Shown: positions 1 through 64,000 of the stretch, piece by piece | Layout: every line of letters starts with the position of its first letter | Position numbering within the stretch: position 1 is the stretch's first letter | DNA from: Chitinophagales bacterium | GTDB lineage: Bacteria > Bacteroidota > Bacteroidia > Chitinophagales > UBA10324 | DNA length: 64,000 nucleotides | Reading direction: 5' to 3' | Assembly (NCBI GenBank): GCA_038326325.1 | Contig: JBBQJW010000017.1 | Span: 2,009 to 66,008 of the forward strand | The notes under the pieces: model-generated | Database searches by the model: none | Told to the model about the DNA's origin: nothing | What the model saw: the letters and a program-made list of their open reading frames with translations, nothing else | Program-made: the position numbers and the translations under genes

Positions 1-264
1 ACCAACAAGTGCAGTAAAAAATCCGTGAACCAAAATTGAAATCAGCATAGCCCACAAAGGCAATATTCCAACCATCACCAAAACATAACTCGCAATAAAA
101 ACGGTGAGAATGAAAACAGTTTTAAAAACCATCGCTGCATTCGCGTGAGTCGAAAGATTGTGTTTGCTGAAATATTCATCCACCCGCTTGCGAAGTGTGG
201 GATAAAATTCGGCAATTTTGTTTTTGTCGAATATTATTTTTTTATTGTCTGCTACTGTACTCAT
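1..264 (-). CDS. membrane fatty-acid desaturase family protein, N-terminal part (ORF runs off the window start)
   Basis: Own translation of the minus strand from the ATG at 262-264 gives MSTVADNKKIIFDKNKIAEFYPTLRKRVDEYFSKHNL..., followed by hydrophobic helices. The frame stays open to position 1. It is absent from the ORF track because it is truncated. Confidence 0.45.
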   Translation of the reverse strand, partial: MSTVADNKKIIFDKNKIAEFYPTLRKRVDEYFSKHNLSTHANAAMVFKTVFILTVFIASYVLVMVGILPLWAMLISILVHGFFTALVG

Positions 265-490
265 TTTTAAAATTGTAAAAAGTTTATTGTCACTGATTTA
301 CTGAAAAACAATCAACTTTTGCGGTGTTGCATTTTTTTGGCTGCGCTAAAGTCGTACAAATTTTTTTTAGTTGCATTATTCGGCAAGTTCCCCTTGAAAA
401 TCAGAATGTACAACAGCTTAGACATTCATTCCGCTTTGCGCTTTGAACCTTGCCCTCCGATAACGACTTTTGCCCCTCAATTTTAAAAAG

Positions 491-2224
491 ATGTATCGGA
501 CACATACTTGTGGTGAATTACGAAAAGAACATGCGGGGCAAGCTGTTACACTCGCCGGTTGGGTGCAGCGCGTGCGCGATTTAGGAAATCTGATTTTTAT
601 TGACCTGCGCGACCGGTACGGAATCACGCAATTATTTTTCGATACAAATTCTCCATTGGCTGACCAGGCGAAACAACTCGGTCGCGAATATGTGTTACAG
701 GTTAAAGGTTTAGTGCGCGAGCGAAGCAGCAAGAATGCGCAAATGGAAACCGGTGATATAGAATTAAAAGTGGAAGCGCTTAACATTCTCAATGAATCGA
801 AAACTCCTCCATTTACTATTGAAGAAGAAACCGATGGCGGCGATGATTTGCGTATGAAGTATCGCTATCTTGATTTGCGTCGCCCCGTTGTAAATAAAAA
901 TCTGTTACACCGTCATCGAGTGGCGCAGGCTGTTCGCGAGTATATGGATGGACAAGGATTCGCTGATGTTGAAACTCCCTTCTTAATTAAATCAACACCC
1001 GAAGGCGCTCGTGATTTTGTGGTGCCTTCGCGCTTACATCAGGGAAATTTTTATGCCTTGCCGCAATCACCACAAACTTTCAAACAACTTTTAATGGTGG
1101 CGGGATTTGACCGCTACTATCAGATTGTAAGATGTTTTCGCGATGAAGATTTGCGCGCCGACCGTCAGCCTGAGTTCACACAGATAGATTGCGAGATGGC
1201 TTTTGTTGACCAGGAAGATGTGTTACAGATGTTCGAAGGAATGGTAAAATCTGTTTTCAAAAAAGTGCGTGGCATTGAGCTGAATGATTTTCCAAGAATG
1301 AGTTACGCTGATTGCTTGAAATATTATGGCAACGACAAACCGGACCTTCGTTTTGAAATGAAATTGATTGAAGTGAATGATTTGGTAAAAGGAAAATCAT
1401 TTAAAGTTTTTGATGACGCTGAAGCGGTGATTGCAATTGTCGCTGCAGGTTGTAGTGAATACACGCGCAAGCAAACTGATGAATTAACTGATTGGGTGAA
1501 GCGTCCGCAAATTGGCGCTGGCGGTTTGGTTTTTATCAAGTGTAACAGTGATGGCTCGTTTAAATCTTCGGTTGACAAATTTTATACTGAAGATGATTTG
1601 AAAAAAATTGCTATGCACTGTAATGCTAAAGCCGGTGATTTAATTTTAATTCTCTCCGGCGCTCTTTCAAAAACAAGAAAGGCGATGAGTGAGTTGCGAT
1701 TGGAAATGGGGAATCGTTTGGGCTTGCGCAAAGGGGAAGATTACAAGCCGTTATGGGTTTTGGATTTTCCATTGCTTGAGTGGGACGAAGAAGATAAAAG
1801 GTGGAATGCGATGCATCATCCATTCACCTCATGGAAAAAAGAAGACAATGATTTAATCAATACAAACCCGGGAGCTGTTCGCGCAAATGCTTATGATGTG
1901 GTGATTAATGGCGTTGAACTTTCGAGTGGAAGTATTCGAATTCATAACCGAGCGCAACAGGAAAAAATGTTTTCACTGTTAGGATTAACCACTGAAGAAG
2001 CGAATTATAAATTCGGATTTATTCTTAATGCATTTGAATACGGCGCGCCTCCGCATGGTGGAATTGCATTCGGCTTCGACCGTTTTTGTTCCATCGTCAT
2101 TTCTAATCTCGATTACATCCGCGACTTCATTGCCTTCCCGAAAAACAATTCAGGAAGAGACATGATGCTTGATGCTCCCGCTGATATTGATTCGCGATTG
2201 AAAAAAGATTTGGGCTTGAGCTGA
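491..2224 (+). CDS. aspS: aspartate--tRNA ligase
   Basis: The 584-aa ORF has typical bacterial AspRS motifs ([56 protein letters not shown]). The start was moved to the MYRTH ATG at 491. Confidence 0.95.
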
Positions 2225-2287
2225 TCTTTGAACAACATTCTTTTGTTTGGATTAATACTTTTATCTCATTGAATTTTTAAAAACCCG

Positions 2288-5200
2288 ATGAAAAAAATTT
2301 TATTTCTACTCCTCTCACTTTTCACTTTTCACCTTTTATCATTTACCTCCTTCGCACAGCAAACTTTTCCAGTAAACGGAACACACGATTTGCGTGAAGG
2401 AAATTTCGCGTTCACTCATGCGACTATCGCCGTTGATTACAAAACAATGTTGAGTGATGCTACTCTTTTAATTCGCGATGGAAAAATTGAAGCCGTTGGA
2501 AATAATGTTTCCATTCCAACAGGTGTAACAGCGATTGATTGCAAGGGGAAATTCATTTACCCTTCGTTCATAGATTTGTACAGCAACTACGGAGTTTCTT
2601 CAATAGAAAATAAAAGTGATGGCAACAGACGCGGTCCGCAATTTCTTTCAAATAAATCAGGGGCATACAACTGGAATCAGGCGGTGATGCCAGAAGTAAA
2701 TGCTGCGGATAATTTTTCGGTCGATGAAAAACAATCTGAAAGTTATCGCTCGCTTGGTTTCGGCGCGATGCTCGTTCAGCGTTTCGATGGAATCATGCGC
2801 GGCACTGGTGCAGTAGTGCTTGCAGGAAATGAAAGTGATAACGAAATGTTGCTGAACGAGAAAGCCGCCTCATGTTATTCATTTAGCAAGGGAACGAGTA
2901 CGCAGGATTATCCTTCGTCGCTCATGGGTTCCATCGCGTTACTGCGACAAACTTTTTACGATTCGCAGTGGTACAAAGCGGGTGGTGATAAGGAAGAAAA
3001 AAATATTTCGCTCGATGCATTGAACAATCAGTTATCTCTTCCACAAATTTTTCAGGTGGATAACGACCTCAGCATTTTGCGTGCAGATAAAATCGGTGAT
3101 GAGTTCGGAATAAAATTTATAGTCAAAGGTGCGGGCGATGAATACCAACGGCTGGATGAAATAAAATCTACGGGCGACGCACTCATTGTTCCAATCAATT
3201 TTCCGAAACCATATAATGTTACAGACCCTGATGATGCGGAAATAATTCCGCTATCAGCGCTCATGAATTGGGAACAGGCACCTGCTAATCTTTCACGAAT
3301 TGATAAAGCAGGAATCACTTTCTCAATTACAAAACAAGGATGCGGCGATGATGACTTCTGGAAAAATCTTCGCAAGGCCATTGAATACGGATTGAATAAA
3401 TCCGACGCGCTCAAGGCGCTCACTTACACTCCCGCTCAACTTTCAAATGAATGGAACGAATTGGGTTCGTTAGAAAAAGGAAAACTCGCCAACTTCATCA
3501 TTTGTTCAGATTCTATTTTCAATGAAGAAAATATTATTTATCAGAATTGGGTGAAAGGAAAAGCATACCAGGTGAATGACGAAAAAATTTCTTCCCTCAA
3601 GGGAGAATATTCTTTCACACTGAACAGAATGAGTGATGTAAAGCTCACGATTGAAAATCCTTCTTCGAATAACGGAGTGTTACAGTTTCATGATTCAACA
3701 AAATCAGATGTGAAGTTTTCGTTGAACGACAATTTGATTTCTCTTAACTTCTCCATGCCGAATGATTCCACCAAACAATTGTATCGGGTGAATGGATTTG
3801 TTGAAGGGGGAAATTTTTCAGGAAAAGGTTTAGACCCGAACGGAAAAGAAGTGGTTTGGACGGCAACCAGAAGCGGCGATGTCCAAGCGAAAAAAGATTC
3901 CTCAAAAAATAAAAATGAAAAACCAGTTTTCGGAAAAGTAGTTTATCCGTTTGATGGTTATGGTTGCGATACATTACCAAAACAGGAAACTGTTCTGTTC
4001 AAAAACGCGACGGTGTGGACGAATGAAACTGACAGCATCCTCCTCAACACTGATGTACTAATCTCCAATGGAAAAATTCAACAGATAGGCAAAAACATTT
4101 CCGCTCCCGCAGGTGCGCGCATCATTGACGCGACAAATAAATTTCTTACAAGCGGAATCATTGACGAGCATTCGCACATCGCGATTTCGCAGGGAGTGAA
4201 TGAAGGAACACAATCCGTTACAGCTGAAGTTCGCATCGGCGATGTGGTGAATTCTGAAGACATTGATATTTACCGCAACCTCGCGGGCGGAGTCGTTTGC
4301 TCGCATCTGTTACACGGCTCAGCGAATAATATCGGCGGACAAACGCAACTCATAAAACTTCGCTGGGGTTACGCTCCCGAGCAAATGAAATTCGCGGGAT
4401 GGACGGGCTTCATCAAGTTCGCGTTGGGAGAAAATGTGAAGCAAAGCAACTGGGGCGACTATAACACTTCGCGCTTTCCACAAACAAGAATGGGTGTCGA
4501 GCAGAATTTATTCGACGCGTTTATCCGCGCGAAGGATTATGAATTGAAATGGAATACTTATAACAATGCAAGTCATTCTTCAACGAAAAATAAAACTGTT
4601 ACAGCCGAAATCCTCCGCAGAGATTTGGAATTGGACGCGCTCGTTGAAATTCTGAATGGAAAAAGATTCATCACTTGTCATTCTTATGTCCAGAGCGAAA
4701 TCAATATGCTCATGCATGTGGCGGACAGCATGCATTTTCAGATGAACACCTTCACGCACATACTCGAAGGATATAAAGTCGCCGATAAAATGAAGGCGCA
4801 TGGAGTATACGCCTCTACTTTTTCCGACTGGTGGGCTTATAAGTATGAAGTGTATGACGCGATTCCTTACAACTCCGCCATACTCACGAAGGTAGGGGTG
4901 GTGACCGCTGTGAATTCTGACGACGCTGAAATGGCGCGCCGATTAAATCAGGAAGCTGCGAAGAGCATCAAGTACGGAGGACTAACAGAAATGCAGGCGT
5001 GGAAACTCTGCACTCTCAATCCGGCCAAGATGTTACATGTGGATGATAAAATAGGAAGTATAAAAGTTGGAAAAGACGCCGATGTTGTTTTGTGGAATGC
5101 GAACCCGCTGAGTGTTTACGCGAAACCCGAGTACACTTTTGTTGATGGCGTTTGTTTTTTTAGTCTGCAATCTGATTTACAAAAACGCGATTTCATTCGC

Positions 5201-5338
5201 ACTGAGCGATTGCGCATCATCAACGAAATGATTCAGGCGGTAAAAAACGGAGCGCAGACTCAGGAGTTGCGACTCAACTTCAATACACTTTATGGCTGCG
5301 ATACTTTGTGCGATGGTTCTCAAATTTCCAGACAGTAA
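2288..5338 (+). CDS. large secreted amidohydrolase family protein
   Basis: Has an N-terminal signal peptide. Metal-dependent amidohydrolase motifs include IIDEHSHIA, HG.ANNIGG and a C-terminal GSIKVGKDADVVLW. Confidence 0.8.
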   Translation: MKKILFLLLSLFTFHLLSFTSFAQQTFPVNGTHDLREGNFAFTHATIAVDYKTMLSDATLLIRDGKIEAVGNNVSIPTGVTAIDCKGKFIYPSFIDLYSNYGVSSIENKSDGNRRGPQFLSNKSGAYNWNQAVMPEVNAADNFSVDEKQSESYRSLGFGAMLVQRFDGIMRGTGAVVLAGNESDNEMLLNEKAASCYSFSKGTSTQDYPSSLMGSIALLRQTFYDSQWYKAGGDKEEKNISLDALNNQLSLPQIFQVDNDLSILRADKIGDEFGIKFIVKGAGDEYQRLDEIKSTGDALIVPINFPKPYNVTDPDDAEIIPLSALMNWEQAPANLSRIDKAGITFSITKQGCGDDDFWKNLRKAIEYGLNKSDALKALTYTPAQLSNEWNELGSLEKGKLANFIICSDSIFNEENIIYQNWVKGKAYQVNDEKISSLKGEYSFTLNRMSDVKLTIENPSSNNGVLQFHDSTKSDVKFSLNDNLISLNFSMPNDSTKQLYRVNGFVEGGNFSGKGLDPNGKEVVWTATRSGDVQAKKDSSKNKNEKPVFGKVVYPFDGYGCDTLPKQETVLFKNATVWTNETDSILLNTDVLISNGKIQQIGKNISAPAGARIIDATNKFLTSGIIDEHSHIAISQGVNEGTQSVTAEVRIGDVVNSEDIDIYRNLAGGVVCSHLLHGSANNIGGQTQLIKLRWGYAPEQMKFAGWTGFIKFALGENVKQSNWGDYNTSRFPQTRMGVEQNLFDAFIRAKDYELKWNTYNNASHSSTKNKTVTAEILRRDLELDALVEILNGKRFITCHSYVQSEINMLMHVADSMHFQMNTFTHILEGYKVADKMKAHGVYASTFSDWWAYKYEVYDAIPYNSAILTKVGVVTAVNSDDAEMARRLNQEAAKSIKYGGLTEMQAWKLCTLNPAKMLHVDDKIGSIKVGKDADVVLWNANPLSVYAKPEYTFVDGVCFFSLQSDLQKRDFIRTERLRIINEMIQAVKNGAQTQELRLNFNTLYGCDTLCDGSQISRQ

Positions 5339-5351
5339 AAAATATAACGAC

Positions 5352-6647
5352 ATGAAAAAAATATTCTCATTACTTCTCTCTCTTTTCGTTTTCAGTGTTA
5401 CATACGCGCAAACAATTCCTGTTGCACCGCCGCAGGATTCAATCATCATTCTGATGAATGGCATTGCCCATTTAGGAAATGGTGAAGTGATTGAAAATTC
5501 CATTATCGAAATTGTGAAAGGAAAAATTGCAATGATTGGTGATGCGCGAACAATCCGATTAGAAAAATCAAATGCAAAAATCATAAACATCTATGGCAAG
5601 CATGTGTATCCCGGATTGATTGCGTGTAACAGTAATTTAGGACTGAATGAAATTGAAGCGGCTCGCGCCACACGCGATGCGAACGAGGTTGGTGATTTCA
5701 ATCCGAACATCAGAAGCATCATCGCATACAACACAGATTCAAAAGTGATCGCGACTGTTCGCTCCAATGGAATTTTGTTGGCGCAGGTTGTTCCGCAGGG
5801 CGGAATTATTTCAGGTTCATCTTCTGTTATGCAACTCGACGCGTGGAATTGGGAGGACGCTGCTTACAAAACCGACGAAGGAATTCATCTCAACTGGCCC
5901 TCGTACTTCACCGCGCATTTTGACAATCCCGATGGCGGAACAGTTGGCTTGAATGAAAAATACGTGGAGCAGGTTCAGAACATTCGAAATTTTTTCGATG
6001 AAGCGAAAGCGTATTCACAAACTGTTACACACGAAAACACGAACCTGAAGTTCGAAGCGATGCGCGAATTGTTTTCCGGGAAGAAAATTTTTTTCATTCA
6101 CGCGGATGGCGTGAAAGAAATTACCGGGGCGGTGCTTTTCGCAAAATCTTATAACATGCGATGCGTGATAGTTGGTGGTAGCGACGCATGGAAATGCACT
6201 GATATTTTAGTCGCTAATCATGTGTCGGTGATACTCGGTAGAATTCAATCGCTGCCAGGTTCAACGGATGATGATTATGATTTGCCCTACAAAACTCCGG
6301 CGCTCTTGAAAAAAGCGGGAGTAGATTTTTGTTTGAGCATGGATGGTTTCTGGCAGCAGCGCAATCTTTCTTTTCTTGGCGGAGAAGCGATTGCTTACGG
6401 AGAAATAAGTAAGGAAGAAGCGCTGCGATACATCACTTCAAATGCTGCGCGCATTCTTGGAATTGATAGTGTAACAGGAACTCTAGAATCAGGGAAGGAC
6501 GCGAACATTATAGTGAGCGATGGAGATATTCTCGACATGAAAACCAACAATATCATTTACGCTTTCATACAAGGTCGGGAAATAAATCTCGACGACAAAC
6601 AAAAAGACTTGTATGAAGTTTATAAAGCGAAGTATGGAATAAAATAA
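5352..6647 (+). CDS. secreted amidohydrolase family protein
   Basis: Signal peptide MKKIFSLLLSLFVFSVTYAQ and a C-terminal GTLESGKDANIIV motif. The start is set at the ATG at 5352, because the track start at 5292 overlaps the upstream gene. Confidence 0.75.
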   Translation: MKKIFSLLLSLFVFSVTYAQTIPVAPPQDSIIILMNGIAHLGNGEVIENSIIEIVKGKIAMIGDARTIRLEKSNAKIINIYGKHVYPGLIACNSNLGLNEIEAARATRDANEVGDFNPNIRSIIAYNTDSKVIATVRSNGILLAQVVPQGGIISGSSSVMQLDAWNWEDAAYKTDEGIHLNWPSYFTAHFDNPDGGTVGLNEKYVEQVQNIRNFFDEAKAYSQTVTHENTNLKFEAMRELFSGKKIFFIHADGVKEITGAVLFAKSYNMRCVIVGGSDAWKCTDILVANHVSVILGRIQSLPGSTDDDYDLPYKTPALLKKAGVDFCLSMDGFWQQRNLSFLGGEAIAYGEISKEEALRYITSNAARILGIDSVTGTLESGKDANIIVSDGDILDMKTNNIIYAFIQGREINLDDKQKDLYEVYKAKYGIK

Positions 6648-6650
6648 TTT

Positions 6651-6956
6651 CTAATTCTCAAATTCGATTGTATAAAGCGTGCGGCTTGCGCTTTCGCAAA
6701 GAGGAGCAACCTCTTTGTATAAAGCAACTGCTTTTTCGTTGGTCATCCATTGGTAATTTTTAAATCCAATGTCCTGAAAACTTCTCAAACTCATTTCCAA
6801 AACCATAGTGTATGCAGGACCAGTGAGGTCGGTAAGTATGCGGACTTTCGGCTTGTCTTTAGCGTCTTTAAATTGTTCGAAAATTTCTTTCCAAAGCGCA
6901 AGCGCCTCCTTCATTTTTCCAAACTTGATTTTAAATTCTGTGCGTTCGATAATCAT
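6651..6956 (-). CDS. small hypothetical protein (possible dimeric alpha/beta-barrel fold)
   Basis: ORF on the minus strand. The internal start MIIERTEFKIKFGK is favoured over the 7028 start. No recognisable catalytic motif. Confidence 0.45.
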   Translation of the reverse strand: MIIERTEFKIKFGKMKEALALWKEIFEQFKDAKDKPKVRILTDLTGPAYTMVLEMSLRSFQDIGFKNYQWMTNEKAVALYKEVAPLCESASRTLYTIEFEN

Positions 6957-7101
6957 AATATTTGCTTTTGTTGCAGCGAATCTAATACAAGTGAACACGG
7001 ATTGAAACAGATTGAAAAGATTTTTCACGGATTAAAATCCGTCGTTATCAGTAGCATCCGTATGAATCAGTGTCCTATGAATTTTTATTTTCGCCCCCAC
7101 A

Positions 7102-7743
7102 ATGGGAAAAAACAAATTGAAGCATTTCGCCGAGATGGAAACATTCACCAATGTTTTTCAGAAGGCGACGGCGATGAAAGGAAAATGGAATGAAGTTTTT
7201 TTTCAAAATGGAAATTCTGTTACACTTGAACTGGGCTGCGGCAAAGGGGAATATTCAGTAGCGCTCGCTAAAAATTATCCTGAAAGAAATTTTATCGGTA
7301 TTGACATCAAAGGAGCAAGAATCTGGCGCGGAGCGAAAACCGCGCTCGAAGAACAAATAAAAAATGTTTGCTTTCTGCGTGCGCAGGTTGATCATCTTCC
7401 TGAATATTTTGAAAAGAATTCTATTGATGAAATCTGGCTCACATTTTCCGACCCGCACTTACCGAAGAGCGAAGCAAGACGAAGACTGACTTCTCCAAAA
7501 TTTATTTCCATCTATCGCGAAGTATTAAAGCCCGCCGGAATCATTCACCTGAAAACAGATTCTTCCGTGCTTTATGATTTTACCCTTGAAGTAATTGCGG
7601 AACTGAAACTGAAAATGCTCTGGCACTCAAATGATATTTATGCCGCCGAGCTTCCTGATAAAATTCTCGAAGTAAAAACTTACTACGAGGAAATGAATCT
7701 GAAAAAAGGAAAGACGATTAAGTATGTGCGATTTGGTTTATGA
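7102..7743 (+). CDS. trmB: tRNA (guanine-N7)-methyltransferase
   Basis: Shows LELGCGKGEY (SAM motif), IGIDIKG and WLTFSDPH.K, which are typical of TrmB. Confidence 0.9.
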   Translation: MGKNKLKHFAEMETFTNVFQKATAMKGKWNEVFFQNGNSVTLELGCGKGEYSVALAKNYPERNFIGIDIKGARIWRGAKTALEEQIKNVCFLRAQVDHLPEYFEKNSIDEIWLTFSDPHLPKSEARRRLTSPKFISIYREVLKPAGIIHLKTDSSVLYDFTLEVIAELKLKMLWHSNDIYAAELPDKILEVKTYYEEMNLKKGKTIKYVRFGL

Positions 7744-7826
7744 GATAGGGCTTCACGCAAAGGCGCAGGGGCGCAAAGTTTTTCTTCGATGTATTTCTTT
7801 GCTCCTTAGCGAGCTTTGCGTGAAAA

Positions 7827-8228
7827 TTATTTTATTTCCTGACACAATTCAATCAATACTCCGTTGGTGCTTTTCGGATGAAGGAAGATGACCAATTTAT
7901 TATCTGCTCCTTTGAAAGGTTCTTCTCTGGTGAAAACAAATCCCGCCTCTTTCAACCTTTTAATTTCTGAATTGATGTCGGCGACTTCATAAGCAATGTG
8001 ATGCATTCCTTCGCCGCGTGCGGCAATAAATTTTCCGATGGCTCCTTCTGCGTTTGTTGTTTCTACCAATTCAATTTTTGTGTCGCCGGTTTTAAAGAAG
8101 GCGGTCGTCACCATTTCTGATTCTACTTTTTCAATTTTATAACAAGGGGTGTTCAACAGTGCTTCAAATAATTTTTTACTTGCTTCGAGATTCTTTACCG
8201 CAATACCAATGTGTTCAACTTTCAGCAT
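7827..8228 (-). CDS. mce: methylmalonyl-CoA epimerase (VOC/glyoxalase fold)
   Basis: The 133-aa ORF has HIGIAV, ...GEGMHHIAYEV... and VLIEL, the typical MCE pattern. Confidence 0.85.
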   Translation of the reverse strand: MLKVEHIGIAVKNLEASKKLFEALLNTPCYKIEKVESEMVTTAFFKTGDTKIELVETTNAEGAIGKFIAARGEGMHHIAYEVADINSEIKRLKEAGFVFTREEPFKGADNKLVIFLHPKSTNGVLIELCQEIK

Positions 8229-8445
8229 GGAATTCTTTTTTACAAAGATAAATTTTTACCACAGAAAAGTTTTTTTACCACAGAGTCAAAAGAGTATTGC
8301 ACAGAGTAGCACAGAAAGAAAACTAGGTGAAACTCTTGATTTTACTCTGAGAAACTCTGTGGTTTGAAGCAAAAGGAACTCTATGAAAAAACTCTGTGTT
8401 ACTCCGTAGTGAAGACCTAAATTTGCAGAAGTAAATTATAAAACA

Positions 8446-8772
8446 ATGATACAGATTAGTGAACACGCGAAAAGTAAAGTGACTGAAATTCTGAAGACCG
8501 AAGGAAAAGATGATTCGTACTTCGTTCGGGTTTCTGTTGTGGGCGGCGGTTGCAGTGGTTTGAGTTACAAAATGGAATTTGACCACGACCTGAAAAAAGA
8601 AGACCAGGTTTTTGAAGATAAAGGAATGAAACTCGTTACCGACCTCCGCAGTTTTTTATATCTGTGTGGTACCACTCTCGACCATAGCGACGGACTGAAC
8701 GGAAAGGGTTTTCATTTCGTGAACCCGAATGCTACTCGCACCTGCGCTTGCGGGGAGAGTTTTGCGGTTTAA
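8446..8772 (+). CDS. erpA: iron-sulfur cluster insertion protein (HesB/IscA/ErpA family)
   Basis: Has GGGCSGLSY and a C-terminal CACGESF cysteine signature. Confidence 0.9.
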   Translation: MIQISEHAKSKVTEILKTEGKDDSYFVRVSVVGGGCSGLSYKMEFDHDLKKEDQVFEDKGMKLVTDLRSFLYLCGTTLDHSDGLNGKGFHFVNPNATRTCACGESFAV

Positions 8773-8854
8773 TACAAATAAAACTGTAACAGTAGCGCCG
8801 ATTTCAGATTGTCTGAACCGAGATTAAACTGATTAATGGATTTATAGGATTAAG

Positions 8855-8888
8855 CCCTCTCGGAGATTTTTTTTTGAGAGGGTTTTTT
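8855..8888 (+). terminator. rho-independent terminator after erpA
   Basis: Stem CCCTCTC (8855-8861) pairs with GAGAGGG (8876-8882) and is followed by TTTTTT. Confidence 0.6.
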
Positions 8889-8980
8889 GTTTGAAAAAAA
8901 ATTAATTTGGCGGTTGCTAAAAAGCCTACTGTTGAAAACACACAGGCAGGGGCAGAAGGTGTAACACCGACAAACAAAAA

Positions 8981-9027
8981 ATAAAAACCGCAAAGTCCCT
9001 TCGGGAGACTGTGCGGGACAAAAAAAT
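8981..9027 (-). repeat. hairpin repeat copy 1 (terminator-like on the minus strand)
   Basis: AAAACCGCAAAGTCCCTTCGGGAGACTGTGCGGGAC is near-identical to the copy at 9259-9306. On the minus strand the hairpin is followed by a T-run. Confidence 0.6.
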
Positions 9028-9044
9028 AAAAAAATAAAAAAAAA

Positions 9045-9233
9045 ATGATACAATTAGATATACCAGCATCATACTTTTTGGAAGAGTTGCAACGGCAACT
9101 TCTAATATTACCTGAAGATGAAACGGGAATAATTATTACAATAAATGATGAAGAGATTGTTCGGAAAGTTAGGGTCTCTGTTGACTACAGAAATAAAAGG
9201 TGGTGGATTTTGGGAATTGAGCAGATAGGTTAA
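9045..9233 (+). CDS. orphan 62-aa hypothetical ORF between two hairpin repeats
   Basis: The only support is an open frame with an ATG directly after an A-rich tract. No recognisable family. Confidence 0.25.
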   Translation: MIQLDIPASYFLEELQRQLLILPEDETGIIITINDEEIVRKVRVSVDYRNKRWWILGIEQIG

Positions 9234-9258
9234 AATAAAATTTCAAAAATCAAAAAGA

Positions 9259-9306
9259 ATTAAAACCGCACAGTCCCCTGCAGGAGACTGTGCGGGGACG
9301 AAAAAA
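9259..9306 (-). terminator. hairpin repeat copy 2, probable kmo terminator
   Basis: A 10-bp stem CCGCACAGTC / GACTGTGCGG. On the minus strand it is followed by TTTTAATTCTTTTT. Confidence 0.55.
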
Positions 9307-9528
9307 CTGGTTACAGCTTTTTCGCTATGATAGCGCTATAGGATTAGTAATTGTTACGGTGTAACGGAATCACGCTTTCGATATAGTGTTGCCTGCGTGA
9401 GTGATTGTAGTGGAAATCATTTTTTGTGATTACACAAAAAATATTGAAACGAAAAGCACGACAGCATTTTTTTGAATACAAAAAAATGGTGGCACGCCCG
9501 ACACTTCGACAAGCTAAGTGTTACAGTG

Positions 9529-10863
9529 TTACAGGTATTCCTTAATCATATTCTGAATTTCAGCGGAAGAAAATTTCTCTTCGAGATTTTCAATCTGAAA
9601 AAGTTTCTCGAGCAATTCGTCGTGATGCTTTCCGATTCGCATGGCTTCGGAATACGGAATGTGCGTGAACGAAACCATGGAGTAAGCCGGAATAAATTTT
9701 TCGGGAAACGCAACGGCAATCATTTTCTCGATTTGCTTTTTGCGTAGGAATTTTTTGTCGGCGACGAGGTCGCGCATCTCCACAAAATTGTTGAGCGCCA
9801 TATCACAAATGGCGTCGGCGTTTATTTTTCGCGCCTGCTGATAGAGCGGCAGAATGGTGTTCCAGTCGTCGGTGTAACGGTACATGAGTTCGCCGAGTGC
9901 GGTGCAGTCTTCGAAACCGCAATTCATTCCCTGCCCGAAAAACGGAACCACGGCGTGCGCTGCGTCGCCGATGAGCGCCGCTTTGTTTTTGTAAACCCAC
10001 GGATAACATTTCACATACACGAGCGACGAAGTGGGGTTGCTGAAAAAATCTTTTTTGTATGAAGGCATCATCGTCACGGCATCTGGAAAATATTTAGTGA
10101 AAAATTTTTCTGCTTCGTCTTCCGTTTTAATCGTGGCGAAAGATTCTTCTCCTTCGTTGTGAAAAAATAAAGTGCAGGTAAAACTTCCATCCATGTTGGG
10201 CAACGCGATGAGCATGAAATTTTTTCGCGGCCAGATGTGCAGCGCGTTTTTCTCCATCAGGAATTCGCCGTTCTCTCCGGCGGGAATATGCAGTTCTTTA
10301 TAACTGTGTTCGATGTAGGTCTGCGAATAATCGAAGCGATCTGTCTTGAGCATGGAGCTTCGCAACGCGGAGAAAGCGCCGTCGGCTCCGAAAATCAATT
10401 CCGAATTTTTTGTCGTGCGTTGATTGGTGTTGTGGTCTTCGAAAATCATTTCGCCTTTTTCGAGATTCACTTCGTCGCAGCGGTGATTGAAATAAATTTT
10501 TACTCCGGATTGTCTCTCCGCCAAATCCATCATGGCCATGTTGAGTCCACCACGCGACACGGAATAAATCGCCTGTCCTTCTTTTCCATAAGGTTGAAAT
10601 GAAAGTGTGCCGTCGGTGTTGTGCACCATTCTTCCATTCATAGGAATAGCGACTTTGCGAATCTCTTCTTCGAGTCCGGCACCAATCAATCCTTTCCATC
10701 CTCTGTCGCTGAGTGCGAGATTGATGGAACGACCGGCACTGATTTTTTCTGTGCGCATATCGGGGCGACGCTCATAAATGTCAACCTTGTATCCGCGCTT
10801 CGCGAGATAAACCGAGAGCAGCGAACCGACTAACCCCGCTCCGAGAATTGTTGCTTGTTTCAT
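9529..10863 (-). CDS. kmo: kynurenine 3-monooxygenase (FAD-dependent)
   Basis: Has the GAGLVGSLLSVYLAKRGY FAD fold, the DALIGDAAHAVVPFFGQGMN motif, and the right length and context next to kynU. Confidence 0.9.
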   Translation of the reverse strand: MKQATILGAGLVGSLLSVYLAKRGYKVDIYERRPDMRTEKISAGRSINLALSDRGWKGLIGAGLEEEIRKVAIPMNGRMVHNTDGTLSFQPYGKEGQAIYSVSRGGLNMAMMDLAERQSGVKIYFNHRCDEVNLEKGEMIFEDHNTNQRTTKNSELIFGADGAFSALRSSMLKTDRFDYSQTYIEHSYKELHIPAGENGEFLMEKNALHIWPRKNFMLIALPNMDGSFTCTLFFHNEGEESFATIKTEDEAEKFFTKYFPDAVTMMPSYKKDFFSNPTSSLVYVKCYPWVYKNKAALIGDAAHAVVPFFGQGMNCGFEDCTALGELMYRYTDDWNTILPLYQQARKINADAICDMALNNFVEMRDLVADKKFLRKKQIEKMIAVAFPEKFIPAYSMVSFTHIPYSEAMRIGKHHDELLEKLFQIENLEEKFSSAEIQNMIKEYL

Positions 10864-10867
10864 ATAA

Positions 10868-10896
10868 TAGAACGCTGATTTAACTGATAGGTCATG
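10868..10896. repeat. left arm of the 29-bp inverted repeat enclosing the GxxExxY gene
   Basis: TAGAACGCTGATTTAACTGATAGGTCATG matches the reverse complement of 11347-11375 at 28 of 29 positions. Confidence 0.9.
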
Positions 10897-10926
10897 ATTT
10901 AAAATGATTTCTTCTTGAAGAAAATT

Positions 10927-11349
10927 TTATGATGATTCATGATTTTTAAATTCGTTTGAAAAAACTTTTCTTTTGAATTGAGGTGTCTTACCAAAATTCA
11001 AAAGCATTCCCACTTCAGTATTGGTAGCTCTCAAATAATTTAAAAGTTGTGCTTCGTGCTCGTCGATAATTCCTTCCGCGGCTTTTATTTCTATAATGAC
11101 AGAATCATTCACAACAATATCCGCAAAATAATTTCCGACCGATTCTTCATTGTAGAAAACTTCAATGGGTTGTTGTCTTACACAAGTCAATCCTAATTTT
11201 CTCAGTTCAATCAATAAAGCATTTTCATAAACCTTCTCAAGAAATCCATAACCTAATTTATTATAAACATTATAGAATCCTTTAATAATCACTGAAGTTA
11301 TTTCAGAGTGCTTGTATTCATCAAGAATGTATTTATCAGTATTTATCAT
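10927..11349 (-). CDS. GxxExxY protein (PD-(D/E)XK-like family often found in 23S rRNA intervening sequences)
   Basis: Has the GYGFLEKVYENAL (GxxExxY) motif and ADIVVNDSVIIEIKA, in a 140-aa ORF. Confidence 0.85.
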   Translation of the reverse strand: MINTDKYILDEYKHSEITSVIIKGFYNVYNKLGYGFLEKVYENALLIELRKLGLTCVRQQPIEVFYNEESVGNYFADIVVNDSVIIEIKAAEGIIDEHEAQLLNYLRATNTEVGMLLNFGKTPQFKRKVFSNEFKNHESS

Positions 11350-11375
11350 GACCTATCAGCTAAATCAGCGTTCTA
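11347..11375. repeat. right arm of the 29-bp inverted repeat enclosing the GxxExxY gene
   Basis: CATGACCTATCAGCTAAATCAGCGTTCTA. It contains the GxxExxY start codon and the kynU stop codon. Confidence 0.9.
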
Positions 11376-12639
11376 TCTTTTCCAGAACATCTCCCACTCG
11401 ATAAACATCTTCAAACGAATTATACAATGGTATAGGCGACATGCGAATAACATTTGGTTCGCGCCAATCGGCGATTACTCCGTGTGAGGCGAGTTGCTCG
11501 AAAATTTTCTTTCCATCTTTTTTCGCGATGAGCGATAATTGACACCCGCGTTCAGAACTGTTTTTTGGCGTGATGATTTTTAATTCGTGCTCAGGATATT
11601 TCTGATTGAAATGGTTAAGTATAAATTCTAAGTAAGTTGTTAGTTGTTGGCTTTTAGTAATTAGTTTTTGAATCCCCGCTTCCGAAAAAATTTCCAATGA
11701 TGCTCTGTGAATTGCCATTGCGAAAACAGGCGCATTACTCACCTGCCATGCGCCTGCTCCTGCCTGCGGATGAAATCCTTTCTTCATTTGAAACCGAGTG
11801 GTCTCATCATTTCCCCACCAGCCAGCGAAGCGTGGTAAATCATTTTTACCACTGTGTTTTTCGTGAACGAAAATTCCGCCTACTCCTCCGGCGCCACTGT
11901 TCAGATATTTATAAGAACACCAGCAAGCGAAATCAATATTCCAGTCGTGTAGTTTCAAGTCAACATTTCCGGCGGCGTGCGCCAAATCAAAACCGACTGT
12001 TACACCGGTTTCGTGACCGGCTTCGGTAATTTTTTTCAAGTCGAAATATTGTCCGCTGAGGTAATTGACTCCTCCGAATAAAATCAACGCGAGTTCATTT
12101 TTATTTTTTTCTATCTGTTCGAGAATGTCTTCTGTTCGAAGCGTGAATTCATTTTCTCTTGGAGAAATTTCAATGATGTCTATTTCAGGATTTCCGCCAT
12201 GAAATTTCACCTGGGTTTCAATCGCGTATTGATCTGATGGAAAAGCGTTCGCTTCCATCATGATTTTTTTTCTCTTTCCTTCCGGACGAAAAAAAGAAAC
12301 CATGAGCATGTGAAGATTCGCCGTAAGTGAATTCATCGCTACTACTTCTTCTTCCTTCGCCCCCACAATTTCCGCCAATTGTTTTCTTCCGAAATGATGA
12401 TAAGGAAACCACGGATTCTTGGCGTCGAAGTGTCCCTCCACACCGAGTTTTTCCCAATCCAAAAATTCCTGCTCAACAAAACTTCTCGCGCTCTTCGGTA
12501 AAAGCCCGAGTGAATTTCCGCAGAGATAAACTGCATCGTTTCCATTGTGTTTAGGAATGTGAAACCGCTCACGGAATTTTTTCAGCGTGTCGGCTTCATC
12601 CAATTGCCGTGCGAAGGATAAACTGTTTTCGAATTTCAT
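11365..12639 (-). CDS. kynU: kynureninase (PLP-dependent)
   Basis: The 424-aa ORF has CGNSLGL, FDLAHA.GN and WCSYKYLN.G.G motifs. Confidence 0.9.
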   Translation of the reverse strand: MKFENSLSFARQLDEADTLKKFRERFHIPKHNGNDAVYLCGNSLGLLPKSARSFVEQEFLDWEKLGVEGHFDAKNPWFPYHHFGRKQLAEIVGAKEEEVVAMNSLTANLHMLMVSFFRPEGKRKKIMMEANAFPSDQYAIETQVKFHGGNPEIDIIEISPRENEFTLRTEDILEQIEKNKNELALILFGGVNYLSGQYFDLKKITEAGHETGVTVGFDLAHAAGNVDLKLHDWNIDFACWCSYKYLNSGAGGVGGIFVHEKHSGKNDLPRFAGWWGNDETTRFQMKKGFHPQAGAGAWQVSNAPVFAMAIHRASLEIFSEAGIQKLITKSQQLTTYLEFILNHFNQKYPEHELKIITPKNSSERGCQLSLIAKKDGKKIFEQLASHGVIADWREPNVIRMSPIPLYNSFEDVYRVGDVLEKIER

Positions 12640-12751
12640 TTTTAAAAACTAATGGGCGAAAGATAAAAGGAAGAAGTTCGATTGAAAACGAGAAATGTTT
12701 TTCTCGCTGAAACATCGTCCGTTTTTCTCCGTGGCTCGTAATAACGGCGGC

Positions 12752-13774
12752 ATGGCATTACACGGTAAAATAATTTTTCGCGCTGATGGCGGGCCGAACC
12801 TCGGAATGAATCATTTGGTTCGTTGTGCAGCTTTAGCGGAAATGTTGCGCGAGCATTATGAATGCGTGCTGACGATTCGCTCTCCTAATCCGACCGCCTT
12901 GCAAATCATTGAAGGAGTTTTTCATTCCATTATTCCTTTGACCGTTACAGACCATTTTGATGGCGACGAATTGATTCCGCATTTACACGAAGGTGATATA
13001 GTGGTGATGGATGGGTTTCAATTTCACACCGCTTATCAGCAAAAAATTCACGCGAACAATAAACTTATTTGCATCGACGATTTGCACCAACATCATTTTG
13101 TCGCCGATGCCATTATTAATCACGCCGAAGGAATTTTGCCCGCTGATTATTCAACGGAAGAGTACACGCGTTTTTATCTCGGTTCTCGATACGCGATGAT
13201 TCGCGAACCATTTATTAACGCCACTCCGGAAAATCATGATTCGCAAAAATCAAATCGAGCGATGATTTGTATTGGAGGAAATGATATTCATAACACGACA
13301 TTAAAAGTGTTACAGTCATTAATTGACACAAAAACCGTAAATGAAATTGAATTGGTGGTGGGCAAACTAAATCCCAATCTCGATCTGATTAATGAATTTA
13401 TTCATTCGCAAAAGGAAATGAAAATTATGTTGTGTATGAATCTTCCAGTAAGTGAATTGTGCGATCTCATGAAGACTTCGCGGGTAATGATTTGTTCGGC
13501 GAATAATATTCTGCTCGAAGCGTGCGCGGCGGGTATGAAAATTATTTCAGGAATTACGCACGACGCTCAGCAAGGAGTGTTACAGGGGTTGGTCGCGAAA
13601 GGCGCGGTGAATAGTTGCGGAAATTTTTTAACCGCCTCGCCCGAAGAATTAAAATCGCGCTTCGAATTATTTCTGAATAACGATACTCATACTGTTACAC
13701 AACAGACCGCGCAACGCGAATTGATTGACGGGCTTTCGCCTGAAAGGTTGTTCGAGATATTCAGTAAGTTGTAA
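12752..13774 (+). CDS. PseG-like UDP-sugar hydrolase / GT28-type glycosyltransferase family protein
   Basis: The N-terminus IIFRADGGPNLGMNHLVRCAALAEML resembles PseG. The start is moved to the ATG at 12752. Confidence 0.45.
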   Translation: MALHGKIIFRADGGPNLGMNHLVRCAALAEMLREHYECVLTIRSPNPTALQIIEGVFHSIIPLTVTDHFDGDELIPHLHEGDIVVMDGFQFHTAYQQKIHANNKLICIDDLHQHHFVADAIINHAEGILPADYSTEEYTRFYLGSRYAMIREPFINATPENHDSQKSNRAMICIGGNDIHNTTLKVLQSLIDTKTVNEIELVVGKLNPNLDLINEFIHSQKEMKIMLCMNLPVSELCDLMKTSRVMICSANNILLEACAAGMKIISGITHDAQQGVLQGLVAKGAVNSCGNFLTASPEELKSRFELFLNNDTHTVTQQTAQRELIDGLSPERLFEIFSKL

Positions 13775-13823
13775 AACTTATTTCAAGAAAGAATTTATTT
13801 TGTCTTTCTAAAATTTCACACCT

Positions 13824-14594
13824 GTGGGTTTATTTGATTTTCTAAAAAAGAAAGAAGCAAAAGAAGAAAGCTCTATGATGAATGTTTCTTCAAATATTGT
13901 CAAAGAGGAAAAACTTATTTCATCTTTATATACAAGATACAAAGCAGGAGATGTAAACTCTGAGTATATCAATGAATTAATTTTTGAAAATGAGGGAGAA
14001 AAAAATAGTTTGATAAATGAAGTCAGGACACATCTTGAAAAATTAAAACAGGAAGATATTCTTTTCGGTCTCTCAGATATTATTTCGCAGCGCGATGAGT
14101 TTGATTCTTATCATCTCCTAACATGGATTAGATTCAGTGTTTTAGAGACTGATGGAAAAATTTCACTCTCCAATCCTGAGATTCAAAATTTTGGGTTACA
14201 AAACATAAAAAGCTCTTCAGATTTTTTCATTGATAGAATTAATCGAAAAATTGATTTGGGGAGAAGTGATTTTGAAAACGACATTGAAACTACATTAAAG
14301 ATTATTCGTTCTGATATTCACGAAGACCATTCCTATTTAAGGATAAGCGGCTACTTTAATATCGGACAAATTTATTTTAACCTAAAAAACAATAATAAGG
14401 CTGAGGAGTTTTTTAATCTCCTGAAAACAGAAAAATCCTCACTTGCTCCCTCAACTGTCGCTGAGTTTTGTAAAGAAATTGGAATTTTATATCAAACAAT
14501 AAATGATAAATCAAAAGCGCTTGACTGGTTTAATTATGGTTTGACTTTAAATCCAAAATTGTCTGTAAAAAAAATTATTAAATCTTTGGAATAA
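13824..14594 (+). CDS. hypothetical protein with a C-terminal TPR-like repeat
   Basis: GTG-start ORF that is AT-rich. The C-terminus (GQIYFNLKNNNKAEEFF...ALDWFNYGLTLNP) is TPR-like. Confidence 0.5.
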   Translation: MGLFDFLKKKEAKEESSMMNVSSNIVKEEKLISSLYTRYKAGDVNSEYINELIFENEGEKNSLINEVRTHLEKLKQEDILFGLSDIISQRDEFDSYHLLTWIRFSVLETDGKISLSNPEIQNFGLQNIKSSSDFFIDRINRKIDLGRSDFENDIETTLKIIRSDIHEDHSYLRISGYFNIGQIYFNLKNNNKAEEFFNLLKTEKSSLAPSTVAEFCKEIGILYQTINDKSKALDWFNYGLTLNPKLSVKKIIKSLE

Positions 14595-14614
14595 ATTTAT
14601 TGAGTCCCAAATAC

Positions 14615-15613
14615 CTATGAGAAAAATTTTCTTAGTTGGGATTGCTTAATGTCAATTGCATTTTTCGTCATCCTGTAGTAAAGTGAATTTAACGCTATTG
14701 AAATTTTCCTAAAATCGGTTTCATTGTATCTATATCCGACTATAATTGATTCTAAATTTATTTTAGGATATGCGGTAGATTTTATTGTATCTCGAATTTC
14801 CTCATTTATATTTTCGTGAAAACCAAAGTTTAAATAGAGTTTAGTTTTGGGACGAAGTTCATATTCATTAGATAGGGAATAGTTGTTTGAATTATTATAC
14901 TCATCAAAATAAAGCACCCGCACTTCTGACTCTGATTGGTAAATTCCTTTTTTAATAAAAGAGTAAACTCTCATAAGAATTAATTCTTTATTGTTTACTT
15001 GAAAATTATTTTCCTGCTCAAAATTTTTAATTTCAGAGATAAAAGTTTCATATAGAGATTTTATTTGTTTATGTTTTTCCTGCCCCTCATATATAATATT
15101 TGAAAGAAAATAATTGTACCAACTTTCAAAATGTTCTGGTTCAATTTTAAATACCAATCCAACTCCTTTTCCATTCTCCCCATAAAATCTCCAATTATCA
15201 AAGTGCATTTCTTCACTATCAACATACTCACAAAAAGATATTTGAAAAAATTGATGCTTATATCCTTCAATATTTTCCTTTAATATTCCTGCTAAGTCAA
15301 AAGCTCCAGAAGAAAATTCGTTAGGATCATCTAACATTGATAAATTACTTAAATACAGAAAGCCACTATTTAAAATTTCAACTGCGTTTTTTAATGAGGT
15401 AAAATGAATTAATTTGAATTCGCCATCATAATACAACGAAGTATCTTTAAGAATTACCTGGCGAGGATTATTGACTGAAAAATTATTCGGGACATCAGCA
15501 TAACTTGCTGAAGATTGGCTTATCCAAAAGTTGGGCAAGATTTTTCTAATCTTTTCCTCTAATGATTTTTTTGCTTTTTCAATAATTAAATCATCACTTT
15601 CTTCCTTATGCAT
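14615..15613 (-). CDS. DUF2971 family protein
   Basis: LIHFTSLKNAVEILNSGFLYLSNLSMLDDPNEF matches the DUF2971 signature as I remember it. The gene is very AT-rich. Confidence 0.55.
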   Translation of the reverse strand: MHKEESDDLIIEKAKKSLEEKIRKILPNFWISQSSASYADVPNNFSVNNPRQVILKDTSLYYDGEFKLIHFTSLKNAVEILNSGFLYLSNLSMLDDPNEFSSGAFDLAGILKENIEGYKHQFFQISFCEYVDSEEMHFDNWRFYGENGKGVGLVFKIEPEHFESWYNYFLSNIIYEGQEKHKQIKSLYETFISEIKNFEQENNFQVNNKELILMRVYSFIKKGIYQSESEVRVLYFDEYNNSNNYSLSNEYELRPKTKLYLNFGFHENINEEIRDTIKSTAYPKINLESIIVGYRYNETDFRKISIALNSLYYRMTKNAIDIKQSQLRKFFS

Positions 15614-15772
15614 TAATTTTTAATTTCTTCTCAACAAATAAACTAAAAATAATTTTCTCATTAAGTCAAGAAGAAATGTAGAGAATGTTTTTCTTAGAAA
15701 AAAAGAATTTCCTATCCACAATTTGAAATCTGTAATCTATTTCAATCTTTGCGCACGAATTAAAAATCATTC

Positions 15773-16708
15773 ATGTCAGAATCAACACTTACCATAGTCG
15801 GAACCGTAGCGTTCGACGCCATTGAAACTCCTTTTGGAAAAACAGACAAAATCATTGGCGGCGCCGCCACTTATATTTCTCTCGCGGCCTCGTATTTCAA
15901 TACAAAAATTAACATGATTTCTGTTGTCGGCGGCGATTTTCCGAAGCAACAGATTTTCGCGATGAATGAAAAGGGAATCAATACCGATGGATTGCAGATA
16001 AAAGAAAATGAAAAATCTTTTTTCTGGAGCGGCAAGTATCACCTGGACATGAACACGCGCGACACGCTCATTACTGATTTGAATGTACTCGCAAGTTTCG
16101 ACCCGATAGTACCTGATGCTTATCAGAACACTGACTTTCTAATGCTCGGAAATCTTGTTCCCGCCATTCAACGCACAGTGTTACAGCGTTTGAAAAAACG
16201 CCCGCGCTTAGTGGTGATGGATACTATGAATTTCTGGATGGAAACTGCTAAGGCAGATCTTGATGAAATGATTAAGATGGTTGATGTGTTAACCGTCAAT
16301 GATGCGGAAGCGAGAGAATTATCCGGCGAATATTCATTGGTGAAGGCGGCGAAAAAAATCATGGCAATGGGACCGCGTTACCTGATTATAAAAAAGGGAG
16401 AACACGGCGCGTTGCTGTTCCATGAGAACAATGTGTTTTTCGCCCCCGCTCTTCCGCTCGAAGAAGTGTTCGACCCGACCGGAGCTGGTGACGCGTTCGC
16501 AGGAGGATTTATCGGATACCTCGCGCAGAGCAGCGACATATCTTTTGAAAGCATGAAGCGCGCGATTATTTATGGTTCAGCGTTGGCTTCGTTCACGGTG
16601 GAAAAATTCGGTACCGAGCGATTGATGAATCTCGGTCACGACGAAATCGAAAACCGCATTCAGGAGTTTGTTGACCTGGTGCAGTTTGATATTTCATTGG
16701 TGGACTAA
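15773..16708 (+). CDS. PfkB family carbohydrate kinase
   Basis: GGAA.Y, the DPTGAGDAFAGGFIGYL ATP/anion-hole motif, and a 311-aa length. Confidence 0.85.
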   Translation: MSESTLTIVGTVAFDAIETPFGKTDKIIGGAATYISLAASYFNTKINMISVVGGDFPKQQIFAMNEKGINTDGLQIKENEKSFFWSGKYHLDMNTRDTLITDLNVLASFDPIVPDAYQNTDFLMLGNLVPAIQRTVLQRLKKRPRLVVMDTMNFWMETAKADLDEMIKMVDVLTVNDAEARELSGEYSLVKAAKKIMAMGPRYLIIKKGEHGALLFHENNVFFAPALPLEEVFDPTGAGDAFAGGFIGYLAQSSDISFESMKRAIIYGSALASFTVEKFGTERLMNLGHDEIENRIQEFVDLVQFDISLVD

Positions 16709-16799
16709 TCTCTGGTTTCGGGCTATGAGTTTGTTGTTTCAGATTAGAAAAAGTTAGTGTAACAGTATATAAAAATTAATCGGGCAAAAAACAAAACCA

Positions 16800-18308
16800 A
16801 TGCATTTGTTGCCCTCTATAAAAAAGAATTTTTGGGGAAGCAGAATCAGCAGCGCCATCTGTCTGTTACTTTTATTGCTGCTTGTTATTTCTCACCTGCC
16901 TTTTTTATCTGCCGATGCTCAACAGTGTGTTCCGTTCGAGAGTCGCGGTTCGTGGTCTGACGAGGGGATTTATACAATTCAAATCAGAAATTTTATAAAT
17001 CACGGTTCGTTCAGTGCAACTGAAAATGATGCGTTTTTAAAGTCGCCATTGTTGTCTGCTTTTTTAATTGTTCCTTTTTATTTAGCCGGAACAGAAATGG
17101 AAATTGCAAGATTTTCAGTGCTTGCAACTGTTACACTTTCCTTATTATTATTCTTTTTCAATAAATCGTTTCGACTAGTTGGTGCTCTTCTGATACTTAC
17201 AACATTGTTGTCTTTTCCAGTGTATCAGTATTCTCACCTTTCGCTTGCAGAACTGTGTTCGTGTTCTTTGATTTTAATTGCTGCTTTGCTATTCGTCCGA
17301 TTCCTGGAAACAGAAAAATTATTTTTTCTTCGAATGACTGTAATTCTTTTATCGCTTGCGGTTTTGTTCAAGCTGCAATTCCTCTATGTGTTGCTGATTC
17401 CATCGCTTTGCATTTTTGTTCAAAATATTTTAGAAAGAAAAATAATTGTCAGCAAACAGTTTCTGATTTCGGTTGGATATGTGTTTGGAATTCTGATTTT
17501 GTTTTTTGTTGGGTGGTATCTGCCGTTTAAAAATTCACTCGCACAACTTGCCGGAGTTCAATCAGGAAAACTTTCAATCGAAAACATTTCTGTAAATAGT
17601 TTCAAATACAATCTCGAAGCTTATTTTTTCAGCTCGCGAAATATTTTGTTTACTGCATGTTTCCTTCTTTCAGTATTAATTGCTGTAACAGAATTTATTT
17701 CAAAGAAAATTCCACCGCACTTCTCCGCGCTGCTATTGTTTTCTTTTTTCTGGTTTGTGCTGGAGTCCCATAAATTGCCAATGAATTATTTACCAATTCG
17801 CTACCTTATCAGTTTTTATTTTTCAATGGGGGTTTTTACTTCTGTTGTTTTTGCGCACTTGCTTTCTTCAAAACAATTTCTTGTTTTAAAGTTGAGTGTG
17901 ACGCTTATTGTTTTTCTTTTGTTTGGAAATAATTTAATCTGTTACACCCGTGCTTTTCAAAACAGAACTTATACAATTTCAAATCTCAATCGATATTTCG
18001 CTTCTCAAAATTTAGAAAGCAAAGTTGTTATTGGAAACTGGGCTGCCGGGCTTACATGGAAATCTAAGAGTTTATCATATCCTGTAATTAACGGTTTGTT
18101 GGCTGGAGGAAATCCTTTTCAAGAATATAAACCGACAATTGTTGTAAGCGAACCCGATGAAGATGAATCTGGAAAAGCATTCAATGCTGCTGGAATTAAT
18201 CTGAACGAACTTGCTGATTCGGTGAGGCAAACAAAAATCGCTAACTGGAATATTAATATCTACTGGATGAATCAGGAAAAAATGAATGCGGCTTATCCTG
18301 AAAAATAA
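16800..18308 (+). CDS. polytopic membrane protein, GT39/ArnT-like glycosyltransferase fold (tentative)
   Basis: More than 10 predicted hydrophobic helices with a soluble C-terminus. No strong motif. Confidence 0.4.
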   Translation: MHLLPSIKKNFWGSRISSAICLLLLLLLVISHLPFLSADAQQCVPFESRGSWSDEGIYTIQIRNFINHGSFSATENDAFLKSPLLSAFLIVPFYLAGTEMEIARFSVLATVTLSLLLFFFNKSFRLVGALLILTTLLSFPVYQYSHLSLAELCSCSLILIAALLFVRFLETEKLFFLRMTVILLSLAVLFKLQFLYVLLIPSLCIFVQNILERKIIVSKQFLISVGYVFGILILFFVGWYLPFKNSLAQLAGVQSGKLSIENISVNSFKYNLEAYFFSSRNILFTACFLLSVLIAVTEFISKKIPPHFSALLLFSFFWFVLESHKLPMNYLPIRYLISFYFSMGVFTSVVFAHLLSSKQFLVLKLSVTLIVFLLFGNNLICYTRAFQNRTYTISNLNRYFASQNLESKVVIGNWAAGLTWKSKSLSYPVINGLLAGGNPFQEYKPTIVVSEPDEDESGKAFNAAGINLNELADSVRQTKIANWNINIYWMNQEKMNAAYPEK

Positions 18309-18482
18309 TTCTGATAAAAATTTGCAGGTGTAACAGTTTGGGATCTTCGCCTGATTTTTTCAAAACCCATTTTATTCACGATAAAAAATTTCTCTTTCAG
18401 AACCGATATTCTTCAGATTAGAATTTTTCACATACTCGCGGCGATGTATTGTCGTTAATCATTCTGATTAAAAATGTGAGTC

Positions 18483-18707
18483 ATGAAAAAGAAAAATGAA
18501 GAACACAAATGGAGGTCGGAAGTAAAAACCCTGCTCACCTCCCTTGAAGAGGAAATAAACTCCGCGTCAAAAAATTATTCAATCACCGAAATAGAAAATT
18601 TTATAAATAACCGGGAAGAATTTTTTGAGCAGCTAAAAGAAATTGATGCACTGCTCCTATCTTGGCTACGCGATCTTGTATTTTGGGATCGGGTTTATAA
18701 AAATTAG
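18483..18707 (+). CDS. small hypothetical protein
   Basis: A 74-aa ORF with charged helical composition. No family recognised. Confidence 0.3.
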   Translation: MKKKNEEHKWRSEVKTLLTSLEEEINSASKNYSITEIENFINNREEFFEQLKEIDALLLSWLRDLVFWDRVYKN

Positions 18708-18760
18708 CTTGAATCTCAGGGGATAACAGATTTCCCTTTGGTTTTTTATATAGTGAAAAA

Positions 18761-20398
18761 TCATTTCACTATAATATTTTGTGCTTGTATTTCTGTGCCA
18801 TTTATTGAAGGTGTATCAACCAGAAAACTAAGTGATAGTTTGTTTGGGGTCAAGACTGTTATTCTTTCGGTAAGTAAAAGACTCGGATATTTTAATTTTA
18901 TGTCTGATTGATTTAATGAGCCATCTTCATTAAAAGTACTAACAACAATTTTTCCGGTTGATTGGACTCCTGAAAAAGTTTTTAATTCGTCAACTGCGGC
19001 TCCTTCGTTTAACTTGTTATCATTAAACAGTAACACAAGCTTGTTGTCATTAACGAATGCTGCTGCACCAAACAATCCTCTTTCTGGCATAGCGGTCGAT
19101 TGTTTTTTTACAACAACTTTATTCCATTCTGTCTTTAGATTTTTATCTAAAGAAAAGATAATGTTGTCTCGATAGGTAAAAGTGGTGGCGCTTGAAGATG
19201 TTGTATGCATTGTAGATGTTGATGAATTGGGGCCGGCATTAGATCTGGTCCAATAAGTATTTGTGTTGTAAAATTGATTATCGTATTTCATTTCAGCAAC
19301 AAGATAATATTTACCGTCTGTGCGCTGCAATACCTGATTCACTTTATAATTTTTGAAGCCAATCCCTTTTGCCAATTCCTTTTCGGTAAGAATTGTTTTT
19401 TGAAAATCCATATCAAACGAATTATAGATTTCGTTAACAATCTTTTTTGTTCCTGTATTTAATTCATAAACAAAAAGTCCCTTCTGATTCATGTCATTCA
19501 TGTTATTATAAAATCCTGAAAAGAAAATATTTCCGCTTTCAAGAAGCTGTATATGTGTTCCTGATATTAGAATGTTTGACATCGTACACTTAAAATCCCA
19601 ACAAGCAGAATAATTAGAGGGAAATATAATCAGGTGAGGCTCTTCAACATCATATTTCCCGGCATCTCGATTACCGGATACTGTTACATCGCCTGCATCG
19701 TTGATAAACAATTCATCAATCCTGAAATTATCATTCAGATAATTCAATTCCATTTCTGCGTCTCTGGTTTTGTTAAAGTTGTTATCATAAACTGTGATCT
19801 GAAATTTTTGCGCTTCATTCTTTTCATATTTTTTCAAGGTGATAATTGCAAGATGATTTTTGTTTGGTGAAATTGAAACTGAGAAACAAGAAGCATCTAG
19901 ATTTTCAGTTTTATTAATGTCGCCCCATTTTTTTATCTCTCCATCTATCTCTCCTATTTTTATTGGGTCACCTTTATAGTTAAAAGAGTCTCCGTCAATT
20001 TTATACGCAAAAATTTCTATTCGATTGGATCCGTCCTTTTCAGTTGAGCCAAATGAATAAAAGCTACCGCTAAAACTCAAAACATTTCCTACACGGAATT
20101 CAAGTTTTTCAATTTTTGTTTCAAGAATTTTTCCAGACAAATAATTTCCAGCCGTATCCACTTTAATTAATGCATAGTTGTCGTAATACCCATTTACAGC
20201 CACCCCATTTACCGCAACTCTTGTTGGTTTTTTCTGAAGCACTGAGAGAATAAAATTTCCGTCTTTACCAATTAAAACATCTTTGATTTTTCCATTAAAC
20301 TCCTTTGCGCCAATTGTTATGGGATTAAGGTTATTAAATTGAGAATAAGATAAGTGAGATAAACCAATAAGAATGAAAATTAAATATGTTGATTTCAT
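18761..20398 (-). CDS. secreted hypothetical protein (beta-rich)
   Basis: Signal peptide MKSTYLIFILIGLSHLSYSQ. 545 aa and AT-rich, with no recognised domain. Confidence 0.6.
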   Translation of the reverse strand: MKSTYLIFILIGLSHLSYSQFNNLNPITIGAKEFNGKIKDVLIGKDGNFILSVLQKKPTRVAVNGVAVNGYYDNYALIKVDTAGNYLSGKILETKIEKLEFRVGNVLSFSGSFYSFGSTEKDGSNRIEIFAYKIDGDSFNYKGDPIKIGEIDGEIKKWGDINKTENLDASCFSVSISPNKNHLAIITLKKYEKNEAQKFQITVYDNNFNKTRDAEMELNYLNDNFRIDELFINDAGDVTVSGNRDAGKYDVEEPHLIIFPSNYSACWDFKCTMSNILISGTHIQLLESGNIFFSGFYNNMNDMNQKGLFVYELNTGTKKIVNEIYNSFDMDFQKTILTEKELAKGIGFKNYKVNQVLQRTDGKYYLVAEMKYDNQFYNTNTYWTRSNAGPNSSTSTMHTTSSSATTFTYRDNIIFSLDKNLKTEWNKVVVKKQSTAMPERGLFGAAAFVNDNKLVLLFNDNKLNEGAAVDELKTFSGVQSTGKIVVSTFNEDGSLNQSDIKLKYPSLLLTERITVLTPNKLSLSFLVDTPSINGTEIQAQNIIVK

Positions 20399-20477
20399 TT
20401 ATGGACGAGTTTTTAAGTTAGTCAAACTTAAAAAAATAAATTTCTCATAAACAAAATAAAATCAGAAAAGGGAAATT

Positions 20478-20969
20478 TTACACTGGCTTAAACCGCTCAA
20501 AAGCCTGCTTGCAATCATAACAGAAATGAGTGCTGCGGCAAAGCGTGCTTCCAAAAATAGAATTCATAGTTGTGTTCTCACTGTTACAGTGCGGGCACTT
20601 GCTATGGGCGATTTCTTCCATTCCGAATTTTCCTTCGTGTCGCTTCGGAGTTCCGAGTCCGAAATCTTTTAATAATTTATTTCCTTGTTCTGTTATTCTG
20701 TCGCTGTTCCAGATCACGGAATCATCAACAAACACTTCTACATTTTCATAACCAAGCGACTCCACTTTTTTCTGAATCGAATTTTTAATCACATGAATCG
20801 CGGGGCACGCCATAAAGGTCGGAATCATTTTCACGCGAACACCTGTAACAGTTTCTTCGACGCCCGTAATCATTCCCATATTAATAACCGAAAGAGTAGG
20901 AATTTCCGGGTCCATCACTTCTTCAAGTGATTTATAAATTTCTTCTTTATTAAATACCGTCGCTGTCAT
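20478..20969 (-). CDS. paaD: 1,2-phenylacetyl-CoA epoxidase subunit PaaD
   Basis: An MIP18/DUF59-like N-terminus (VMDPEIPTLSVINMGMI) and a C-terminal CPHC...CYDC zinc ribbon, in paaABC context. Confidence 0.85.
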   Translation of the reverse strand: MTATVFNKEEIYKSLEEVMDPEIPTLSVINMGMITGVEETVTGVRVKMIPTFMACPAIHVIKNSIQKKVESLGYENVEVFVDDSVIWNSDRITEQGNKLLKDFGLGTPKRHEGKFGMEEIAHSKCPHCNSENTTMNSIFGSTLCRSTHFCYDCKQAFERFKPV

Positions 20970-21042
20970 TTTGTGAATAGTGAATGGTCAATCGTGAATT
21001 CTGTTACACTTGTATTTCATCTTCAAATTTTCAAATCAGGCA

Positions 21043-21792
21043 TTACCATTCCGTTCCTTCCGCTTCACTGCTTATCACTTCATTCATTTCATTGAGAAGC
21101 GGTTGAAGATGCTCGGTGTGATATCCTTTTCTTCCTCCGTAAACAGGTTGCGAGGTAGTTGGAATTTTTAGATTCGCTTTTTCAATAATCGGAGAAATTT
21201 TTTCCATCCATTTTTGCCGTAACACATTTTCTCCCTCAAACACTTTATCTGAAATCAGTTGCGCATCATAATCTGACGGTTCAAAAATTCCAAGCGCGTA
21301 ATTCCATATTTCGTTTAGTGAACCCTGCATGCGAGCGTGACTTTCATCCGTGGCGTTTCCCAATCGCGTGAGCCATGTATCAGCGTGTAACACATGATAT
21401 TTCAATTCGCCTTTTATCTTTTTAGAAAGTTGCGCGAGCGGAGTGAAGGAAGAATCTGAAAGCATTTCATACCGAATGAAATCAGCGTGGTCGAAAAGAA
21501 AATGACGAACCAAACTGAAATCATATTCACCAATCGGCAATTCAGCTAATTGACAATTCAGCATTTCTTTTTCGCTGCGGAAAAAAGCGAAGCGGTCCGG
21601 CTCGGGCATTTTAAATTCCTTATTCAGAATCGTGTAGTTCGCCAATGCGTGACCGATTTTATCCTGCGCCATTGACGAGAATGCGATGTCTTCTTCGAGT
21701 ATCGGACCAATTCCCGTCCACTCGCTACTGCGATGACCGATAATTAATTCGTCGTCTGCCATTCGCAGAATAAGATTTTTAATGTGTTCCAC
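21043..21792 (-). CDS. paaC: 1,2-phenylacetyl-CoA epoxidase subunit PaaC
   Basis: ADDELIIGHRSSEW, MAQDKIGHA, and position between paaB and paaD. Confidence 0.85.
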   Translation of the reverse strand: MEHIKNLILRMADDELIIGHRSSEWTGIGPILEEDIAFSSMAQDKIGHALANYTILNKEFKMPEPDRFAFFRSEKEMLNCQLAELPIGEYDFSLVRHFLFDHADFIRYEMLSDSSFTPLAQLSKKIKGELKYHVLHADTWLTRLGNATDESHARMQGSLNEIWNYALGIFEPSDYDAQLISDKVFEGENVLRQKWMEKISPIIEKANLKIPTTSQPVYGGRKGYHTEHLQPLLNEMNEVISSEAEGTEW

Positions 21793-22183
21793 TTTTTTCT
21801 TTTTTTAATTTTTTATAGCGATTAATTTTTTCCATCACCTTAAATCCAGACGCGTCACGATATTGTTTTTCAGGTGCTGTCGCATTGTCAAACATGTCCT
21901 GATCATCGTAACTGAAAGTAAAAATGTCTGATGATTTCACCACCCAAATATTCGCGCACAATAATCTGCGGCCATATTGTTCTTTCGCAAACAATAACGC
22001 GAGTTGTTCGTCAGGTGCGTGAACGATGCCAACATGAATGTGCTGGTCGCCGCGCTTTTTCTGATGAAACACTTCCCATGAAAACCAGTTTTCATTTTCG
22101 TTCACAACTGTTTTATTAAAAGTTTGTTCAACATCTACTCGCTTAATGCGAGGGTCAAGGATGGGTGACTTTAATGGTATCAT
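21779..22183 (-). CDS. paaB: 1,2-phenylacetyl-CoA epoxidase subunit PaaB
   Basis: WEVFHQKKRGDQHIHVGIVHAPD...ALLFAKEQYGRR is the typical PaaB pattern. Confidence 0.85.
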   Translation of the reverse strand: MIPLKSPILDPRIKRVDVEQTFNKTVVNENENWFSWEVFHQKKRGDQHIHVGIVHAPDEQLALLFAKEQYGRRLLCANIWVVKSSDIFTFSYDDQDMFDNATAPEKQYRDASGFKVMEKINRYKKLKKEKSGTH

Positions 22184-22190
22184 AATTTTT

Positions 22191-23183
22191 TTATGCGAAT
22201 GGAAGAGTTGCTTTTTCTGTTGGTTTCATTAATGCCTTTCGCACCCATCTTCCGTGCTCTTCAGCATAGTGGCGCACTGCAATTCGTTCCGCATTGCAAG
22301 GCCCATCGCCGTTTATCACGCGCTTGAATTCGCTCCAATCAGGGTCGCTGAATTCCCAGTAACCGGTTTCTAAATTCTTTTTCAGATTCGGGTCGGGAAG
22401 CGTTAAATCCAAATCGTAAATCTTCGGAATGTATTGATCCAAAAACTGATTACGCATGAAATCATTCGTCGCCAGTTTCACTCTCCACTTCATTAATTTT
22501 TGAGAGTGAACGGAATCTTTATCTGAAGGACCGAAGAAGTGTATCAGTGGAATGTACCAGCGATTAAGCGCCTCCTGTACCATGTCGCGTTGCGCTTTTG
22601 TTCCAGTCGCCAGTGTGATGAATGCATCATGACCTTGTTTCAGATGAAAAGATTCTTCGTAACAAATCCGCTCAAGCGCGCGACAGTAAGGACCATAAGA
22701 ACCTTTAGAATTAATTACCTGATTAACGATTGCAGCAGCATCAACTAAAAATCCGATGACTGTTACATCCGCCCATGTTTTCGCCGGATAATTAAAAATA
22801 TTGCTGTACTTCGATTTGCCATTCAGCAAATCATTAATCATCGCCTCGCGCGATTTGTCGAGCGTTTCCGCTGCAGAATAAAGCAGATGTCCGTGACCAA
22901 CTTCGTCCTGCACTTTAGCAATGAGTGCAAGTTTGCGTTTGAATCCGGGTGCGCGGGTAATCCATGTTCCTTCGGGCAGAGCGCCCATAATTTCGCTATG
23001 CGCATGTTGCTCAATCATACGAATGAGTTGCTTGCGATAATCAGCAGGCATCCAATCGTGCGGTTCAATTTTTTCGCCACGGTCAATCCGCGCTTCAAAC
23101 TCCCCGAGCTTAATCGGGTCGTCAGTTGGTGCATTTTTATTTTGAATAAAATCTTCCGGTAGTGGATCAGCGTTTCCGTACAT
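22191..23183 (-). CDS. paaA: 1,2-phenylacetyl-CoA epoxidase catalytic subunit PaaA
   Basis: Diiron motifs EHAHSEI and QDEVGHG, plus EESFH. Confidence 0.9.
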
Positions 23184-23281
23184 GATTAAAAAGTTATTTG
23201 TTTAAAATGTTTCAGGTTTCGAATTAATTAGAATTTATTTTTTGTCTTATATTCAATTAATAATCTGTGAATCTGTGGCAA

Positions 23282-23863
23282 TCATTTTAAAATTCCATTT
23301 AAAAAAACTTCCGTCATCTGCTCGGCGATTTCTTCCGGCTGCATTTTCCCTTTCGGTGTAAACCATTCGTAAATTCCGTTCATCGCCGAGAAGATGACAA
23401 ACAGAGTAAGTTTTTCGTCCTTGATTTGAAAACTTTTTTCTTCAAATCCTCTTTTTAAGATTGATTTATAAAAATTCTCGTAGCGCCTTCGCATCAATTT
23501 GAAATCAGATAAGTAAGGCTCGCTTAAATGTCTCCATTCATGTAAAAACACAACAGAAGCATCCATGTTCGCGGTAATGATCCGGATATGTTCTTCAACA
23601 GCTCGCTTTAATAATTCTTTAGCGGAAAGATTTTCTTTTTGCAATTCATCCGTTACGGCAAAAAACTGTCGCGCCATATCAAAACAAATCTGTTGCAAAA
23701 TTTCTTCCTTTGATTTTATATGGCTGTATAAACTCGCCGCTTCAATTCCAAGTTCAGAAGCAATGTGTCGCATGGAAGTAGCGGCATAACCCCTTTCCCG
23801 AAATAAATTTCGAGCAGTATGGTGAATCTGTTCCTTTCTCTTTTTGATTGTTGCGGTTGACAT
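23282..23863 (-). CDS. TetR/AcrR family transcriptional regulator
   Basis: N-terminal HTH ARNLFRERGYAATSMRHIASELGIEAASLYSHIKSKEEIL. Confidence 0.85.
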   Translation of the reverse strand: MSTATIKKRKEQIHHTARNLFRERGYAATSMRHIASELGIEAASLYSHIKSKEEILQQICFDMARQFFAVTDELQKENLSAKELLKRAVEEHIRIITANMDASVVFLHEWRHLSEPYLSDFKLMRRRYENFYKSILKRGFEEKSFQIKDEKLTLFVIFSAMNGIYEWFTPKGKMQPEEIAEQMTEVFLNGILK

Positions 23864-23868
23864 CCTAA

Positions 23869-23882
23869 CTAACGGTCGTTAG
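23869..23882. promoter_or_regulatory. 14-bp palindrome CTAACGGTCGTTAG, candidate TetR operator
   Basis: Perfect 6-bp arms lie 6 nt upstream of the tetR start codon. Confidence 0.35.
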
Positions 23883-24117
23883 GCAAATATACAACGACAA
23901 TTCGGTATTCCAACAGAATTGATTGTAATTGGAAAATCCGGTGATATTGACCCCCTGAAACCGATTGAAACTGACCACCAAACAGGATCAACCTGACCAC
24001 CTTATTCCGCTCCAAATAAGCCATCTGTTTTATGATGTTCCGTTCTCGGGGTCTTTATGTCAGCGACGAATTCTTGCGCCTCGGGCGGAGAACCTGTCGT
24101 TTTAACCTTCATAACTT

Positions 24118-25938
24118 TCAAAACTTCACCACTTTCTCAACCCTAACACATCCATCATTCATTCTCAACTTCACAAAATAAACTCCGGCAGCAAGTGATT
24201 TAATATTTACTTGTGTTGTTGGTCTTTGAACTTTAAACTTTAAACATTGAACTCCTAAAGCATTTGTGATTTCTATTTCCTTAGGAGCAACTCCATTTAG
24301 CACTTCAATAGTTAATTCATCACTCGCAGGATTGGGGTAAACTTTAATTCCATTCACAATTGACAATTCACCATTCACTCCTGTCACATCCACAAACATG
24401 CAAGCCGATTGTTCATTGCAGCTATAGGCATCTGTTGCAATTATAGAGTAGTTTCCGGTTATTGTTACAATAAAAATTTGATTAGTTGCGCCGCTTATAT
24501 TTAAGCTGCTATCACAATTGAACCATTGATATGTTAAACCAACTCCGCTCACACTTGAAAAGAGTGTATCAGAAGTTGCACTTATTGATACTGTAACAGT
24601 ATCAACCGTAAGCAGCGTTGTAACTATGCTGTCGCACCCCGCATCATTCATTAATGTGTCAATATAAGTTCCACTTGTATAATACACACTGCTACCTATG
24701 TACAAAGTATCTCCTGCACATATTTTTTGTGAAGATGATGAAGTTGTATTTGTACAACTCAAAGTATCGCAAGGGCTTCCTATCAATGGCCCCAAATTGT
24801 AATTAACCATGTTCGGCAACCCATATCTGCATCTCATTCCATTTAAATAAAAATTATATGGTTGAACATTACATTCTATTCCATTACTGTCTGGATTATT
24901 AATTACTGTCAAGTACATGTTACAAGAATCATATGATGCGCAATCTGTAACAATATAAATTTTATTATTTGGCGCAAGTAGATGTTGTCCTATTAAATCA
25001 TCTGGATGATTGTTTGAATAATTATTCCATAATAAAGTTTTAGTCGATTGAATATTTGGAGAGTCGAGATTAAATTGATATAATTTATGTTCAGTTGAAA
25101 AGTAAAATTTTGAACCGTCTGATGAAAAGGAGCATCCATAACAGTTTGGGTCATTAGCCAAAAATATATAATTACTTATATCCCCTGAACATCTATCAAA
25201 ATTAAAAACTCCAACTTTGTGATTTAGATAGTCAACCAATCCTAATCTTTCACCAGATTGTGAAAATTTTAATTGACCTACTTGTATATTACTAAGCACT
25301 GGTCCAATACCTTGTATTACTACATTACTAATACCTGCTGATGTTACACGATATTTGTAAAAATTTTTACTGTCGTTTTTATGAACTACAACCCACCAAT
25401 CTTCCCCATTTCCGTGTTTTACTGCTGTAATTTTTTCAGAAACGATTGTAGAATCAATGAGTATATTTTTAATAACCAAAGCACCAGAATCATTATTCAT
25501 TGTTCTATCTATTATCCCATAATAGAATCCTGAATGTAATAAGTTGTTTTGAATATTGTTTGTGTAGAAGAGATAATACTTATTAGTATCGTTAGGAAAA
25601 GGGATAAATAACAGCCCCTGTGTATTTGATCTATTACTTGCAATACTATCGCCGTCTAATATTATTTTCCCATAAGAATTATAAACGGCAGAAATCTGTG
25701 GTGGATTTCCAAAACTATCTGACCCGCTCACATAAAATAATAAATTACCATTTCTTGTCGAAATTGAAGCATAGTTTTCATTACCATGACGAACTCCTAC
25801 TTGATTTGAAACTTGAGGGTTTCCAATGTTGATGAAATCAATTTTTACACTGTCATCAAAAACCCATACTCTGTCCTCCTTCTGAGCTAGACTCAGAAGA
25901 GGACAAAGTATGAAAAGCAATTTCAAAAAGACTTTCAT
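24118..25938 (-). CDS. secreted protein with a T9SS type A C-terminal sorting domain
   Basis: Has a signal peptide. The C-terminus VYPNPASDELTIEV...AGVYFVKLRMNDG...KVVKF is a T9SS CTD. Confidence 0.8.
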   Translation of the reverse strand: MKVFLKLLFILCPLLSLAQKEDRVWVFDDSVKIDFINIGNPQVSNQVGVRHGNENYASISTRNGNLLFYVSGSDSFGNPPQISAVYNSYGKIILDGDSIASNRSNTQGLLFIPFPNDTNKYYLFYTNNIQNNLLHSGFYYGIIDRTMNNDSGALVIKNILIDSTIVSEKITAVKHGNGEDWWVVVHKNDSKNFYKYRVTSAGISNVVIQGIGPVLSNIQVGQLKFSQSGERLGLVDYLNHKVGVFNFDRCSGDISNYIFLANDPNCYGCSFSSDGSKFYFSTEHKLYQFNLDSPNIQSTKTLLWNNYSNNHPDDLIGQHLLAPNNKIYIVTDCASYDSCNMYLTVINNPDSNGIECNVQPYNFYLNGMRCRYGLPNMVNYNLGPLIGSPCDTLSCTNTTSSSSQKICAGDTLYIGSSVYYTSGTYIDTLMNDAGCDSIVTTLLTVDTVTVSISATSDTLFSSVSGVGLTYQWFNCDSSLNISGATNQIFIVTITGNYSIIATDAYSCNEQSACMFVDVTGVNGELSIVNGIKVYPNPASDELTIEVLNGVAPKEIEITNALGVQCLKFKVQRPTTQVNIKSLAAGVYFVKLRMNDGCVRVEKVVKF

Positions 25939-26180
25939 CTTACAACAACTAATTTCTGATGGTAAACAGTTTTATTATTAAACGAAATTTTCAGTTGATA
26001 AATTCCTGCAACAAAATCAGAAGTAGTTATTCTCACTCTGTTTAAATCAGAGTATAGTAGCTGAGAAAAAACTTCTCTCCTCCCCCGCCGTGTCTCCCCT
26101 GCGATGGAATGAGCGATGCGTGACACGGTGGTTTCAAACGAACTTGCAACCTTTTTTAACCTAATCGAATTTTCCATCAA
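25935..26180 (-). pseudogene. remnant of a T9SS C-terminal sorting domain (orphan gene fragment)
   Basis: The 81-aa ORF ends ...DFVAGIYQLKISFNNKTVYHQKLVVVR, which is CTD-like. There is no signal peptide or mature domain, and the upstream 280 bp has no long ORF. Confidence 0.35.
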
Positions 26181-26484
26181 GTATATCGTAGAAATTTTTC
26201 AGCCAGAAAAAGCTTTTAAATCCTTCTTCATAAAATCCCGCACTTCAATGATTGTAGAGTAGGTAATCACTCACCAGATTCCATTTCTTGCTCACGGGAT
26301 TTTTGTGAATGTAGTTAAGTTTCTGCAACATCATTTCCTTCCGTCCGCGCCGAGTCATTCGCTGTGCCTTGCGCTATGCCTGAGGACTCGGCGTTTATTC
26401 CTTCACCACCTTCCTGACTGTTACACTTAACCCGCCAATATCGCACCTCATTTCTTTCACAACATAAAAGTAATCAATCCTCCA

Positions 26485-26520
26485 AAACAAAAAACCCCGC
26501 AGAAGAAACTTCCCGGGGTC
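26485..26520 (-). terminator. rho-independent terminator after the 26559-27467 gene
   Basis: On the minus strand GACCCCGGGAAGTTTCTTCTGCGGGGT is followed by TTTTTTGTTTT. Confidence 0.6.
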
Positions 26521-26558
26521 TTAACAAAACCTTCTAAACTTTCATAACTTTAAAACTA

Positions 26559-27467
26559 TTAAACCTTCTCCATCACCACGCTAACCTCCACACTGCCGCC
26601 AAGTGGTATTTTTACATTAGGCACTTTAGCGGGTTTAAAATCAGGATGAGTAAATACAAACGAATAAACACCACCCTTAAATTTACTGATTTGATAAACA
26701 CCTGTTACATCTGTCGTGGTCTTCAAATCAGTATTTGTTCCAATCATTTCCACCTGCATTTTAAAGATGCCGTCTCCTGTAACACTATCCGTTGCTTTTC
26801 CTTTTACCGTGGTATGTGTTTGTCCTGAATCTATCACCTCCTTAGCTGCAAAATAAGTATCATAAAAAACAGGTTCACTGCTGAGCAGTGTTTCAATAAT
26901 AGGAGTCATTTCATTTTTTATTAAATCCATTCCTTGTTTATTCAGCACCGGAATAAGATTCGTTTGCGCCATCCGGTCAGCAACCGCCTCCCTCGGTTGA
27001 TCTACCGAACCTTTATAATTAGTTATCGCTGTTTGAAAAGTAGTAAGCACCGGAGCGGTTATTCCATAATCAGCAAGCAAAAGAATCAATCCGTTGGCGC
27101 GGTCGTGCATAAACTGGGCAGTCTGTGGCAGCAAACCATCATCTAATCTTTTCAACTTCGATTTAGCAATACTTACCTCGTCAAAAAGAACAGCATCACC
27201 AATCACATGAGCGTATGCTTTCATGGCCGATGCAACCGAAAAAGTTTGGTTCACCAATCCGTCATGCAATTGTTGTTTGTTAACCGTTACACCCTTTATG
27301 TTTTTTCGCTGCGCAAGGTCTGCACTTTCTATGGCGGCGACCACTGCGAGCAATGCTGTTTGCGCAACTCCGAGTGCAGGTCGCAGAGCTACGACAGCGG
27401 CGTTCGAAGCCAGAACTAAAAGTACTGTTCCGAACATGTTCAACCGGTTTTCAAAATACTGTTTCAT
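26559..27467 (-). CDS. hypothetical protein: helical N-terminal domain + C-terminal CarboxypepD_reg-like beta-sandwich (paralog of 55219-56166)
   Basis: The C-terminus is GKATDSVTGDGIFKMQVEMIG...TTDVTGVYQISKFKGGVYSFVFTHPDFKP. The start is set at MKQYFENR (27467). Confidence 0.6.
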   Translation of the reverse strand: MKQYFENRLNMFGTVLLVLASNAAVVALRPALGVAQTALLAVVAAIESADLAQRKNIKGVTVNKQQLHDGLVNQTFSVASAMKAYAHVIGDAVLFDEVSIAKSKLKRLDDGLLPQTAQFMHDRANGLILLLADYGITAPVLTTFQTAITNYKGSVDQPREAVADRMAQTNLIPVLNKQGMDLIKNEMTPIIETLLSSEPVFYDTYFAAKEVIDSGQTHTTVKGKATDSVTGDGIFKMQVEMIGTNTDLKTTTDVTGVYQISKFKGGVYSFVFTHPDFKPAKVPNVKIPLGGSVEVSVVMEKV

Positions 27468-27598
27468 GATTTTTGGTTTTTGTGATGAATGAGTTTTTAA
27501 TGTCAGACCAAAACTACATTCACCAAAACCCTTTGCTGGCTTCACTCGCACAGAATCGCATTAGATTGAATAGATACTCATTAGGGTGAATGGATTTT

Positions 27599-28081
27599 CT
27601 AATCTTCTTCTTTTTTTTCTGTTGATTTATGATTGTGATAGATGTGTAGATAAACTCTCACCACTTGCTCGTATGTTTCTGAAACAGGTAAATATTTTCT
27701 GTTTTCCAAATGAACTCCATCCGGTTCCATATCATACTGAATCATAAATTCCGGGTTGAACATAAACGAATTATGATTTCGTATTAATCCCATCTGTGTT
27801 AAATCATTTTCAAGTTCACCAATGGTTTCATTGCGGCGATACTTCACATTTTTATGAAGTGTTACAGCATAAATGTTTGTTCCGTGCCCCTCGCTTTCAG
27901 CATAAATAATATCTTTTCCCTTTATAAAAACATAACCGCCGTCCGGGTGAATCACTGAAAATTTTTGAAAGCTGTTCTGGTGAGATTGCTTTTCAAATTG
28001 TTGCCTCAATAAAAGAGTTGCCTTCATAACCGAAGCGCGTTTAATTTGCTTCACTAAAGCAGCCCAGAACGAAAGAGGCAT
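27599..28081 (-). CDS. stand-alone LytTR DNA-binding domain protein (no receiver domain)
   Basis: IIYAESEGHGTNIYAV...ETIGELENDL...LIRNHNSFMFNPEFMIQYD...LENRKYLPVSETY follows the LytTR pattern. An alternative start exists at 28027. Confidence 0.7.
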   Translation of the reverse strand: MPLSFWAALVKQIKRASVMKATLLLRQQFEKQSHQNSFQKFSVIHPDGGYVFIKGKDIIYAESEGHGTNIYAVTLHKNVKYRRNETIGELENDLTQMGLIRNHNSFMFNPEFMIQYDMEPDGVHLENRKYLPVSETYEQVVRVYLHIYHNHKSTEKKEED

Positions 28082-28225
28082 GATGCATCACTTTCCCTTG
28101 TAACGCAATACTGGCGTAGTAAGTATGAAAATCACCGTCATTCTTTTGTCACAAAAAACAAGACAATTTGAATGTATTAAAAAATCAGCTTTAATCTGTC
28201 ACATCAGCGGCATCAGTATTCCGGT

Positions 28226-28560
28226 CAATAGCGACGGAAACCATCGCGAAAGCAAAGTAATCTGCCGAAACAACAAGGTAAGCGAAAACAATAGCTTCGG
28301 AAACAAAAGCAATGCTGTTGTCACTTGAAACAATGACGGGTAAGCGGAAGCAATAGCAGGTTAAACAAAAACAATAGCAAGGTAACTGACTGCAACAACG
28401 AGGTAAACAAAAACAATTGCATCGGAAACCATCTCGAAAGCAAAGTCAATCACAGAAACAGCGAGGTAAATAAAAACAATAGTGTCAGAAACAATCGCGA
28501 AGGCAATGTAAACTGGAGAAATGGAAGAGTAATTGAAATCAACAAAATAGGAATCACAAA
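28226..28560 (-). repeat. array of about 15 degenerate tandem repeats with ~21-bp period
   Basis: CAAT(A/G)GC anchors sit at 28289, 28310, 28331, 28351, 28372, 28393 and 28414. The minus-strand consensus is yTTTTGTTTACCtnGCTATTG. A higher-order duplication links 28235-28305 to 28423-28493. Confidence 0.8.
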
Positions 28561-28651
28561 TTCTATCGTGGTTTCTGCCCTCAAAAAAAATCATGAAACA
28601 ATATTTTCATTATCAATACTCCTTAATTACATTTGCGACGGATTAGTGATG

Positions 28652-28673
28652 AGGGGACAGTGTCCCCTTTTTT
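28652..28673 (+). promoter_or_regulatory. hairpin plus T-tract 4 nt upstream of the rimP start (candidate leader attenuator)
   Basis: AGGGGAC-agt-GTCCCCT followed by TTTTT. No plus-strand gene lies upstream for it to terminate. Confidence 0.35.
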
Positions 28674-28676
28674 ATT

Positions 28677-29141
28677 ATGAATAACTCAGAGGTTCAGAAA
28701 CAGATAAAAACAATACTGGAGCCCGAACTGCAAAAGCAGGATTGGTTTCTGGTAGATTGTGTGGTGAGCAATGGTCGTGTGATTGTAGCGGTGGATACTG
28801 ATACCGGTTTCACCATTGAAAATTGTGTTCGCTTGAGTCGCCTTTTGGAAGCTGAATTGAATAAGTCGTTTCCGTTTTCGGAACATTATTCATTGGAGGT
28901 CGGAAGCCCAGGAATGGGAAATCCGCTGAAAGTTTTCAGACAGTATAAAAAATTCAAGGGGCGCAAAGTCGCAGTTGTTACAGTTGAAGGCGATCGGATG
29001 GAAGGAAGAATGATTGAAGTTAGCGACACCGGAATCGTAATTGAAAAATCGAAAATGGACAAGAAAAAAGAAGTGATAACAGGACAAGTTGAAATACCTT
29101 TTACTCAAATAAAAACAACCACGCTTGTGGTTACATTTTAA
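28677..29141 (+). CDS. rimP: ribosome maturation factor RimP
   Basis: The 154-aa ORF has LEVGSPG and sits upstream of nusA-infB. Confidence 0.9.
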   Translation: MNNSEVQKQIKTILEPELQKQDWFLVDCVVSNGRVIVAVDTDTGFTIENCVRLSRLLEAELNKSFPFSEHYSLEVGSPGMGNPLKVFRQYKKFKGRKVAVVTVEGDRMEGRMIEVSDTGIVIEKSKMDKKKEVITGQVEIPFTQIKTTTLVVTF

Positions 29142-29155
29142 AAACAGTTCGAACC

Positions 29156-30418
29156 ATGAACAACATTGAGCTGATTGAATCATTCTCAGAATTCAAGGAA
29201 CAAAAAAACATCGACCGCCCTACAATGATGAAGGTGCTTGAAGATGTGTTCCGTACAATCATTCGTAAAAAACATTTGACGGATGAAAACTTCGACATCA
29301 TCGTGAACACCGAAAAAGGTGATCTGGAAATCTGGCATCGCCGCGAAATTGTAGCGGATGGCGCAGTTGAAGATCCAGTAAAACAAATCGGACTTTCTGA
29401 AGCGCGATTGATTGAGCCGGACTATGAAGTGGGTGAAGAAGCGATTGAAGAAGTAAAGATGGCGGCATTCGGCCGTCGCGCAATTCTTTCTGCTCGTCAA
29501 ACACTTGCCGGAAGAATTTCTGAATTAGAAAAAGATGAGTTGTTTAAAAAATATACTGATCGTGTTGGTGAAATTATAAGTGGTGAAGTGTATCAGACAT
29601 GGAAGCGTGAAACACTTTTGATTGATGATGACGGAAACGAGCTCATTCTTCCAAAGACCGAACAAATTCCTGCCGACTTTTTTAAGAAGGGAGATAATGT
29701 TCGTGCAGTATTGAAAGCAGTTGAGCTGAAAAACAATGCGCCGACAATAATTCTTTCGCGCACCGATCCCTCGTTCCTCGCAAAATTATTAGAACAAGAG
29801 GTTCCTGAAATTTTTGATGGGTTAATCACCATCAAAAAAATTGTTCGTGAACCCGGTGAAAGAGCAAAAGTGGCTGTTGAATCTTACGACGATCGCATTG
29901 ATCCGGTTGGTGCCTGTGTTGGAATGAAGGGTTCGCGTATTCACGGAATAGTTCGCGAGTTGAAGAATGAAAATATCGACATCATCAATTACACAAACAA
30001 TTTGCAACTGATGATTGCGCGTGCACTTACTCCAGCGAAAATCACATCCATGGAAGTGAATGAGGAGAAAAAAAGTGTAGCGGTTTATCTGAAACCGGAT
30101 CAGGTTTCATTAGCGATTGGTCGTGGAGGAGTAAACATTCGTTTGGCTGGTCGCATTACAGGATTGAGCATTGATGTGTTCCGCGACACAATGGATGAAG
30201 GCGATGATTTCGATATTGACTTGGATGAATTTTCAGATGAAATTGAAAGTTGGATCATTGACGAATTAAAAGCGATTGGTTGCGACACGGCAAGAAGCGT
30301 GTTGGAATTAAATGCCGATGAATTGGTTCGTCGTTCTGATTTGGAAGAAGAGACTGTGAAAGAAGTAATACGAATTTTGAAAACGGAATTTGAAGAAGAG
30401 AAGAAAAAAGAAGAATAA
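29156..30418 (+). CDS. nusA: transcription termination/antitermination factor NusA
   Basis: S1 and KH domains (GACVGMKGSRI, AIGRGGVNIRLA), in operon context. Confidence 0.95.
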   Translation: MNNIELIESFSEFKEQKNIDRPTMMKVLEDVFRTIIRKKHLTDENFDIIVNTEKGDLEIWHRREIVADGAVEDPVKQIGLSEARLIEPDYEVGEEAIEEVKMAAFGRRAILSARQTLAGRISELEKDELFKKYTDRVGEIISGEVYQTWKRETLLIDDDGNELILPKTEQIPADFFKKGDNVRAVLKAVELKNNAPTIILSRTDPSFLAKLLEQEVPEIFDGLITIKKIVREPGERAKVAVESYDDRIDPVGACVGMKGSRIHGIVRELKNENIDIINYTNNLQLMIARALTPAKITSMEVNEEKKSVAVYLKPDQVSLAIGRGGVNIRLAGRITGLSIDVFRDTMDEGDDFDIDLDEFSDEIESWIIDELKAIGCDTARSVLELNADELVRRSDLEEETVKEVIRILKTEFEEEKKKEE

Positions 30419-30427
30419 AATAACTGA

Positions 30428-33400
30428 ATGTCAGAAGTAACAACAGGGGGAAAAAGAATCGCGGCGGTTGCCAAGGAGCTCAATGTGGGTTTGACCCATC
30501 TCATTGAGCATCTTAACAAAAGTGGTTTCAGTGTCGAGAATAAACCGACTACGAAAATCACCGATGCGATGCACGAGGTTTTACTTCGTGAATTTCAAAG
30601 TGATCTTTCAAACAAGCAGAAGGCTGATAAAATCAGCCTGGGAATAAAAGCTGCTGCTCCGGCAAAAGCCGAAGAGAAGGAAGAGCGCGCAACAAAAGTT
30701 TCAAAAGAAAAAGAAGAGCAATCAGAAGAACTGCTGATTAAGAATTCAAAAACAGCAACCAAAAAAGTTGAGGAAAAGAAAGTTGAAGAAACCGTTACAG
30801 CAAAGAAACCCGAAGAAAAACCTGCTGAGAAAGTTGTAGAAAAAGCGACGAAAAAAATTGAAGAGAAGCCGATAGAAAAAATTTCTGGCGAGAAGAAAGA
30901 AGAACAGAAGCCGGAAGAAAAAATAATCAAGCGCGGCAAAGCAGATAAAGTTGAGGGGCCGAAAATTATTGGCAAAATAGAATTGCCGGTTGAACCACCT
31001 GCTGACGAGCGTGGAAAGAAAAAAGCTCCACCAAAAGTTGCAGCAAAAAAAGGAAAGAAAAAAGAAGAGGACACTGTTACACCTGTTGTTGAAGAGGTAA
31101 AACCTATTGAAGTTTCTGTAGCAGAAATCCCAAAGAAGGAACCACCCGCAGAACCAACAGAAACGGAAGCAACGGATACTGTTACACCTGAAGATCCAAA
31201 CGCCCCAACGCGCAAAACACAATTTTCTGTTTTGTCGGGTCCGGTGTTGCTCGGAAAAATTGATTTAGGTTCAGTAAAAGATAAAAAGCCCGACTACTCG
31301 GACATTATTAAGGGCGATAGAGAAAAACGCAAGCGCAAAAGAATTTATAGTTCTGAGCAGGGGCCAATCGGCAAGCAACCTCAGTCATCAGGCGGAGGTG
31401 GTGCAACTGTTACACCTCCAGCAAAGCCAGGTGAAAGAAGACCATCTGGTCCGCCATCACAACAACCTCCTCGTCGAGACAACAGAACCGGCGACAATAA
31501 CAGAGGAAGAAGCGACCGTAACAGAAATACAAAAGTTGACAACACTCCGCAGGAAGTTTCTCAAAAAGAAATTCAGGATAAAATCAAGGCAACACTTTCT
31601 CGCCTTGGACAGCATGGGGTGAAAGGTGGCAAGGGTGCGAAAACAAAATTGCGCAAACTGAAACGCGATGTTGCAGCTGAAGAAATGAATGTAGAAGGCG
31701 GCGCTAAAAAAATTCAACTCACGGAATTTATTTCTGTTTCTGAGTTGGCAAGTTTGCTGAGCGTACCTGTAACAGATGTAATTAAGAATTGCATGAATCT
31801 CGGAATCTTTGTTTCCATCAATCAACGATTGGATGCGGAGATTATAGAATTAGTAACGCATGAATTTGGTTTCGAAGCCGAGTTCATTGGTGTTGAAGCG
31901 CAGGAAGAACAGGAGGAATTTGTTGATGAGCCGGAAGATTTAAAATCGCGCCCTCCAATCGTTACTATCATGGGACATGTGGATCATGGTAAAACATCGT
32001 TGCTTGATTATATCAGAAGCGCGAATGTGGTGGCTGGTGAAAAAGGGGGAATCACTCAGCACATTGGTGCTTATGAAGTGGAACTTCCGAACAAAAGAAA
32101 AATTACTTTTCTTGATACACCGGGTCACGAAGCATTTACCGCGATGCGCGCCCGTGGAGCAAAAATTACAGACATTGTTGTGATTGTTATTGCTGCCGAT
32201 GATAATGTGATGCCTCAAACAAAAGAAGCCATTAGTCACGCACAGGCAGCGGGTGTTCCTATGATTTTTGCATTTAATAAAATGGATAAACCAGGAGCTG
32301 ATGCTGAAAAAGTGCGAAGCGTATTAGCAAACATGAATATTCTTGTTGAGGATTGGGGAGGAAAATTTCAGTCGCAGGAAATTTCAGCAAAGGCAGGAAC
32401 AAATGTTGATTTGTTATTAGAAAAAATATTAGTTGAAGCTGATGTGTTGGAGTTAACAGCGAATCCCGATAAACCCGCAATCGGTTCTGTGATTGAAGCA
32501 TCGCTTGATAAAGGAAAAGGATATGTGTCAACTGTGTTGGTTCAGGAAGGAACTTTGAATCACGGTGATATAATTGTTGCTGGCGCAAACATGGGCAGAG
32601 TTAAAGCCATGTACGACGAGCGCGGAAATAAAATTAAATCTGCACCTCCGGCTACACCTGTGTTGGTGTTAGGATTAGATGGTGCACCGCAGGCAGGAGA
32701 AAAAGTTCGTGCGTTTGAAGATGAGCAGGAAGCAAAAGCGGTAGCAACAAAACGCTCGCAAATTTTACGCGAGCAGGGAATTCGTACCAAGAAACATATT
32801 ACGCTCGATGAAATCGGTCGTCGTTTGGCGCTGGGTAATTTCAAAGAACTGAATGTGATTATCAAAGCCGACTTTGATGGTTCAGTTGAAGCGCTTTCTG
32901 ATTCGTTGCAAAAACTTTCAGTGGCCGAGGTGCATGTGAATGTTGTTTACAAAGCTGTCGGACAAATTACAGAATCAGATGTATTGCTCGCTTCCGCATC
33001 CGATGCAATCATTGTCGGTTTCCAGGTGCGACCATCATTGCAGGCGCGCAAACTCGCTGAGAAAGAAAATATTGAAATTAGATTATACTCTATCATCTAC
33101 GATGCGATTGAAGAAATCAAGGGTGCAATGGAAGGAATGTTGGAACCAAAACTCGAAGAGCGCGCAGTGTGTAACATTGAAGTTCGCGATGTATTCAAGA
33201 TTCCAAAAATTGGCTCTGTTGCAGGTTGCTATGTAACCGATGGAAAAATTACCCGTCACACAAAAATTCATATTGTGCGCGATGGTATTGTGATTTATAC
33301 AGGAGAATTAGCTTCATTGAAACGATTCAAAGATGATGTGAAAGATGTAGCAACCGGATTCGAGTGCGGTATCTCAATCAAAAACTACAACGATATTAAA

Positions 33401-33454
33401 GTCGGTGATGTGATTGAAGGATATGAAGAAGTGGAAGTGAAGCGAACACTGTAA
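30428..33454 (+). CDS. infB: translation initiation factor IF-2
   Basis: GTPase motifs [17 protein letters not shown] and NKMD, with a K/E/P-rich N-terminal region. Confidence 0.95.
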
Positions 33455-33815
33455 CAGATTTTTTTTTGAAAATATTTGAAAGCATTCATCATAAGTGGGT
33501 GCTTTTTTATTTCGTGCTAATCACAACAATCTTTCTTAAAGAAGTTGTAACAGTATTTCAGAAATTTTTTCAGAAGATTTTTTATTCCTTTTGGGTTTTT
33601 AATATCAGATGAAAGTGTTTTCAATTTTGCGATTGATTATCTCTGATTGTTCTAATCTACAATTTCAAAACGGCAAATGGTTTTATTAAACAACAGGTTC
33701 CCCTTTGGGAGAACCTGTTGCAGACGGAAGAAATAATTATGGTTTCTTCCTAAATTTTATTTCACAAAAATATTTTTTGGTCGGTTTTAATAAGTTGCTA
33801 ATTAAAATAATTGAA

Positions 33816-33823
33816 TATATTTG
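33816..33823 (+). promoter_or_regulatory. candidate Bacteroidota -7 element TATATTTG for the RRM gene
   Basis: Matches TAnnTTTG, with a TTG 18 nt upstream (33795-33797). It would give a 5' UTR of about 120 nt. Confidence 0.3.
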
Positions 33824-33948
33824 ACACGAACCCTTAAACAAACTAATGAAATTTATTAGCCGCTTTACTTTAAGTTAAGTATCAAACACGGTTTCTGTTT
33901 TCAATCAACTCAACAATCAATACTTTTTTAACCCACACTTTTAAGACC

Positions 33949-34212
33949 ATGAACATTTATGTACGAAACCTTAATTACAATCTTCAGGAAGATGAATTAA
34001 AGGAGGTATTTTCTCAACACGGAGAAGTATCATCAGTAAAAATTATTAAGGACCGCGTTACCGGCAGAGCCAAAGGTTTCGGCTTTGTTGAAATGACGAA
34101 TGATGACGAGGCAAAAGCCGCCATCGAAAAAATCAATGGTAGCGATGTAAAAGGTCGCAACATTGAGGTGAGCGAAGCGCGTCCGCCACAAGAGAGAGAA
34201 AAAAAGTGGTGA
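33949..34212 (+). CDS. RNA-binding protein (RRM domain)
   Basis: RNP2 IYVRNL and RNP1 KGFGFVEM. Confidence 0.9.
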   Translation: MNIYVRNLNYNLQEDELKEVFSQHGEVSSVKIIKDRVTGRAKGFGFVEMTNDDEAKAAIEKINGSDVKGRNIEVSEARPPQEREKKW

Positions 34213-34235
34213 TACCTTTACTATAAATTTAAAAG

Positions 34236-34267
34236 AGCCGTCACGAAAATTCGTTGCGGCTTTTTTA
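34236..34267. terminator. hairpin between convergent RRM and GT2 genes
   Basis: AGCCGTCACG-aaaat-TCGTTGCGGCT followed by TTTTTT and preceded by AAAA. Confidence 0.5.
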
Positions 34268-35005
34268 TTTCTGTAACAGTTTCAGATATTTCATTCGCGT
34301 GTATCGCGAATATCCTATGGCGATTTCATATCCTGCTTTTCTGTCTAAAAATCCAGCTCGTAAAATATAAGAGCGAACAAATGCAAATGACCCGGAGAAA
34401 TATGCTTTTAATAAATTGCTTTTCATTCCTTCTTCTATCATTGATTGAGCGGCGATGGTGCTGAATTTTTCCATCTGCATTATATATAGTTCAGGTGTTC
34501 GTGCTGTATAATGAAGAATATTTCCATTCAGGAATTCAATTTTTGAATTTGCATTCATCACCACTTTATCGTGCGGATTTTTTCCACCCCACTTTCCTTT
34601 TTGCATATTCCACAATCTGATTTTTTTATCGGGATACCATACACCGTGCTTTATCCATTGACCGCAATAATTATTTAGTCGGTTCATGGAATAAGCGTCG
34701 GCAGAAAAGTTTTTTTTGATTTCGAGAATTGAAATTTTCAGTTCATCAGAAATTCGTTCGTCAGCATCAAGAGATAATATCCAATCGTTTGTTGCCTGTA
34801 ACAGTGCGAAGTTTTTTTGTTGAATATGTCCTTCGAATTTGTTCTGAATGAGTTTTACATTTTTTTCGCGACAGATTTTTTCTGTTGCATCGGATGAATA
34901 AGAATCAACAACAATTATTTCGTCAACAATTTCTTTCAATGAATCAATGCAGTCGCCGATATTTTCTTCTTCGTTATAAGTGATAATGACTCCCGAAATT
35001 TTCAT
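34265..35005 (-). CDS. glycosyltransferase family 2
   Basis: ISGVIITYNEE...VVDSYSSD...LSLDADE follows the GT2 DxD pattern. Confidence 0.85.
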   Translation of the reverse strand: MKISGVIITYNEEENIGDCIDSLKEIVDEIIVVDSYSSDATEKICREKNVKLIQNKFEGHIQQKNFALLQATNDWILSLDADERISDELKISILEIKKNFSADAYSMNRLNNYCGQWIKHGVWYPDKKIRLWNMQKGKWGGKNPHDKVVMNANSKIEFLNGNILHYTARTPELYIMQMEKFSTIAAQSMIEEGMKSNLLKAYFSGSFAFVRSYILRAGFLDRKAGYEIAIGYSRYTRMKYLKLLQK

Positions 35006-36249
35006 CTTCTCTTTTTTCGAAGTTGAAAATAAATGAGAATTAAAAAGATAAGATACAATCCGATTCCGTTACTGTCATCTGCGGTTGCTTCGGTGAGATA
35101 GGAAGAGAAAACAATAATGTGCAGACAAACAAAAAGCGGATCTGTATAATTTCGGTTATAGAAAAAAGGGAAGAGAGAGGCAAACCAAAAAATCGCAAAT
35201 CCAATAAATCCAACAGAAGCTAGCTCCCATACAATCTGGTTGTGCGGAAGTTTGTTGGGGGTTTTTATTTCGGGATAGCCGACATATTTTTTTATCGCTT
35301 CATTTTTTACATCACCTGCCCCTACTCCAATCCATATATTTTCTTTCCAGATTTCAATCCCGTTTTTCATAGAAAGCAGTCGTGTTGCATCACTTAATCC
35401 GGCAACATTATTATAATCAAAATACTGACCGAGGTCGTACTTCATATACGATAGTTTTGTTTTCACAGAGGGAATAAAATTGTACGCGATAACAGGAAGA
35501 AGAATTAATGCAATTAATGCAGCAAAACCCTGTTTCCATTTTCTGAAAAGAAAAACATATCGCACCAACAGAAAAACAGAACAAAGATAAAAAGCAAGCA
35601 GTCCGCTTCGCACTGCCATCACATGCAAAAACACAATCAGAAAAACTGTTACAGCAAGCGTTAAATATTTTTCGCCGCGGAAGAGTGGTTGAAAATCTCC
35701 GCGGAATAAATACCATCCGATAAAAACACAAAAGCAAACCAAGAGACTGAATCGAACATGGCTATACGGTGTTTCCATTGTTTGCCCCGCAGAATACATT
35801 CCGTTTACTGCGTCAAAGTTGTTTACATACTTCGCCAGCACAATAAAACTCGACACAGCAATCATCCATAAAAAAACATACAGTATCCATTGGAAAGTTT
35901 TATGTGTCATGTTTCGGAGTGAAATCATTCCGAAGGGAATTACAACAAATGCGAGTCGCACATTTATTCGCTCAAGCCAATATTGTTCGTCGTCAGAATA
36001 AATTCCACTAAATAAATAAGTGAGCAGAAAAAGTGAAAGAACGATTAAAACCGGGTCGTGTAAATATTCGTTAATGTTATACCTCACCTCTGTGTTGAAT
36101 AAAGTATTAGCAACTAATAGTCCCATGCTTATACTTTGCAGCGCGTGAGAAAAAATCAATCCTGCAAATAATGTCAGGAGAAAAAGCAAACTCAACTTAT
36201 AGTGGTCGGGCTTGTTGTTGATGGTGAAGTAGGAGAAAATGATTTTCAT
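35002..36249 (-). CDS. O-antigen ligase / Wzy-like polymerase family membrane protein
   Basis: A polytopic protein with an ...PHNQ..E..SVG.IG loop typical of the family. It overlaps the GT2 start. Confidence 0.6.
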   Translation of the reverse strand: MKIIFSYFTINNKPDHYKLSLLFLLTLFAGLIFSHALQSISMGLLVANTLFNTEVRYNINEYLHDPVLIVLSLFLLTYLFSGIYSDDEQYWLERINVRLAFVVIPFGMISLRNMTHKTFQWILYVFLWMIAVSSFIVLAKYVNNFDAVNGMYSAGQTMETPYSHVRFSLLVCFCVFIGWYLFRGDFQPLFRGEKYLTLAVTVFLIVFLHVMAVRSGLLAFYLCSVFLLVRYVFLFRKWKQGFAALIALILLPVIAYNFIPSVKTKLSYMKYDLGQYFDYNNVAGLSDATRLLSMKNGIEIWKENIWIGVGAGDVKNEAIKKYVGYPEIKTPNKLPHNQIVWELASVGFIGFAIFWFASLFPFFYNRNYTDPLFVCLHIIVFSSYLTEATADDSNGIGLYLIFLILIYFQLRKKRR

Positions 36250-36292
36250 TAAGGGGTGGTAAAATAAACCCGAATTAAACTATTTTTAAATC

Positions 36293-36871
36293 GTGACTAC
36301 TGAAGAAATTATAAAAAAAGAAAACGAAACAGTATTTGAGCAGGAGTTTTTTCCGACTGCGGATGCCCTTTACAATTTCGCCTTCCATCTTACCTACAAC
36401 GAAGATGATGCGCATGATCTTGTGCAGGATACTTTTTTAAAATCATATCGCTTCATAAATTCTTATGAAAGGGGAACCAACGCGAAGGCATGGCTGTTCA
36501 AAATTCTCAAGAACAGTTTCATTAATGAGTATCGAAAAAAATCGCGTACTCCGAATGAAGTTGATTACGAAGATTACATTGCTTATCAGGATAGTGACGA
36601 GGCAACAGGAATAGGAAGTTTGGATATGCGCTCCAATGTTTTTCAAAACATGATGGGCGATGAAATAACTACCGCAATAAATTCTTTGCCTGCCGATTTC
36701 AGAACCGTGATTCTGTTGTGTGATGTGGAAGATTTCAGTTATGAGGAGATTGCAAAAATTGTTGACATCCCGATTGGTACTGTTCGTTCGCGCCTGCATA
36801 GAGCACGCAACATGCTGAAAGACCAATTGCGCGATTACGCAAAGACAAAAGGAATAAAAGAAATAAGATAA
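36293..36871 (+). CDS. ECF-type RNA polymerase sigma-70 factor
   Basis: Region 2 DAHDLVQDTFLK...WLFKILKNSFINEYRK and region 4 EEIAKIVDIPIGTVRSRLHRAR. Confidence 0.9.
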   Translation: MTTEEIIKKENETVFEQEFFPTADALYNFAFHLTYNEDDAHDLVQDTFLKSYRFINSYERGTNAKAWLFKILKNSFINEYRKKSRTPNEVDYEDYIAYQDSDEATGIGSLDMRSNVFQNMMGDEITTAINSLPADFRTVILLCDVEDFSYEEIAKIVDIPIGTVRSRLHRARNMLKDQLRDYAKTKGIKEIR

Positions 36872-36874
36872 TAA

Positions 36875-37138
36875 ATGGACGACAAACAGCGACTACTCGA
36901 CAGACACAACTGCGAACAACTCATGCGCAAAGTAGTGCTCATGCTTGATGGGGAAATGAGTGAAGTTGAGGAAAAAGATTTTCTGGCTAATGTGTCTATA
37001 TGTAATCACTGTCTTGAATCATACAATATAGAAAAGGCATTTAAAGAAAGTATCTGTAACGGTATTGAGCGGAAATCTATTTCGCCTGATGTACTTAATT
37101 CTATTCGCGAAAAAATTAAAAGTCAACTGGGCGACTGA
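36875..37138 (+). CDS. anti-sigma factor (zf-HC2-like)
   Basis: An 87-aa ORF immediately downstream of the ECF sigma, with a C...H...C..C pattern (CNHCLESY). Confidence 0.6.
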   Translation: MDDKQRLLDRHNCEQLMRKVVLMLDGEMSEVEEKDFLANVSICNHCLESYNIEKAFKESICNGIERKSISPDVLNSIREKIKSQLGD

Positions 37139-37153
37139 TTATCTTTACCGTTG

Positions 37154-38068
37154 ATGAATCAGGCAGACGGATTATTAACTCAAATACAAAACGGAAATTA
37201 TAAAGCGCTTGCCCGCGTCATTAGTTTAGTTGAAAACGATTTAGAAGTTGGTCGCGAACTGTTACACCAGTTAAATATTAATCATCACATTCCTGTTATT
37301 GGTTTTACGGGTCCGCCTGGTGCCGGTAAAAGTTCATTGGTAAATTCTTTATTGAAAAAGCTTTCTAGCAGCGGAAAAAAAATTGCTGTGGTTGCAATTG
37401 ACCCAACATCTCCTTTTAATTTCGGTTCGCTGCTTGGCGATAGAATAAGATTAAGTGAACATTTTAACGATGAAAATATTTTCATCAGAAGTTTAGCAAC
37501 CCGTGGTGCTCTTGGTGGTTTGACTGATAAAATTATTGAGGTGATTGATGTGTTGCGCGCTTCTGTTTTTGATTACATTATTATTGAAACAGTTGGCGTG
37601 GGGCAAAGTGAAGTTGAAATTGCAGGACTTGCCGATACAACTATTGTAGTTCTTGTGCCTGAATCAGGTGATGAAGTTCAAACAATGAAAGCTGGCTTAA
37701 TGGAAATCGCCGACATATTCATAGTAAACAAAGCTGACCGAGAAAATGCCGACCGATTTGCAAAAAACATTTCTCTTCTTGTTCATGAAAAAGAAAAAAG
37801 CGATTGGACTATTCCTGTTATAAAAACAATTGCCTTAAAAAATGAAGGTGTAGATGAGTTGATTAAGGAAATTGAAAATCATCTTTCATCTCCTCACCAG
37901 AATGAAAGAAAAATCTTATTAATGGCTGATAAAGCGCTTCAATTAATTATAAAAGAAAAAACTAAACATATTAATCGAGTTGAATTACTGAATGAATTGA
38001 AAAATAAAATGGAAGATAAAAAATTTAATCTGTATAAATTCGTTCAAAATCGATTAATGGGTTTGTGA
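37154..38068 (+). CDS. meaB: methylmalonyl-CoA mutase-associated GTPase MeaB/ArgK
   Basis: GFTGPPGAGKSS, IIETVGVGQSE and VNKADR. Confidence 0.9.
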   Translation: MNQADGLLTQIQNGNYKALARVISLVENDLEVGRELLHQLNINHHIPVIGFTGPPGAGKSSLVNSLLKKLSSSGKKIAVVAIDPTSPFNFGSLLGDRIRLSEHFNDENIFIRSLATRGALGGLTDKIIEVIDVLRASVFDYIIIETVGVGQSEVEIAGLADTTIVVLVPESGDEVQTMKAGLMEIADIFIVNKADRENADRFAKNISLLVHEKEKSDWTIPVIKTIALKNEGVDELIKEIENHLSSPHQNERKILLMADKALQLIIKEKTKHINRVELLNELKNKMEDKKFNLYKFVQNRLMGL

Positions 38069-38642
38069 GAATTCATTTTTATCATTCAGTGGTCTTTAAC
38101 TCATTGTCGTTACCAACAAAACCCTAAAAAATTGTTAGTTCATGTTTGTAAACGATACAAGATTTACTCAACCGGACTTAGTTGTTACATCTTGATTTTA
38201 GTAATGTTTTTAAGGTAAAAAAATTCATACTACACCAACATAACTTCAATGAGTGTGTTCTAAATTATTTATCAAGATAAAGCGAGAAGAGTTTTTTTTT
38301 GGTATGTTCACAACAACGCTAAATGATTGATTAGTTGGTAACTTGATTGTTGGTGTAAATGTTAATTGTGTGATTGGAATATTGAAAACTGAGATTGAGC
38401 TGATATAAAAAAATACTTGTACACGAATTCACACCGCTAATAATTTGTAATAATAATTTTATAAAAAATTTAATTAAAAATACTGTTGGTAAGAGTGAAA
38501 AACTTCCTTTATAAAAATTTTTATTAAACCTCTTACATGAATCAAAAAAAATAATGGAACGCAGATCATTATGATTTTTATGATAAGCGCAGATAAAAAA
38601 TCTGTTTTATGTTTTATTTATAAAATAGGTCTATTAAAAAAA

Positions 38643-40037
38643 TTAATTCAGGGCAGGTTGTGAAACTTCAACAGGTATTCCCTGTTTTGTAATTTCAACA
38701 TAACCGCCTTTAATATTTTTTATCAAGTCAAAACCTTTTCGTTTTAAAATTGAAGCAGCTATCATACTTCTATAACCTGCCTGGCAGTGAACATATAGTC
38801 GATCTGTAGGTTTTAATTCATTCAATGAATCATCGAAATTTTGCAACACACAATTCTCTGCGTTTTCAATATGACCAGCATCGAATTCATTTTCTTTTCG
38901 CACATCAACTACCATTATATCTTTTTCATGTTTTAAATCTAATTGAAATTCTTCTGCATCAATTGTAATTATCAGGTCAGTGGGTTTACCTGAGGTTTGC
39001 CATTCAGAAAAACCACCATTTAAATATCCAATAACATTTTCGTAACCCACACGAGCCAGGCGAAGAATACTTTCTGTTTCTTTTCCTGTTTCAGTTACAA
39101 GAATTAAAGGTTGATTAATATTAATTAAAGTTCCAACCCATTCAGCAAAGCGACCATTCAATCCAATATTAATTGCGCTTTTAATAAATCCATTTTCAAA
39201 ATCATCAGCATTTCTTGTGTCGAGAACTAATGCACCCTTATTAATTTCATTTTCAAATTCTGTTACACCTAATGCTTTTGTATTTCTACTCATAATATCA
39301 TCCAGAAAAGAATAACCTTTTTTATTTATCTGGGCATTCAATGGAAAATAAGCAGGTGGTGCAGCTAATCCAGTGGTAATATTTTTTATAAACTCATTGC
39401 GAGTCATATCCTTTAAAGCATAGTTCAGCTTTTTCTGTTCTCCTATTGTGCTGAAAGTTTCTTTTCCAATATTTTTTCCGCACGAAGAACCAGGTCCATG
39501 GGCAGGATAAACAATCACATTATCATCTAATTTTTTCAATGTATTATTTAATGAGTCATACATCATTCCAGCTAACTCTTCTTTTGAAATATTTGCACCA
39601 AATAAGTCAGGGCGACCTACATCACCAACAAATAAAGTATCGCCGGTAAATACACAATAAGGTTTTCCTTCTCGATTTCTTAAAAGATAGCAACTTGACT
39701 CAGGTGTGTGTCCAGGTGTGTGTAACACTTCTATTTCACTGTTGCCAATTTTAAAAAGCTCACCATCTTTTGCCACATAAATTTTATAATCAGTTTTCGC
39801 ATTTGGACCGTAAATAATTTTTGCGCCCGTTTTTTTAGCGAGGTCAATATGACCACTTACAAAGTCAGCATGAAAGTGTGTTTCAAAAACATACTTGATT
39901 TTAACACCCGCTTTTTCAGCTTTATCAATATAAGTCTGGTAATCACGAAGAGGATCAATCACAGCAGCTTCTCCATTACTTGAAATAAAATAGGCAGCTT
40001 CTGAAAGACAATTAGTATAAAGTTGTTCAACAGTCAT
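38643..40037 (-). CDS. MBL-fold hydrolase fused to two rhodanese domains (persulfide dioxygenase-like)
   Basis: ETHFHADF, HTPGHTPES and a C-terminal CQAGYRS rhodanese active-site loop. Confidence 0.85.
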   Translation of the reverse strand: MTVEQLYTNCLSEAAYFISSNGEAAVIDPLRDYQTYIDKAEKAGVKIKYVFETHFHADFVSGHIDLAKKTGAKIIYGPNAKTDYKIYVAKDGELFKIGNSEIEVLHTPGHTPESSCYLLRNREGKPYCVFTGDTLFVGDVGRPDLFGANISKEELAGMMYDSLNNTLKKLDDNVIVYPAHGPGSSCGKNIGKETFSTIGEQKKLNYALKDMTRNEFIKNITTGLAAPPAYFPLNAQINKKGYSFLDDIMSRNTKALGVTEFENEINKGALVLDTRNADDFENGFIKSAINIGLNGRFAEWVGTLININQPLILVTETGKETESILRLARVGYENVIGYLNGGFSEWQTSGKPTDLIITIDAEEFQLDLKHEKDIMVVDVRKENEFDAGHIENAENCVLQNFDDSLNELKPTDRLYVHCQAGYRSMIAASILKRKGFDLIKNIKGGYVEITKQGIPVEVSQPALN

Positions 40038-40198
40038 TGTATGAGTTTGTTGTTTAAGAGACGCAAAAGTAAAACATGAAATGAACTGAAAAATTCAATT
40101 TATGACCTTTTATTAAATGTGTTTTAAGGAAACTATTTAAGAATGGTAGCGAATAAGACCCTTGAAATACCTTAAAAAGCACACTAATAATATTTAAA

Positions 40199-43192
40199 AT
40201 GCCTGAGTTAGTAGCGCATAAATCATCCGATTTTCGTCCACGGGAAGCAGAAAACAAACAGTTAATCAATCTGTATAGGTTGTTTAGCATAACAGGCGCA
40301 ATCGTTTACCCAACATTTTATTTCATATTCAAATATGCATTTCCTGAGAATCATGATTCATTTTTACTGCGTGTGATAATGTCGGCTTTATGTCTTGGAA
40401 TATTTTTTACGACTTATACCGAAAAAGTATTTATAGAGAATTTGAATAGCATTCTTTTTCTCATTTCTTTTTGCGGAGTAGCACACTTTACTTACCTGTT
40501 ATGGGTAAATGATTTCCATGTTTTTTATTACATTGGATTTCTATTAACAGTATTTGCATTCAGTTTCACTTTAAAGCGATTAATAAATCTTTGGTTGTTT
40601 CTTATTTTTTCATTAGTGGCTGTAACAGTTTCAGCATTTAATATTTTAGATGCTCGTGATGCCTCATTCTATATTTTCTCATCAGGACTTATGTTCTCTG
40701 TTATTTCAATTCTGTTATCACACAAACTTCAGACAGAGGAAGAATCAAACTTAGGAACATACTTACTTGAATCACTTTATCAGGAATCGCCTGATGCAAT
40801 CATTATTGTTGAGAAAAAAGAAGACCGCATTCTTCGTATTAATAAAAAAGCACTTTCACTTTTTAATATTGATGATGAAGAAAAATTCGGATACCTGCCA
40901 CTTCATGAATTAGTAGGAAGAAACCTGAATGAATCAAAAACAATTTTATCACTCGACATTAATAACAGTGATAAAATTTGGGTGAATGTGGCTCGAGAAG
41001 ATTTTTCTATTCAAGGAACCGATTATGGAATTATTCGCCTGCTTGATATTTCTGCCGATAAAAAATTATCGGATGAATTAAGAATGAAGGACGCACTGTT
41101 AAGTGGTGTAACAGAAGCAAGCACAAGTCTTTTGCAGAAAAAAGATTTTCAATCTGCCATCAAAGAGGCGATTAAGTTGCTTGGTAAAGCAACTCATGTT
41201 GATAGAGTTTATGTTTATGAAAATAATATTGATGATGCTACAGGAAAAACGATTTTCAGTCATCGTTATGAATGGATAAAAGAAACAGACTCATTCAGAA
41301 TTAATCGTCAGCAATTACAAAATATTTTTTACGATGATTTTTTTCCGCGCTGGGAAAAAGAAATGAGTATAGGAAAGACAATTAAGGGAAATGTTGAAGA
41401 TTTTCCAATAACAGAAAAAGTGATTTTAGGAAATAGAAAAACTCAATCACTGATTGTTGTACCTATTTCTATTGACGATAGATTCAGTGGATTTATTGGT
41501 TTTGATAACTGCCATAGCAAACAAGAATGGAGTTACATTGAAGAAAGTATTTTGCGTTCAGCAGCAGCAGCAATTTCCGGAGCAATAAGCAAGCAAACAA
41601 AAGAGCGCGAAATTGTTTTAGCAATGGAAGCAACTGAATCTGCATCAAAGGCTAAAGAAAGTTTCCTCGCCAATGTGAGCCATGAAATTCGCACCCCGAT
41701 GAATGGAATAATTGGCCTTACTCAACTGTTACAAAAGTCGAAACTTGATGATAAGCAAACACAATATATTACTGCAATAAAACAATCGTCGGAGCACTTG
41801 CTTGTTATCATCAATGACTTGCTTGACTTTTCAAAAATTGTAGCGGGGCAAATGGAATTCGAAAATATTGAGTTCGATTTAACATCACTGCTTTATAACA
41901 TCAATCAGACTTACGGTAATCGTGCGCTTGATAAAGGAATTTATTTACATGCTGATATTTCGGATGATGTTCCTAAAAAAATCATGGGCGACCCCGTTCG
42001 ATTAAATCAGGTGTTGGTCAATCTCGTTGGAAACTCAATCAAGTTTACTGAGCAGGGAGGTGTAACAATTCGAATCAGAAGTTTAGAAAATGAAAATAAT
42101 ATTCAACGACTTCGGTTCAGTATTGATGATACCGGAATTGGAATTCCAGTGGATAAATTAGATTCAATTTTCGAAAGCTTTAAACAGGCAAGTAAAGAGA
42201 CCGCCCGCAAATACGGAGGAACAGGATTAGGATTAAGCATCGTAAAAAAATTAATTGATGCGCAAAATGGAAAAGTATGGGTAGAGAGCAATCTCGGACA
42301 TGGTTCAAGTTTTATTTTTGAATTGAACTTTGAATTGCCTTCGGAGAAAAAAATAAGTGTAACAGTTTCAACTAACTATCACCAACTTACGGGAGTAAAT
42401 ATTCTTTTAGCTGAAGACAACATGGTGAATCAATTGCTCGCTAATGATTTGATTTCGGAATGGGGAGCACAAATTGATATTGCCGACAATGGAGAAATTG
42501 CAATCAATAAACTTCGTCAGAAAAAATATGATTTGATCTTAATGGATGTGCAGATGCCGATTGTGAACGGACTGGAAGCAACCGAAATCATTCGAAACTA
42601 CTCTGATGTAGCACTCCAGTCAATTCCGATAATTGCAATGACTGCAAATGCAATTAAAGGCGACAACGAAAAATGTATATCTGCCGGAATGAATGACTAC
42701 ATCACAAAGCCCTTTAAACCCCTTGATTTGAATAATAAAATTTGGCAGTACCTTTCGAAAGAAAAACAAAGTGTTGCCGAAGGAATAACCGTACAAACAA
42801 AAAATTCTTCAGCTGTGGAACAGGAATTTACATCAACCATCATCAACCTCATGAACCTTAAAGAATTTTCGAGAGGTAAAAATGATTTCTTAGTAAAGAT
42901 GCTTGGGTTACTACTCGAGCAAACTCCGCCTGCTGTTCAGCAAATAGGTGATGCAATACCAAATTGTGATTGGGATACTGTTCGCAGCCTTGCGCACAAG
43001 ATGAAACCAAATATTGGCTTGCTTGGAAATCCTGATTTAGATGTATTGATTTTAAAATTAGAAAAAAATTCTGATGCAAAAACTGAATTAGAAACTCTTC
43101 CTGAAGTTTATAATAGTTTCAATCAGTTATTAATTCCTGCATTGGATGAAGCCCGAAAAGCCCATGCCTTCTATGGTTCAGCCAAATCGTAA
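40199..43192 (+). CDS. hybrid sensor histidine kinase (membrane, PAS/GAF, HisKA, HATPase, REC, HPt)
   Basis: H-box FLANVSHEIRTPMNG, GTGLGLSIV, receiver DLILMDVQMP and a C-terminal HPt HKMKPN. Confidence 0.9.
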   Translation: MPELVAHKSSDFRPREAENKQLINLYRLFSITGAIVYPTFYFIFKYAFPENHDSFLLRVIMSALCLGIFFTTYTEKVFIENLNSILFLISFCGVAHFTYLLWVNDFHVFYYIGFLLTVFAFSFTLKRLINLWLFLIFSLVAVTVSAFNILDARDASFYIFSSGLMFSVISILLSHKLQTEEESNLGTYLLESLYQESPDAIIIVEKKEDRILRINKKALSLFNIDDEEKFGYLPLHELVGRNLNESKTILSLDINNSDKIWVNVAREDFSIQGTDYGIIRLLDISADKKLSDELRMKDALLSGVTEASTSLLQKKDFQSAIKEAIKLLGKATHVDRVYVYENNIDDATGKTIFSHRYEWIKETDSFRINRQQLQNIFYDDFFPRWEKEMSIGKTIKGNVEDFPITEKVILGNRKTQSLIVVPISIDDRFSGFIGFDNCHSKQEWSYIEESILRSAAAAISGAISKQTKEREIVLAMEATESASKAKESFLANVSHEIRTPMNGIIGLTQLLQKSKLDDKQTQYITAIKQSSEHLLVIINDLLDFSKIVAGQMEFENIEFDLTSLLYNINQTYGNRALDKGIYLHADISDDVPKKIMGDPVRLNQVLVNLVGNSIKFTEQGGVTIRIRSLENENNIQRLRFSIDDTGIGIPVDKLDSIFESFKQASKETARKYGGTGLGLSIVKKLIDAQNGKVWVESNLGHGSSFIFELNFELPSEKKISVTVSTNYHQLTGVNILLAEDNMVNQLLANDLISEWGAQIDIADNGEIAINKLRQKKYDLILMDVQMPIVNGLEATEIIRNYSDVALQSIPIIAMTANAIKGDNEKCISAGMNDYITKPFKPLDLNNKIWQYLSKEKQSVAEGITVQTKNSSAVEQEFTSTIINLMNLKEFSRGKNDFLVKMLGLLLEQTPPAVQQIGDAIPNCDWDTVRSLAHKMKPNIGLLGNPDLDVLILKLEKNSDAKTELETLPEVYNSFNQLLIPALDEARKAHAFYGSAKS

Positions 43193-43382
43193 AATTATTT
43201 TATTCTTAACGGTAACTTAACATTAGCATTCGTAAAACCGACTGCCCATTACTATCTACAAATTAACCTTTAAATAATTCTGTCTGGCGGTTATTGTTGG
43301 TGCTTTATCGAAACGGATTATGTTCCTGTTTCTTGTATGATACTTTTGGACAACAGAGAAAAAGAATTCTCTAATCTACTTA

Positions 43383-43754
43383 ATGAAAAAAACACTACTT
43401 GTTGTTGATGACGAATTAAGCATTCGTTTACTTCTCGAACATTTTCTCGGGGAAGAATACAATGTAGTTACAAAGGAAGATGGAAAAACTGCTTTTGATT
43501 GGTTAGAAAAAGGAAATCACACAGATTTAATTTTAGCTGACCTTGAAATGCCGAAAGTTGATGGATTTGAATTGTTAGTAAAACTTCGCGACAATAAACA
43601 AACACAATCTATTCCCTGTATGGTTGTTACTGGAAAAGCAAAAACTGATAACTACATGAAATCATTTCGACTGGGAGCAATGGATTTTTTACAGAAGCCG
43701 TTCACACCCGAAGAAATAAAAAACAGGGTTGAGATTATTTTGAGAGAGAAATAG
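43383..43754 (+). CDS. single-domain response regulator (REC)
   Basis: LLVVDDE, DLILADLEMPKVDG and KP. Confidence 0.9.
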   Translation: MKKTLLVVDDELSIRLLLEHFLGEEYNVVTKEDGKTAFDWLEKGNHTDLILADLEMPKVDGFELLVKLRDNKQTQSIPCMVVTGKAKTDNYMKSFRLGAMDFLQKPFTPEEIKNRVEIILREK

Positions 43755-43779
43755 ATTTAAAAACACAACTGAAACTAAA

Positions 43780-44193
43780 ATGATGATTGTATTTGTTAAC
43801 CACGATAAAGGACTACGAGAGACATTCATGAATACTTTTCATCAGACAAGTAAAGTGTTTTGTTTTGGCGATATGTTTGAAGCATATAAATGGATCAGAA
43901 AGCATGATAAATCTCCGGATGTAATTATTACCGAAGTTGATTTACAAGATCCATCAGGATTACAAACACTCAAATTTTTAGAAACGAAAAGCAAGCTAAA
44001 AGAAACAAAGTTGATTGCATTTACACCCGAACCTGCTGCCAAGGAAGAAATATCTTTAGTCGTTTCAGAAGGAGCCGATGCAGTTTTCACAACAGCAACA
44101 TTATTAAGTGATGTGAGTTCTTACTTAAAATATCTTGAATCAACAAGCACATCAACAAAAAGCGGAAACCCAAAATCGACCGATAAAAAATAA
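43780..44193 (+). CDS. atypical receiver-like protein (acidic pocket and phospho-acceptor replaced)
   Basis: Has REC-like spacing, but shows VNHD in place of DD and PDVIITEVDL (Glu at the acceptor position). Confidence 0.6.
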   Translation: MMIVFVNHDKGLRETFMNTFHQTSKVFCFGDMFEAYKWIRKHDKSPDVIITEVDLQDPSGLQTLKFLETKSKLKETKLIAFTPEPAAKEEISLVVSEGADAVFTTATLLSDVSSYLKYLESTSTSTKSGNPKSTDKK

Positions 44194-44290
44194 TTTATAA
44201 GCGAATTTCAGTCGGTTAATATTTCTGTAACGCCGATTAAACGCAATATTTAGAAGTTAATATTATTTTTGACCAACTCCAATTTTTATC

Positions 44291-44977
44291 ATGAAGTGCT
44301 TAGTTGTTGATGACGATAAAATTTCTCGCGAATTAGTTTGCGAATGCATTAAAGAAACCGAATGGTTAATTCTCTCCAGTGTTTGCAAAAGCGCAATTGA
44401 AGCTTCAAATTACTTGAGTAATAATGAAGTTGATTTGATTTTTCTTGATGTAGAAATGCCGAAGATGAGCGGACTTGAATTATTAAAAAGTCTAAATCAC
44501 AAACCACAAGTAATTTTAATTACAGCGAAAGAAAAATATGCTGTTGAAGCTTTTGAATATGAGGTGACTGATTTTTTAGTTAAGCCGGTTAATCATACTC
44601 GTTTTTTAAAAGCAGTTCAAAAAGTAAAAACAAAGAATAAACCCTCATCCATTGAATCGGTTAACGGAGGAAATATTTTTATTAAAGTTGATTCTGAATT
44701 AATCAATTTGAGTACGAGCGAAATTTTGTGGATTGAAGCATTGGGAGATTATGTGAATTTCATAACCCCTACAAAAAAATATGTGGTGCTCAGCACCATG
44801 AAAAATATTGAAACAAAATTGCCGCCATCAGAATTTGCGCGTGTGCATCGCTCTTATCTTGTTCGTATTGATAAAATAAAAAAGATTTCAGAAGATATTA
44901 TTCTGGTAGAGAATAAATTGATTCCAGTGAGTAAGTCATACAAAAAAGATTTACTTGAGCGTTTAACTACTCTGTGA
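44291..44977 (+). CDS. LytR/AlgR family response regulator (REC + LytTR)
   Basis: DLIFLDVEMPKMSG and the LytTR segment ILWIEALGDYVNF...FARVHRSYLVRIDKI. Confidence 0.9.
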   Translation: MKCLVVDDDKISRELVCECIKETEWLILSSVCKSAIEASNYLSNNEVDLIFLDVEMPKMSGLELLKSLNHKPQVILITAKEKYAVEAFEYEVTDFLVKPVNHTRFLKAVQKVKTKNKPSSIESVNGGNIFIKVDSELINLSTSEILWIEALGDYVNFITPTKKYVVLSTMKNIETKLPPSEFARVHRSYLVRIDKIKKISEDIILVENKLIPVSKSYKKDLLERLTTL

Positions 44978-46656
44978 AAAATTTAGTAGCCGCGAATTAT
45001 TTTTTACTTAATTTTTTTTTAGTAATTATTTTTTGCATCGGGTTTTCTGGTTGTGCGAATGTTGTTGCTCCAACGGGTGGAACAAAAGATATTCTTCCAC
45101 CGAAAATAATTTCATCAACACCAAAAAATTTAACAACTAATTTTAAGAGCAAGGAAATTAAAATCTCTTTCGACGAATATTTTTCGTTGAATAACCCTGC
45201 GACTGAAATTTATTTATCGCCGATTGCAAATGGTAAATTGAAATGGAGAACAAGGAAGAAAAATCTATTTATCACACTTCCTGATTCAATGAAAGAAAAC
45301 ACCACCTACACTATTCATTTCGGAAATTCAATTCAGGATATTACTGAACAGAATAAATTGGAAGGACTGAATTATGTGTTCTCTACAGGGCCGGTGATTG
45401 ATTCATTTCGAATTCAGGGAATAGTGATGGATGCAAAAACTCAAAAACAACAGAAGGGATTTTTAGTGATGCTGTATTCTTCATCCGATGATTCGGTTGT
45501 TGCGAAAAATAAACCGGATTATTTCGCACGAACAAATGAAAGCGGAGAATTTGTTTTGGATTATTTGCACGAGGGAAAGTATCACCTGTTTTGTTTGAGC
45601 GACCAGAACGGAAATTATTTGTACGACCAACCGAATGAAGAAATTGCTTTTGTTGACACAATGATTTCGGTTCACGATACAACTGCATTTTATTCTCTCC
45701 ATTCATTTCTTCCAACCCAACTGAAGACAGTTTTGCTGTCTTCATCATCGGCAGATAACAAGAAAATTTCTTTTGCTTTCAACCATGAGGTGAAAGATTT
45801 TTCTCTTCAATTAATTTCAGATTCAACTAAAATTCTGTTTCAATCAAAAAATAAAACGGGCGATACACTTTATGCCTGGATAGAAACAAAACAAATTGAT
45901 AGTATTTTTTTTCAGTTGAATTTGAATAGTGAAACTGATACAGTTGCTGTTCGATTAAAATCTTCATCAACTCCGACGAAGGGATTGAATAATAAATTTT
46001 CTATCCGGACAAATCTTGTGGGGTCAAAAAATAATTATGGATTGTTGCCTGATAACCGATTTGAATTGTATTTCTCTTACCCACTGAAAAGTATTGCAAA
46101 AGACATTCTTGCTTCTTTCATTATTGATTCAACAAAGGAGACAAAACGAACATTGTTCTTAAAGAAAACGGATTCACTTACGCAACTTCCATATTCGGTT
46201 TGTAATAATGAATTTCAATCGCAACAGAAATATAAGGTGATAATTCCCGCAGGATTGTTTGAAGATGTTTATGGAAATAAAAGCGACAGTGCGGTTTTTG
46301 AATTCAAACAATTGTCAGAGGAACAAACCGGAAATCTGAAGCTAACTGTTACACTTAAAGACAGCACGAAACATTATTACTCAGAACTGATGCAGGGAAA
46401 TTCAATAGTAAAAGAATGGGCTCTCGAAAACGGAAAAAACTTTTTTTTATTGAAATCATTAACTCCAGGCGCATATAGACTGCAATTCGTTTGCGATGAA
46501 AACGGAAACGGAAAATGGGATTCAGGAGATTACTGGAAGAAGAAACAACCCGAAAAAATTATTCTTTACACTAAAGAAATGACTGTACGACCCAACTGGG
46601 ATTTAGAAATTGAAACAGAGGTTGGTGCAACTTCATTTGGAAAACGGAAGAAATAA
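44974..46656 (+). CDS. Ig-like (SbsA_Ig-type) domain lipoprotein/secreted protein
   Basis: N-terminal hydrophobic segment with GFSGC, a DILPPKI motif and a GTG start overlapping the upstream stop. Confidence 0.6.
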   Translation: MKNLVAANYFLLNFFLVIIFCIGFSGCANVVAPTGGTKDILPPKIISSTPKNLTTNFKSKEIKISFDEYFSLNNPATEIYLSPIANGKLKWRTRKKNLFITLPDSMKENTTYTIHFGNSIQDITEQNKLEGLNYVFSTGPVIDSFRIQGIVMDAKTQKQQKGFLVMLYSSSDDSVVAKNKPDYFARTNESGEFVLDYLHEGKYHLFCLSDQNGNYLYDQPNEEIAFVDTMISVHDTTAFYSLHSFLPTQLKTVLLSSSSADNKKISFAFNHEVKDFSLQLISDSTKILFQSKNKTGDTLYAWIETKQIDSIFFQLNLNSETDTVAVRLKSSSTPTKGLNNKFSIRTNLVGSKNNYGLLPDNRFELYFSYPLKSIAKDILASFIIDSTKETKRTLFLKKTDSLTQLPYSVCNNEFQSQQKYKVIIPAGLFEDVYGNKSDSAVFEFKQLSEEQTGNLKLTVTLKDSTKHYYSELMQGNSIVKEWALENGKNFFLLKSLTPGAYRLQFVCDENGNGKWDSGDYWKKKQPEKIILYTKEMTVRPNWDLEIETEVGATSFGKRKK

Positions 46657-46663
46657 AACTTTT

Positions 46664-47188
46664 CTACTTTACTTCTTCTTTAAACCACTGAGAATACATC
46701 ACATAATTATTTGCAATTCGCATATTTATTTGTTCGAAATGTTCGGGGCTGATTTCCTTCACCTTTTTTGCCGGAACTCCCGCGTAAATAGAACCTGATT
46801 CAACACGAGTATTTTCAAGCACAACCGAACCGGCGGCTATCAGCGAATTTTTTTCTATCACACAATGGTCCATCACTATCGCACTCATTCCCACCAACAC
46901 ATTGTCTTCAAGTGTGCAGCCGTGCACAATTGCATTGTGACCGATTGATACATTGTTGCCAATTGTGGTTGCCGCCTTTTGATAGGTGCAATGAATTATT
47001 GCGCCATCCTGAATATTCACCCTGTTGCCCATCCGAATTGAATTCACATCACCGCGCACAACAGCATTAAACCAAATAGAACAATCATCACCTGTAACCA
47101 CATCTCCAATAACAATTGCTGTTTCCGCGATATAAATATTTTTTCCAAATACCGGAGTGAAACTGCGAACAGTCTTTATTAAAGCCAT
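46664..47188 (-). CDS. gamma-class carbonic anhydrase / hexapeptide-repeat protein
   Basis: Left-handed beta-helix repeats with the VVRGDVN.I.MG..VNIQDG.IIH pattern. Confidence 0.85.
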   Translation of the reverse strand: MALIKTVRSFTPVFGKNIYIAETAIVIGDVVTGDDCSIWFNAVVRGDVNSIRMGNRVNIQDGAIIHCTYQKAATTIGNNVSIGHNAIVHGCTLEDNVLVGMSAIVMDHCVIEKNSLIAAGSVVLENTRVESGSIYAGVPAKKVKEISPEHFEQINMRIANNYVMYSQWFKEEVK

Positions 47189-47197
47189 TTCGGAAAA

Positions 47198-49825
47198 TTA
47201 TTTTTCAGAATTAATTTGAATATTGTTCGACTGCTTTTCATTTATTTCATCTAACTTTTTCTGGATGTATTGAATGTCCGAATCAAGAGATGAATTATCT
47301 GATTTTTTATTTTCCAATTCATTTTTCACTTGCGATAAAACCCCGGAGGCAGATAGCCGAACCCACAAAGTTTTTGAATCGTTCAGCGCAATTGAGGTAA
47401 GCAAGTCAACTCCCTTCAATCGTGTTGAAGAATGAGTATTCACTAAATAAGTTTTCATAGAAGTCAGCACAGAGAAGATTTCATAACCACTTGCTGTGTT
47501 CATTTTATTTTCAAACCAATCATAATCATCAGCATTTCCTTTCTCAGCTAAAATTGTTGCAAGCGAATAGATCAGGTCATTTGTTTTTTCATTTTTCAAC
47601 GATGAAGCAAGCGTGTATGCCTTTGTTGGATTGTGTGACTGTAACACGGTGAGTGTGGAACCTAACACGCTGTAAGAGCTGTCCTTCATTGTTATATCTG
47701 TAACAGTGTTAATCATATCTTCATCGGTAAGCGAGCTTAATTTATTTAGTGCTTCAGTACGAACATGTGGATTTGGATCAGTCTTTACCAATGAAAATAA
47801 AATTGGTTTTACCTGCATAATTGTTTTTTCATCATCGAGCGCAATCATTTCAACCGCGCTTTTTCTGATGAACCAGAATTTATCATTCAATGCGCTCACT
47901 AAAGTTTGCCGCGATGCTTCATCTAAATCCTGTTCATTTTGAAAATGCTCTACGGCCTCATACCGGTCTAAGAACAGAGCAGCATGATTGAATTGAAACA
48001 CAAAAGCCGAATCATCTTTCATGTCATTCTTCTCCCACAAAATACTTTTCGTTGCATCCACATTTACCAATGAAGGTTTTGTATAAGCAGGAAACGAAAA
48101 AGTTTGTTTCGCCTTTGTCATCATCACTCGATAGCGTTTTACATCAGCGCCTGAATAAACATCAACATCAATCGGAAGTTGAAACACAGGGATTCCTGTT
48201 GTTGTATCCTGTGTTTGCTCAATGGTTACGAACTCAGCATTTGATTCATCGCTGTAAGTGTAATTGACCGTTACACTCGGGTGGCCTTTCGATAAATAAT
48301 ATTCGTTGAAGAACCAATTCAAATCTTCGCCAGTTACTTTTTCAAAAGCCATTCTGAGCGAATGCACTTCACCTGTTCCGAATTTATTTTCGGTGAGATA
48401 AACATTGAGCGATTTAAAAAACGCTTCGTCACCAACATAATTTCGCAACATGTACAACGCGCAACCTCCGCGCTGGTAACTATTCGCATCGAATAAATCT
48501 TCCTGACTTTCATAATGATAACGAATGAGCGGAACAGGATTAGATGCCGCAGCAAGCAGGTATGTATTCTTATCATTAAAAACCTGAAGATCTCCGGCAT
48601 CTTTTCCAAGTTTGTGTTCAAACCAGAGCGATTCGCTGTAATCGGCAAATGATTCGTTGAGCGAAATGTTCGACCATGATTCACATGTAACCAAATCGCC
48701 GAACCAGTGATGAAATAATTCGTGACAAATAATATCATCATGATTACCGTCAATCATTTCGCGATGCGTTTGATTCAGCGCATCGTAATGAACAACGGCT
48801 GTTGTGTTTTCCATTGCACCCGAAACAAAATCGCGAACTACAATCTGCGAATACTTTGGCCACACATAATCAATGCCAAGCAATTTACTGTAACACTCAA
48901 TCATCTCCGGAGTGTTTCCGAAAATTTCTTTTGCATACGGAGCATAGTCTGGCTCTACAAAATAATCTACCGGCATGTTGTGCCACTTGTCGTGTGTGAT
49001 TTTAAAATCGCCAACAGCCATCATAACTAAGTAAGGCGCGATTGGCAAATCCATTTTCCAATGGTCGGTGCGTGTTCCGTTCTTATTATTTTTTGAATCA
49101 ATCATCAGACCATTCGAAAGTGTTACATACGGCGTGTCGACTGTCATATAAATTTCAATCAGTGTTTTCATGTTCGGCTTATCAATGGTTGGATACCATG
49201 CTGAATTCGATTCTGTTTCTCCCTGTGTCCAGATTTGTTTTGGTTTATTCGGCTCTTCTCCTTTCGGATTAATAAAGTACAAACCTTTTGAATCGGTTAT
49301 CGCTGCGCTTCCCTCAGTTTTGCGTTCGTTTGGTTTCGCGGTGTAGTCAATGAAAATTGTATAAGAATCATTTCGTGTATAAACTTTGTTTAAGAAAATA
49401 TGAAGTTGCAATGAATCATAAACATACTGTAACAGTTTATTTCCTGTTGCGGATACCAATTCTACTTTATGAATATCAAAACCTTTCGCATCGAGTGTTA
49501 GTGTGTCAGTTGGATAAAAATGTGGTTTGAAGGTGATGGTCGCTTTTCCCACCATGTGTTGATGTTCCCAGTCAAAATTGACTTCAAGTTTCGTACTGAT
49601 GATGTCGTTGGTGATGGTGTGTGATGGATGATAATCTCCAATCGGCGTTTCATCTTTTGTTGATTCATTCTCACTTGAATAAGATGAATCATAACCGTTT
49701 TCATTATTGTAATTGTATTCATCCTTTTCTCCCTTGTGAAAAATTCCGCAGCCGGAATTAATTGACAGAGTGAAAAAGGAAATTAAAAGGAGGGAGAGAA
49801 AATTTTTTTGTGAATTCAAATTCAT
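47198..49825 (-). CDS. M1 family aminopeptidase with C-terminal HEAT-like repeats
   Basis: GAMEN and HELFHHWFGDLVT...E. The start is set at MNLNSQKNF (49825) with a signal peptide, because the longer track start overlaps the divergent gene. Confidence 0.85.
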   Translation of the reverse strand: MNLNSQKNFLSLLLISFFTLSINSGCGIFHKGEKDEYNYNNENGYDSSYSSENESTKDETPIGDYHPSHTITNDIISTKLEVNFDWEHQHMVGKATITFKPHFYPTDTLTLDAKGFDIHKVELVSATGNKLLQYVYDSLQLHIFLNKVYTRNDSYTIFIDYTAKPNERKTEGSAAITDSKGLYFINPKGEEPNKPKQIWTQGETESNSAWYPTIDKPNMKTLIEIYMTVDTPYVTLSNGLMIDSKNNKNGTRTDHWKMDLPIAPYLVMMAVGDFKITHDKWHNMPVDYFVEPDYAPYAKEIFGNTPEMIECYSKLLGIDYVWPKYSQIVVRDFVSGAMENTTAVVHYDALNQTHREMIDGNHDDIICHELFHHWFGDLVTCESWSNISLNESFADYSESLWFEHKLGKDAGDLQVFNDKNTYLLAAASNPVPLIRYHYESQEDLFDANSYQRGGCALYMLRNYVGDEAFFKSLNVYLTENKFGTGEVHSLRMAFEKVTGEDLNWFFNEYYLSKGHPSVTVNYTYSDESNAEFVTIEQTQDTTTGIPVFQLPIDVDVYSGADVKRYRVMMTKAKQTFSFPAYTKPSLVNVDATKSILWEKNDMKDDSAFVFQFNHAALFLDRYEAVEHFQNEQDLDEASRQTLVSALNDKFWFIRKSAVEMIALDDEKTIMQVKPILFSLVKTDPNPHVRTEALNKLSSLTDEDMINTVTDITMKDSSYSVLGSTLTVLQSHNPTKAYTLASSLKNEKTNDLIYSLATILAEKGNADDYDWFENKMNTASGYEIFSVLTSMKTYLVNTHSSTRLKGVDLLTSIALNDSKTLWVRLSASGVLSQVKNELENKKSDNSSLDSDIQYIQKKLDEINEKQSNNIQINSEK

Positions 49826-49886
49826 GTTTTTGTAAATGTTCGGAAACAAACCTAATGGAATTATCTTTATCGCACACAATTGCACC

Positions 49887-50387
49887 ATGTATAAAGTCAC
49901 GACTAAGAAAGGAGAAGAGTTTGATATAAAATTTGAGAAGGATGGATTTTCAGTAAATGGAAAGCCAGGTGAATGGGACATTCAAAAAATTCATGATAAT
50001 CTGTTTCATATTTTGTTTGAAGGAAAAAGTTTTGAAGCCGAATTATTGAAAGCCGATGAAGAGACAAAGACTTTTTTCCTGAAAATAAATAACAAACCCA
50101 TTGAGTTAAAAGTAGAAGATGAATATGACCGATTACTGAAAAAGCTAGGAATGGATAAAGTGCTTTCGAAAAAAGTAAATGAACTGAAAGCGCCAATGCC
50201 GGGGTTGGTGTTAAGAATTTTAGTGGAAGAAGGACAAGCGATAAAACAAGGCGACTCACTGCTCGTACTCGAAGCTATGAAGATGGAAAATGTATTAAAG
50301 AGTGGCGGCGATGCAACAATAAAAAATCTGAAAGTAAAAGCCGGAGATAAGGTAGAGAAAAATCAGTTACTTGTTGTGATGGAATAA
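49887..50387 (+). CDS. biotin/lipoyl attachment domain protein (biotin carboxyl carrier-like)
   Basis: Has the C-terminal LEAMKMENVL biotinylation motif. The start is moved to the ATG at 49887. Confidence 0.8.
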   Translation: MYKVTTKKGEEFDIKFEKDGFSVNGKPGEWDIQKIHDNLFHILFEGKSFEAELLKADEETKTFFLKINNKPIELKVEDEYDRLLKKLGMDKVLSKKVNELKAPMPGLVLRILVEEGQAIKQGDSLLVLEAMKMENVLKSGGDATIKNLKVKAGDKVEKNQLLVVME

Positions 50388-51692
50388 TTATTCTCCACCA
50401 TCATCCAAGCTAATATCTGCTGTTCCATCATGTAATATCTGCATCACTTCTTTTAGCATGTATGGTGAATGATTGAATTTATTTCCGAGTACGATAATTA
50501 CATATTGCTCCTGCGGATTGGTGTAGAACACCGTGTTGTAACCCTTCCACCAGCCATTGTGATAAATACATTTTTTGCCGGGTTCATATTCTATCATGCG
50601 AAAGCCGAGACCATAATTTTTCTTTCCGGCATGCTCAAAACTTTGAGGTGTGAAAGCCATATCAATTGTTTCCTTTTTCAGAAAACAATTTGAAGTCAAC
50701 ATCTTATACCACTGTAACAGATCGTGCGTGGTGCTGTAAACTCCCTTGTCCCCGAGTATTCCATCGAATGCATCAACGGGTTCAGCGCACCAATTGTAAT
50801 TGTATCCACAGGTTTTATTGTCGCATAGTTTTTTATCGTCGGATGTAATGAAGTAAGTGTTGTTCATTCCAATCGGAGTCAAAATAAATTGCTCCATGTA
50901 ATCATCGAATTTCATCCCGGTTGTTTTTTCTACTATGGCGGCGAGCACGGCGAAGTTAGTGTTACAGTAAGTGAATTTCCGCCCGGGCTTGAACTGTAAC
51001 GGTGGCGGTTGGTTTTCCATCCATCGCATTAAATCCTGATTGTTTACTTTTTTAAATCCGAGCGACGCGCTGTCTTCATAAGCGAAACGATAATCTGGCA
51101 ATCCACTCCGATGACTCAACAACATTTTCAATGTGATGTTGTGAATCGGAAACTTCGGATAATATTCCTGAATGGAATCTTCGAGCGAAAGTTTTCCGAT
51201 CTCGATCAGGTGTAACACTGCGACGGCGGTAAATGTTTTTGAAATTGAAGCCAGTTGAAATTTAGAATTGTCGGTGAGTTTTATTTTCTTTCCATAATTC
51301 TCAAAACCAAAATTGTTATCGTACAACACCACTCCTTTTTGCGCAATCAAAACATTACCGTTAAATCCTAAACGCTTTGCCCGGTAATTAAAAAGCGAGT
51401 CGAGCAGGTAATGTTTTCTATTGGCGTGAATTTGTTTGCCGATGTTTTTTTCATCAAGTTTCGACATTTGATATTTCTGAATACACTCGATGCATAAATT
51501 ATTAGGGCTTTCATCTTTCGAAAAAAGATTCTTACAGGAATTACTTCCCAGCAACATCATCATCAAAAGAAGAAAGAGTGATTTGGAGATTTGAATATTT
51601 GGAGATTTGAAAATGGAAATACAGACCCCAGTCAAAAATGTAATTAATTTTTGCAGAATCATCTTCAAATTTTCAAATCCACGAATTTTCAA
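50388..51692 (-). CDS. serine hydrolase (beta-lactamase / PBP4* family)
   Basis: SISKTFTA (SxxK) and YCNTNF. The true start is probably downstream of 51692 (lipoprotein-like LLGSNSC near 51563), and the 5' 130 nt contain short tandem DNA repeats. Confidence 0.75.
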   Translation of the reverse strand: MKIRGFENLKMILQKLITFLTGVCISIFKSPNIQISKSLFLLLMMMLLGSNSCKNLFSKDESPNNLCIECIQKYQMSKLDEKNIGKQIHANRKHYLLDSLFNYRAKRLGFNGNVLIAQKGVVLYDNNFGFENYGKKIKLTDNSKFQLASISKTFTAVAVLHLIEIGKLSLEDSIQEYYPKFPIHNITLKMLLSHRSGLPDYRFAYEDSASLGFKKVNNQDLMRWMENQPPPLQFKPGRKFTYCNTNFAVLAAIVEKTTGMKFDDYMEQFILTPIGMNNTYFITSDDKKLCDNKTCGYNYNWCAEPVDAFDGILGDKGVYSTTHDLLQWYKMLTSNCFLKKETIDMAFTPQSFEHAGKKNYGLGFRMIEYEPGKKCIYHNGWWKGYNTVFYTNPQEQYVIIVLGNKFNHSPYMLKEVMQILHDGTADISLDDGGE

Positions 51693-51693
51693 A

Positions 51694-52371
51694 TTACTTT
51701 TTTATTTTCTTTGGTTTAAAATCTTTTCCCTGCTTCATGCTGATAATTCGAACATCTGTTACAGGTCGGTCGCTTTTATCACATTTAACAGCAGCTATAG
51801 AATCGAGCACATTCATTCCTTCAATCACTTCGCCATACACAGTGTAATTCATATCAAGATGCGGAGTGCCACCAATGGTTTTATAAATTTCTCTTTGCTC
51901 AGCAGTTAATTTTCTTCCGGTTTGTTTTTCCAAATTATCTAAATCAGCATCGCTAAAAGTTTTTCCCTGCACAATATAAAACTGACAACCACTCGACGCT
52001 TTCGCTGGATTCTCATCTCGTGCCGCAGCAAGCACTCCTTTTTTATGAAAAAGAGAAGTATTAAATTCAGCAGGCACTGTGTAACCAACATCTCCGTTGC
52101 CAAGCATTTCTCCCGGCTTTGCATGTTTCGAATTAGGGTCGCCGCCTTGAATCATAAAATTTTTTATTATACGATGAAATAAAAGCGAGTCGTAAAAATG
52201 CTCATTGGTCAGTTTCAGAAAATTGTCGCGATGCTTTGGTGTTTCATTGTAAAGCAAAATGCGCATGGTTCCGAATTTAGTATTGAGTGTTACAGTATGA
52301 ATTTTTTCTTTTGGCTTGAATGAAACGAAAAAGAAAAACGGAATTAACAGTAAAAGAATTTTTTTGGCCAT
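51694..52371 (-). CDS. peptidylprolyl isomerase (cyclophilin type), secreted
   Basis: FHRIIKNFMIQGGDP and SSGCQFYIV. The start is set at MAKKILLL. Confidence 0.9.
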   Translation of the reverse strand: MAKKILLLLIPFFFFVSFKPKEKIHTVTLNTKFGTMRILLYNETPKHRDNFLKLTNEHFYDSLLFHRIIKNFMIQGGDPNSKHAKPGEMLGNGDVGYTVPAEFNTSLFHKKGVLAAARDENPAKASSGCQFYIVQGKTFSDADLDNLEKQTGRKLTAEQREIYKTIGGTPHLDMNYTVYGEVIEGMNVLDSIAAVKCDKSDRPVTDVRIISMKQGKDFKPKKIKK

Positions 52372-52457
52372 TGTGTTTTTTTGTAATGCGCCCAAAAATA
52401 ATTTCTCAAAGCTGTAATCAAGATATAGAGTTCACAACTGCCAACATGAATTGTGTA

Positions 52458-52811
52458 CTAATCCAAACGGTCGAAGTATTCGACAATACATTCCTTCAAT
52501 AAATCTTCCTGCTCTTCAATGGTCATTACAGGAATTTTTTTTGTTTGAACCCAGTGCGGCCATCCATCATCATCCAAGCCCTCCAATGAAAAATATCCTT
52601 TGTCGCTGAGCAAACGACAAGTTGCGATATGCATCAGGTCTTGTTTTTCTTCCTTGGTAAATGAATCCTGAATTTTTCCCAGCTCCCGAACACCAATCAA
52701 AAACAACATCGCATTCATATCAGGTGCTTTGCCGAATTTTTCCTGCAAGTTTTTTCGGAGGGCGAGAAATTTTTTTTCTCTTTCAAGTAGATGTTCGTGG
52801 GCGGTACTCAT
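52458..52811 (-). CDS. conserved hypothetical protein
   Basis: A 117-aa ORF translationally coupled (overlapping) to the upstream C-N hydrolase. No motif recognised. Confidence 0.5.
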   Translation of the reverse strand: MSTAHEHLLEREKKFLALRKNLQEKFGKAPDMNAMLFLIGVRELGKIQDSFTKEEKQDLMHIATCRLLSDKGYFSLEGLDDDGWPHWVQTKKIPVMTIEEQEDLLKECIVEYFDRLD

Positions 52812-53593
52812 TTTTTAATTTTCAATTCAAATTCATCCTTATCAAGCAACACTGGAAACTCTTTTCTATATGAATCAAGATTCGATTTTGAAAGCTCAAT
52901 AGTATGAATGATTTCGTTGTTGGTTTTTTGAAAAAGAATTTCGCCCTTCATGTCAATCACCGAACTGTCGCCGCTATGGAAGATTTTATTTCCATCCCCG
53001 CCCACTCTGTTTAATCCAATGGTGTAACACTGATTTTCTATTGCGCGCGCAATGAGCAAAGATTTCCACGCCTGAATTCTTCGCTCCGGCCAATTGGCGA
53101 CATACAAGAGCAAATCATAATTCTCTGCGTTGCGACTCCAGACGGGAAAGCGCAAATCGTAACATACGAGTGGACAAATTTTCCATCCCTTCCATTCCAC
53201 GATTAATTTTTTATCGCCCCGGCTGTAGTGATTATTCTCTTCACCCATTCTGAACAAATGGCGCTTGTCGTAAGTGAAAAAATTTCCATCGGGCTGCATC
53301 CATATCAGGCGGTTAAAATATTTTCCTGAATCTTTAATCATCACACTTCCACACAACACGACATTTTTTTTCGAGGAAATATTTTTCATCCATTCAATAG
53401 TTCGGCCACCCATTTCTTCAGCGAATAATTCAGGTTTCATGCTGAATCCGGTTGAGAACATTTCAGGAAGTAGAATCAGGTCGGTGTTTTCAACCGAAGA
53501 AATTTTTTCATCGAACATCGAAAGATTGGCGTCAATGTTTTCCCAATGAAGATTGGATTGAATAAGAGTTACGCGAAGATTGTTATCAGCCAT
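52808..53593 (-). CDS. carbon-nitrogen hydrolase family amidohydrolase (omega-amidase/YafV-like)
   Basis: E-K-C triad context: LLPEMF, YDKRHLF and CPLVCYDLRFP. Confidence 0.85.
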   Translation of the reverse strand: MADNNLRVTLIQSNLHWENIDANLSMFDEKISSVENTDLILLPEMFSTGFSMKPELFAEEMGGRTIEWMKNISSKKNVVLCGSVMIKDSGKYFNRLIWMQPDGNFFTYDKRHLFRMGEENNHYSRGDKKLIVEWKGWKICPLVCYDLRFPVWSRNAENYDLLLYVANWPERRIQAWKSLLIARAIENQCYTIGLNRVGGDGNKIFHSGDSSVIDMKGEILFQKTNNEIIHTIELSKSNLDSYRKEFPVLLDKDEFELKIKK

Positions 53594-53651
53594 TTATAAA
53601 AATGAATTCGCCAAAAGTAATGTTAGTGGCGCATCACTTTACATTTGCTCC

Positions 53652-54368
53652 ATGCAGGCGAAAACCGAAGGCATAGTTTTTCGAACAACTAAATATTCCG
53701 AGACGAGCGTGATCGCTTCGGTTTATACTGAACAATTCGGATTGCAGAGTTATATCATTAACGGAGTAAGGGGAAAAGCGAAATCGAATTCAAAATCTTC
53801 GTCGCTGCAATTGCTTTCCATTTTGAATATGGAGGTTTATAAAAAGGAAAATAAAAACCTGAACCGGATAAAAAGTTTTGAATCGGCGGTCGTGTTTAAG
53901 GAGATTCCGTTTGATGTGGTGAAAAGTTCACTCACTTTATTTATCGCGGAAGTTTTGAACCGAACCGTGGTGGAGGAAGAGTGTAACAGTCCGCTTTATC
54001 ATTTCGTGCGCAACTCGGTACTGGAATTGGACGGCGCGAAAAACGCTTCTGATTTTCATTTGCATTTTCTCGCCGCGTTAACTCAGCATCTTGGATTTTC
54101 TCCTCACGGAAAATATGCCGATGAAACGCCTGAGTTTAATTTGATGGATGGAAGTTTCGTGAATAATTCTTCCGTCTTTAATCCGCATTATTTATCAGGA
54201 GAAAACGCCCAACGATTTTCTGAATTATTTTTTAATCCCACTTCATTAAACCTGAATAAAAAAAACAGAAAAGAATTACTGCTGTCGTTGCTTGAATATT
54301 ACCGGCTGCATGTTTCCAATTTCAATATCATGAAATCACTTGAGGTGATTGAACAGGTGTTTGCGTGA
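53652..54368 (+). CDS. recO: DNA repair protein RecO
   Basis: Typical RecO N-terminal OB region, GIVFRTTKYSETSVIASVYTEQFGLQSY. The start is moved to 53652. Confidence 0.8.
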   Translation: MQAKTEGIVFRTTKYSETSVIASVYTEQFGLQSYIINGVRGKAKSNSKSSSLQLLSILNMEVYKKENKNLNRIKSFESAVVFKEIPFDVVKSSLTLFIAEVLNRTVVEEECNSPLYHFVRNSVLELDGAKNASDFHLHFLAALTQHLGFSPHGKYADETPEFNLMDGSFVNNSSVFNPHYLSGENAQRFSELFFNPTSLNLNKKNRKELLLSLLEYYRLHVSNFNIMKSLEVIEQVFA

Positions 54369-54380
54369 GCGGATGCTTGT

Positions 54381-54752
54381 GCGCATGGTTTTGAGGGGGA
54401 CTGCGTATATCAATTTACTACACTGCGTATGTGAATTTACTGCGTTGCGTATTTTGATTTACGGCACTGCGTATTTGTATTTACTTCGGTGTGTATGCTC
54501 ATTAACCCCATTGCGTATATCTATTAACGCTATTGTGTAAAGCTCTTACTGTAACAGCGTATTATCATTTACTGCATGGCGTATTGTCGTTAATTGCATG
54601 GCGTATTGTTATTTACTATTGTGCGTATGATTCTTGACCGTATTGCGCATGTGATTGAGTGATTGTTTCTATTCAAATTAGTGCATAAGGTGTATACTAA
54701 TGTTTTCAGGGGCATATTTTCCTGACTGAATGTGTATTGTACGAATTCGTAC
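54381..54752 (+). repeat. array of about 16 degenerate tandem repeats with a strict 22-bp period
   Basis: G(C/T)G(T/C)AT anchors fall every 22 bp from 54381 to 54645 (54381, 54403, 54425, and so on). They continue roughly in phase at 54690, 54712 and 54732. The consensus is GCGTATnnnnATTTACTnnnnT. Confidence 0.85.
54739..54752. promoter_or_regulatory. perfect 14-bp palindrome GTACGAATTCGTAC, candidate operator
   Basis: It lies between the end of the repeat array and the start of the HTH gene. Confidence 0.35.
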
Positions 54753-54798
54753 AAACTGCATTTTTTATCCCGACATTTTTGTTTTTCGAAATTCAGAA

Positions 54799-55080
54799 AT
54801 GAGCGCTGACCACAACTTCTTAGTATCAATGCAAAAGCGGCTGATTTTCCTTCGTGAAAAAAAATTTATAACCCCAAGTGAATTTGGAAATGTGGCGAAT
54901 GTGAATGAGAGAAGAAATGAAATATATGCGCAAGACCTTAGGGCAACTTCTATCGGAAGAATTGTGATCTCACTTCAAATTGATTTTAATGTTAGTGAAT
55001 TAATAACTAAGGAAATGCTGATGAAATATGCCGATGAACTTGATAAGGAAGAACACGAAAGAGAGAGTAGAGGGGAATAA
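54799..55080 (+). CDS. small XRE-like helix-turn-helix protein
   Basis: KRLIFLREKKFITPSEFGNVANVNERRNEIYAQDLRATSIGRIVISLQIDFNVSELI follows XRE HTH spacing. The start is set at 54799 because the 54730 ATG lies inside the repeat array. Confidence 0.5.
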   Translation: MSADHNFLVSMQKRLIFLREKKFITPSEFGNVANVNERRNEIYAQDLRATSIGRIVISLQIDFNVSELITKEMLMKYADELDKEEHERESRGE

Positions 55081-55218
55081 GGTTCGCCCGGAGTTTTACA
55101 AGCATGATAAATGACGGAGAGAAAGACTAACAAAGTAAAAACGGAGGGTTTCGGTTGTGTAACCCCAAAAGGACAAACGGATTAATTTTTTTTTCATAAA
55201 CCATAAAACAAAAACAAC

Positions 55219-56166
55219 ATGGCACTTTTAATCAGACCTGTTTACCGATGCACTCAACTTGAGCTGTATTCGACATTGAAAACCATTTGGGACAATTATG
55301 ATGACCATCAGGCGCAACTTGTTACTTACAAGAGTAAGTATGATGCTCCGCTGAGTGTTACACACAAGGGTGAAATTGCCGCTGCGAAAGCTTTGCCTGA
55401 CGAAGAAGCGCGAAATGCTGAATCGCAGAATCTTCGGATTGATGTAACAGCGCTTGGTCAAAAATGCACCCGCAACTGGCAACTATTGAAGGGATATATT
55501 GTGGAAGCTTATCCAGGGGCTAATCAGAAAGTACAGTTGGATGCAGCGGGGGCGGTTTACTATGTACCGGCATCGCACAGCAACTGGGAGTTTGTGGCGG
55601 GCATGAATTCTTCTGCAAACAATTTTATCGTTGCAAACGGTGCAGCATTATTAGCGGATGGTTTTATGCCCGCAGGATTTAAACTTCAATACAAAACTGA
55701 CAGCGATGCTTTTGATGTTAAGTATGATGAGTTTAAACATGCGCAACAATCGAGTGAGGGAACTGACGAGAAAATAAAAGCGAACAATAAAATTTATGAG
55801 GACAGCATGAAGATGTGCGCTGATGCAACAATGTTTTTTGTAACGGATGATTCGATAGTGAAGAAGTTTACTTTCACTACAGTGTTACAGATTGTTAGCC
55901 CGCCGGGGAGTGCAAGTTTGAAAATACAAGCCATTAACTTAGGCACTAATGAAATTATTGTTGGAGCGAAGGTGGTGATTCAGAAGGAAGGCAATGCTGC
56001 ATTGAACGGAATTACTGATGACAGTGGTGAAGTTGTTTTTCCGGGGATTGACCCGGGTGCTTATGATGTGACTATTGCCGCCGTTGGATATACTGCGATG
56101 AATTTCAGTAAGGATGTGAATACAGGTGTGAGTGCGCGAAAGGATGTGTTTATGACGGCGGTTTAG
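55219..56166 (+). CDS. hypothetical protein: helical N-terminal domain + C-terminal CarboxypepD_reg-like beta-sandwich (paralog of 26559-27467)
   Basis: The C-terminus is GAKVVIQKEGNAALNGITDDSGEVVFPGIDPGAYDVTIAAVGYTAMNF. It shares an LLAD.G...A....F.T segment with the other copy. Confidence 0.6.
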   Translation: MALLIRPVYRCTQLELYSTLKTIWDNYDDHQAQLVTYKSKYDAPLSVTHKGEIAAAKALPDEEARNAESQNLRIDVTALGQKCTRNWQLLKGYIVEAYPGANQKVQLDAAGAVYYVPASHSNWEFVAGMNSSANNFIVANGAALLADGFMPAGFKLQYKTDSDAFDVKYDEFKHAQQSSEGTDEKIKANNKIYEDSMKMCADATMFFVTDDSIVKKFTFTTVLQIVSPPGSASLKIQAINLGTNEIIVGAKVVIQKEGNAALNGITDDSGEVVFPGIDPGAYDVTIAAVGYTAMNFSKDVNTGVSARKDVFMTAV

Positions 56167-56204
56167 AAGAGTATCAAGTAGCAAGACGCAAGTATCAAGA
56201 TTTT

Positions 56205-56238
56205 AAAACCCCGAAGATTTTTTCTTCGGGGTTTTTTG
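56205..56238 (+). terminator. rho-independent terminator
   Basis: AAAACCCCGAAG-attttttt-CTTCGGGGTTTT followed by TTG. Confidence 0.8.
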
Positions 56239-56314
56239 TTTTATTAACTGTTACAGTTCGGTTTTAAACCAGAATTTTTAATTGCACTCGAGGCGACAGG
56301 CCGGACAGAGCTGA

Positions 56315-56401
56315 TTTTTAAAACCTTCGTTTATCCAACTGCCTTATGTTGGATAAACGAAATGATTTTTAGTTTTACTTCGTTTAATAACATGTTAGCT
56401 G
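56315..56401 (+). repeat. right-arm-only copy (two tandem degenerate right arms) of the hairpin site
   Basis: TTTTTAAAACCTTCGTTTATCC..CTTATG and TTTTTAGTTTTACTTCGTTTAATAACATGTTAGCTG both align to the right arm at 57077-57115. The copy includes a perfect 12-bp hairpin (56328-56359). Confidence 0.65.
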
Positions 56402-56483
56402 CAATGGTAACGCTCCGATTGAACGGCACTGCTACTTGAAACTGATTGCAAGAAATTAACTTTGACAAAACAACTTTGAAGAC

Positions 56484-56882
56484 ATGACAAATACGATAAC
56501 AAGACCAGCAGACAAACAAATCTTTGAAGGGATAATTGCTGACTATTATTTAGATGATGGTATTTTAGTTTCACTTTCAAAAAATCCCAAACGGACAGTT
56601 GAAAATATTACAAGCAATGTTGCTTTAGTAAAAAGTATTACCGACAACAAACCTGTTCCGCTTTTGATTTATCTTTCTGACTCTCCTATTCCAGACAAAG
56701 TGACACGAAAATTTGCGACTGAACAGTTACCAATAATTTATTCTGCAATGGCAATGGTTTCCAAACCTGGACTTTCAAAATTCATTATGAATATTTTGTT
56801 CAGTTTAAAGACACCACCGATACCAATGAAAAGTTTTACTGACGATAAAGCTGCAAAAGAATGGTTAGGACAATATTTATAA
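56484..56882 (+). CDS. SpoIIAA-like / STAS-domain-like hypothetical protein (cargo 1)
   Basis: 132 aa, ending ...MKSFTDDKAAKEWLGQYL, which is typical of STAS-like DUFs. Tentative. Confidence 0.45.
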   Translation: MTNTITRPADKQIFEGIIADYYLDDGILVSLSKNPKRTVENITSNVALVKSITDNKPVPLLIYLSDSPIPDKVTRKFATEQLPIIYSAMAMVSKPGLSKFIMNILFSLKTPPIPMKSFTDDKAAKEWLGQYL

Positions 56883-56963
56883 AAAGAATTAAGACAACAC
56901 AACTTCTAACAAACATTCGTGCTGACATCGGAGGACACATCTTCGGACGAACAGCACCACATG

Positions 56964-57115
56964 CAGCTAACATGAAGATAAATGCAAATTTTTAAAAGAA
57001 GGGCTTTGTACGGTAATCAAACAGTTGTGCATCTAACAAACATTGTAGGTTATCGAACAGTTGTGCTTCTAAACCCTTCTTTTAAAAACTTCATTTATCC
57101 CTTATGCGTTAGCTG
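56964..57115 (+). repeat. complete 152-bp imperfect palindrome with attC-like box layout
   Basis: The paired elements are CAGCTAAC / GTTAGCTG (8 bp), ATAAATG / CATTTAT (7 bp) and TTTTTAAAAGAAGGG / CCCTTCTTTTAAAAA (15 bp). The 70-nt centre carries the 17-nt direct repeat AACAGTTGTGCWTCTAA twice. Confidence 0.8.
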
Positions 57116-57187
57116 TAATGCTATGGCGACAGTGCTAACTTGAAACTTTCTGCAAGAAACGAACAGACAAAACCTTTAAACAGAACA

Positions 57188-57625
57188 ATGTTTGACGAAC
57201 TAAACAAATACGAACAACACGACCATTTCTTTTTAAAACCGCAAGACAGTTTGAGAGAAGTTTGTAACGCACCGACAAATAAAAGTGGTGTTTACATAGT
57301 TTACGCTTTGAAGAACGGAAAGGTAGAACTCATTTATATCGGCTGTTCAGGAAAAATACAAGCAGACGGTTCTATGTTCGTCAGAAAAGCGGGACTTGGC
57401 GGTATTAAAGACAGAATTGTAAACGGACACCAATTTGGAAAAATACCGAGACGAAAATCTTGGATAGCACAAATTGAAAAAGAAAATATTGAGGCGTTAG
57501 ACATTTATTGGTATTCAACACACAATCAAAAATATTCCGACTGTCCACGAATTTTGGAAAACAAATTATTACAGAAACATTTAGACATTTACGGACGACT
57601 ACCAAAGTGGAACAAGGAGTTATAA
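57188..57625 (+). CDS. GIY-YIG nuclease domain protein (cargo 2a)
   Basis: GVYIVYALKNGKVELIYIGCSG (GIY-N10-YIG), with a downstream Arg (IKDRIVNGH), Glu (RILENKL) and WN. The start is set at the ATG at 57188, because the track TTG start lies in the conserved leader. Confidence 0.65.
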   Translation: MFDELNKYEQHDHFFLKPQDSLREVCNAPTNKSGVYIVYALKNGKVELIYIGCSGKIQADGSMFVRKAGLGGIKDRIVNGHQFGKIPRRKSWIAQIEKENIEALDIYWYSTHNQKYSDCPRILENKLLQKHLDIYGRLPKWNKEL

Positions 57626-57630
57626 GAAAT

Positions 57631-58767
57631 ATGAAAGCAGCTTTTCACTACGCAGTTAAAGTAAAACTCATTCGCTACGAAACGAAAGAGGATATTAATT
57701 TCATTGACTTCAATAAAGTTTTTGAAAATGAAAATCCCATACTTGCAAGACAAGAGGCGTTCAAGGAATATGAGGAGTGGATAAAAGATTTATATACAGG
57801 AATTGGAACGACAGCAAAATATTCGACAGACAAGCAAGCAAGAATTGATTTACAAAAATTTACAACTCCATCTGGTAAACACAATGTTCAGATAGATGAA
57901 AATGAAATTGATTTTGGCAACTCTTTTGGTTACGGTATCGGAGTTTGTTTCATTATTGACAAGCCTTTTCATCAAAGTGGGGTAAGTGAAGACAGGTATG
58001 ATAAAGCAGGTGATGAACATTTAATTCACGGTATCGGGACAACAGAAAATTACAATAACCCTTTAGAAATAAGTGATGCACTCCTTAGCGAAATTCTTTA
58101 CTACGAACATTTCAAATACGATACTGGAAATTTTGAAAGACGAACCAACTTTTACGATTGGGACATTGACGATGTAGGAGAAATACATTTTTTAGAAACG
58201 CCTTTTGATTGGACAGGTTTAGATGTTAAACCAGAGAGCGAAACAAAAGAAGTAGTAGAACAAAATCCAAGACAACGCATTGAAGAAATGATTGCAAACG
58301 GAGAAGGCAATCAAGTTGAATTTAAACCAGCACTTCTTTACAACTTCAAAACTGACAAAGCAGGAATAAGTATAAAAGCAAAAATTGCAACAGCAATTTG
58401 TGCTTTTCTAAATGCTAACGGTGGGTTTTTATTTATCGGGTTAGACGATGACGGAAGACCACAAGGTTTAGAGAGGGATTTTAGTTTAGCAAACGATAAA
58501 AAGCCAAGAGATTATTTTCACGGAGAGTTTGACCAAATGATTGAGCATTTTCTTTCATTCGCAATTAAAGCAAATGTTATTGGAGAGTTTTACCGATTAG
58601 AAGGGAAAGATATTTTTATTGTTGCAGTTGAGCCAAGTAAAAACAGAGCAATATTTCTCAAAGGACAAAACGGAAAAGAATTTTGGGTTCGTGGCAACCA
58701 CGGCAACAGACAACTTACAGACATGGAAGAATTAGCGAACTATTGCATTGACAGATGGGGAAACTAA
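57631..58767 (+). CDS. protein with unknown N-terminal domain and C-terminal AlbA_2 (Schlafen-like) domain (cargo 2b)
   Basis: EGNQVEFKPALL...IATAICAFLNANGGFLFIGLDDDGRPQGL matches the AlbA_2 signature. The ATG lies 5 nt after the GIY-YIG stop. Confidence 0.65.
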   Translation: MKAAFHYAVKVKLIRYETKEDINFIDFNKVFENENPILARQEAFKEYEEWIKDLYTGIGTTAKYSTDKQARIDLQKFTTPSGKHNVQIDENEIDFGNSFGYGIGVCFIIDKPFHQSGVSEDRYDKAGDEHLIHGIGTTENYNNPLEISDALLSEILYYEHFKYDTGNFERRTNFYDWDIDDVGEIHFLETPFDWTGLDVKPESETKEVVEQNPRQRIEEMIANGEGNQVEFKPALLYNFKTDKAGISIKAKIATAICAFLNANGGFLFIGLDDDGRPQGLERDFSLANDKKPRDYFHGEFDQMIEHFLSFAIKANVIGEFYRLEGKDIFIVAVEPSKNRAIFLKGQNGKEFWVRGNHGNRQLTDMEELANYCIDRWGN

Positions 58768-58811
58768 CACGACACGAAATTGCAATGAATGTAAATCGCT
58801 TCGTGGACAGA

Positions 58812-58858
58812 ACAGCACTATAGCTAAGATGCAGATAAATGCAAATTTTAAAATGAAG
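58812..58858 (+). repeat. left-arm-only copy of the hairpin site
   Basis: ACAGCACTATAGCTAAGATGCAGATAAATGCAAATTTTAAAATGAAG aligns to 56951-57000. No right arm follows. Confidence 0.7.
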
Positions 58859-58865
58859 TTTGTGT

Positions 58866-58892
58866 GATGCCCCCGGCATCAAGATTTTTTTT
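58866..58892 (+). terminator. rho-independent terminator
   Basis: GATGCC-ccc-GGCATC followed 4 nt later by TTTTTTTT. Confidence 0.55.
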
Positions 58893-59144
58893 GGTTTTGT
58901 TTTTCTATAAACCTTTCATCCCTCGAGGATGATTTTTTATTTGGTATTTTTTTCTACCAATATTTTGTTCCGATGGAACAGGTGTAACAGATTTATTTTA
59001 AAGGACAGAAAGGACATGAAGGGCATGAAGGACGGGTGGGCAAGTGAGACTGTTATAGATTGCTTCAAAAATTGATTAAAATTTTTTCGCAATGACACCG
59101 TGAAAAAAAGATGAACAGCTGTAAGATGCTTAGAAGCCGGGTAG

Positions 59145-59204
59145 CTTATCTCCCCAAATAAACCATCAAAACAGAAACATCACTTGGGTTTACTCCGTTG
59201 ATGT
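59145..59204 (-). pseudogene. detached copy of the last 18 codons of mnmG
   Basis: The minus-strand translation INGVNPSDVSVLMVYLGR* compares with the genuine end ISGVNPSDVSVLMVYLGR* (60016-60072). I count about 8 nucleotide differences, all but one synonymous. Confidence 0.75.
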
Positions 59205-60015
59205 ATTTAACTTTTCCAAAGTTCCAAACTTTGGAAAATTTTTTTGTCGCAACAGGAAAAGTTTTCGTTCAAAAAAGTTCAAATAGTTTTATTCTTGATA
59301 GAAATTATTAATAGTGGACTTGCTTTTTCCAAATTCAACTTATCACATTTTTAATCATGCGAATGGAGATGAAAATATTTTCAGGAATGACGAGAACTAT
59401 CGGTTCTTTCTTGAAAAATTCAAATTTCATATTCATCCGGTTGCTTCAGTCATTGCTTATTGTCTTCTGCCAAATCATTTTCACTTCATGGTTAAAATTA
59501 GAACCGAAAATGAATTGTCGGCTACATTTAAAAATTTTCACGAGTTGAAAAGTGACGAAGAGCAATCGAAATTTATTTCAAAACAGTTTTCAAATCTTTT
59601 CAGCTCTTACACGCAATCGTTTAACAAAGTCAATAATCGAAGGGGTTCTTTATTTGTAAAAAATTTTAAGCGGGAGCTGATTCGAACCGATGAGCAGTTT
59701 CAAAATACATTTCTTTACATTCAACTGAATGCTGTGAAGCATGGATTTGTTTTGCATGAGATGGAGTGGAAATGGAGTTCATGGATGGCCTATTATTCTT
59801 TCTCAAAATCTGAAAGTCCTGAATCGGTGGTTACTTCACTTGATATTGAATATGCGATTTCAAAATTTGAAAGCATCTGGAACTTGATGTACTGTCACGA
59901 TTTGCGTCGCGAAAAAATACTTTCGCTGAAGTCGCTTGAGTCGGAATAATTTTTATCGTATAAATTAACTTTTCCAAAGTTTGGAACTTTGGAAAAGTTT
60001 TTTTACGGCGAAAGT
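59205..60015 (+). mobile_element. RAYT / IS200-like Y1 transposase unit flanked by inverted hairpins
   Basis: The hairpins CTTTTCCAAAGTTCCAAACTTTGGAAAA (59211-59238) and CTTTTCCAAAGTTTGGAACTTTGGAAAAG (59969-59997) are reverse complements of each other and bracket the transposase gene. Confidence 0.75.
59314..59949 (+). CDS. REP-associated tyrosine transposase-like protein (Y1 HUH, IS200/IS605 TnpA superfamily)
   Basis: YHIFNHANGDENIFRNDENYRFFL, the HUH motif LLPNHFHFMV and the Tyr motif YIQLNAVKHG. GTG start. Confidence 0.8.
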   Translation: MDLLFPNSTYHIFNHANGDENIFRNDENYRFFLEKFKFHIHPVASVIAYCLLPNHFHFMVKIRTENELSATFKNFHELKSDEEQSKFISKQFSNLFSSYTQSFNKVNNRRGSLFVKNFKRELIRTDEQFQNTFLYIQLNAVKHGFVLHEMEWKWSSWMAYYSFSKSESPESVVTSLDIEYAISKFESIWNLMYCHDLRREKILSLKSLESE

Positions 60016-61953
60016 TTAGCGTCCCAAATAAACCATCAACACCGATACATCACTTGGATTTACACCGCTGATGCGGCTTGCCTGCCCCAGTGTGCGGGGT
60101 TTGTGCTTCGTGAGTTTTTCGCGAGCTTCGAGCGAGAGCGAATTTATTTTCGCATATTCAAAATTTTCGGGCACCGGAACATATTCGAGGCGGTTCATCT
60201 TCTCCACTATTTCTTTTTCCTTCTCAATATAACCTTCGTACTTCATAAGTATTTCCGCCTGCTCAATGCTGTCTTCCATTTTGCCGGAAAGCAATTCTTT
60301 CACGGAAGCGATTTTTTCTCTGATATCGTTCATTTCAATTTGCGGGCGAGAGAGCAACTGAAGCAATTTTGTTTTTTGTTTTATCTCGCTTGAATCCTGT
60401 TCGGTGAGAATGGCATTTACATCATCAGGTGTTACACTTTCCTTTTTGAAGAAATCCATAATCACTTTCGTTTCTTCTATTTTTTTATTTACGAGATCCA
60501 ATCTTTCATCACTCGCCAGTCCAAGTTTGTGAGCGAGCAGGGTCAGGCGGATATCAGCGTTATCCTGTCGCAATAAAATACGGAACTCGGCGCGGCTGGT
60601 GAACATTCGATACGGTTCGTTGGTGCCCTTGGTAATTAAATCGTCAATCAACACGCCGATGTATGCCTCGTCGCGAGAGAGAATAAATTCCGGGTTGTCA
60701 TTTATTTTCTGGTGAGCATTGATGCCCGCCATTATTCCCTGACACGCGGCTTCTTCGTAACCCGTAGTGCCGTTGATTTGCCCCGCATGAAATAAATTTT
60801 CTACCACCCGCGTTTCCAGATTTGTTTTCAGTTGGTGCGGCGGAAAGAAATCGTATTCAATCGCGTAACCCGGACGAAACATGCGCACATTTTCGAAACC
60901 GGGAATCAGTTGCATCGCCTTGTACTGAACTTCTTCGGGCAACGAGGTGCTGAACCCATTGACATAAATTTCTATGGTGTCCCAACCTTCGGGTTCAACA
61001 AATAACTGGTGTCGCGTTTTATCGGCGAAGCGATTTATTTTATCTTCAATACTCGGACAGTAGCGCGGACCTAATCCCTGAATTCTCCCCTGAAACATGG
61101 GGCTTTGTTCGAATCCTGTTTTCAGAATATCATGAACCTCAGGGCTTGTGTAGGTGATGTAACAACTTTTCTGCCGCCTCGAGACCTCACCCCTAACCCC
61201 TCTCTCAAGGAGAGGGGAACTGTTGCTATTAATTTTCTCGTCTGTATTTTCGAATGCGGATGTTCCGGGTTTGTATGAAAATTTTCCCGGCGCCTCATCT
61301 CCTTTCTGTTCTTCCATCAAAGAATAATTCAAGCTTCTTCCATCAACGCGCGGAGGAGTTCCTGTTTTCATCCTTCCTGATTCCAGCCCGAGTGAAAGCA
61401 ATTGTTCGGTAATTCCGCTCGACGCTTTCTCCGCCATGCGACCACCGCCAAATTGTTTTTCGCCAATGTGAATGATGCCGTTGAGAAATGTTCCGTTCGT
61501 GAGTACAACGGCTTTCGATTTTATTTCCATTCCCATTCCGGTGCGCACTCCACAAACTCTTCCGTCTTTAATTAATAAGCCGCTCACCATGTCCTGCCAG
61601 AAATCCACATTGGGAGTTTGCTCGAGCATTTCTCTCCACTCCTTCGCGAATAATAATCTGTCGCTTTGCGCGCGCGGGCTCCACATCGCTGGACCCTTCG
61701 AACGATTCAGCATTCTGAATTGAATCATGGTGCGGTCGGTTACAATTCCTGAGTAACCACCGAGCGCATCTATCTCTCGAACGATTTGTCCCTTCGCTAC
61801 GCCACCCATTGCGGGATTGCAACTCATTTGCGCAATCGTTTGCATGTTCATGGTTACGAGCATGACTTTGCTGCCGAGGTTAGCTGCTGCTGCTGCTGCC
61901 TCGCAACCGGCATGACCGGCGCCTACTACTATTATGTCGTATTCAGGAAACAC
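60016..61953 (-). CDS. mnmG: tRNA uridine 5-carboxymethylaminomethyl modification enzyme MnmG (GidA)
   Basis: VVGAGHAGCEAA, MSCNPA.GG, GPRYCPSIEDK and GQINGTTGYEEAA. It contains an extra segment of about 24 aa (see findings). Confidence 0.95.
   Translation of the reverse strand: MFPEYDIIVVGAGHAGCEAAAAAANLGSKVMLVTMNMQTIAQMSCNPAMGGVAKGQIVREIDALGGYSGIVTDRTMIQFRMLNRSKGPAMWSPRAQSDRLLFAKEWREMLEQTPNVDFWQDMVSGLLIKDGRVCGVRTGMGMEIKSKAVVLTNGTFLNGIIHIGEKQFGGGRMAEKASSGITEQLLSLGLESGRMKTGTPPRVDGRSLNYSLMEEQKGDEAPGKFSYKPGTSAFENTDEKINSNSSPLLERGVRGEVSRRQKSCYITYTSPEVHDILKTGFEQSPMFQGRIQGLGPRYCPSIEDKINRFADKTRHQLFVEPEGWDTIEIYVNGFSTSLPEEVQYKAMQLIPGFENVRMFRPGYAIEYDFFPPHQLKTNLETRVVENLFHAGQINGTTGYEEAACQGIMAGINAHQKINDNPEFILSRDEAYIGVLIDDLITKGTNEPYRMFTSRAEFRILLRQDNADIRLTLLAHKLGLASDERLDLVNKKIEETKVIMDFFKKESVTPDDVNAILTEQDSSEIKQKTKLLQLLSRPQIEMNDIREKIASVKELLSGKMEDSIEQAEILMKYEGYIEKEKEIVEKMNRLEYVPVPENFEYAKINSLSLEAREKLTKHKPRTLGQASRISGVNPSDVSVLMVYLGR
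61197..61217. repeat. perfect 8-bp-stem hairpin CCCCTCTC-tcaag-GAGAGGGG inside the mnmG coding sequence
   Basis: Seen directly in the sequence. It encodes ...SPLLERGVRGEV... within the extra segment. Confidence 0.8.
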
Positions 61954-62080
61954 TTTTCGGTTTCGGGTTTCTTGTTATTTAGTTTCTGGTTGAAGGAGCG
62001 CAAAAATATTCTTATGCGAGCGCTTAAGGAAATGTTGTTTGGAATCATACTTTTTTAATTTTCCGCCCGAAATTTTTTGA

Positions 62081-62557
62081 ATGAACAAGGGGCTTTACAG
62101 TTTACCGAATAATGGATTTTATAAAATGCTTTTGAAAATGAGCATCAGTTCTACTTTATATCTGATGCTTGAGGGGTCAACTGAATTCAGTAGAATGGTG
62201 GGTGAATCCGGCTTGATTGATTACGAGCAACTGAAAGATTTTTACGAAGAAATAAAAGATAAAGAGGGCGAAGAGTTCGAAGTGGATGAAGATGAATTGC
62301 TGATGATTTACACCTGTCACTACATCGCTAATTGTTTCGCGCAAGAGAAAGAAGCATTTTTCAAATGGTTTATGCAGCACGATAACGGGCAAATAAATAA
62401 TTCTGAAAAACTTCGGCTCATCACCATGAATGGACATAAGGGAGCCGTGCGTGTTTTTGAAGAGCGCGATTTCTGGAACGAAAAAATGGAACAGCGAAAA
62501 ACTTTTTTGGAGAATTTATTCGGTGAATTGGAAGAGGGAGACGAGTTCGCTGTGTAG
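62081..62557 (+). CDS. hypothetical acidic protein
   Basis: A 158-aa ORF with no recognised motif. Confidence 0.45.
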   Translation: MNKGLYSLPNNGFYKMLLKMSISSTLYLMLEGSTEFSRMVGESGLIDYEQLKDFYEEIKDKEGEEFEVDEDELLMIYTCHYIANCFAQEKEAFFKWFMQHDNGQINNSEKLRLITMNGHKGAVRVFEERDFWNEKMEQRKTFLENLFGELEEGDEFAV

Positions 62558-62575
62558 TGTGTAACGGTTTGGATA

Positions 62576-63046
62576 TTATTTCTTTCCTTCCGGTTTGGGC
62601 GATAATATTTTCATTTGTTCCGAAATATTTTCTTCATCGAGTTCGGTTGTGCCTCGGTGACAAGTGATACATCTTACAGAATGAATAGTATCGGGCTGAG
62701 TTGATTTCATCCAGTTGAAATAGTTGGCGTTGATCTCGCTTGTCATTTTCATCATGTAACGGGCGATGTCTTTATGTTCGTTTGCATCACTTGCAAAGTC
62801 TAATTTGTGAATAGTGGTGTCTGCATTTCGAGCGTGACAGAATCCGCATTTTACTCCGAGCGCGGTTTTAAACTCATCCATTACCTGATGAAGTTTTTCC
62901 TCGCTAATATCTTTTGGCAGAACCTTCAAATTTTTAAATTCATCACCGGGTTTCTGATTAGTTTTTATCGAGGCGCTGATTGAAATGAAGGCCGCCAGAA
63001 GCAGAACAACGCCAATTGATTTTTTAAATGTAACAGTCATGACCAA
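62576..63046 (-). CDS. c-type cytochrome (two CxxCH haem sites), secreted
   Basis: Has a signal anchor, plus CGFCH and CITCH. Confidence 0.75.
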   Translation of the reverse strand: MVMTVTFKKSIGVVLLLAAFISISASIKTNQKPGDEFKNLKVLPKDISEEKLHQVMDEFKTALGVKCGFCHARNADTTIHKLDFASDANEHKDIARYMMKMTSEINANYFNWMKSTQPDTIHSVRCITCHRGTTELDEENISEQMKILSPKPEGKK

Positions 63047-63247
63047 TTAATTTATTTCAACAAAATAATGAAATAAATTCAAAAGTCATTGACGATAATT
63101 TCTCAGGATTTAAAAAGCAGTTGATATGCTTTGTATTCCGGATAATTCCATTCCAGCCAATTGCTGTTTTCCCATCGCCGTTTAAAATTCTCTTTTCGCT
63201 TTTTAATCACATCGGCGAAATTGATGTAACAGAAATTATAAAAAATA

Positions 63248-63886
63248 TTAATTCACAACCCAAAGCAACACTGGCTTATCGGAAGACTTCAACAATTTAT
63301 CTAACTCCTCCATAAAATTATTTGAAACAGCGGGGCATCCCCAACTCTCTGCTGACCCCGAAGGAAATATTTCTTCATCTGAAACGGCCTCCCAGGAGTG
63401 TAACACTATCGTCCGTTTCAATGCGTTTGAGTTTGTTGAATCCAGGCCATACAAAAGATATTTAACATTCATTCCCCACTGACTATATCCACGGTCGGAG
63501 ACTTTATATTTTCCGAGCGATGAACAATGACTGTCACACACATTGCTGAATTGCGGAGTGGTTTTGGTTCCGTCGTTACTCCATCCTTCGCTACCACAGC
63601 CGTGTGTTACCAATCCACGGGCTGTTACACTTTGTTCATTGAGATTCCAAACGAAGAACCGGTTCTTACCCGAGTGAATGCTCATGTCAATGAAAAAACA
63701 GAACTCAGTATTGAAATTATTTTCTTTACAAAACGAAAGCGCTTCGGCACTCAGCTTTTTTATTTTCAATGAATCAGTAGGAGACGAAATTGAATTTTCA
63801 ACTGTTCCGCTACACGAATTCAAAAAGAATAATTGAAGTGCAAACAGGTAAACCCATGATTTGTTGAGGATGGAATTTAAGTTCAT
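63248..63886 (-). CDS. L,D-transpeptidase catalytic domain-like (YkuD_2-type) lipoprotein
   Basis: Lipobox LNSC, HGCGS, and IVLHSWEAVSDEE...ESWGCPAVS. Confidence 0.65.
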   Translation of the reverse strand: MNLNSILNKSWVYLFALQLFFLNSCSGTVENSISSPTDSLKIKKLSAEALSFCKENNFNTEFCFFIDMSIHSGKNRFFVWNLNEQSVTARGLVTHGCGSEGWSNDGTKTTPQFSNVCDSHCSSLGKYKVSDRGYSQWGMNVKYLLYGLDSTNSNALKRTIVLHSWEAVSDEEIFPSGSAESWGCPAVSNNFMEELDKLLKSSDKPVLLWVVN

Positions 63887-64000
63887 GTTAATTGGAAAAA
63901 TTACGATTATAACGAAGCAAATGAATTGATATTATTTAATAAAAACTCAATGAAGGATTTGGGCGCTCGCTTTTTATTCATTGAAAGAATTAAGCTATGT

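Follow-up and report, generated by a model that had tools for sequence, protein, structure and literature searches.

What purpose is served by a long run of direct repeats that fills the interval between recO and a small open reading frame (ORF) in a Chitinophagales genome? The repeats lie within a 64-kb stretch of DNA, the whole of which we refer to as the window. Their core, array 1 (54379-54666, plus strand), comprises 13 strictly phased 22-bp units with the consensus aTTGCGTATnnnnATTTACtgc, as defined by hexamer positions and autocorrelation. It sits between the stop codon of recO (54368), the identity of which is confirmed by Pfam RecO_N and RecO_C, and the small ORF that begins at 54799. 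The hexamer GCGTAT or one of its variants (GCGCAT, GTGTAT, and GTGTAA) occurs at 54381 + 22n for n = 0 to 12, the last copy being at 54645. A preliminary description of this DNA had already placed recO upstream and counted 13 hexamers exactly 22 bp apart; we find all of them in phase 0, with zero indels. Beyond the core is a degenerate tail (54667-54736, plus strand) of approximately three weak units that have slipped by 1 bp in either direction. These correspond to the roughly phased continuation described earlier: GTGTAT at 54690 and GCATAT at 54712 are both at phase +1, and GTGTAT at 54732 is at phase -1.

The 22-bp period is well above chance. Autocorrelation across 54381-54752 reaches 0.537, 0.491, 0.471, and 0.465 at lags of 22, 44, 66, and 88, respectively, over a background of approximately 0.27, and is depleted at the half-period lags of 11, 33, and 55 (0.19-0.17). 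Lag 22 has a z of 11 relative to 2000 shuffles, which gave a maximum of 0.389 at any lag. Among 335 other natural 372-nt segments of the 64-kb stretch, the highest value at any lag was 0.42. Tandem Repeats Finder, the other check that had been proposed, calls parts of array 1 with a period of 22/44 and 77-80% matches. Each unit has two information-rich blocks, TGCGTAT and ATTTAC, spaced approximately one helical turn apart; in 22-nt rows starting at 54379, the second block reads ATTTAC or ATTAAC and begins 10-11 nt after the hexamer. The combined motif TGCGTATN4ATTTAC (≤2 mismatches) has nine matches within array 1 and two elsewhere in the 64 kb, with 2.2 expected in total. The original reading of the array as a set of phased sites, not a recent duplication, is supported.

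A second array in the same window is a true counterpart of the first. Array 2 (28226-28560, minus strand), which had been noted as homologous, consists of approximately 15 units, each of 21 bp, and has a 63-bp higher-order repeat; its orientation relative to its genes is the same as that of array 1. The unit on the minus strand is nnTGCTATTGnTTTnGnTTAC, and the skeleton TGC(G)TAT...TTAC is common to both arrays. Gene order is also the same at both: the array is followed by a small DNA-binding-type gene and then by a gene for a protein of ~300-315 aa with a C-terminal CarboxypepD_reg domain. At array 2, the small gene (27599-28081, minus strand) encodes a stand-alone LytTR-domain protein of 160 aa (PF04397, E = 7.7e-9) and lies between the array and the partner gene (26559-27467, minus strand), whose 302-aa product combines a helical N-domain with CarboxypepD_reg. 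The gene for a secreted protein sorted by the type 9 secretion system (T9SS; Por_Secre_tail, 24118-25938, minus strand) follows downstream on the same strand. The flanks of array 2 hold rimP, nusA, and a probable infB, while array 1 is flanked by recO and a CN-hydrolase (nitrilase) gene.

The partner gene of array 1 (55219-56166, plus strand) encodes a conserved protein of 315 aa. It has an all-helical N-domain (residues 1-228), a VSPPGSASLK linker, and a transthyretin/CarboxypepD_reg-like C-domain. The AlphaFold model (pLDDT 91) shows an 11-helix N-domain and a transthyretin-like sandwich. Against the PDB, the full-length model matches only through this C-terminal domain (carboxypeptidase-D and CnaB-type domains), and the helical N-domain has no significant structural match in either the PDB or BFVD (best E 0.2-0.3). 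The protein lacks a signal peptide, and neither large window protein has a match in NCBIfam, PHROGs, or PADLOC. BLASTP gives no alignment between the two window partners (55219-56166 and 26559-27467); what connects them is their shared architecture and the array, not BLASTP similarity. A relative with 31% identity to the 26559-27467 protein (P0069) likewise has a 21-bp array upstream (loci L015/L016).

The family to which the 315-aa protein belongs is large. A word-indexed search returned 66 relatives, all of them unnamed proteins from Bacteroidota metagenome-assembled genomes (MAGs) or Ginsengibacter. A profile search of 1.84 billion representatives found 865 relatives at E < 1e-30, with more than 100 full-length clusters of ~315 aa within its best 150 matches. 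Overall, the family comprises hundreds of 50%-identity clusters in Bacteroidota, often with two copies per genome. Often, the family gene is followed on its strand by a gene for a secreted protein. A T9SS sorting domain is present in six cases (24118-25938 in the window, two genes at L002, and one each at L009, L013, and L044), L026 has an M43/PKD protein, and signal peptides are found at L018, L019, and L023.

We show that the array and the ~315-aa family gene together make up a conserved module. Locus contexts came from exact-protein look-up and from scans of species-representative genomes and of metagenome contigs. The preliminary description had proposed scanning relatives for further arrays and their flanking genes; of the ~36 non-redundant homologue loci that could be evaluated in Bacteroidota genomes and metagenomes, about 30 have an array beside the family gene. 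Where a genome locus includes 700 nt or more of upstream sequence, a tandem array lies 100-600 nt ahead of the family gene; the one exception is L013, where an IS1595-like transposase fragment takes the array's place. L055 and L056 also have an array. At L003, in the cultured carrier Ginsengibacter hankyongi (GCA_008710285.1), the array comprises ~10 units of 21 bp. Among the 31 metagenome loci that include 300 nt or more of upstream sequence, 23 have strong arrays, and among periods of 10-34 their best period is 21 (12 loci) or 22 (11 loci), with no other value. With redundant loci included, upstream arrays are evenly split, 18 with period 21 and 18 with period 22, and all ~35 related arrays have one of these two periods. 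The importance that had been attached to a period of about two helical turns is thus borne out: 21/22 bp is held in ~35 arrays while the unit sequence changes.

Arrays of this kind keep to family genes. None was found away from a family gene in ~310 kb of sequence (246 kb of loci and the 64-kb window). At L027, L030, and L032, a very regular 22-bp array lies directly downstream of the family gene, and none lies upstream. At L027, the next gene lies ~170 nt beyond this downstream array; it has an TACTTTTG box, and its product has a signal peptide. Several sampled genomes carry two modules. The arrays can serve as a simple genomic marker for the protein family, and our literature searches found no published description of either.

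The small genes next to the window arrays are not part of the conserved core, since they are confined to the window's own clade. XRE-like ORFs occur only in the window, at L004/L005, and at L001 (on the same contig as L006). No LytTR gene was found near any locus other than array 2, and at the remaining loci no plausible ORF was found between array and family gene. The HTH and LytTR genes that had been offered as the context of the arrays are indeed present in the window, but the partner that is conserved lies beyond them and is the ~315-aa gene.

The position of the arrays points to a role at the DNA level. At L005, L007, L008, L011, and L012, the array starts directly after the intrinsic terminator of the upstream gene, which leaves no room for a promoter before the first unit. 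The Bacteroidota -7 box has the consensus TAnnTTTG. An exact copy lies within 110 nt of the ATG at 10 of 28 loci, with 2.3 expected, and is absent from the other 18, so promoter positions are not established at every locus. The box was found inside an array in only one case (L050). From these positions, the array is predicted to lie upstream of the core promoter.

Our preferred explanation, offered tentatively and as somewhat less than an even chance, is that the array is a helically phased series of 10-15 bipartite sites, arranged as direct repeats upstream of a promoter, to which a sequence-specific protein binds. Array 1 would then be a cis-regulatory platform with ~13 (up to 16) putative sites between the end of recO and the promoter region, and the promoter downstream would drive both the small XRE-like gene and the conserved 315-aa gene. 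Each 21/22-bp unit would dock a single asymmetric protein molecule by way of two neighbouring major grooves, with one monomer per repeat, as for regulators of the AraC/XylS, LytTR, OmpR, or BldC type. All bound copies would face the same side of the helix, and a cooperative filament or wrapped complex could turn the adjacent promoter on or off. Units across loci have a high-information core of 8-10 bp, a variable spacer of 3-6 bp, and a second conserved block approximately one turn away, which is the trace that a protein reading two adjacent major grooves might be expected to leave. A nucleoprotein filament or enhancer-like platform was among the roles first suggested for array 1, and it fits the terminator-array-promoter anatomy best, although the binder is putative.

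The binding protein is probably encoded elsewhere in the genome, because most loci lack an adjacent regulator, arrays in one genome have a common motif skeleton, and the family protein is acidic and array cores do not track its divergence. If the arrays are such platforms, they would be a natural case of enhancer-like, highly cooperative transcription control in bacteria, and would provide a handle on an uncharacterized family of unmatched fold that often precedes genes for type-9-secreted proteins. Some observations do not sit easily with binding platforms. The downstream array of L032 lies between convergent genes, with no obvious promoter. A bacterial promoter usually has one to four operator sites, and 10 or more tandem sites are far above the number in known chromosomal operators. 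Furthermore, simple binding sites do not explain the strong purine/pyrimidine strand bias of several arrays: purines make up 84% of the array in L012 and 75% in L002 and L009, and T makes up 47% of array 2.

This strand bias is one of several features that could instead indicate that the array acts as RNA. It might be transcribed as a repeat RNA, or as a long leader or antisense RNA, carrying 10-15 protein-binding motifs and partnered with the family protein. The array always adjoins the gene, upstream or downstream, in the same orientation, and some motifs are strand-specific, with TACGAA occurring 34 times on the sense strand and nine times as its complement. The helical fold of the family protein is unmatched, and related 7/14-bp repeat tracts at L025 and L042 are transcribed, because they lie between the stop codon and the terminator. 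We nevertheless consider an RNA role unlikely. Several loci have no promoter room between the upstream terminator and the first unit, and canonical -7 boxes are downstream of the arrays. An RNA role does not require a fixed 21/22-bp period. Structured RNA as such was rejected: folding z values are +0.41 and +0.31 on the two strands, no better than shuffles, and an Rfam search of the array gave no family, only a 17-bit chance match. The variable segments are only 3-6 nt long and almost invariant in young arrays, so they are not guides. The family protein, too, is acidic (median pI 5.1; 5.1 for the 315-aa window protein) and matches no Cas, Tas, or defence model. CRISPR and TIGR systems resemble the modules in that a repeat array is coupled to a protein gene, on either side, and in that units have conserved and variable segments. 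The lengths of those variable segments set the arrays apart from both, and no Cas or Tas/Nop-like protein was found beside them (PADLOC and Pfam; N-domain against PDB, best E 0.28).

Three other candidate explanations were examined and rejected. The first is a protein-coding tandem repeat. Repeats of 22 bp do not keep to a single reading frame, so array 1 is not coding, and array ORFs are short, differ between loci, and have no family matches; it had been proposed that a conserved coding gene in relatives would count against regulatory sites, and these ORFs do not amount to one. Gene callers place spurious ORFs inside arrays. The second is intrinsic curvature. Across 21 arrays there is no consistent excess relative to same-locus background or column-shuffled arrays, and some arrays are unusually straight. 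Under a dinucleotide wedge model, which is suitable for comparison only, array 1 has an end-to-end/contour ratio of 0.957, compared with a background median of 0.969, and 62% of column-shuffled arrays are more curved. The third is a sigma-54 enhancer, for which promoter-proximal regions, read by eye, show no GG-N10-GC spacing.

Array sequences are far more diverse than array periods. The core TGCGTAT..ATTAC is found in the window, L001, and L005, TGCGAA.. in L008, and CGCATAAGAG in L002 and L003, while GACCGATG, GGGAGATGAG, and GGGAGATAC are found among L007, L009, L012, L017, and L033, and the remaining loci have still other cores. Array orientation relative to the gene is constant within clades. 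For two modules in one MAG, L007 and L009, identity is 87% between the genes, 73% across the promoter-proximal gap, and 53% between the arrays, although the skeleton AAAGGTT.G...GATG is common to both arrays. Copy number also changes between close relatives: L017 has seven units and L018 approximately 10, at 95% gene identity. Arrays evolve faster than the genes they adjoin, and they persist with family proteins down to ~30% identity.

This divergence bears on whether the family protein itself binds the array, either in autoregulation or as a DNA-scaffolded multimer, with a private array for each paralogue. The one constant neighbour of the arrays is the family gene. Paralogues in one genome can have different cores (GACCGATG in L007 and GGGAGATG in L009), and a helical N-domain of no known fold could conceivably bind DNA. 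On balance we find self-binding improbable. No HTH or other DNA-binding family was detected in the partner protein, the acidity of which again argues against contact with DNA, and the cores do not follow the divergence of the proteins: TGCGTAT..ATTAC is common to W1 and L001, whose proteins are 54% identical, whereas L007 and L009, at ~85%, have unlike cores. In addition, the arrays of L027 and L030 appear to serve the next gene. Self-binding and RNA readings meet in a broader idea, that array and ~315-aa protein form an undescribed two-part system in which the helical domain reads its private 21/22-bp tract, as DNA or repeat RNA, multimerizes, and co-diverges with it to avoid cross-talk. We regard this as unlikely. 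Such a two-part module might control or accompany the T9SS-cargo genes that often follow it. A repeat RNA or self-recognition site would make this a new kind of array-plus-protein system.

Rapid turnover might also mean that the arrays have no function. A selfish or functionless minisatellite could have arisen once beside the ancestor of the gene and been co-inherited, its period kept through unequal crossing-over. Period conservation alone is not proof of selection for helical phasing, because unequal crossing-over automatically maintains such a period in any tandem repeat. Higher-order periods of 44, 63, 42, and 88 bp among the arrays and the variation in copy number between L017 and L018 are consistent with such a history. 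So is the array of L055, in which GAGGTAC heptad triplets grade into 21-bp units; this gradation suggests that the 21-bp unit may derive from three heptads. We consider a minisatellite rather unlikely, however. Arrays are kept at about 30 of ~36 loci, with proteins down to ~30% identity, despite the deletion bias of bacteria. Their period is never outside 21-22, each has a sharply conserved core and a variable spacer, and their placement relative to terminator and promoter is constant. A decoy or titration array, as the preliminary description also suggested, may be a further role.

Could the arrays belong to an integrated replicon? R6K and pPS10 are basic iteron replicons that combine direct repeats, an inverted-repeat operator, and a gene. 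Array 1 resembles this arrangement, and its 13 units of 22 bp fall within the 17-22 bp of iteron tandem direct repeats. That they are an iteron-type origin or a centromere-like partition site belonging to an integrated plasmid-like element is nonetheless very improbable, and the iteron origin suggested in the preliminary description is not supported. No gene for Rep, ParA, ParM, or an integrase lies near either array, the partner genes have no plasmid or phage match (PHROG and NCBIfam), and 53900-55300 contains no TTATCCACA-like DnaA box (≤1 mismatch). The flanks are core genes in both cases (recO and nitrilase; rimP-nusA-infB), several genomes have two modules, and the partner protein, for which the fold search gave no Rep-like match, is not a winged-helix Rep. 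Like iterons (R6K gamma ori, pPS10, and RK2; reviewed in PMC4980987), the arrays have tandem repeats of ~22 bp followed by an inverted repeat beside a gene, and rapidly diverging specificity. They differ from them in their chromosomal housekeeping setting and non-Rep protein family, and in a copy number two to four times as high.

Partition sites offer a similar comparison. Centromeres of the ParR and omega types likewise consist of repeats and lie upstream of their operons. As in ParR-parC and the omega heptads, where the repeats are bound cooperatively into a higher-order complex, approximately ten tandem repeats precede an operon. The array modules have no partition ATPase or actin-like gene, and their unit length and bipartite structure differ from those of centromeres.

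The closest parallels to the proposed binding platforms are found among operators for transcription factors. Sites for LytTR and AraC/XylS proteins are direct repeats at 21/22-bp spacing, with one monomer per repeat. Like LytTR, AraC/XylS, and OmpR/PhoB operators, the arrays comprise asymmetric direct repeats at 21-22-bp spacing, on one face of the helix, directly upstream of a promoter, and their bipartite units resemble the two-box sites of AraC/XylS proteins. Unlike those operators (including those of AgrA, ComE, and PlnC), which have two repeats and occasionally three or four, the arrays have 5-16 units, and most of their loci have no linked regulator gene. The link to LytTR regulators drawn in the preliminary description agrees with the 21/22-bp period and with the one LytTR gene adjacent to array 2, and is confined to these two observations. 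The LytTR 9-bp consensus [TA][AC][CA]GTTN[AG][TG] comes from Firmicutes. This Firmicute 9-mer has no match on either strand of either window array, and no other locus has a LytTR gene. In its own operators, AgrA binds direct repeats centred near -60 (PMC4227749).

BldC provides a parallel for variable site number, as it multimerizes head-to-tail on variable numbers of direct repeats (PMC5859096). Its targets, like the arrays, are helix-phased sites, and its binding is cooperative, filament-like, and directional. BldC repeats are approximately one turn apart and number two to four, unlike those of the arrays, and BldC is a small MerR-like protein of Actinobacteria, no homologue of which was identified for the arrays. 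The new aspects of the arrays are their scale (5-16 units), their strict phasing, and their constant tie to one gene family.

Array 1 ends at a probable local operator. A perfect 18-bp palindrome, TTGTACGAATTCGTACAA (54737-54754), is made of two inverted TACGAA heptads and is unique within the window. It had been described as a perfect 14-bp palindrome; it is real and perfect, but longer. Downstream, CATTTTTG (54774-54781, plus strand) differs from the Bacteroidota -7 box at a single position. Its end lies 17 nt ahead of the small gene's ATG, and it is a candidate promoter element for that gene. With the box at this position, the palindrome would overlap the -33 region of the small gene's promoter. 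The small gene itself (54799-55080, plus strand) encodes 93 aa, is limited to the closest clade of the module, and has only two homologues among 5.8 billion proteins. Its designation as an XRE-like HTH gene agrees with a profile of four sequences, which matches mainly XRE-type PDB chains (HipB, C-proteins, and PezA), but those matches have E values of only 0.03-0.4 and the ORF has no Pfam match, so the XRE/Cro-type label is weakly supported. In the binding-platform reading, this protein probably adds local autoregulation through the palindrome, and the LytTR protein may play a comparable part at array 2. At the corresponding position, the orthologous locus L005 also has a perfect 18-bp palindrome, but of another sequence.

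Heptads related to the palindrome recur elsewhere. Clusters of TACGAAT/TACGAGG flank family genes at several loci, always on the sense strand, and the TACGAAT clusters at some modules parallel the omega heptads.

Family genes are flanked by clusters of three to eight TACGAAT/TACGAGG heptads, which almost always lie on the sense strand. Such clusters occur in the homologue loci L002 (3612-3659 and 4989-5027), L011 (511-549 and 1744-1790), L013 (1657-1694), L042 (3016-3063), L046 (653-682), and L047 (3457-3487), as well as in the window (54737-54754). TACGAA was observed 34 times against 9 expected, whereas its complement was observed 9 times, also against 9 expected. At L011, near-identical heptad elements of ~50 nt are present, one on each side of the family gene. 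The perfect 18-bp palindrome that follows the first array of the window (54737-54754) consists of two TACGAA heptads in inverted orientation.

Heptads of another sequence occur within an array. At L055 (2557-2766), the array passes gradually from heptad triplets (GAGGTAC, GAGGTAC, and GAATTAC in succession) to 21-bp units (GAGGTGGGAGATAACGATTAT). This gradation hints that the 21-bp unit derives from three 7-bp repeats.

We find that repeats also lie 3' of family genes. One clade (L027, 3432-3690; L030, 3682-3945; and L032, 3508-3880) carries a highly regular 22-bp array of 11-17 near-identical units past the terminator of the family gene. The next plus-strand gene at L027 begins ~170 nt beyond the array, with a signal peptide and a TACTTTTG box, and by eye its product looks like a peptidyl-arginine/agmatine deiminase. 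At L032, convergent genes lie on both sides of the downstream array. A 14-bp repeat (GTTGATGGTTGTTA) is present in ~28 copies at L025 (3420-3800), between the family gene's stop codon and its intrinsic terminator, and is therefore in the 3' UTR. Finally, L001 (5199-5549) has 73/144-bp tandem repeats 3' of the family gene, in ~4 copies that are 95% identical; each copy contains two GC-rich, REP-like hairpins. The contig that holds L001 and L006 (CAZXFT010000001.1) is labeled “uncultured Bifidobacteriaceae bacterium,” yet has Por_Secre_tail/T9SS-type genes and a Bacteroidota family gene; the bin is probably mislabeled or contaminated.

Among genome loci with adequate upstream DNA, only L013 is without an array. 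A transposase fragment, IS1595-like as judged by eye, occupies the expected place of the array (73-567).

Some called genes or open frames lie wholly or mostly within arrays: in the window (54349-54540, 54533-54637, and 28361-28594) and at L015 (3542-3799), L055 (2611-2793), and L056 (2511-2861). These are probably artefactual, arising where repeat units lack stop codons by chance.

Downstream of the family gene in the window, after a gap of 318 nt, is a DUF7793 (SpoIIAA/STAS-like) gene (56484-56882); no such gene was seen adjoining the family gene at other loci. A Schlafen/AlbA_2-domain gene (57508-58767) lies ~1 kb downstream of the module of array and family gene, preceded and overlapped by an unannotated ORF of 161 amino acids. 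The whole region (57140-58767) may represent a small islet with a role in defence or regulation.

A further 24/45-bp periodicity (30650-30920) falls within a large ORF (30428-33454) that follows rimP-nusA and is probably infB; the periodicity presumably reflects repetition in the sequence that encodes the N-terminal region. The sole above-threshold Rfam family in the window is Flavo-1 RNA (RF01705), found at full length on the plus strand (9386-9467) and scoring 58.3 bits, where the gathering score is 42.

Follow-up and report, generated by a model that had tools for sequence, protein, structure and literature searches.

An orphan two-cassette fragment, probably of an integron-like gene-cassette system, between recO and mnmG in a Chitinophagales bacterium

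Two known systems come closest to the tract described here: integrons together with CALINs (attC clusters that have no integrase) and, in gut Bacteroidales, the rAID-1 arrays. Classical attC sites are 57–141 nt long. Small enzyme-less cargo modules between inverted recombination or transposition sites, which the tract also resembles, include the pdif modules of Acinetobacter plasmids, whose sites are 28-bp XerC/D sites common to the modules, and mobile insertion cassettes (MICs), which end in inverted repeats and are flanked by target duplications. Arrays of rAID-1 are defined by at least 44% identity to BF9343_RS08045 (a XerD-like recombinase) and by immunity-gene cargo. True integrons are seldom found in Bacteroidota (PMC9024848), and descriptions of the integron-like rAID arrays in gut Bacteroidales have been limited to gene content and 'repetitive intergenic sequences', their biogenesis mechanism being still undefined in 2025 (PMC12247911).

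In the window (the whole stretch of Chitinophagales DNA analysed, 64 kb), an earlier note had described cargo genes bounded by three copies of an attC-like hairpin site in a half/full/half pattern. We read this tract, at a probability of about 0.75, as an orphan fragment, two cassettes long, of a gene-cassette system that resembles integrons and belongs to Bacteroidota, comparable to a CALIN; it is termed orphan because no recombinase heads its array. The hairpin repeat is a genuine recombination-type site, the window copy is a decayed example and no active platform, and the half/full/half pattern, judged from the sequence comparisons below, most likely reflects erosion and no new mode of integration. 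The genes between the copies had been taken as cargo, and their status as cassettes was upheld. The features are as follows.

56315–56393, plus strand: left edge of the tract, scrambled remnants of former sites (alignments, repeat comparison)
56316–56336, plus strand: right-arm copy at the left edge, 90% match to the right arm
56326–56339 and 56348–56361: perfect 14-bp palindrome, TTCGTTTATCCAAC (ends in AAC) and GTTGGATAAACGAA (starts with GTT)
Left edge: collapsed site with a left-arm-like box GGATAAACGAA and the motif TTTTTAGTTTTACTTC
56394–56407, plus strand: R' box of cassette 1, GTTAGCTGCAATGG, complementing TGCAGCTAAC at 56962–56971 at 10 of 10 positions, GTT counted
56395–57108, plus strand: cassette 1 (leader, DUF7793 gene, complete attC-like site to G57108)
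56408–56483, plus strand: leader of cassette 1
56435–56452: palindrome CTTGAAACTGATTGCAAG in this leader
56484–56882, plus strand: cargo 1, DUF7793/SpoIIAA-like (STAS-fold) protein, 132 aa (Pfam PF25056, E = 4.9e-16)
56956–57125, plus strand: complete attC-like site (folds; model R1; homologous full sites in loci L009 and L010)
56962–56971, plus strand: R'' extension and core
56964–56971 and 57108–57115: outer boxes, CAGCTAAC and GTTAGCTG
56972–56977, plus strand: first spacer
56977–57003, plus strand: left arm
57004–57073, plus strand: centre, holding 25-nt direct repeats
57074–57099, plus strand: right arm
57100–57107, plus strand: second spacer
57108–57121, plus strand: R'
57109–58869 (end approximate), plus strand: cassette 2 (leader, GIY-YIG-like gene, AlbA_2 gene, truncated site)
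57188–57625, plus strand: cargo 2a, 145 aa, GIY..YIG-like motifs only, no profile match
57631–58767, plus strand: cargo 2b, Schlafen/AlbA_2-domain protein, 378 aa (Pfam PF04326, E = 2e-16)
58815–58858, plus strand: truncated terminal site (repeat comparison, local alignment), with the left arm at 58835–58858, preceded by the spacer ATGCAG and a degenerate R'' GCACTATAGCTAAG whose AAC has become AAG
58865–58895, plus strand: terminator-like hairpin and T run directly after the truncated site, marking the tract edge

The middle copy shows the R''-spacer-L''-variable centre-L'-spacer-R' architecture of attC sites as an imperfect hairpin, its R boxes (AGCTAAC and GTTAGCT) each being one position off the consensus and its length, at 150 nt, lying outside the classical range. 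The outer boxes, the inner boxes ATAAATG and CATTTAT and the 15-bp stem (56989–57003 with 57074–57088) given in the earlier note were all recovered, as was a direct repeat in the 70-nt centre, which however measures 25 nt (57012–57036 and 57048–57072; 88% identical) and not 17 nt and is peculiar to the window copy. The spacers had been called unpaired but pair in part, so that the helix reaches ~45 bp with bulges. Folded as DNA, the 150-nt hairpin has −28.1 kcal mol−1 (z = −4.5; reached by none of 200 shuffles), and the RNA fold has a z of −5.8, while whole-site folding energies showed no consistent bias between strands. A covariance model (R1) built solely from arrays L045 and L049 of other genomes, with the window left out, scored 56956–57125 at 30.5 bits (E = 1.4e-8) on the plus (cargo) strand; the minus strand scored 9.7 bits and the background at most 11 bits. 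In layout and behaviour, the description as attC-like held. No family of Rfam 15 overlaps the repeats at gathering or permissive thresholds.

Within the 64-kb window the arm motif is confined to the tract. Further copies with other cargo, as the earlier note had proposed to look for, were found: the site type of the window (type A) occurs at four other loci in three Bacteroidota MAGs, with differing cargo and always co-oriented with the genes. A 21-nt left-arm pattern searched against metagenomes returned 14 loci, all of them chance-level matches of 21–32 nt, and neither a scan of viral contigs nor blastn of plasmids and phages with a 246-nt unit gave anything useful.

The link to a recombinase came from the cargo of cassette 2. 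The GIY-YIG-like and AlbA_2 pair recurs at ~80% identity in co-oriented cassette arrays on Chitinophagaceae-type contigs (L049–L051, and L045, which is headed by a tyrosine recombinase of the Xer/IntI clade), with the cargo 2b homologues (~80% identical) sited in cassette arrays and the 2a gene always paired with an AlbA_2 gene in L045–L052. At the DNA level, cassette 2 is 81–83% identical to the same cassette in these arrays from 57135/57154 to 58777 (~1.63 kb). The arm sequences are unrelated, being of type A in the window and of type I in L045 and L049; thus cargo and site are not inherited together in every case. The L045 array is the only one of type I in which a recombinase is directly linked on a contig, and a recombinase beside similar sites, which had been suggested as a check, was found there and at none of the type-A loci; the enzyme was absent from L001, L004, L009, L010, L034 and L049.

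The array sites are hairpins with ...AAC and GTT... boxes; in L045 and L049, eight of nine are 194–199 nt long and one is 135 nt. Across eight array sites, 97.8% of the 17-pair arm helix is paired and 12 pairs are changed on both sides; overall, 94.8% of cells in the related array sites are paired and 15 pairs are changed on both sides. For the whole named structure none of 500 shuffles reached the observed pairing or covariation, and in slid controls pairing dropped to 26–43%. Furthermore, model R1 found sites behind a homologous recombinase on a Chryseobacterium plasmid (E = 2e-10 and 1e-8) and on a Rufibacter plasmid (E = 9e-5 and 5e-4), the Rufibacter sites being ~60–75 nt long. Both plasmid arrays carry an IS110-family element on the opposite strand, and one likewise carries a group II intron; in integrons, IS1111-attC elements and group IIC-attC introns have the same insertion habit.

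The cassette ends point to where the strands may be exchanged. In L045 and L049, the R' and R'' of the same cassette are complementary at 79 of 96 positions versus 42.8 when permuted (0 of 20,000 permutations), and with both window cassettes included (8/12 and 10/12) the values are 97 of 120 versus 55.3 (0 of 20,000). The 10/12 is that of cassette 2, between the R'' of its truncated site and its own R' at 57108; the Rufibacter array shows 7–8 of 10. Rejoining a cassette's own ends stabilised the site in all seven cases tested, and the site of cassette 1 folds better in the circular than in the array form. The DUF7793 and peptidase cassettes of L034, read by eye, are without such complementarity. 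That the box after GTT complements the box before AAC in the same cassette suggests that, like in integrons, the crossover falls at G|TT in the R' box, and for the 5' end of cassette 1 it is predicted between G56394 and T56395.

In complete versions of the system, a co-oriented array has a Xer/IntI-clade tyrosine recombinase at its 5' end. Each cassette starts with the TT of the GTT... box (R') and continues with a leader, one or two ORFs and a long hairpin site, in which R'' (...AAC) is followed by a spacer, the left arm, the conserved centre, the right arm, a second and longer spacer and G. The recombinase, for which the L045-type family is the candidate, would exchange strands at G|TT, and the excised cassette would be a circle whose own 5' tail pairs with its own R'', closing a stem of ~15 bp. 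In this closing stem a conserved A stands opposite C, which on the other strand is a G.T wobble, a hint that the bottom strand may be the folded substrate, as in integrons. Cassette 1, with boxes intact on both sides, could potentially still be excised, or moved in trans by a recombinase whose gene lies elsewhere; cassette 2, with its truncated site and mutated core, is probably fixed in place.

Like integrons and CALINs, the arrays hold co-oriented, promoter-poor or short-leader cassettes between imperfect hairpin sites, with RYYYAAC-like and GTTRRRY-like outer boxes, an unpaired spacer, an inner stem, a variable centre, a cassette 5' core that complements its own 3' inverse core, and a recombinase of the Xer/IntI clade; orphan clusters without an enzyme, and the insertion habit of the IS and intron elements named above, are common to both. 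Unlike in integrons, the sites are 150–199 nt long and have sequence-conserved centres, the R stem extends to ~15 bp with a fixed A.C mismatch, several cassettes have conserved leaders and the recombinase gene runs in the same direction as the cassettes. The enzyme also differs: the window has none, and the L045 recombinase lacks the IntI-specific additional domain, aligning to IntI4 (2a3v) as two segments that leave IntI4 residues ~205–246 without a counterpart, scoring below the NCBIfam integron-integrase cut-offs (174 bits versus 265 for TIGR02249; 122 versus 435 for PRK15417) and carrying an extra N-terminal domain of ~115 aa. With rAID-1 the system shares the phylum, and at least two co-directional short genes, conserved intergenic motifs and low GC (35.5%) are present in the tract, a combination that says little alone. 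It differs in its hosts (environmental Chitinophagaceae-type and other non-Bacteroidales lineages), in its mixed cargo (DUF7793, GIY-YIG-like plus AlbA_2, a weak HEPN_AbiU2 match, DUF4304, a peptidase and Crp-like regulators) and, for the window copy, in having no recombinase. The pdif modules and MICs have neither long covarying hairpin sites nor complementarity from one cassette end to the other.

Cargo 1, named STAS-like in the earlier note, proved to be a PF25056 protein. Its homologues number 2,696 across Bacteroidota, many of them ~80% identical; apart from those of the JBBRND01 MAG, the closest belong to ordinary operons that lack the sites, and other repeat types flank the L034 gene, so that this cargo yielded no more type-A sites. 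For cargo 2, the AlbA_2 assignment was borne out by PF04326 and the GIY-YIG one by motifs only. Exact database look-up of the window cargo proteins returned no record.

The tract lies, as had been stated, in an island between recO and mnmG. In relatives with an 87–88% identical MnmG, which lack the modules, recO and mnmG are 5 bp apart or enclose only a toxin-antitoxin pair; thus the tract is in an acquired island. Its GC content is 35.5% versus 38% for the window, and the TGTWACA palindrome, found 90 times in the window versus ~13 expected, is missing from it, in agreement with the earlier reading. So is an integrase: among ORFs of at least 150 aa up to 52 kb and at least 40 aa beyond, none is recombinase-like, and tblastn with the array-linked recombinase gave no match in the 64 kb. 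Two island ORFs of 315 and 116 aa showed no similarity to 26559–27551 and 27599–28081. A REP-associated tyrosine transposase-like (HUH-type) gene (59314–59949; NCBIfam NF047646, E = 5e-17, below cut-off) lies 450 bp downstream of the tract, in a separate 813-bp insertion between two copies of the mnmG 3' end; a RAYT link to the repeats was rejected because of this separate position.

The right outer copy had been described as left arm only, which holds: 58822–58858 matches the left arm at 89%, and no centre, right arm or R' comes after 58858, where a local alignment scores at the shuffle mean. Read by eye, left-arm-only copies in several genomes break off within ~20 nt of one another, immediately beyond the stem. 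The left outer copy had been read as right-arm sequence only; the right-arm match stood and the 'only' did not, as two partial right-arm copies, a left-arm-like box and a palindrome are present. This left 'half' is probably debris of earlier sites. Model R1 scored 56320–56369 at 10.9 bits, and mini-palindromes of a similar kind (TTATCCAAC..GGATAAC) head the arrays in L001 and L049. In a search for an attI-like region, the 'left boundary' sequences showed no more than weak similarity in alignment to the region downstream of the L045 recombinase.

Against the orphan-cassette reading stands that the terminal sites are cut, not complete, at clustered positions, and simple erosion would not predict the clustering. 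A rather unlikely extension would have Bacteroidota possess an integron analogue of their own, with a Xer-type recombinase without the IntI insertion and 150–200-nt hairpins, in which orphan mini-arrays, instead of being debris, would have been seeded outside platforms by a further break-and-join reaction, one that acts within the 5' portion of the central hairpin loop; such a reaction would account for left-arm-only ends that stop within ~20 nt across genomes.

The earlier note had explained the pattern by circular elements, each with one full site, integrating in tandem through a crossover in the site centre (B-O-P' / P-O-P' / P-O-B'). The two outer halves are mutually complementary at 80%, like the arms of one site, the layout of right half, cargo and left half recurs in L034, L001 and L004, and the 5' half of L034 begins at GTAATC, about where the 3' halves stop, all of which, with the narrow spread of left-arm ends, suits this proposal. 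However, no core sequence common to the two window junctions was seen by eye, the 25-nt central repeat is limited to the window copy, and the 'half' in L001 probably represents an eroded full site. At L034 there is no complementarity between the flanking R' and R'', so the halves there derive from two different sites. Moreover, in the recombinase-linked arrays all intergenic sites are complete and the cassette ends indicate G|TT. Complete array sites, the G|TT signature, the lack of a shared core and the AAC-to-AAG change together fit erosion or truncation of terminal sites better, and a centre crossover is unlikely.

The leaders raise the very unlikely reading that the repeats are expression modules, that is, a hairpin terminator, insulator or RNA-processing site plus a promoter/operator leader, spread by ordinary recombination. 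Leader blocks were correctly noted before both cargo ORFs and are common only to these two cassettes in the 64 kb (0.08 matches expected); the DUF7793 orthologue in L034 has an 86% identical leader upstream. The leader of cassette 1 contains an operator-like palindrome and TAACTTTG (56457–56464), which we take to be a putative −7 box since it fits the Bacteroidetes consensus TAnnTTTG. A leader-palindrome regulon was rejected, with two copies in the window and none upstream of DUF7793 in L036. Leader-only copies upstream of Crp-like genes (L009, L034), the co-orientation of every site with genes and the terminator-like hairpins that follow half-sites would suit an expression module, but no Rfam family matches, and the complementarity of cassette ends and the association with a tyrosine recombinase are left unaccounted for. 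The two roles are compatible, as cassettes may bring their own promoters.

The other proposal of the earlier note, two head-to-tail non-autonomous transposons with ~40-bp terminal inverted repeats and a transposase elsewhere (MICs, or MITE-like elements with passengers), is highly improbable: inverted arm copies do bracket cargo in five independent units with no enzyme gene nearby, yet target-site duplications were absent by eye at every unit, the copies are confined to the tract, with no others dispersed in the 64-kb window, conserved sequence runs outward into the centre, so the repeats are not terminal, and the covarying R' and R'' boxes and recombinase-headed arrays are not explained. Although REPINs also occur as hairpin doublets and decayed singlets and an HUH-type gene is close, it is hardly credible that the repeats are REPIN-like hairpins served by that RAYT-like gene, given its separate insertion, no arm copies flanking it, only three copies in 64 kb and other type-A loci without such a gene.

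The orphan-cassette reading provides sequence rules for a rAID-related system in environmental Bacteroidota and plasmids: the hairpin site is defined, a crossover at G|TT is predicted, the closing stem of 15 bp has a mismatch that is fixed, and a recombinase family that lacks the IntI domain is the candidate enzyme. With these rules the arrays can be searched for and the mechanism put directly to the test. It is also apparent that single cassettes with defence-like cargo become stranded in chromosomal hot spots such as recO–mnmG.

The tract at 56255-58892 holds three copies of one hairpin repeat, flanking cassette 1 (56395-57108, a DUF7793 gene) and cassette 2 (57109 to about 58869, a GIY-YIG-like plus AlbA_2 pair). 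The middle copy (56956-57125) is complete, as the earlier note described it, with 8-bp boxes CAGCTAAC (56964-56971) and GTTAGCTG (57108-57115), inner boxes and a 15-bp stem all present, and it folds well beyond shuffled sequence (z −4.5 as DNA and −5.8 as RNA). Its 70-nt centre does carry a direct repeat, of 25 nt rather than the 17 nt first given. The right copy consists of a left arm only, 58822-58858 being 89% identical to that arm, with no centre- or right-arm-like sequence downstream. The left copy does contain right-arm sequence but is not the plain half it was taken for, since it has the right arm twice, incomplete each time, together with a box resembling the left arm and a perfect palindrome of 14 bp (TTCGTTTATCCAAC / GTTGGATAAACGAA). 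No further arm or leader motif copies were found elsewhere in the 64-kb window. Both cassette leaders harbour an operator-like palindrome, CTTGAAA-N4-TTGCAAG (56435-56452 and 57139-57156), variants of which are found in the leader copies of L009, L010 and L034, three loci from other metagenome-assembled genomes (MAGs).

An exact-pattern scan of species-representative genomes revealed related copies (type-A sites) in three Bacteroidota MAGs; the genome and metagenome scans matched exact patterns, and diverged copies will have escaped. The sites outside the window are as follows:
Full type-A sites: L009 and L010
Left-arm-only or collapsed type-A copies: L001 and L004

L034 is a third contig of the MAG that contains L001 and L004; its DUF7793 gene is 91% identical, and its peptidase gene has the centre and right arm upstream and the left arm downstream. 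All type-A copies are co-oriented with genes, with different cargo each time, and their cut ends cluster just past the stem. Homology of the two DUF7793 loci reaches no further than about −50 to +12 relative to the ORF. By themselves, these copies could belong alike to a TIR-bounded element, a regulatory module or a recombination site.

The MAG of L034 also carries two other intergenic repeat families, one of ~100-nt units ending in GTTGGCTGTAATGCC (6313-6415 and 8411-8515) and one of ~75 nt located downstream of genes (350-425, 6062-6163 and 11809-11884). A 5′ fragment of its TonB-dependent receptor gene is duplicated (6222-6254 versus 9301-9333), which suggests that cassettes were inserted at the start of that gene. 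At L009, a ~750-bp segment occurs twice (2110-2850 and 5310-6060), downstream of two paralogous repeat proteins of T9SS type; at the end of each copy stands the cassette 5′ motif in leader-only form.

Homologues of the AlbA_2 protein (~80% identical) always have the same GIY-YIG-like gene, of 145 aa, ahead of them, and the DNA of the pair matches the window at 81-83% identity, starting at the leader and continuing for 10 nt beyond the stop codon. At three of these loci (L049-L051) the pair is one unit among co-oriented small genes with spacers of ~235-300 nt, while at L045 a 397-aa tyrosine recombinase heads a run of cassettes, this being the only array with such sites (type-I) that is physically linked to a recombinase. 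The array spacers belong to a single family of sites, 194-199 nt long apart from one of 135 nt. In these sites a 4-nt spacer separates ...AAC from an 18-bp arm, a 6-nt spacer separates the complementary arm from GTT..., and the centre between the two arms is conserved. The arm helix is 97.8% paired (n=8 sites), with both sides changed in 12 of 17 pairs; sliding of the partners lowers pairing to 26-43%, and for the whole named structure none of 500 shuffles equalled the observed pairing or covariation. The same cargo bears unrelated arms in different genomes.

A covariance model (R1) trained solely on the eight L045/L049 sites picked out the middle site of the window over its full length and on the strand of the cargo (30.5 bits, E 1.4e-8). 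The same site reached 9.7 bits on the opposite strand; scores were 10.9 bits for the left palindrome and 3.9 bits for the right copy, which is truncated. R1 matches were also found in plasmid arrays behind homologous recombinases of Chryseobacterium (E 2e-10 and 1e-8) and Rufibacter (E 9e-5 and 5e-4), which show 34-37% identity over 96% of the length. Within these two recombinase-headed Bacteroidota plasmid arrays, IS110-family transposase genes are present, and L053 also contains the gene of a group II intron reverse transcriptase:
L053, 13272-14273 and 15738-17054, strand opposite to the cassettes, IS110-family and group II intron genes
L054, 15950-17008, strand opposite to the cassettes, IS110-family gene

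Integrons host IS1111-attC elements and group IIC-attC introns, which these plasmid-borne genes would parallel by analogy. Crp/Fnr regulators are found as cassettes in L053 and also near the leader copies in L009 and L034.

In type-I arrays, the 12 nt after the upstream GTT of a cassette complement the 12 nt before the downstream AAC of the same cassette (79 of 96 positions, versus 42.8 in permuted pairings; 0/20,000). Complementarity is poorer between the neighbouring boxes that pair as a hairpin in the array, and in each of the seven cases tested the site gains stability over its array form once a cassette's own ends are rejoined. By analogy with integrons, this own-end complementarity is the putative footprint of a crossover at G|TT. 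The attC-like layout proposed earlier is supported, as is the reading of the genes between copies as cassettes. Both window cassettes keep the complementarity rule, and the discriminating position matches in each; the cassettes of L034 do not show it. The window ends are:
Cassette 1: GTTAGCTGCA (56394) versus TGCAGCTAAC (56962)
Cassette 2: GTTAGCTGTAATGC (57108) versus GCACTATAGCTAAG (58815)

Position 11 sets A against C in eight of the ten cassettes, a mismatch that becomes a G.T wobble when the bottom strand is read, and the Rufibacter plasmid array shows a like trend; this hints that the bottom strand may be the one that folds. No strand bias was detected in whole-site folding energies. Excised cassette 1 would have the predicted circular junction ...CCCTTATGCG|TTAGCTGCAATGG..., with a matching deletion in which 56394 is joined to 57109.

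The right half is the beginning of cassette 2's own site, which breaks off past the left arm and in which AAC has become AAG by mutation. The left half consists of the remains of one or two former sites, ahead of the R′ (GTT...) box of cassette 1. The half/full/half arrangement had been attributed to tandem integration through a crossover in the centre of the site, a model in whose favour four independent left-arm-only copies end within ~20 nt of one another and the 5′ half in L034 starts about where the 3′ halves stop. Yet no core sequence is common to the two window junctions, and the L001 ‘half', in which an R′′-like box (1264-1272) has a near-complement ~190 nt downstream, probably represents a full site that has been eroded; crossover in the centre is thus improbable. 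For these reasons, and given the composition of the two halves, we prefer to regard them as eroded terminal hairpins of an orphan fragment.

For the L045 recombinase (HMR92589.1), the best profiles were XerA/‘integron integrase' (NF040815), XerC, integron integrase and XerD, all under curated cut-offs. Its alignment with IntI4 falls into two pieces, between which IntI4 residues ~205-246 (the IntI-specific insertion) are passed over, and it aligned without a break with an archaeal XerC-like recombinase (PDB 4a8e). The protein has ~115 extra N-terminal residues and is encoded in the same direction as the cassettes. No homologue was found in the window, in agreement with the tract having no visible integrase, or at the other type-A loci.

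In relatives with 87-88% identical MnmG, mnmG and recO are convergent and either 5 bp apart or separated only by a small toxin-antitoxin pair, whereas the gap is 5.6 kb in the window; the tract therefore sits in an acquired island, as had been supposed. GC content is 35.5% in the tract versus 38% in the window, and the TGTWACA palindrome, missing from 56255-58892 as noted before, is about seven-fold over-represented elsewhere (90 sites in the whole window versus ~13 expected from base composition). In close relatives (L026/L027; 12001-12464 and 13264-13976), the recO-mnmG gap holds a 65-aa plus ParE-like pair, and a nucleotidyltransferase/HEPN pair beside recO is variably present or absent; the neighbourhood thus receives small accessory modules repeatedly. 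At the island's left edge, a short way downstream of recO, a tandem repeat with a 22-nt period occurs in two runs, whose consensus units differ (54400-54525 and 54557-54617). At the other side, the last ~60 nt of mnmG have a diverged (~82%) second copy 813 bp ahead of the real 3′ end (59146-59205 and 60016-60075), with a REP-associated tyrosine transposase-like gene in between (59314-59949; NF047646, E 5e-17, below cut-off); the segment resembles an insertion in the 3′ end of mnmG, with the target either duplicated or replaced. At the gathering threshold, Rfam recognises a single element in the window, a Flavo-1 RNA (RF01705; 9386-9467, 58.3 bits).

Judged from sequence, the array system would work like an integron, but it departs from integrons in two defining features, the IntI domain and site length, and also in gene orientation. 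Its architecture matches that of rAID-1 of gut Bacteroidales, in which a XerD-like recombinase accompanies short co-oriented genes with integron-like repeats between them (bioRxiv 10.1101/471110) and whose assembly mechanism was still called unknown in 2025 (PMC12247911). Within the literature searched, the wider cassette family outside Bacteroidales seems barely described; the window tract is a decayed member of this integron-like family.

Follow-up and report, generated by a model that had tools for sequence, protein, structure and literature searches.

In the 64,000-nt stretch of Chitinophagales DNA that we analysed (the window), which comes from a sediment metagenome, the end of a foreign mnmG gene lies beside the REP hairpin upstream of a REP-associated tyrosine transposase (RAYT) gene. 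The resident mnmG gene is found on the other side of the transposase unit with its own, different end. Our best explanation for this arrangement, to which we give a probability of about 45%, is that homeologous DNA was imported and joined at the foot of the upstream REP, and that the fragment is its ragged end.

The open reading frame at 59314–59949 (forward strand, GTG start, 211 amino acids) encodes a REP-associated Y1/HUH transposase. The NCBIfam model for REP-associated tyrosine transposases (NF047646) matches it with E=5e-17 and 62 bits, which falls short of the curated cut-off (80), and Pfam Y1_Tnp matches only with E=0.02. The sole match of a profile built from the RAYT family is E. coli TnpA-REP (PDB 4ER8; E=2.3e-7). 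The HUH motif N54-H55-F56-H57 is invariant in a 26-sequence alignment, as are the catalytic Y135 and N139. NHFH aligns with EHMH of 4ER8, and YIQLNAVKHG aligns with YIYINPVKHG of the same protein, a YIxxNP-type motif. The window holds one copy of the gene, and a protein of exactly this sequence turned up on just one contig.

Two hairpins flank this gene. Hairpin L (59209–59241) lies upstream of it, has the loop CCA and is followed by a T run, and the terminator-like hairpin R (59967–59999), with the loop TGG, lies between the gene and mnmG. Each is 33 nt long with a 15-bp stem and a 3-nt loop. The earlier note on this DNA called them exact reverse complements, which is correct for the 28-nt core that it quoted, whereas the full 33-nt arms are 97% reverse complements. 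As single-stranded DNA, their fold energies are −10.2 kcal/mol for L (z −4.6) and −15.0 kcal/mol for R (z −7.1). Only these two hairpins are visible in 64 kb, the exact 13-mer CTTTTCCAAAGTT has no further occurrence within the window, and the excess depth over hairpin bins is small in the source metagenome. A matching hairpin adjoins RAYT homologues of 42–62% identity in 76 of 83 other loci, and for this reason we regard the flanking hairpin as the cognate REP of the RAYT. The relation between hairpin and transposase therefore extends to other copies, and the identification of a RAYT-type transposase within inverted hairpins is confirmed by the HUH and tyrosine motifs, the match to 4ER8 and the cognate REPs. 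The REP–RAYT–REP unit is situated 16 nt downstream of the mnmG stop codon.

Most homologues carry an intact hairpin inside the gene at codons ~70–80, where it encodes TFPKFxTLEK. The corresponding remnant in the window (59527–59553, forward strand) encodes FKNFHELKS, is degenerate and no longer folds; the z-score for 59520–59560 is −0.6. According to PMC6006769, a REP within the tnpA-REP gene is what characterizes subclass 2.4, and members of this subclass are plentiful in Bacteroidetes and Cyanobacteria. This subclass (Quentin et al. 2018) corresponds to group 4 of Bertels et al. 2017 and consists of class 2 Y1 HUH enzymes. The window unit resembles known REP–RAYT systems in its motifs and inverted cognate hairpins, and its homologues do so in their intragenic REP. 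It differs from them in having only two visible REPs in 64 kb and no internal REP. The family fits subclass 2.4, and the window copy has lost this characteristic.

The duplicated gene end, which we call relic A (59146–59202, reverse strand), encodes the last 18 codons and the stop of mnmG (INGVNPSDVSVLMVYLGR*). A 5-nt joint, TATTT (59204–59208), separates it from the REP foot, and the junction is 5–8 nt away from that foot. The resident mnmG gene (60016–61953, reverse strand, 645 amino acids, with Pfam domains GIDA and SAM_GIDA_C) ends in the counterpart of the relic, copy B (60016–60072). As aligned, the direct repeat comprises 59143–59203 and 60013–60073, is 61 nt long with 84% identity and a spacing of 870 nt, and has a blastn E-value of 1.4e-13 within the window. 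No third copy of the mnmG end was found near recO.

When the 18 codons and stop of A and B are compared one by one, there are 9 differences in 57 nt. The earlier note had counted about 8; its statement that all but one are synonymous holds. Eight are silent and spread over seven codons (including Arg AGA versus CGC), and one replaces S in B with N in A. The Nei–Gojobori method gives an omega of 0.05 with dS ~1.0, and the probability that nine random substitutions would cause at most one amino-acid change is 2e-5 to 3e-4. The changes are thus concentrated at synonymous positions, which shows that relic A evolved within a working gene, under purifying selection. Relic A itself is the dead copy: its one amino-acid change falls at a position occupied by Ser in each of the 79 relatives compared. 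The codon usage of A and B under window preferences (log ratio −1.07) was not informative.

An allele of the donor type can be recognized in nature. Contigs from the lake-water metagenome runs X4, X5 and X6 match 59146–59202 at 55 of 57 positions. The X5 contig with this A-type end is 516 nt long and runs on upstream as an mnmG gene, which is only 82% identical to the window mnmG over 60023–60400, a stretch that includes most of B. Among 79 species-level relatives, the nearest has 9 differences from A, and most have 17–22. B-type 31-mers, on the other hand, are confined to the window's own sample. The differences between A and B (9/57) and between A and X5 (2/57) place B at roughly 81–88% identity to the X5 contig. 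B is native-type: its words occur only in its own sample, and this identity is in line with the 82% over the longer stretch. Relic A is foreign, coming from another lineage's functional mnmG and not from local duplication. A foreign, functional allele was what the earlier note had proposed as the source, and the match to working lake-water mnmG ends bears this out, with the donor-type allele found in the three lake runs and not among the 79 relatives.

Another reading is local duplication, either in tandem or as a long target-site duplication that arose on insertion of the unit, followed by decay of the spare copy. In its favor, repeats of like length bracket two RAYT units, with 61 nt here and 65 nt at locus L085, and at L085 the differences are mostly nonsynonymous, as decay predicts. 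In the window, however, 8 of 9 changes are silent (P about 1e-4), and A is nearly identical to the natural allele of another lineage yet has nine differences from B. A local origin is hardly credible here, and we consider it refuted for the window by the excess of silent changes and by the match to the lake allele.

Metagenome assembly could in principle have joined the DNA of two organisms. The source is a sediment metagenome, and the contigs of an independent Logan assembly of the same run break at 58962–58976, inside a multi-copy stretch (58909–59110) that links the relic to the DNA on its left. From 58962 to 64000, this assembly is identical to the window, and a single 8289-nt Logan contig spans the whole arrangement from the relic across the RAYT gene with its two hairpins to mnmG, which argues against a chimera. 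The longest word common to A and B is 17 nt, which should be too short to bridge a k=31 graph, and the depths on either side are alike (18.3 and 21.5). A chimera is therefore extremely unlikely. Neither an empty site nor a circle joint was found in the Logan contigs of the source run, a result of little weight because such contigs drop rare variants.

The unit and the relic are located in a variable interval between mnmG and recO (53580–54368, forward strand, Pfam RecO_N and RecO_C), the conserved left anchor, which is convergent with mnmG. In relative L002, the stops of recO and mnmG are separated by 11 nt, and one X4 contig has position 54369 joined directly to 59146. Because relatives have the two genes back to back, 54369–60015 is inserted DNA. 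An X5 contig has the recO end, then 23 nt, and then REP hairpin L at 40/42 identity. Neither L002 nor this X4 contig has the island at 54369–59142 (forward strand), which is made up of small gene cassettes on the same strand in a mosaic. Its sub-cassette 57164–58777 is found elsewhere too, with sharp edges. PADLOC and NCBIfam searches of the island proteins returned nothing, and Rfam gave nothing above the gathering score for 54000–60200. The 22-nt repeats at 54402–54638 were considered as transposon ends and rejected, as there is no inverted partner at the other end of the island.

These comparisons bear on two further proposals of the earlier note. As to an insertion hotspot at the mnmG terminus, the adjacency of recO and mnmG in L002 and the X4 contig supports an insertion site between the two genes, but none of 80 mnmG loci examined has a RAYT unit. 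The proposal that the relic dates the right edge of the island does not hold, because the island is pieced together from cassettes and is connected to the relic through the multi-copy stretch.

Phage 21 and e14 integrate into the 3' end of icd, and islands likewise integrate at the 3' ends of tRNA genes. Such events classically leave direct repeats of a gene 3' end that have diverged by silent changes, and A and B could be read as the attL and attR sites of an island whose integrase directs it to the 3' end of mnmG and which brings a replacement end with it. The window shares with phage 21 and e14 the direct repeat of a gene 3' end, differences that are almost all silent, one copy that completes the gene and another that is a detached relic. 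In addition, the recO–mnmG interval is inserted DNA, and a homologue of one island cassette adjoins a tyrosine integrase (L167). In contrast to these phages, no integrase domain was found on any open reading frame scanned in 54369–60015, and the repeats bracket the 870-nt RAYT unit rather than the island. Moreover, the relic is foreign and the working end native, which is the reverse of the classic polarity, and the element is at mnmG in no other genome examined. An integrase-driven island is thus very unlikely, and the suggestion that an element carrying its own gene end integrated at mnmG is not upheld.

The explanation that we favor, an imported end joined at the REP foot, would involve the following steps. 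A relative with an mnmG end of the type seen in the lake-water organisms would be the donor, and its DNA would be imported horizontally. The broken end of this DNA would become attached to the chromosome where the upstream REP of the RAYT gene has its 5' foot, and its other end would recombine further left, probably in or beyond the variable recO–mnmG interval. The resident mnmG with end B would be left untouched across the unit. The joint itself might be formed in one of two ways. Hairpin-helped illegitimate end-joining, of the type seen in homology-facilitated illegitimate recombination, is one candidate. The other is strand transfer by the RAYT, in which the HUH tyrosine would cut at the REP foot and a foreign 3'-OH would resolve the covalent intermediate. 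To our knowledge, strand transfer by a RAYT to foreign DNA has never been shown.

In homology-facilitated illegitimate recombination, foreign DNA is anchored by homology on one side and attached by an illegitimate joint on the other. The window is similar in that the DNA of a diverged relative stops arbitrarily within a gene and is fused there to resident DNA of unrelated sequence. Both foreign origin and an illegitimate joint are seen, and the homologous anchor was not located. Since the recO 3' end is only 88–89% identical to the lake contigs, a homologous left crossover cannot be placed. Arrival by recombination from a relative, which the earlier note gave as its alternative, is closer to our explanation than its main proposal. 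A sliding-window comparison of mnmG with L002 and L003 revealed no recombination break, and no donor with the island or with the left flank of the relic was found. The A-type lake contigs diverge from the window exactly at the stop codon. Crossover from REP to REP was rejected as a model, since a further hairpin should then lie left of A, where none is present.

The window differs from homology-facilitated illegitimate recombination in that its joint is at a defined REP foot and recurs at other loci. At L141, a cas1 fragment ends 2 nt from the foot of the upstream REP, and at L154 the end of a cas1 fragment (omega 0.11) overlaps the stem of this REP by 4 nt. In both cases, a foreign 5' fragment of cas1 lies between cas9 and the REP–RAYT unit. 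A 5' fragment of the RAYT gene itself ends roughly 1–5 nt from the upstream REP foot at L164 (judged by eye), and a truncated gene fragment ends 22 nt from it at L085. The recurrence of the joint at a REP foot suggests that a hairpin- or enzyme-directed step is involved. In a protein-level test, coding duplicates bracket the RAYT unit in 4 of 61 loci and in none of 150 random sites (p=0.0065), an enrichment that rests on few loci. This test replaced a nucleotide-level test of flanking repeats that was too weak and gave a modest excess (5/51 RAYT loci versus 10/225 random sites at E<1e-3).

A different possibility is that the RAYT unit itself is the incoming DNA. According to this model, the donor unit was located just downstream of mnmG, and aberrant single-strand excision of the IS608 type took 57 nt of the donor gene along. 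Circle closure would have created the joint A|TATTT. The circle would then have opened again at its usual right end and been integrated next to the recipient mnmG, guided by annealing of the passenger fragment to the homologous gene end. The use of single-stranded circles by Y1 transposases is established for IS608 and is discussed in PMC6006769. The model predicts the exact order observed (flank, A, TATTT, hairpin L, RAYT, hairpin R, 13 nt, B) as well as a foreign A and a native B. It also accounts for two regularities: the fragment always has its homologue in the gene at the other side of the unit (window, L154 and L141), and the repeat has its outer edge at a gene terminus (stop plus 3 nt here, ATG in L154). 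IS200/IS605 elements such as IS608 likewise have a Y1 HUH enzyme and subterminal hairpins and are cleaved a few nucleotides outside the hairpin foot. They differ from the window unit in that their hairpins share one orientation, whereas the window hairpins are inverted (CCA versus TGG). In addition, the window has a single copy of the gene, and IS608 does not carry copies of its target.

Several observations speak against an incoming unit. The A-type lake organisms have no window-like RAYT, with a depth of 0 across 59270–59953 at a likeness of at least 80%, which we take to argue that the relic did not travel with the unit. Neither a RAYT gene within 6 kb nor a duplicated end was found at any of 80 mnmG loci of relatives, and mnmG is in none of the other RAYT loci. 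Furthermore, RAYTs are regarded as single-copy and domesticated (PMC5581495), no common cleavage motif was found at the joints or proposed cut sites, and 57 nt at 84% identity would be a weak guide for annealing. We consider this model possible but unlikely.

In Bacteroidota, most members of the RAYT family examined here sit in type II-C loci, between cas9 and cas1. Text searches of the literature yielded no paper that describes a RAYT at such a locus, and the RAYT papers searched do not mention a foreign gene relic at a REP foot or residence between cas9 and cas1. In-situ shuffling of cas9 has been described for type II-C loci of Flavobacteriales (Makarova et al. 2025, PMC12669027, Extended Data Fig. 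9). As at L154 and L141, recombination in that system occurs at the cas9/cas1 boundary. A word search of the text of PMC12669027 for TnpA, HUH or RAYT found none, and the link to the REP foot is one that we infer.

A broader hypothesis extends our explanation of the relic to the whole family. REP–RAYT units might be docking points for incoming DNA. The Y1 enzyme would cut the upstream REP at its 5' foot, foreign single-stranded DNA would resolve the cut with its 3' end, and homeologous segments would be spliced in. The same reaction would then drive the swapping of cas9 modules in situ, and the mnmG relic would be one of its scars. This generalization is quite unlikely to be correct as stated.

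RAYTs occur widely, and there is as yet no settled view of their function. The window offers a case in which a fragment of a foreign gene seems to have been spliced in beside a REP foot and in which the donor-type allele can be identified in nature. If the joint was made by the enzyme, RAYTs would be recombination devices with a function beyond moving REPs. The effector of type II-C CRISPR-Cas loci descends from cargo of IS200/IS605 elements. The presence of a RAYT between cas9 and cas1 ties a Y1 transposase to the CRISPR-Cas locus and may provide a testable cause for the shuffling of cas9 in situ.

The 3' end of mnmG is present twice at this locus. The working gene extends on the minus strand from 61953 to its true end (segment B, 60016-60072), and a detached 57-nt copy of this end (segment A, 59146-59202) lies on the same strand. 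To the left of A are recO (53580-54368) and a 4.8-kb run of small same-strand genes (54369-59142), all on the plus strand. Between A and B is a unit composed of hairpin L (59209-59241), a 211-amino-acid open reading frame on the plus strand (59314-59949), and hairpin R (59967-59999). Spacers of 5 nt and 16 nt separate hairpin L from A and hairpin R from the end of mnmG, respectively.

The open reading frame is predicted to encode a REP-associated Y1/HUH tyrosine transposase (RAYT), with the flanking hairpin as its REP. It matches the NCBIfam REP-associated tyrosine transposase model at E = 5e-17, under the curated cut-off, and carries the invariant HUH histidines and the catalytic tyrosine. 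When a 26-member family profile was compared with the PDB, the sole match was E. coli TnpA-REP (4ER8; E = 2.3e-7). The hairpins are 33 nt each with 15-bp stems, fold far better than shuffled sequence, and are the only copies in the 64-kb window. They are 97% reverse complements of each other, inverted 3-nt loop included.

About 1,300 homologues of this RAYT were found, nearly all in Bacteroidota, and several are named RayT by their sources. The hairpin of the window, TTTTCCAAAGTT-loop-AACTTTGGAAAA, also occurs just upstream and/or downstream of RAYT in 76 of 83 homologue loci (42-62% identity to the window RAYT). Most homologue loci have a further copy of it within the gene, at codons ~70-80, where it encodes the conserved peptide TFPKFxTLEK. 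A REP inside the gene is a hallmark of Y1 subclass 2.4, which is abundant in Bacteroidetes (PMC6006769). The internal REP site of the window RAYT is decayed. In some loci, a second REP type (beginning ACCTGCCAGGTTT) substitutes for or accompanies the first. Tandem arrays of REP hairpins in alternating orientation, similar to REPIN doublets, precede RAYT in three comparison loci (L155:1543-3942, L109:1733-2386, and L099:5-629). The L155 array has 17 hairpins whose spacings alternate between ~128 and ~169 nt.

Most relatives of the window RAYT belong to type II-C-like CRISPR-Cas loci of Bacteroidota, in which they separate cas9 from cas1 (L086-L163 from metagenomes; L164, L165, L175, and L176 from named genomes). 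Among homologue loci, cas1 starts shortly after RAYT in 47 of the 61 with at least 700 nt downstream, and a cas9-like open reading frame lies upstream in 34 of the 50 with at least 1,500 nt upstream. The order cas9-RAYT-cas1-cas2 is present in all four named genomes checked (Belliella baltica, Echinicola marina, Algoriphagus sp. Y33, and a Niabella MAG), with spacers of just 13 and 8 nt in the last. A HIRAN-domain gene adjoins this arrangement in three of the four (L165:7854-8717, L175:880-1386, and L176:700-1197). In a neighbour-joining tree, the window RAYT clusters with four homologues (L082-L085), of which two have no cas1 downstream and two have flanks too short to tell. Text searches of the literature, together with term look-ups in surveys of RAYTs and Y1 enzymes, in a structure-free study of type II-C in Flavobacterium, in the 2025 classification of CRISPR-Cas systems, and in a 2018 preprint on CRISPR-linked genes, returned nothing that places a RAYT or HUH gene within type II-C loci. 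The 2025 classification does describe in-situ cas9 shuffling in Flavobacteriales (PMC12669027).

Segments A and B align over 61 nt with 84% identity. An earlier note described the RAYT, the inverted hairpins, and a mostly silently changed duplicate of the mnmG end, all of which are confirmed; its count of about 8 differences in 57 nt becomes nine across 18 codons and the stop, and all but one are indeed silent. The eight silent differences include AGA versus CGC (Arg), and the ninth replaces Ser with Asn. Omega is 0.05 at a dS of ~1, and the probability that nine random substitutions yield at most one amino acid change is 2e-5 to 3e-4. The sole amino acid change falls in A and affects a position occupied by Ser in 79 of 79 relatives compared, so A is the dead copy. 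Elsewhere in mnmG, a 120-nt segment (~61110-61235, nt 721-840) is only 59-68% identical among the window and two comparison loci (L002 and L003), versus 73-94% in the rest of the gene, and corresponds to an insertion in the protein that varies between lineages.

A is of foreign origin, and the allele it comes from is represented in lake water. A 31-mer index search with A returned three lake-water metagenome runs (X4, X5, and X6) in addition to the source run, whereas B returned the source run only. Each lake match differs from 59146-59202 at two positions, and the likeness of the lake contigs to the window ends exactly at the stop codon. By comparison, the nearest of 79 species-level relatives has nine differences from A, and most have 17-22. 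In a 516-nt X5 contig, the match extends upstream as an mnmG gene with 82% identity to that of the window (68 differences in 378 nt). Since A differs at 9 of 57 positions from B and at two from the X5 contig, B should be roughly 81-88% identical to that contig, which agrees with the 82% over the stretch including B. B fits the native gene and A is a patch from the lake-type lineage; the occurrence of this allele in nature backs the foreign allele that the earlier note had proposed. The duplicate is real, and local duplication followed by decay is refuted for the window, as eight of nine differences are silent and A matches the lake allele. A REP-like variant hairpin (TTTCCAAAAGTCGAAACTTTTGAA) starts 6 nt past the A-type mnmG stop in the X5 contig, which ends there. 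Members of this group may therefore commonly carry a REP immediately 3' of mnmG.

The recO-mnmG site is empty in relatives. In L002, a relative whose MnmG protein is 87% identical, the two stop codons are 11 nt apart. An X4 contig joins 54369 to 59146, and in an X5 contig the end of recO is followed by 23 nt and then by a hairpin matching 59209-59250 at 40 of 42 positions. These arrangements show that 54369-60015 is inserted DNA and that a REP in the recO-mnmG spacer is not confined to the window.

The island at 54369-59142 is a mosaic. A two-gene cassette (57164-58777) encodes a 145-amino-acid protein and an AlbA_2/Schlafen-domain protein. Copies with 81-84% nucleotide identity are found in unrelated contexts (L167-L174), and their homology has sharp edges, starting ~24 nt ahead of the first gene and stopping 10 nt past the second. 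One of these copies (L167) comes after a tyrosine integrase. A classical integrase-driven island is nevertheless very improbable here, as three of its defining features fail. At its left edge, soon past the end of recO, nine head-to-tail copies of a 22-nt unit (beginning TGCGTATnnnnATTTAC) occupy one strand at 54402-54638. They resemble iterons or sites for protein binding, and the rest of the island does not repeat the pattern (11 matches versus 2.2 expected by chance). A 58-nt element with 81% identity between copies trails two different cassettes (56945-57001 and 58805-58858) and could serve at their boundaries as a site of recombination or regulation. Part of its first copy belongs to a 30-nt inverted repeat (56977-57006 paired with 57071-57099), of which it makes up one arm. 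A short distance left of the relic, 58909-59110 is present in many copies in the source metagenome, with a depth of 85-121 versus ~20 and with indel variants; it includes a 9-nt tandem repeat (59001-59033) and has no Rfam match. Within it, 59042-59102 has matches in the lake-water runs with 5-7 mismatches over 40-49 nt. Contigs of the independent Logan assembly of the source run break in this stretch, at 58962-58976, and thus the island-relic link depends on the original assembly. One independent 8289-nt contig, which matches the window exactly, takes in the segment that starts at 58962 and includes the relic, the RAYT unit, and mnmG.

How the relic arose is partly resolved. Our preferred explanation, to which we assign a probability of about 0.45, is import of homeologous DNA whose donor was a relative sharing the gene order; one broken end of this DNA would have become joined to the REP foot, and the other end would have recombined further left. 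The fragment would be mnmG because gene order is shared between donor and recipient. The defined position of the joint suggests hairpin-assisted illegitimate joining or RAYT strand transfer, a chemistry that we infer. The main rival, in which the unit moved as a single-strand circle carrying 57 nt of donor mnmG, reproduces the observed order exactly but is unlikely, given that A-type lake organisms are without a window-like RAYT and that RAYT is found at mnmG in no other locus examined.

Gene fragments also occur at the REP feet of other RAYT loci. A same-strand comparison, at the protein level, of the 450 nt upstream of the unit with the 1,500 nt downstream of it found bracketing coding duplicates in 3 of 60 loci, or 4 of 61 once the window is counted, versus 0 of 150 random sites (Fisher p = 0.0065). 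In the anatomy that these loci share, a truncated gene fragment is found a short way outside the 5' foot of the REP that precedes RAYT, and its full-length homologue is just past the unit. The window fragment (18 codons and the stop of mnmG) ends 5-8 nt from the upstream REP stem. A 72-codon cas1 5' fragment in L154, located between cas9 and the REP with full cas1 beyond the unit, overlaps the stem by 4 nt, and a 34-codon cas1 fragment in L141 lies 2 nt from it. In Belliella baltica (CP003281; L164:5844-5965), the interval between cas9 and the upstream REP contains a diverged duplicate of about the first 30 codons of RAYT (~85% identity by eye), which runs into the hairpin foot, ~1-5 nt from the stem by eye; a different REP type (beginning ACCTGGCAGGTTT) lies between RAYT and cas1. 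A 65-nt repeat of a small gene in L085 is 22 nt from the stem. Substitution patterns were tested for the window and for L154 (omega 0.11, dS 1.3), and in both the fragment and the full gene had diverged while the fragment was functional coding sequence. Changes in the L085 fragment are mostly nonsynonymous, and the fragments are not xenologous in every case. The window locus combines a REP-RAYT unit with a xenologous gene-end relic; both kinds are known, and their combination is a variant.
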